Below are positions 1-13,467 of a stretch of 13,467 bases of DNA, in pieces. The position numbers and the translations under genes are program-made. The notes below the pieces were generated by a model, which saw nothing but the letters and a program-made list of their open reading frames with translations, was not told the origin of the DNA and searched no databases. The first letter of the stretch is position 1, and every line of letters starts with the position of its first letter. This DNA is from Candidatus Undinarchaeota archaeon. GTDB taxonomy: Archaea; SpSt-1190. The stretch spans positions 1 through 13,467 of the forward strand of contig CAYVAH010000023.1 in assembly GCA_964449215.1 (NCBI GenBank). The letters are read 5' to 3'.

Positions 1-1800
1 ACCGTCTCCCCCATCCCCTCCCTCTGCCTGAAGAGTCCCCGAGAGACTGATGTTCCTGGCCACCAAGTGTATGTTCCCCCCGCCTCCACCCCCGCCTCCG
101 TTACCACATTCAGTTAGTTTGCATGATCCATCAGTACCGTCCTCTCCATTGGCATAGATGTTCCCTGACACGTTGATCAATTCAAGCGCGTTGAAGGTTA
201 TTTTCCCACCGCCGTCGCCGCCGTTGCCACTGAAGAGCGCTGTTGATTTGCCGCCGCCACCGCTGTAATTGCCACCACAAAAAGTAACAGAAGCACCACC
301 ACCCGCATAATAACCACCTCTTGTTCCACCGCCATTGCCGCCAGCTATACCCAGACCATTACCACCACAACCCCCAACAGTGGCTCCGTTGGGATATTGG
401 TCCACCGTCAGCGTCACGCCGGAATTCACCGTAAGGGACTTGAAATAATATGTGACGTTGTCGTTGAGGGTCTGCGAGGCATTCACCACGCAGTCACAGG
501 AGGTGTATGAGCAAATGAACCCGGTGCAGGGATTCCCCTGTGTCGGGCATGTCCCCGAGGAGCCCGCGCCACACCACAGGTTGGCGGCGTCTATCCAGCG
601 GAGCTTCGTGTATTTTTCCTGTCCTGCCGCCAGGGGACCGGCATTTATCTCCAGACGGACAGGGGTGTTGTTCTGGTAGGGTGTGGAGTTCAGGACCAGC
701 CTGTAGGTGAGTCCGGGACTCCAGTCAAGGCGAAGCCACTGGTGCGTCCAGGCATCATATATCTTGTAAAATGGCTCGTCAAGACTGGTGAAATTCAGGC
801 TCAGGGACTCGTTGAGCCAGTAGGTGGTGCCATTCACCAGAATGGTGTCATTCTCCTCGTGCATTCCTATCCGGATATTGTTGACGTGCCAGGCAAATCC
901 CAGGTCATTCGGTATGTCTTCACTTCCGAGGTTCCTGACATATGGCATCACCGTGAGGTTGACATCATCAACCTTCAGGTGATATCTAAGCCCCAGGCGG
1001 ACTGGCCTGCCCTTCACAACCACATCCCTGTAGCCAGTGATATTCACATAGGTGAGGTTGTCGGTGTCGTGGCTCCAGCTGAAGGGCAGTTCGTCGTTGC
1101 ACTCATAGTGCCAGTCCCTCAGGTAGCCGGTGACGTTGAAGTTGTCCATACCGCAGCCTTCGTCGGTCTCGTTGGCATTGGAGTAGATGAGGACGCAGGT
1201 GTAATTGGAAATATAGGGAGTGACGTCAATCACCTTCCAGTGGTATTGCGCGTCGGTGCCGTTGCTGGAGTTGAATATGTTCGTCCAGTTCCCACCAAAA
1301 GGGCGGACATCCATAGCACAATATTCCCCCAGGTCCAGCCCGAAGCGCCTGCCGTAGAAGGAAACCCACACCCGGTCATAACCGGAGATGTCTCCGCAAA
1401 CCATGAGCTCGTTGTTGCCGGCGCTGTCAGTAATGCGCAGGGAAGTGCCATCGTAGGCATAGGTGCCATCAATCCCCCGAATCATCCCGGAGCCGGGATA
1501 GCAGGAGTCCCAGCCACTGCTGTAGCTGCAATCCTCCGTGGTGGACCACGACTCGAAGTCGTCCTGGAACACCGATTCATTGGCACCAGAGCTCCTCCAC
1601 CCCGCACAGAACACATTGTGCGTCCAGTACTGGTTGTAGTGGTTGGTGAACTGAATGCCCGAGGAGGCGTTGAAATAATACTCGTAGTGGCGGTTCCAGA
1701 TTTTCCACACCTTCCCGCCATCAAGAGACTCGAAGCCAATGGGTGATGCAAAAGCCAACGAAAAGGTGAAAAGGAGCAGCAGGCCCATCAGCCGTGCCAC
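1..1800 (-). CDS. Large secreted/surface glycoprotein with a Gly-rich C-terminal region (3' end beyond the window edge)
   Basis: Manual translation of the minus strand from GTG at 1800 (alternative ATG at 1788) is open to base 1, giving 600 codons: MARLMGLLLLFTFSLAFA-SPIGFESLDGGKVWKIWN...GNGGGGGGGGNIHLVARNISLSGTLQAEGGDGGDG. It has a Sec-type signal peptide ending in AFA, about 22 N-X-S/T sequons, many Cys, and GG-rich repeats from about 390 to 1. It is absent from the ORF track because no stop lies in the window. Confidence 0.9.
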   Translation of the reverse strand, partial: MARLMGLLLLFTFSLAFASPIGFESLDGGKVWKIWNRHYEYYFNASSGIQFTNHYNQYWTHNVFCAGWRSSGANESVFQDDFESWSTTEDCSYSSGWDSCYPGSGMIRGIDGTYAYDGTSLRITDSAGNNELMVCGDISGYDRVWVSFYGRRFGLDLGEYCAMDVRPFGGNWTNIFNSSNGTDAQYHWKVIDVTPYISNYTCVLIYSNANETDEGCGMDNFNVTGYLRDWHYECNDELPFSWSHDTDNLTYVNITGYRDVVVKGRPVRLGLRYHLKVDDVNLTVMPYVRNLGSEDIPNDLGFAWHVNNIRIGMHEENDTILVNGTTYWLNESLSLNFTSLDEPFYKIYDAWTHQWLRLDWSPGLTYRLVLNSTPYQNNTPVRLEINAGPLAAGQEKYTKLRWIDAANLWCGAGSSGTCPTQGNPCTGFICSYTSCDCVVNASQTLNDNVTYYFKSLTVNSGVTLTVDQYPNGATVGGCGGNGLGIAGGNGGGTRGGYYAGGGASVTFCGGNYSGGGGKSTALFSGNGGDGGGKITFNALELINVSGNIYANGEDGTDGSCKLTECGNGGGGGGGGNIHLVARNISLSGTLQAEGGDGGDG

Positions 1801-1802
1801 AA
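1779..1802 (-). repeat. Left copy of a perfect 24-bp inverted repeat (partner at 5475-5498)
   Basis: 1779-1802 GCAGGCCCATCAGCCGTGCCACAA is the exact reverse complement of 5475-5498 TTGTGGCACGGCTGATGGGCCTGC. Confidence 0.95.
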
Positions 1803-1820
1803 ATAAACAAAACTGGAAGT

Positions 1821-1828
1821 TATTTATA
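1821..1828. promoter_or_regulatory. Putative bidirectional archaeal TATA box
   Basis: TATTTATA on + (TATAAATA on -) lies in the 45-bp gap between the divergent starts at 1800 and 1846/1849, about 20 nt from each. This fits leaderless transcripts. Confidence 0.55.
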
Positions 1829-1845
1829 CTTTAGTCAGTCTTTCT

Positions 1846-2346
1846 GTGGTGGGGAAACTCAGCAGCGTTTTCAGGGACCAGATGTTCGTCGCCCTGCTCT
1901 TGTTTCTGCTGTTTTCCTTTCTCGGTGCCGTGTTCTCTGGAAGCCTGAAGCTGAACGCCATAAACTTTGGAGAAGCAACCATACACGTGCCCTTGCCATC
2001 GCTTGATTACACGGTGAGCGGTGGCTGGGGGGAGTGGATAGGTATCCTCGCATCCTCGGCGACCCTGGCGGCTTTTCTCAGCACCTATCTTGGAAAGAGG
2101 CTGTTCATCACATACAAGGTTATCAATTACCCGGCGGACCACCTCAAGGTGCTCAGATCACTGAAAGGGCACCCGAAAACCCCCACAGAAGTTGCGGCGG
2201 AGTTTGATATCCCACCTTCTGTGGCGCAGAGAATAATGGAAGACCTTGCAAGGTCGGGTATGCTGGAAAAGATAGGGAGTGGTGAGAGGATGCTCTATTA
2301 CTTTCCATTCGACAAGGAACTCGCCAAAAGAAGACTAACTTCCTGA
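1846..2346 (+). CDS. Membrane protein with two TM segments and a C-terminal winged helix-turn-helix
   Basis: Hydrophobic segments MFVALLLFLLFSFLGAVF and WIGILASSATLAAFLSTYL are followed by KVLRSLKGHPKTPTEVAAEFDIPPSVAQRIMEDLARSGMLEK...RMLYYF, a TrmB/ArsR-like wHTH pattern. The start codon (1846, 1849 or 1882) is uncertain. Confidence 0.75.
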   Translation: MVGKLSSVFRDQMFVALLLFLLFSFLGAVFSGSLKLNAINFGEATIHVPLPSLDYTVSGGWGEWIGILASSATLAAFLSTYLGKRLFITYKVINYPADHLKVLRSLKGHPKTPTEVAAEFDIPPSVAQRIMEDLARSGMLEKIGSGERMLYYFPFDKELAKRRLTS

Positions 2347-3723
2347 CCCGAAACCATAGACCACTTCTCCGGACCGGGCGGAGCGACCCCTGCCATCGAC
2401 CTTCAGGTATGTCCTCTTACCGTGGTCATCGACCCCTGCCAGCAACCAGCCACGGGTAGGCATTCTGGAACAGCCTTCCCGGAACAGGCAGTATTCTTCA
2501 AAACTCAGTGGCACACCTTCCTCCAGCTCTTCACCGAATCCCCAGCTGCTCACGACACGCCCTGTTCTTTCAGTCACTTCAAACGGAACCGCCAGGGCAC
2601 CCCCACCACTGCCGTAACCAATCACAAGAATCCTGTCACCTGGAGAGTAGCGCCCCCGCTCAAAACCCTTTTCCAGGGAGCTCACGAGAGCCACAAAAAC
2701 GGAAGCTGTGTAGGAATTCCCGACCCGGGAAGGGTAATCCAGGGAATCAGCGAGCCTCTCACGGTCTTGCTCGCATATTCGCCCATGCCTCGCTGCAAAC
2801 TCCTTCAGCCTGCCCTTTACCTTGCCATAGACTTCCCCGGCATCATCCTCAAACGACCTCACGGAGCGGACCAGCCGCTCCATCTCCATGCTTTCCCCGG
2901 AGTCCATCGCACGAAGATAGACCAGCGCATACTCCGCCATTTTCGGGTAGGGCACATGCAACACCACCCCCTTAAAGCTGTCCAGACTGACCGCCTCGAA
3001 GGGCTGCATACGCGATTTCAGGTCCTTGTAGGCCTCGCCAACATTTTTCAGGTATGAAAGAAAGGAGAACTTCCCATCAACCACGGGGTATTTTGAGGAC
3101 ACGAACTTATCCTTCACAGTCACCACCGGCTTGGAAAAGTCATATGTGTGGGAGCTTGAATAACCGAAAAGGTCATTTTCAACAACGAACTCCGGAACCC
3201 TCAGCAGGTCACCTTCTCCCACGGCTATGGCCGCGGCACCCGCACCAGCGGTGCCCTCCGCGGATGGGGAATCATACTCGGCGATATCCGCCGCGACCAC
3301 AACAGCCCGTTTCCCCAGATAGTCCACGACCCTCGACAGGGCACCGAGACAGGCAAACTTCTCCTCCGAGACCTTGACATTATATGTCCGCTCATCCTCC
3401 TTGATGCGGTCACCACCGGAAAAAAGCAGGGAGAGTAGCGGCGACACGTCAGGCTTGGAGTCGTCCCCATCCCGGGTTTCGTGTCCCATTGAAAGATGCC
3501 TCACCTCCCGCATGTATTCGGGTCCAAGGGCGTCCCGGAGCTTTTCTCCAGCTTCCAGAGCCAGGCAGCTCTTGTCCTGGAACCCGCTGTTTGGCACCCT
3601 TCTGCTGAGGACCCCAAGACCTTTTTCCAGAAGTTCCGGGGGCAGGCCAGCACCTTTTGCAAACTCTCCGGAAGTTATATAAGTATCAGGAACGGAAAGT
3701 CTAATATCATCGACGCCTGCCAT
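2335..3723 (-). CDS. mvaS: Hydroxymethylglutaryl-CoA synthase (MvaS-like long form)
   Basis: Motifs: GHET..D.SK (catalytic Glu), EEKFACLGA (catalytic Cys), DIAEY....EGTAGAGA, YDFSKP, YPVVDGKFS...YL, LHVPYPKM (catalytic His), VGNSYTAS and GYGSG. Confidence 0.88.
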   Translation of the reverse strand: MAGVDDIRLSVPDTYITSGEFAKGAGLPPELLEKGLGVLSRRVPNSGFQDKSCLALEAGEKLRDALGPEYMREVRHLSMGHETRDGDDSKPDVSPLLSLLFSGGDRIKEDERTYNVKVSEEKFACLGALSRVVDYLGKRAVVVAADIAEYDSPSAEGTAGAGAAAIAVGEGDLLRVPEFVVENDLFGYSSSHTYDFSKPVVTVKDKFVSSKYPVVDGKFSFLSYLKNVGEAYKDLKSRMQPFEAVSLDSFKGVVLHVPYPKMAEYALVYLRAMDSGESMEMERLVRSVRSFEDDAGEVYGKVKGRLKEFAARHGRICEQDRERLADSLDYPSRVGNSYTASVFVALVSSLEKGFERGRYSPGDRILVIGYGSGGGALAVPFEVTERTGRVVSSWGFGEELEEGVPLSFEEYCLFREGCSRMPTRGWLLAGVDDHGKRTYLKVDGRGRSARSGEVVYGFGSGS

Positions 3724-3744
3724 TCTATGAAGTCTTGCCGGGGG

Positions 3745-3785
3745 TATATATAGTATTCGATTTTTGACTATTTATATAACGTCAA
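3745..3785. promoter_or_regulatory. Divergent TATA boxes for mvaS (3745-3752) and xth (3771-3778), the latter flanked by TTGAC/GTCAA
   Basis: TATATATA lies about 22 nt upstream of the mvaS ATG. TTTATATA sits inside TTGAC-N12-GTCAA (3764-3785). Confidence 0.5.
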
Positions 3786-3853
3786 TTGTCTAAAGTATTC
3801 ACTTCCAGGGGACAATGGCAGAAAGAATATTAATGGCCCTGACAGGAGCTTGG

Positions 3854-4591
3854 GTGAAGATTCTTTCCTGGAACGTCAACGGCTTCCGGGCCTGCGTGAA
3901 AAAGGGCTTTTATGAGTTCCTGCGCAAAGAAAACCCCGATGTGCTCTGCATACAGGAAACGAAACAGCAAGAAGTTCCCACACTCCCGGCGGAGTTCAAC
4001 TACCGTGTGGTGTGGAACCCCGCAAAGCGCCCCGGTTACGCTGGAACAGCAGTCTTCACCAGGCTCACGCCAAAAAACGTAAAAAGGGGGATGGGCATTG
4101 AGAAATTCGACTCAGAGGGGCGGGTTATAACACTCGACCTCGGGAACTTTACGCTCGTAAACGCTTATTTTCCGCATTCACGACGGGGACTGGAACGGCT
4201 GGATTTCAAGCTGGAGTTCAACCGCGCCTTCGCCCGGTATGTGAAGCCAATGGGGAGGGTGGTAATCTGCGGGGACTTTAACGTTGCCCACAGGGAGATA
4301 GACATAGCGCGACCGAAGGACAATGAAAAGAACGCCGGCTTCACCCCCGAAGAAAGAAAATGGATGGACAGCTTCCTGGCGAAAGGATACGTGGACACAT
4401 TCAGGCATCTCCACCCCGATGAAGTGAAATACACCTGGTGGAGCTACCGGTTCAACGCCCGGGCGAGGAATATCGGGTGGAGGGTCGATTATGTGGTGGT
4501 CTCCAGCAACTTGATAAAGCACGTAAAGGAGGCGTTTGTGATGGACGAAGTAATGGGCTCAGACCACGCACCGGTGGGGGTGACACTCTGA
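3854..4591 (+). CDS. xth: Exodeoxyribonuclease III / AP endonuclease
   Basis: Motifs: KILSWNVNG, PDVLCIQETK, GYAGTA, D.EGR, N.YFP, CGDFNVAH, YTWWSYR..AR..N.GWR.DY and SDHAPV. GTG at 3854 is preferred over 3815 because the family starts at MKI.SWN and GGAG lies at 3845-3848. Confidence 0.95.
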   Translation: MKILSWNVNGFRACVKKGFYEFLRKENPDVLCIQETKQQEVPTLPAEFNYRVVWNPAKRPGYAGTAVFTRLTPKNVKRGMGIEKFDSEGRVITLDLGNFTLVNAYFPHSRRGLERLDFKLEFNRAFARYVKPMGRVVICGDFNVAHREIDIARPKDNEKNAGFTPEERKWMDSFLAKGYVDTFRHLHPDEVKYTWWSYRFNARARNIGWRVDYVVVSSNLIKHVKEAFVMDEVMGSDHAPVGVTL

Positions 4592-4971
4592 AACTCCTGT
4601 ACCTGCTATCACTCCTGCTGGTCTTCGCAGCCCTCCTGGCTGTGAGGGAACCGGAAAAGCTGGAGCTGAGGCTGATTACCGTTCTGGCGGATAAACAGGT
4701 ATATCACTCCGCAGAAACCATGAACCTGACCCTTGTCGCGTGGGCAAATCAGGACACCAACGCAACGGTGAGAATCAGCGGCGTTCCCAGGATGACCACC
4801 ACGCGTGAAGTGAACCTGACCAAAGGCACCAACCAGTTCTATGTGGCACAGAGGCTCCCCCGCTGTAACGTGTGCGGCGGAATCCGGCCTGGAAACTATT
4901 CGGTGCTCTGTCAGCTCTGGCACGGCAGCACCGAGCTGAATAAAACCATCGTTGTGGAAATCCGGCAGTGA
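4588..4971 (+). CDS. Small exported/membrane-anchored Ig-like glycoprotein with CxxC
   Basis: Signal or anchor segment KLLYLLSLLLVFAALLAV, an ADKQVY..AET beta-sandwich start motif, five sequons (NLT, NAT, NLT, NYS, NKT) and CNVC. The probable start is CTG at 4588, overlapping the xth stop (CTGA), downstream of GGGGGTGA (4576-4583). Confidence 0.7.
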   Translation: MKLLYLLSLLLVFAALLAVREPEKLELRLITVLADKQVYHSAETMNLTLVAWANQDTNATVRISGVPRMTTTREVNLTKGTNQFYVAQRLPRCNVCGGIRPGNYSVLCQLWHGSTELNKTIVVEIRQ

Positions 4972-5008
4972 AAGGCAAACAATATATAGACTCAAAACCA
5001 AGGTGAGC

Positions 5009-5560
5009 ATGGTAATTGGAATAGTTCTCGGTGCCATCGCGGTGGTCTTCCTGCTCTATTTTGTGCTGGCATACAACGGGTTCGTTGTGATGAAGAACAG
5101 CATGGACCGGGCCGCCTCAAACATAGACGTGATGCTCAAGCAAAGGCACGATGAAATAGGGAAGCTCGTCGATACCGTGAAGGGATATATGAAGCACGAG
5201 AAGGGGTTGCTGGAAAACATAACCAGGCTCCGCTCCCAGTTCGCCAAAGCCAAGGATACAGGTGAACGGCTGAGGATTGACGCGGAGATGAACAGGCATG
5301 TGCTCAACCTCTTCGCCGTGGCGGAGAATTACCCGAAGCTCCGGGCAAGTGAGAACTTCATGCACCTGCAGGGGCGGATAACTGCCCTGGAGAATGAGAT
5401 AGCGGACCGCCGGGAGGAGTACAACAGCACGGTATTTGAATACAACAACAAGGTTCAGCGGATACCCTCAGCAATTGTGGCACGGCTGATGGGCCTGCAG
5501 ACAAGAGAGATGTTCAAGGCTTCCGAAGGCGACAGAAAAGATGTTAAAGTTTCTTTCTAG
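5009..5560 (+). CDS. lemA: LemA family membrane protein
   Basis: N-terminal TM segment, then YNGFV...A.SNIDV.LKQRHD.I..LV..VKGYMKHEK, AVAENYPKLRASENF..LQ..I..LENEIA.RRE.YN..V..YN. ATG at 5009 with AGGTGA at 5001-5006 and AATATATA at 4981-4988. Confidence 0.95.
   Translation: MVIGIVLGAIAVVFLLYFVLAYNGFVVMKNSMDRAASNIDVMLKQRHDEIGKLVDTVKGYMKHEKGLLENITRLRSQFAKAKDTGERLRIDAEMNRHVLNLFAVAENYPKLRASENFMHLQGRITALENEIADRREEYNSTVFEYNNKVQRIPSAIVARLMGLQTREMFKASEGDRKDVKVSF
5475..5498 (+). repeat. Right copy of the perfect 24-bp inverted repeat, inside the 3' end of lemA
   Basis: TTGTGGCACGGCTGATGGGCCTGC encodes V-A-R-L-M-G-L in lemA, the same frame and peptide as the start of the surface protein. Confidence 0.95.
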
Positions 5561-5564
5561 GCGC

Positions 5565-6251
5565 ATGGGGGCGAAATCGGCGCTGGGAATTCAGCTCGCC
5601 ATTATACTGGGGGCCGTGCAGCTGTACCCCCGATATCCTTTTGTCCTGATCGGGGGGGCACTCGCTTCCGCAGTGCTCATGTTCGTCAGCTACAGTGTCA
5701 AAAGCTTCATTGAAGCCATCCCCACTTCAAAAGTCAGATCAGTGGCCATGGGAATGGCAGAGCTGAGGGGGAAGGCTCTGGAAGCGAGAGGCACTGTGAG
5801 TGCGCCCTTCAGCAGGGTGGAGTGCCTTGCCTATGAGGCCAAGGAAGAACGGCTGCAGAAGGTCGGGAAAAACTATGCGTGGGTGACCAGCTTCCATCGC
5901 AGGAAAGATGGTTACTTTTATCTGGACGACGGCACGGGAAAGCTTCTCTGCCACACAAAAGGCGCCCAGCTCGCCGTATCCCCCTTTGTCAGGCAGCTGG
6001 GAAACGTGAGGCGCTCCGAATGGAGAATCCTGCCGGGAAAGACTTACTACGTGATTGGAAAGGTCGCGGACAACCCCTTCGTGAAGGAGGCTTCATCGCA
6101 GGAGGGCTGGAAGGACCTGATGATGACTGAAGGCGATATTTACATCATATCGGACAAAAAGGAAAAAAACCTGAGATGGTGGTATGGTGCCGCTTTTCTT
6201 TTCTCCGCCGTTTCCACCGCGGTATTCACAGCACTCGCCTTCTTAATTTGA
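5565..6251 (+). CDS. GIDE-domain membrane protein (no RING domain)
   Basis: Two N-terminal TM segments, then I..IPTSKVRS.AMG..EL.G, APFS..EC..Y, FYLDDGTG, R..EWRI.PG...YVIG and IISD..EK, followed by a C-terminal TM segment. ATG at 5565 is 4 nt after the lemA stop and is preferred over 5541. Confidence 0.75.
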   Translation: MGAKSALGIQLAIILGAVQLYPRYPFVLIGGALASAVLMFVSYSVKSFIEAIPTSKVRSVAMGMAELRGKALEARGTVSAPFSRVECLAYEAKEERLQKVGKNYAWVTSFHRRKDGYFYLDDGTGKLLCHTKGAQLAVSPFVRQLGNVRRSEWRILPGKTYYVIGKVADNPFVKEASSQEGWKDLMMTEGDIYIISDKKEKNLRWWYGAAFLFSAVSTAVFTALAFLI

Positions 6252-7095
6252 CCCTTTCTATGGCTCTCACGACCTTCTCTGCAGGCCTGGCAACCAGCTC
6301 CATCAGATTGTCAGGGGCAACCACCATTCTTCCCCCTTGGTGAATGTTCACCACCGGGCTGTCGGCATATCTGACCGTGGCCCCTGAAAATTTCCCGTCC
6401 ACCACGAGAGCCCTAACATCCCAGAATCTCGACCCCCTGAAAGGATCAACCCTTATGCGCTCCTGTATCAGCTTCACACCCTTCACAGGAGCGGGAGGCC
6501 TGTCCCCCACCATAACACCGCCACCAGCCTGACCGAAGTTCCCCTTCACCACAACTCCCCCGGGAAATTCCACGGAACAAAAAATTTCCTCCGCCATCCT
6601 GGAGCTCAGGGAAAGAAAGCTCCTTGGAGTTTCCACGTCAGTGCCATCCCGGACTATCAGGGTGGAAAGATGCTTGTCCAGGCTGATGCGAACTATGTGC
6701 TCCGGGTTTATCCTCGGGACATCAAACCTGTAGAGCTGTGAAAACCTCAGCCGGTTGAACAGAATGACGCTCGGCTCGAATCGCAACCCGCTTTCCGAAA
6801 CAAGCTTCTTGGAGTGATAGTCCTGCCTGGAAACGTCGCAAAGCTCGGCAGGGAAGAACTCCCGGAGTCTTTCCAGTCGGGGAATATCGCTCCTGTCCCT
6901 GATGGAAAACAGAACCGCAGCTTTCGGAGACCTCACCCGACGGAGCACAGCCTTCGCAAGCCTGCCCACTGGAGAATAACCGGCCGCCTCCAGGAGATTC
7001 ATCGCATGAGCACCCGGAGACGCATTCACCTCAAGGAAATAAGGCTCCCCCTTGCTTATCAGGAAGTCCACACCGGCAATCACGAATTCCCTCAT
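6226..7095 (-). CDS. Circularly permuted RimK-like ATP-grasp ligase
   Basis: The N-terminus carries the normally C-terminal motif AGVDFL...EPYFLEVNASPG. It is followed by DK..S, VVVKGNFGQAGGGV, LIQERI, DVRALVVDG and VVNIHQGG. ATG at 7095 overlaps the upstream TGA (ATGA). Confidence 0.85.
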   Translation of the reverse strand: MREFVIAGVDFLISKGEPYFLEVNASPGAHAMNLLEAAGYSPVGRLAKAVLRRVRSPKAAVLFSIRDRSDIPRLERLREFFPAELCDVSRQDYHSKKLVSESGLRFEPSVILFNRLRFSQLYRFDVPRINPEHIVRISLDKHLSTLIVRDGTDVETPRSFLSLSSRMAEEIFCSVEFPGGVVVKGNFGQAGGGVMVGDRPPAPVKGVKLIQERIRVDPFRGSRFWDVRALVVDGKFSGATVRYADSPVVNIHQGGRMVVAPDNLMELVARPAEKVVRAIERVKLRRRVL

Positions 7096-7772
7096 GCTAT
7101 CCACTCCAGAGCCAGTTCCACCAGACACCTCGCGACTTCTTCATACCGGGGGTCCACCCCATCCCGGAATCCCCGCTCGGCAAACTCCACCAGAGCGGCT
7201 TTTCTGCCCCTGTGGTGCGTGTTGAGTATGAACTCACTCTCCCCCGTGAGCCTGACCCTGCTCACCAGCACCTCCAGGGAGACACCCCTGGCAGCAAGCT
7301 TTTCAAGCAGCTGCCTTTTGAACTCAAGCGCCCTTTCGGTCCCGCCTATGTACCGGCGGTCGGCACCAAAACCCAGTCTCACATCCACATCCCTGTTACT
7401 CATTCTGTGGAAGTCGAGTATGAACCTTGGATCGAGTCGTTCGATGGTTTCATGAAATTTATTTAGCAGCCCCGAATAGCTTTTGTTCTTGTGACCTTCC
7501 AGAACCACCCTCTTCCCGGAAACAGCTATCCGGAAGCTCGCTCCCTTCCCGAGGAGCGCGGGGTCCCTGGCAAAGTCGGCTTCCATCCTCGGCACACGGG
7601 AAATCAGGCATGCCCCGCCGATATGCTTGGCAGCCAGTCGAGCCAGATAGGCTGTGCCGGGCTCCCCGACCCTCACCCGGTGACCATCCACCTCCACCAT
7701 ACTGACACCCTCATGAGGGGCAACCACCAGAATGGGCGAATCACCGAAAACCTTGTGCTCCACGAGAGCCAT
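7092..7772 (-). CDS. Zn-dependent amidohydrolase, N-formylglutamate amidohydrolase / poly-gamma-glutamate hydrolase-like
   Basis: SPILVVAPHEG, GEPGT, R..ADFAR (cf. R...D.NR), FH..I and ILDFH give a His/Glu/His metal-ligand pattern of the Zn-exopeptidase-like fold. Confidence 0.7.
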   Translation of the reverse strand: MALVEHKVFGDSPILVVAPHEGVSMVEVDGHRVRVGEPGTAYLARLAAKHIGGACLISRVPRMEADFARDPALLGKGASFRIAVSGKRVVLEGHKNKSYSGLLNKFHETIERLDPRFILDFHRMSNRDVDVRLGFGADRRYIGGTERALEFKRQLLEKLAARGVSLEVLVSRVRLTGESEFILNTHHRGRKAALVEFAERGFRDGVDPRYEEVARCLVELALEWIA

Positions 7773-8636
7773 TCAACCACCCGCCAGAAACTTCACAATC
7801 TTACCCGCAACATCCTTACCCGTGGCTTCTTCAAGCCCCTTGAACTGCGCATTCACATTGGTTTCAATAACCACAGGACCCTCGGGACCGGGCATTATGT
7901 CCACACCACATACGCGCATTCCCATGGCCTTGGCCGCCCGGACAGCCAGCCTGCTTTCCTCCTTCGTGAGCTTGTATGGCCTGCCTTCACCGCCCATCCC
8001 TATATTTGCCCGGCGTTCTCCCCTGCTGGCCACACGCTTCATACTCGCCACCACCTTCCCACCCACAATATAAGCCCGTATGTCTTCGCTCCCGGGCTGA
8101 ACAAACTCCTCAACAAATATGGGCTCCTTGAATCTCTCCAGGGCATCGATTATGCTCACAGCCGACTGCCTGGAGTCTGCAAACATCACACCCACACCCA
8201 TGGAGCCGTGAAGGAGCTTGAGCACAGCCGGGTAGTTCATCTCACCAAGAACCTTCTCAAGCACTGCCCTCCTGAGCGAAAGATGCGTTTTCGGCACGGG
8301 AACCCCCTCCTCCCGGAGCAGCACGAGTGTGAGGAACTTGTTGTGTGAGGCTACCAGTGACCAAGGCTCGATTGGCAGGGGCTTGCCGGCCTCCTTCAAG
8401 AAATAGAGGAGCGCTGTGCCGAATGTGCGGTAGGACCGGGGTATCCTGGGCAGGACCACGTCATAGTCCAGCAGGTCCTTGTTCTTGTAGTGGAGCCGGA
8501 AATCCTCACCGTTCAGCTCCATGACCACCTGTGGGATGGGAAAATAGCTGACGGTGTCGAATAGCTTTGTGGCTTCTTCAAGCAGCCTTATTTCTTCATG
8601 CTTCCTATTTAGAGGACCGAGTATAGCCAATTTCAT
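7773..8636 (-). CDS. rimK: RimK family alpha-L-glutamate ligase (ATP-grasp), intact
   Basis: D.V.PRI, NK...L.L...GVPVPKT, YPAVLK...GSMGVGV, VEEFV, DIRAYIVGG, R.ANIGMGG, GVDI and IETN. GAGGTG ribosome-binding site upstream. The symbol denotes the family; the substrate is unknown. Confidence 0.9.
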   Translation of the reverse strand: MKLAILGPLNRKHEEIRLLEEATKLFDTVSYFPIPQVVMELNGEDFRLHYKNKDLLDYDVVLPRIPRSYRTFGTALLYFLKEAGKPLPIEPWSLVASHNKFLTLVLLREEGVPVPKTHLSLRRAVLEKVLGEMNYPAVLKLLHGSMGVGVMFADSRQSAVSIIDALERFKEPIFVEEFVQPGSEDIRAYIVGGKVVASMKRVASRGERRANIGMGGEGRPYKLTKEESRLAVRAAKAMGMRVCGVDIMPGPEGPVVIETNVNAQFKGLEEATGKDVAGKIVKFLAGG

Positions 8637-9525
8637 CGCAGATCCACCTCACTATGTTTTGCAATGTCTTCCCGAAACCCGCCACAGCATTTTCCACCAT
8701 TGCTATGGGGTCAATGGCAGCAATCCTGTGCGTGGCTTCCTCCGCCATTATCGAAGCCAGGTTCTTCCCGAGGACCTTCTTGAACAGGTCAAATCTCGGC
8801 ACGAACTTCACGTTGGAAAGGTAGAATCGCTTGCCTATTTTGACAAAAATTATTGAACAGTAATCGGCACCCAGCGTCCTTCGAACATCCTGGGCTATTG
8901 AAGCCAGTTTCGGGTCCACCCTCACAGGCAAGCGCTTCTTTCCGTGGCGGGAGTAGCCCACAACCTCCCTCTCACTGACAAAGACCACCCGGACCTCCGC
9001 ATCCTTGACGGGCTTCTGGACAGACACCATATGGCCCGCCGAGAAAAGAGAAAGCACGTTGCGCAGGGTCTCCTCATTGCTCACATAAACTCGCTTGTCC
9101 TGCGGGGTCGTCAGGATCACAGGAAGCTTGAAGTTTTCCTTGATGAAATCGGCAGCCACGTTCTGCGACACCGAGACGGTCCGGCGTATTGGAACACCAC
9201 CGAGGGCGAGTTTGTTCAGAAGGACCGGCTTGTTCCAGAAATATGCGAGAGTTTCACTGGGGACTGAAACCCGCGTTTTTCTCTCAAGAATTCTGGCGAG
9301 GGTGTAGTAAAACTCCTTTTCCGGACCCTCCGGAAGAAGCAACACGTAGTCAAAATTGGACAAATCGAACCTCCCGGAGGTGGCGGAGACCAGCTCGCCT
9401 GCTGTGAGCTTTATACTCCAGGGAGTGAAGAACACCACGGTGGAGAACCTCTTTGAAAATTCCGGCATCAGCACTTCCCTGACGCCTTCGGAGCCGACTA
9501 TCGCGACCCTGCCCCTGCTCACCAC
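8605..9525 (-). CDS. Degenerate RimK-like ATP-grasp protein (probable pseudoenzyme)
   Basis: Collinear with RimK (DLSNFDYV, NK...L..L..GGVPIRRT, LPVIL, VQKPV, EVRV, LGADYC..., FYL..V...P.F), but the catalytic motifs are replaced. Full-length ORF with no frameshift. Confidence 0.75.
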   Translation of the reverse strand: MVSRGRVAIVGSEGVREVLMPEFSKRFSTVVFFTPWSIKLTAGELVSATSGRFDLSNFDYVLLLPEGPEKEFYYTLARILERKTRVSVPSETLAYFWNKPVLLNKLALGGVPIRRTVSVSQNVAADFIKENFKLPVILTTPQDKRVYVSNEETLRNVLSLFSAGHMVSVQKPVKDAEVRVVFVSEREVVGYSRHGKKRLPVRVDPKLASIAQDVRRTLGADYCSIIFVKIGKRFYLSNVKFVPRFDLFKKVLGKNLASIMAEEATHRIAAIDPIAMVENAVAGFGKTLQNIVRWICDEIGYTRSSK

Positions 9526-9565
9526 CTAACACCACCCAACAACGGGATAAAAAGCTTTCCAAAGT

Positions 9566-10420
9566 CTATACCTGGAACTTCGACCACAGGCCGCCAGCCT
9601 TGCGCCGGGGGTAGAGCTTGCACCAGGCCCTTGCACTGAACATTTCACTCAGAGTGGGGCGCCGTTCCTTGTAAAACACGCCGAGGGGTATCCGGGCCTT
9701 CCTGGACAGCGAATAATCCCATTCCCTGGCTTTTTTAAGAGCCTGCTCGCGTTTCATGGGCTTCACTCTGTAGGTCTTTCCTTCAAAATATTCCCTTGTG
9801 TCATGGAAGCTCAAACAGGGCTGGAGGATGTCCACAAAAGCGAATCCCCTGTGCTTCACAGCCTTTTTCATGGTTTTCACAAGATTTTTGGGGTCCAGAG
9901 CGTATTCCCTGGCCACAAAACTCGCACCGGCTTCAAGCGCGATTGCCAGGGGATTCATCGGCGGGATTGGGTTGCCCTTCGGGGTGCTCTTACCCGGGAA
10001 CCCCTTTTCCGTGGTAGGTGTGAACTGGCCTGTGGTCAGGGCAAAAACCTGGTTGTTGTGAACAAAAAGGGCATAGTTGGGATTCATCCGGGCGGCGTGC
10101 AGAAAGTGACTGATACCCTCAGCATAGGCGTCACCATCACCGGCAAAAACCATCACCTTCAGCTCTGGATTCCCGAGGACTATGCCGTTGGCAGCCGGAA
10201 TGGCACGTCCGTGGAGGCCATAGAAACCCCCGGTGTTTATGTAGTCATAAAACTTGGCGTGACAGCCTATCCCCGTAACAACCACAAAGTCTTCCCTCCT
10301 GGCCCAGCCGCTGTTGACCAGGTCAACCACCGCCTTTTTCGCGGAGTTAAGGATGGAAAAGTTCGAGCAAGCCGGGCACCATGTATTCTGCACAGGCGTA
10401 TTGAGGTCTTCGAGCTTCAT
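9566..10420 (-). CDS. korB: 2-oxoacid:ferredoxin oxidoreductase beta subunit
   Basis: TWCPACSN, GIGCH, LHGRAIP.A.G, TPP-binding GDGD..EG..H...NN..F.LT.GQ..PT, and QPC. ATGA overlap with korA. Confidence 0.93.
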   Translation of the reverse strand: MKLEDLNTPVQNTWCPACSNFSILNSAKKAVVDLVNSGWARREDFVVVTGIGCHAKFYDYINTGGFYGLHGRAIPAANGIVLGNPELKVMVFAGDGDAYAEGISHFLHAARMNPNYALFVHNNQVFALTTGQFTPTTEKGFPGKSTPKGNPIPPMNPLAIALEAGASFVAREYALDPKNLVKTMKKAVKHRGFAFVDILQPCLSFHDTREYFEGKTYRVKPMKREQALKKAREWDYSLSRKARIPLGVFYKERRPTLSEMFSARAWCKLYPRRKAGGLWSKFQV

Positions 10421-12039
10421 TTGAACACCCTCCTCAATCTCGTGGCAAGTTCCCTTTCACCAAAGGGCCTGCCATCATATTTGAGTATCTTGTCACGTAT
10501 GAAGAATCCTGTGTGTTCAGCTATGACATCCGCCATCTGCCCCGTGGCAGAGTTCTCAACCAGCACGACCCTGTCAGCTGCCTCCAGGAGCCTTTTGACC
10601 CTCCTGGAGGGGAAGGGTCGGAGATAACAGAGCTGGAGGAATTTCGCATCCACATGCCTGAGAGCATCCAGCACAGCTCCTTTGGTCGAACCCCAGCTCA
10701 CCACCAGGTTCCTGCCCCTGCCAAAAACACGGACGGGGTCAAGTGCCGCCACGGCCTTCTCTATGGTCCTGACCTTTTTCAGCCGGTTCTCGACCATCGA
10801 GTCTATGGCATCCTCCCCTTCCACAGTATAACCAAACTCGTCGTGCTCATAGCTCGTCGCACGCACCAGAGCACTCCCGGCAGGGGCCCTCGGAGGCACG
10901 CCGCTCGCGTTCATCCTGTAGCTCCTATATCCCTTACCCGGGCTCACCAGAAATCTCTGTGGTTTAACCCGGAACTTCGGGCGCTTGTCAAATGTGAACC
11001 CGCTCTCGGCAAGGTGCTTGTCCGAAAGCACTATGGAAAGGGTCCGATACCGGTTAGCCAGGTAAAAAGCCTCGGCCATTCTCTCAAAAGCTTCAAGCGG
11101 GTCACCGGGAGCCACCACCACCCTTGGGGACTCGCCATGCCCACCATATAGAGCGAACTTCAGGTCCCCCTGTGAAGTGTAGGTGGGGACACCCGTGGCC
11201 GGTCCGGGGCGCATCGCCAGGTAGAGGACAAGGGGAAGCTCGCTCATCCCCTGCAAACTTAGGGTCTCTGTCATAAGAGCGTAACCCCCGCTGCTGGTTC
11301 CGACCATCACGGAAGCACCCGCGTAGCTGGCACCGAGAGCGGCGTTTGCCACCCCTATCTCATTCTCAAGCTGGACCACACTGATATCAGCATCAAGACC
11401 GGCAAGAATGTGAAGCACCGGAGTGGCAGGGGTCATCGGGTAAGCAAGGTAGAGGTCCATGCCGGCAGCCACTGCACCGAAAGCCACCGCCTGGCTCCCG
11501 CTGACAAAATACCTTGACCCCTTCGGACCCCGGAGCTTCACGGGCCTGATTGGACCCTTGTAGTCCTGATACCCCCTGATGGCAGCCTTCCTGTTGATTC
11601 CGGCACGTTTCCCAAAGCATTCCATCTGCTCGAGCAGGGGTTCAAGGGGCTGCCCCATCGCCCTGTAGAGGGAACCGAGGAGAACGGAGTTCGCCACTAT
11701 CTGAGGGGCCTTCAACTCCCGCAGCACCCGGGCAACATCCACCCTGACCTTGACGCCGGGAACCGTCCCCAAGGAGATACCACCGGGTGTGAGCCGCTTG
11801 GCGTGATGGGCCGAGAAGCGACCGAAAACCACGGCATAATCGCTCTTCCAGTTGTTGCTCCTCACAGGTTCCGTTCCCACACGAACAAGGTTGAAATTCT
11901 CCCCGCCCCTTATCAGGGAACCATAGTCGCGATAGTTGAACACATAAAAACCGCGGGAGGCAAAATCGCGGGCAACAAGTTCGGCAGAGCGGGCAATTCC
12001 CTGCCCCGCTTCACCAGCGATGGTTATCTGGAAATTCAC
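10417..12039 (-). CDS. korA: 2-oxoacid:ferredoxin oxidoreductase alpha subunit (gamma-alpha fusion)
   Basis: GEAGQGI, S.IRGG, SG..A.A.GA, YPMTPAT, Q.ENEI, TS.GG..LM.E, RPGPATG.PT...QGD, EHDE.G, WGSTKG and KYDGRPF. GTG start. Confidence 0.93.
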   Translation of the reverse strand: MNFQITIAGEAGQGIARSAELVARDFASRGFYVFNYRDYGSLIRGGENFNLVRVGTEPVRSNNWKSDYAVVFGRFSAHHAKRLTPGGISLGTVPGVKVRVDVARVLRELKAPQIVANSVLLGSLYRAMGQPLEPLLEQMECFGKRAGINRKAAIRGYQDYKGPIRPVKLRGPKGSRYFVSGSQAVAFGAVAAGMDLYLAYPMTPATPVLHILAGLDADISVVQLENEIGVANAALGASYAGASVMVGTSSGGYALMTETLSLQGMSELPLVLYLAMRPGPATGVPTYTSQGDLKFALYGGHGESPRVVVAPGDPLEAFERMAEAFYLANRYRTLSIVLSDKHLAESGFTFDKRPKFRVKPQRFLVSPGKGYRSYRMNASGVPPRAPAGSALVRATSYEHDEFGYTVEGEDAIDSMVENRLKKVRTIEKAVAALDPVRVFGRGRNLVVSWGSTKGAVLDALRHVDAKFLQLCYLRPFPSRRVKRLLEAADRVVLVENSATGQMADVIAEHTGFFIRDKILKYDGRPFGERELATRLRRVFK

Positions 12040-12154
12040 CCTAAAAATTCGTGGGAGCAGTATTTATCGTTTTGCTGAAAAACCGGTTTTGATTTGCGAG
12101 GATGTCAAAAAATATTTTGTATAGTTTTTAAAAATCCGTGGGCGACCTAGAGAC
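12040..12154. promoter_or_regulatory. Divergent korA/ppa promoter region
   Basis: TATTTAT (12061-12067; ATAAATA on -) upstream of korA, TTTTTAAA (12125-12132) upstream of ppa, palindrome AAAACCGGTTTT (12079-12090), and a 13/14 direct repeat TAAAAATYCGTGGG. Confidence 0.5.
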
Positions 12155-12667
12155 ATGAATATCAGCAAGCTGTCGCCAGGAAAGGATGTTCCCAAGGACA
12201 TATTTGTGGTCGTGGAGATACCGGCCGAAAGCTCGGTGAAATATGAGGTGGATAAAGAAAGCGGGGCGGTCTTTGTGGACCGTTTTCTCTTCACATCCAT
12301 GCACTATCCCTTCAACTATGGCTTCATCCCGGGCACGCTCGCCGAAGATGGCGATCCTGTGGACGTGCTTGTGGTGAGCGACCAGCCCGTTGTTCCGGGA
12401 AGCGTGATAAGGGCAAGGCCCATCGGGATGCTGATAATGGAAGATGAAGCGGGTAAGGATGAAAAGGTCGTGGCAGTTCCCGTGAGCAAGCTCGACCCGC
12501 AGTTCGACCACATCCAGGACGTGGCACACCTGCCGGAAATACTCCGTGAGAAAGTGAAGCACTTTTTCGAGCATTACAAGGACCTCGAACCGGGGAAATG
12601 GGTGAAACTCAAGGACTGGAGGGGAAGGGAAGAAGCGGAGGAATACATCCGAAAAGCTGTAAAATAG
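12155..12667 (+). CDS. ppa: Family I inorganic pyrophosphatase
   Basis: EIP..S.VKYE.DKE.G...[47 protein letters not shown]. Confidence 0.97.
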
Positions 12668-13330
12668 CTACCTACCGAACCTGCGCTCCCGGGATGCATA
12701 CCACTCCAGAGCTTTTTTCAGGTCCGCCTCGGTGAAGTCGGGCCAGAGCTTTTCAGAAAAGTAGAGCTCGGCATAACCCGTAAGATAGGGAAGGAACCCG
12801 GAAAGCCTTTTTTCACCGCTTGTCCGGATTAACAGGTCAACCGGCGGGACCTCTGGAGGGACAAACATGTTTTCGCGCAGGCTGCCACCCCGCTCCTTCA
12901 TCCTTGCCACAGCATAGTCGAGCTCGTCGTTTCCATCGTAGCCCACCAGAGCTATAAGGGTGCCTTTCCTGTTCCCCCTGCTCCAGCTTTCAATCTCGGA
13001 GAATTTTTTGCGGATATCGGGGGGGAACAGCTCGAGCCTGCCGGCAAAGTGGACCCTCACACCAAGCTCTTCCACGAGTTCCTTCAGCTCCTGAAACTTG
13101 TCCCTGATAAGCGAGAAGATTATTCCTTTCTCGCGATCGCTTCTTTCAAAGTTCTTCAGCGAAAACCCGTAAAAGCTCACATAGCTCACCCCGCTCCGGA
13201 ACAGGCACCGGATGGCACGGAGCAGGTTCTCACTGGCTTCCCCATAGACCGTAAAGAATCCCCTTGCACTCTTTTTTGCCCACCTTCGGTTGCCATCTGG
13301 TATCAGGCCGACATGCCGGGGAACCACCAC
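12668..13330 (-). CDS. uppS: cis-prenyltransferase (undecaprenyl/tritrans,polycis-polyprenyl diphosphate synthase)
   Basis: PRHVGLIPDGNRRWA, FS..NF.R, VDLLIRTSGEKRLSGFL, YAELYF...LWPDF and C-terminal RRFGR. Confidence 0.93.
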   Translation of the reverse strand: MVVPRHVGLIPDGNRRWAKKSARGFFTVYGEASENLLRAIRCLFRSGVSYVSFYGFSLKNFERSDREKGIIFSLIRDKFQELKELVEELGVRVHFAGRLELFPPDIRKKFSEIESWSRGNRKGTLIALVGYDGNDELDYAVARMKERGGSLRENMFVPPEVPPVDLLIRTSGEKRLSGFLPYLTGYAELYFSEKLWPDFTEADLKKALEWYASRERRFGR

Positions 13331-13360
13331 CTGAAAAATCGACGGGGCTGTTTAAAGGAA

Positions 13361-13370
13361 TTATTATAAA
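13361..13370 (+). promoter_or_regulatory. Putative TATA box of the 5S rRNA gene
   Basis: TTATTATAAA preceded by purine-rich AAAGGAA, about 25 nt upstream of the 5S 5' end. Confidence 0.55.
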
Positions 13371-13392
13371 CCATGGAATCAACCTGAATAAT

Positions 13393-13467
<75 letters not shown>

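What the first reader, a model, noticed from the sequence alone, without database searches (positions are those of the whole stretch)
1779..5498. Perfect 24-bp inverted repeat: candidate intragenic inverton fusing LemA in frame to the surface protein
Seen: TTGTGGCACGGCTGATGGGCCTGC occurs on + at 5475-5498 (lemA codons ~157-163) and on - at 1802-1779 (start codon and signal-peptide n-region of the surface gene). Both copies read VARLMGL in the same frame, and the flanks are unrelated. A rough chance expectation of (13467^2)/4^24 is below 1e-6. Inverting the ~3.7 kb between the copies would give (i) LemA(1-163)-LLLFTFSLAFA-surface protein, in frame and under the lemA promoter, with the signal h-region as a plausible second TM; and (ii) the surface-gene promoter driving a 27-aa LemA tail and the GIDE gene. 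The internal genes would stay intact. Inference: a phase-variation switch, or the scar of a template-switch/conversion event that built the signal peptide. No recombinase gene lies in the window.
Basis: partly seen in the sequence, partly recalled or inferred. Interest (0 to 1): 0.8.

Follow-up and report, generated by a model that had tools for sequence, protein, structure and literature searches.

The report
Static lemA-derived repeat, not a switch
A 24-base stretch from inside the lemA gene recurs exactly, on the opposite strand, at the start of a surface-protein gene 3.7 kb away in a small vent archaeon; only one orientation is seen and no flipping enzyme was found, so it is likely a fixed scar of a one-time DNA copying event (or a coincidence) rather than an on/off switch.

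Summary
The perfect 24-bp inverted repeat (1779-1802 / 5475-5498) is real. It has only two copies in the genome and is present in a second strain (99.2% identical).

The switch reading is not supported. All 6 listed bridging contigs from 4 low-depth runs, and the second strain, show one orientation with no joint. That orientation matches another genus. No tyrosine, serine or DEDD recombinase was found in this 95%-complete genome. The closest surface-protein homolog (71%) has an unrelated signal peptide, and the flip would cut LemA's conserved C-terminus. Rare flipping (below roughly 20-30%) was not testable.

VARLMGL is native to LemA, so any copying ran lemA to surface gene. Measured chance is 2.7e-6 per window, about 0.02 per genome. 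A shared frame is normal for chance matches (70 of 111), so coincidence stays a real rival at scan scale.

Best reading: fixed one-off copy that supplied the signal-peptide start (0.58); coincidence 0.25; programmed inversion 0.08. No earlier scan note covered this locus or lemA look-alikes. In passing, relative G001 carries ten scattered repeat-spacer-repeat units, a kind the scan noted in other archaea.

The parts
1779..1802 (-). Left arm: two T, then GTG start and codons 2-7 (M-A-R-L-M-G-L) plus one base of the surface-gene signal peptide; likely the derived copy
   Evidence: direction inferred
5475..5498 (+). Right arm: lemA codons 156 (2nd base) to 164 (1st base); native LemA C-terminal motif
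   Evidence: VARLMGL in 3 of 120 homologs, the three closest; A158 in 116 of 120
1..1800 (-). Secreted surface-protein gene, cut by the contig edge; no Pfam family; predicted signal peptide ending A-F-A; closest homolog P0150 is 1004 aa, 71% identical over residues 1-420
1821..1828 (-). TATA-like box (TATAAATA) 20 nt before the GTG; suggests a leaderless start at the edge of the repeat (inferred)
   Evidence: read
1846..2346 (+). Membrane-anchored HTH protein, divergent from the surface gene, inside the segment between the arms
2335..3723 (-). HMG-CoA synthase-like gene, inside the segment
3815..4591 (+). Exonuclease III family gene, inside the segment
4588..4971 (+). Small unassigned ORF (start uncertain), not found in the G007 block
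5009..5560 (+). lemA (183 aa, PF04011) with its own TATA-like box at 4981-4988; intact
5565..6251 (+). Gene downstream of lemA, weak GIDE similarity, syntenic in G007

Best explanation
The repeat is real and is seen in one orientation only; it is likely a fixed scar of a single, non-reciprocal copying event that would have pasted about 15-24 bases of lemA over the start of the surface-protein gene. Shown: both copies are exact in two strains; the lemA copy is the older, native motif; the closest surface homolog has a different signal peptide; gene order between the arms matches another genus. Inferred: a nascent strand at the surface-gene start switched to the opposite strand 3.7 kb away and came back, primed by short matches that a signal-peptide gene would already carry (TTGTG at the start, CTGC at the leucine run). 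The product survived because it supplied a GTG start, an arginine and the right frame in a region that tolerates change. A less likely route to the same scar is an off-target CRISPR-type spacer later trimmed. Either way the element would have no switching function today.
For: Direction: VARLMGL occurs in the three closest of 120 LemA homologs, and neighbours carry VARIMGL. None of 67 surface homologs has ARLMG, and P0150 (71%) has an unrelated signal peptide. Excess over chance: it is the longest isolated gene-to-gene match in the genome, against 0.018 expected at any distance and 2.1e-4 for a local inverted one. Position: it covers a start codon; of 186 TATA-preceded starts only 3 have a match of 18 nt or more elsewhere, and the other two (49, 55 nt) lie in duplicated or contig-overlap sequence. 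Codons 2-7 are 72% GC, reached by 2 of 186 such starts, one being this gene. Static: 6 of 6 listed bridging contigs and L035 show one orientation with no joints; the order matches G007; no recombinase found. Short self-derived copies do occur in this family: G001 holds 34- and 37-nt exact copies of its own genes at other sites.
Against: No ancestral allele close enough to show the replacement was found. Same frame is no support: 70 of 111 chance gene-to-gene matches of 17-22 nt are in frame, and the same 21-mer arose in 3 unrelated bacterial records, all reading VARLMGL. Codon frequencies give no sign of an imported sequence (likelihood ratio about 1.15). There is no local excess of inverted matches in this genome or in 1.42 Mb of six relatives (20 nt or more: 2 seen, 1.0 expected). 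The G001 copies carry 32-41-nt target duplications, and this one has none (1746 of 2000 shuffles score as high). Template switching in the paper I checked concerns short inverted repeats in yeast (abstract); a 3.7-kb jump in an archaeon is my extrapolation.
Confidence: 0.58

Rival explanations
1. Coincidence. A typical signal-peptide start (M-A-R-L-M-G-L-L-L) and LemA's amphipathic motif (V-A-R-L-M-G-L) converged on the same residues and common codons, and a very large scan picked out the tail of the distribution.
For: Isolated gene-to-gene matches fall off smoothly at 0.29 per base up to 22 nt. In-frame matches dominate the tail. The same 21-mer occurs in 3 unrelated bacterial records in the same frame. 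At 2.7e-6 per window of this size, a scan of some 250,000 windows (figure from the findings tool's description) expects about 0.7 such cases, more if windows are larger. Relative G006 has a 21-nt in-frame inverted match between two unrelated gene ends, though low in complexity.
Against: Only 0.018 expected per genome, and 2.1e-4 for local and inverted. Falling exactly on a start codon adds roughly another factor of 20 (my estimate). The start is unusually GC-rich.
Confidence: 0.25
2. Programmed, reversible inversion of the 3.7-kb segment. It would swap promoters, truncate LemA at residue 163 and fuse it to the surface protein.
For: Perfect arms in two strains. Both promoters lie inside the segment and point out across the arms. 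Frames are compatible, and the fusion has a second hydrophobic stretch at 156-174 (mean hydropathy 2.15). Invertible regions without a nearby recombinase are known (PMC9881135). Depth was too low to see rare flips, and the assembly is 95% complete.
Against: No joint in 4 runs; 6 of 6 listed bridging contigs and L035 are in the reference orientation. No PF00589, PF02899, PF00239, PF07508 or PF01548 match in G000, and PF00589 in only 1 of 10 family genomes. No LemA segment in 67 surface homologs. The flip removes F169 (120/120), D178 (113/120), V179 (116/120) and F183 (117/120) from LemA, and the A-F-A cleavage site would likely release the same mature protein. No matching repeat at lemA in 8 relatives' lemA loci. 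Base rate: 128 of 6372 bacterial candidates showed a variant (PMC9881135). 24 bp is far below the roughly 100 bp used by the pTN3 integrase and the 500 bp reported for Thermococcus homologous recombination (PMC5495485).
Confidence: 0.08
3. A selected shared RNA element: both mRNAs carry the 24-mer in sense, and it would be bound by a common protein or small RNA or fold into a functional hairpin.
For: Both copies are sense-strand. The 24-mer folds at -8.1 kcal/mol (12 of 200 shuffles as good).
Against: Folding in context is not significant (z -0.47 and +0.75). There is no third copy in the genome. The exact 21-mer scan returned no other lemA contig than L035.
Confidence: 0.04
4. Assembly artefact (one copy mis-assembled).
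For: The window comes from a 49-contig metagenome assembly.
Against: Each copy is bridged by contigs of three runs, and both are perfect in L035.
Confidence: 0.01

Closest known systems
Gene-altering programmed inversions / 'partial intergenic' invertons (Milman et al. 2023, PMC9881135; PhaVa paper PMC10028968; passages read)
   Same: Inverted repeats that overlap coding sequence, so a flip would swap gene ends in frame; a surface protein is involved.
   Different: No second orientation seen, no recombinase found, arms in non-homologous genes rather than homologous domains, and no conservation in relatives.
Intragenic invertons (PMC10028968, passages read)
   Same: Short repeats inside coding sequence; one archaeal case is reported there.
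   Different: Those lie entirely within one gene and were shown by reads in both orientations; here the arms are in two genes 3.7 kb apart.
Polymerase template switching / templated insertion (PMC8604942, abstract and outline; PMC5941160, search listing only)
   Same: Exact inverted copy with sharp edges that replaces several codons at once, without an adaptive cause.
   Different: The abstract describes short inverted repeats in yeast; a 3.7-kb jump onto a start codon in an archaeon is not covered by what I read, and no pre-event allele is in hand.
pTN3 integrase low-specificity inversions in Thermococcus (PMC5495485, passages read)
   Same: Vent archaea, inversions between non-att sequences.
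   Different: Needs about 100 bp of identity between paralogs and a tyrosine integrase; neither is found here.
Off-target CRISPR spacer integration, neo-CRISPR units (Nivala et al. 2018 as cited in bioRxiv 10.1101/148544, passages read; the original not read)
   Same: Places short self-derived DNA at unrelated sites; G000 has a CRISPR array and relative G001 has many such units.
   Different: The copy is 24 nt against 35-36-nt spacers in G000, there is no target duplication, and Cas1 was not found in 10 family genomes.

Membership tests
Programmed inversion (partial intergenic inverton / shufflon) | Inverted repeats flanking the segment | tested here: met
Programmed inversion (partial intergenic inverton / shufflon) | Both orientations present in reads or conspecific assemblies | tested here: not met
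   0 joints in 4 runs, 6 of 6 listed bridging contigs and L035 in the reference orientation. Contigs at depth 2-11 only, 26 records not shown; rare flips would be missed.
Programmed inversion (partial intergenic inverton / shufflon) | Site-specific recombinase nearby or in the genome | tested here: not met
   none in the window; PF00589, PF02899, PF00239, PF07508, PF01548 not found in G000, 95% complete
Programmed inversion (partial intergenic inverton / shufflon) | Repeats in homologous genes, so that alternative domains are exchanged | tested here: not met
   LemA and the surface protein are unrelated; flanks random
Programmed inversion (partial intergenic inverton / shufflon) | Arrangement conserved in relatives | tested here: inconclusive
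   absent in G007 and in P0150's N-terminus, but no DNA from a second species of the genus could be read
Intragenic inverton (PhaVa definition) | Both arms within one gene | tested here: not met
   definition
Template-switch / templated-copy scar | Exact copy with sharp edges in non-homologous context | tested here: met
Template-switch / templated-copy scar | Donor older than recipient | tested here: met
   protein level only:
Template-switch / templated-copy scar | Pre-event allele in a close relative, with microhomology at both junctions | not testable with these tools
Off-target CRISPR spacer | Spacer-length insert (35-36 nt in G000) | tested here: not met
   24 nt against 36, 35, 35
Off-target CRISPR spacer | Repeat-length target duplication on both sides | tested here: not met
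   1746 of 2000 shuffles score as high
Off-target CRISPR spacer | Cas1 in the genome or lineage | tested here: inconclusive
   0 of 10 incomplete genomes, although G000 has an array

The most novel reading that the evidence does not exclude
A DPANN-type archaeon flips this 3.7-kb segment at low frequency, with no recognisable recombinase, to trade intact LemA for a LemA-anchored surface-protein fusion. This would be a phase switch built between two unrelated genes from a freshly copied 24-bp arm, that is, an inverton caught at birth.
Probability: 0.08. Interest if true: 0.75.

Novelty: new member of a known kind. Interest (0 to 1): 0.22.

Why it matters
On the favoured reading it is a small, tidy example of a secretion signal's start being borrowed from the inside of an unrelated neighbouring gene. 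That is a route to N-terminal novelty, but a single fixed event. It is also a calibration case: a perfect, in-frame 24-bp inverted repeat between genes is weaker evidence for a switch than 4^-24 suggests. If flipping were shown, it would be an inverton in a DPANN-type archaeon without a known invertase. My searches listed no such paper, and the PhaVa survey covered only 42 archaeal datasets.

Tried and rejected
No RNA holder was listed, so expression was not tested. Exact 20-mer scan of viral contigs: 0 hits. Exact 21-mer in GTDB genomes: 1 hit, an unrelated bacterium. Reverse transcriptase PF00078 (DGR-type copying), Y1 transposase PF01797 and Cas1 PF01867 were not found in G000; RadA is present. 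The sigma-70 and terminator scan gave nothing above shuffles and does not cover archaeal promoters. Rfam found only the 5S rRNA at the window end. ESM Atlas hits for the surface domain were all under 0.9, leads only. A lineage-wide process making local inverted copies was tested and not seen; the 'far' baseline there includes tRNA and REP-like families and so overstates the expectation. A 21-nt match in G006 looked like a second case but is a low-complexity lysine tail; a 20-nt one in G007 lies in a motif shared by two large genes. The 24-mer itself is missing from the frame table, probably because my crude gene call did not span one arm whole. The loose end at 1748 in run X2 has no match in G000 at up to 7 mismatches and stays unexplained. 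An exact database look-up of the predicted fusion protein was not run. No structure or complex prediction was run, as it would not bear on flipping. No supplements were read; the candidate tables of PMC9881135 and PMC10028968 could hold comparable loci.
Full report
Observation. The arms at 1779-1802 (-) and 5475-5498 (+) are 24 nt and fully complementary. No third copy exists in the 788-kb, 49-contig assembly at up to 5 mismatches. The left arm covers two T, the GTG start and codons 2-7 of a secreted protein with no Pfam family; the right arm covers LemA codons 156-164. Between them lie a membrane-anchored HTH gene, an HMG-CoA synthase-like gene, exonuclease III, a small ORF and most of lemA. 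Family-level relatives' proteins are labelled 'Candidatus Altiarchaeota' by NCBI, so the organism is probably a small DPANN-type archaeon (inference). The three runs holding half or more of the words are vent metagenomes.

Is it real and does it flip? I laid contigs of 4 of the 11 listed runs on 601-6600. The left arm is bridged by records of X1, X2 and X3 and the right arm by records of X1, X2 and X4, all in the window's orientation. The table of joints is empty, and 26 shorter records were not shown. X1 may be the source sample. A scan of JGI metagenome contigs with the inner 21-mer returned 3 loci. One, L035, is a 99.2%-identical strain (49 mismatches in 6250), colinear with 1714-7962, with both arms perfect. 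With 48 repeat bases, 0.4 differences were expected, so perfection there says little about selection. Depth was 2-11 and contigs drop rare variants, so only a flip carried by roughly a fifth to a third of cells is excluded (my estimate).

History of the locus. G007, another genus, has 11 of the 15 window proteins in one block in the same order and relative orientation, including HMG-CoA synthase, exonuclease III, lemA and the downstream gene. The surface and HTH genes are not in that block. The window's orientation is therefore the ancestral one. VARLMGL is found in the three closest of 120 LemA homologs, with VARIMGL in neighbours, so the lemA copy is native. The surface gene was found in 1 of 9 other family genomes. 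Its closest homolog, P0150, is 71% identical but has a different signal peptide. None of 67 homologs carries ARLMG or a LemA-like segment (the searches covered 330-3000 aa). None of the inverted repeats listed for nine relatives' loci, eight of them around lemA, overlaps lemA.

Enzymes and logic. No tyrosine (PF00589, PF02899), serine (PF00239, PF07508) or DEDD (PF01548) recombinase was found in G000, which is 95% complete. PF00589 was found in 1 of 10 family genomes. RadA is present, but 24 bp is far under the lengths reported for archaeal homologous recombination or the pTN3 integrase (PMC5495485, passages). The flipped state would remove F169, D178, V179 and F183 from LemA, kept in 120, 113, 116 and 117 of 120 homologs. 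It would keep the A-F-A site, so the mature surface protein would likely be unchanged (inference). LemA topology varies across the family (10.64898/2026.10.21.759321, passages), so whether a fusion would be exported is open. In a bacterial survey, 128 of 6372 candidates with homologous loci showed a variant (PMC9881135, passages).

Chance. Isolated exact matches between called genes fall off at 0.29 per base (10347 at 13 nt, 275 at 16, 7 at 19, 1 at 22). That gives 0.018 expected at 24 nt or more per genome, 2.1e-4 for inverted matches within 15 kb, and 2.7e-6 in this window. A looser fit that includes repeat families gives 0.057 per genome. Of chance matches of 17-22 nt, 70 of 111 are in frame. 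The three unrelated bacterial records with the same 21-mer all read VARLMGL. Over some 250,000 windows about 0.7 such cases are expected at this window size. Against chance stand the position on a start codon and the GC-rich first codons (2 of 186 starts), though codon frequencies show nothing. No local excess of inverted matches exists in G000 or in 1.42 Mb from six relatives.

Can short self-copies arise in this family? In 587 kb read from G001, ten units (picked by eye from 28 listed direct-repeat pairs) have a 30-41-nt exact direct repeat around a 29-43-nt insert, with period 68-73. Two inserts are exact 34- and 37-nt copies of G001's own genes. This resembles off-target CRISPR spacer integration (10.1101/148544, passages), which the scan has noted in other archaea. 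I could not check these units against reads, and Cas1 was not found in 10 family genomes. They raise the prior for a non-chance copy. The window's copy, however, is shorter than G000's 35-36-nt spacers and has no target duplication.

Verdict. Shown: an exact, two-copy, strain-conserved repeat; one orientation; ancestral order; native donor; no recombinase found. Inferred: a single non-reciprocal copy from lemA, likely a double template switch primed by TTGTG and CTGC, kept because it gave a usable start and frame (0.58). Rivals: coincidence 0.25, programmed inversion 0.08, shared RNA element 0.04, artefact 0.01. The split between copy and coincidence rests on a prior I could not measure. It has the geometry of a gene-altering inverton but fails the tests of membership that could be run. 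Interest 0.22.

Noticed in passing
G001: L103:12182, L105:18210, L106:943, L106:19587, L109:6245, L110:1, L112:16419, L113:8413, L151:10219, L152:12111: Ten scattered units of a 30-41-nt exact direct repeat around a 29-43-nt insert (period 68-73) in unrelated sequence. Two inserts match G001's own genes exactly (37 nt at L103:8698; 34 nt ending at L103:10650, minus strand). Looks like genome-wide off-target CRISPR spacer integration in a DPANN-type archaeon, with no Cas1 found. Not checked against reads. Probably more interesting than the assigned finding.
   Followed up: partly
G001: L102:18081-18310: Intergenic array of four 37-41-nt repeats with three near-identical spacers (period 63); the spacer holds 22-24 nt identical to a gene at L103:15409.
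   Followed up: partly
G000:C19:11556 and 12540; G000:C12:2166, 2722, 3278: Inserts of 951 nt and 525 nt (the latter twice, 37% GC) flanked by exact 33- and 31-nt direct repeats that include a gene's stop codon; close to the 29-30-nt CRISPR repeat length of this genome.
   Followed up: partly
G000:C35:6167-6400: Short CRISPR-like array at a contig end (four 29-30-nt repeats, spacers 36, 35, 35 nt); no Cas1 found in the assembly.
   Followed up: partly
window 1492-1603: Run X2 has 16 differences packed into this patch of the surface gene, near the start of a region (about residues 70-227) missing from most homologs: a hypervariable or swapped segment.
   Followed up: no
window 1748: One X2 contig fits from 1748 and has about 60 unrelated letters before it, read as a different continuation after the signal-peptide h-region; no match in G000. 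Unexplained: chimera, other allele or other organism.
   Followed up: partly
window 1-100 and G000:C10:1-100: C10 overlaps the window's start by 54 nt and then differs at a few bases; it appears to carry the rest of the surface gene (about 1000 aa in all, like P0150) from another allele.
   Followed up: partly
L054:1752-1772 and 3962-3982 (G006:C10): Perfect 21-nt inverted match at the 3' ends of two unrelated genes, both ending A-K-K-K-K-stop; low complexity.
   Followed up: yes
G000 contig ends (C2, C11, C12, C19, C20, C25, C30, C36, C46): A family of palindromic, REP- or MITE-like intergenic repeats, often beside tRNA-like sequence, that breaks the assembly; similar families in G001 and G006.
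   Followed up: no
window 6226-9525: Cluster of RimK/ATP-grasp-like genes next to a 2-oxoacid:ferredoxin oxidoreductase pair; most of the block is conserved in G007.
   Followed up: no
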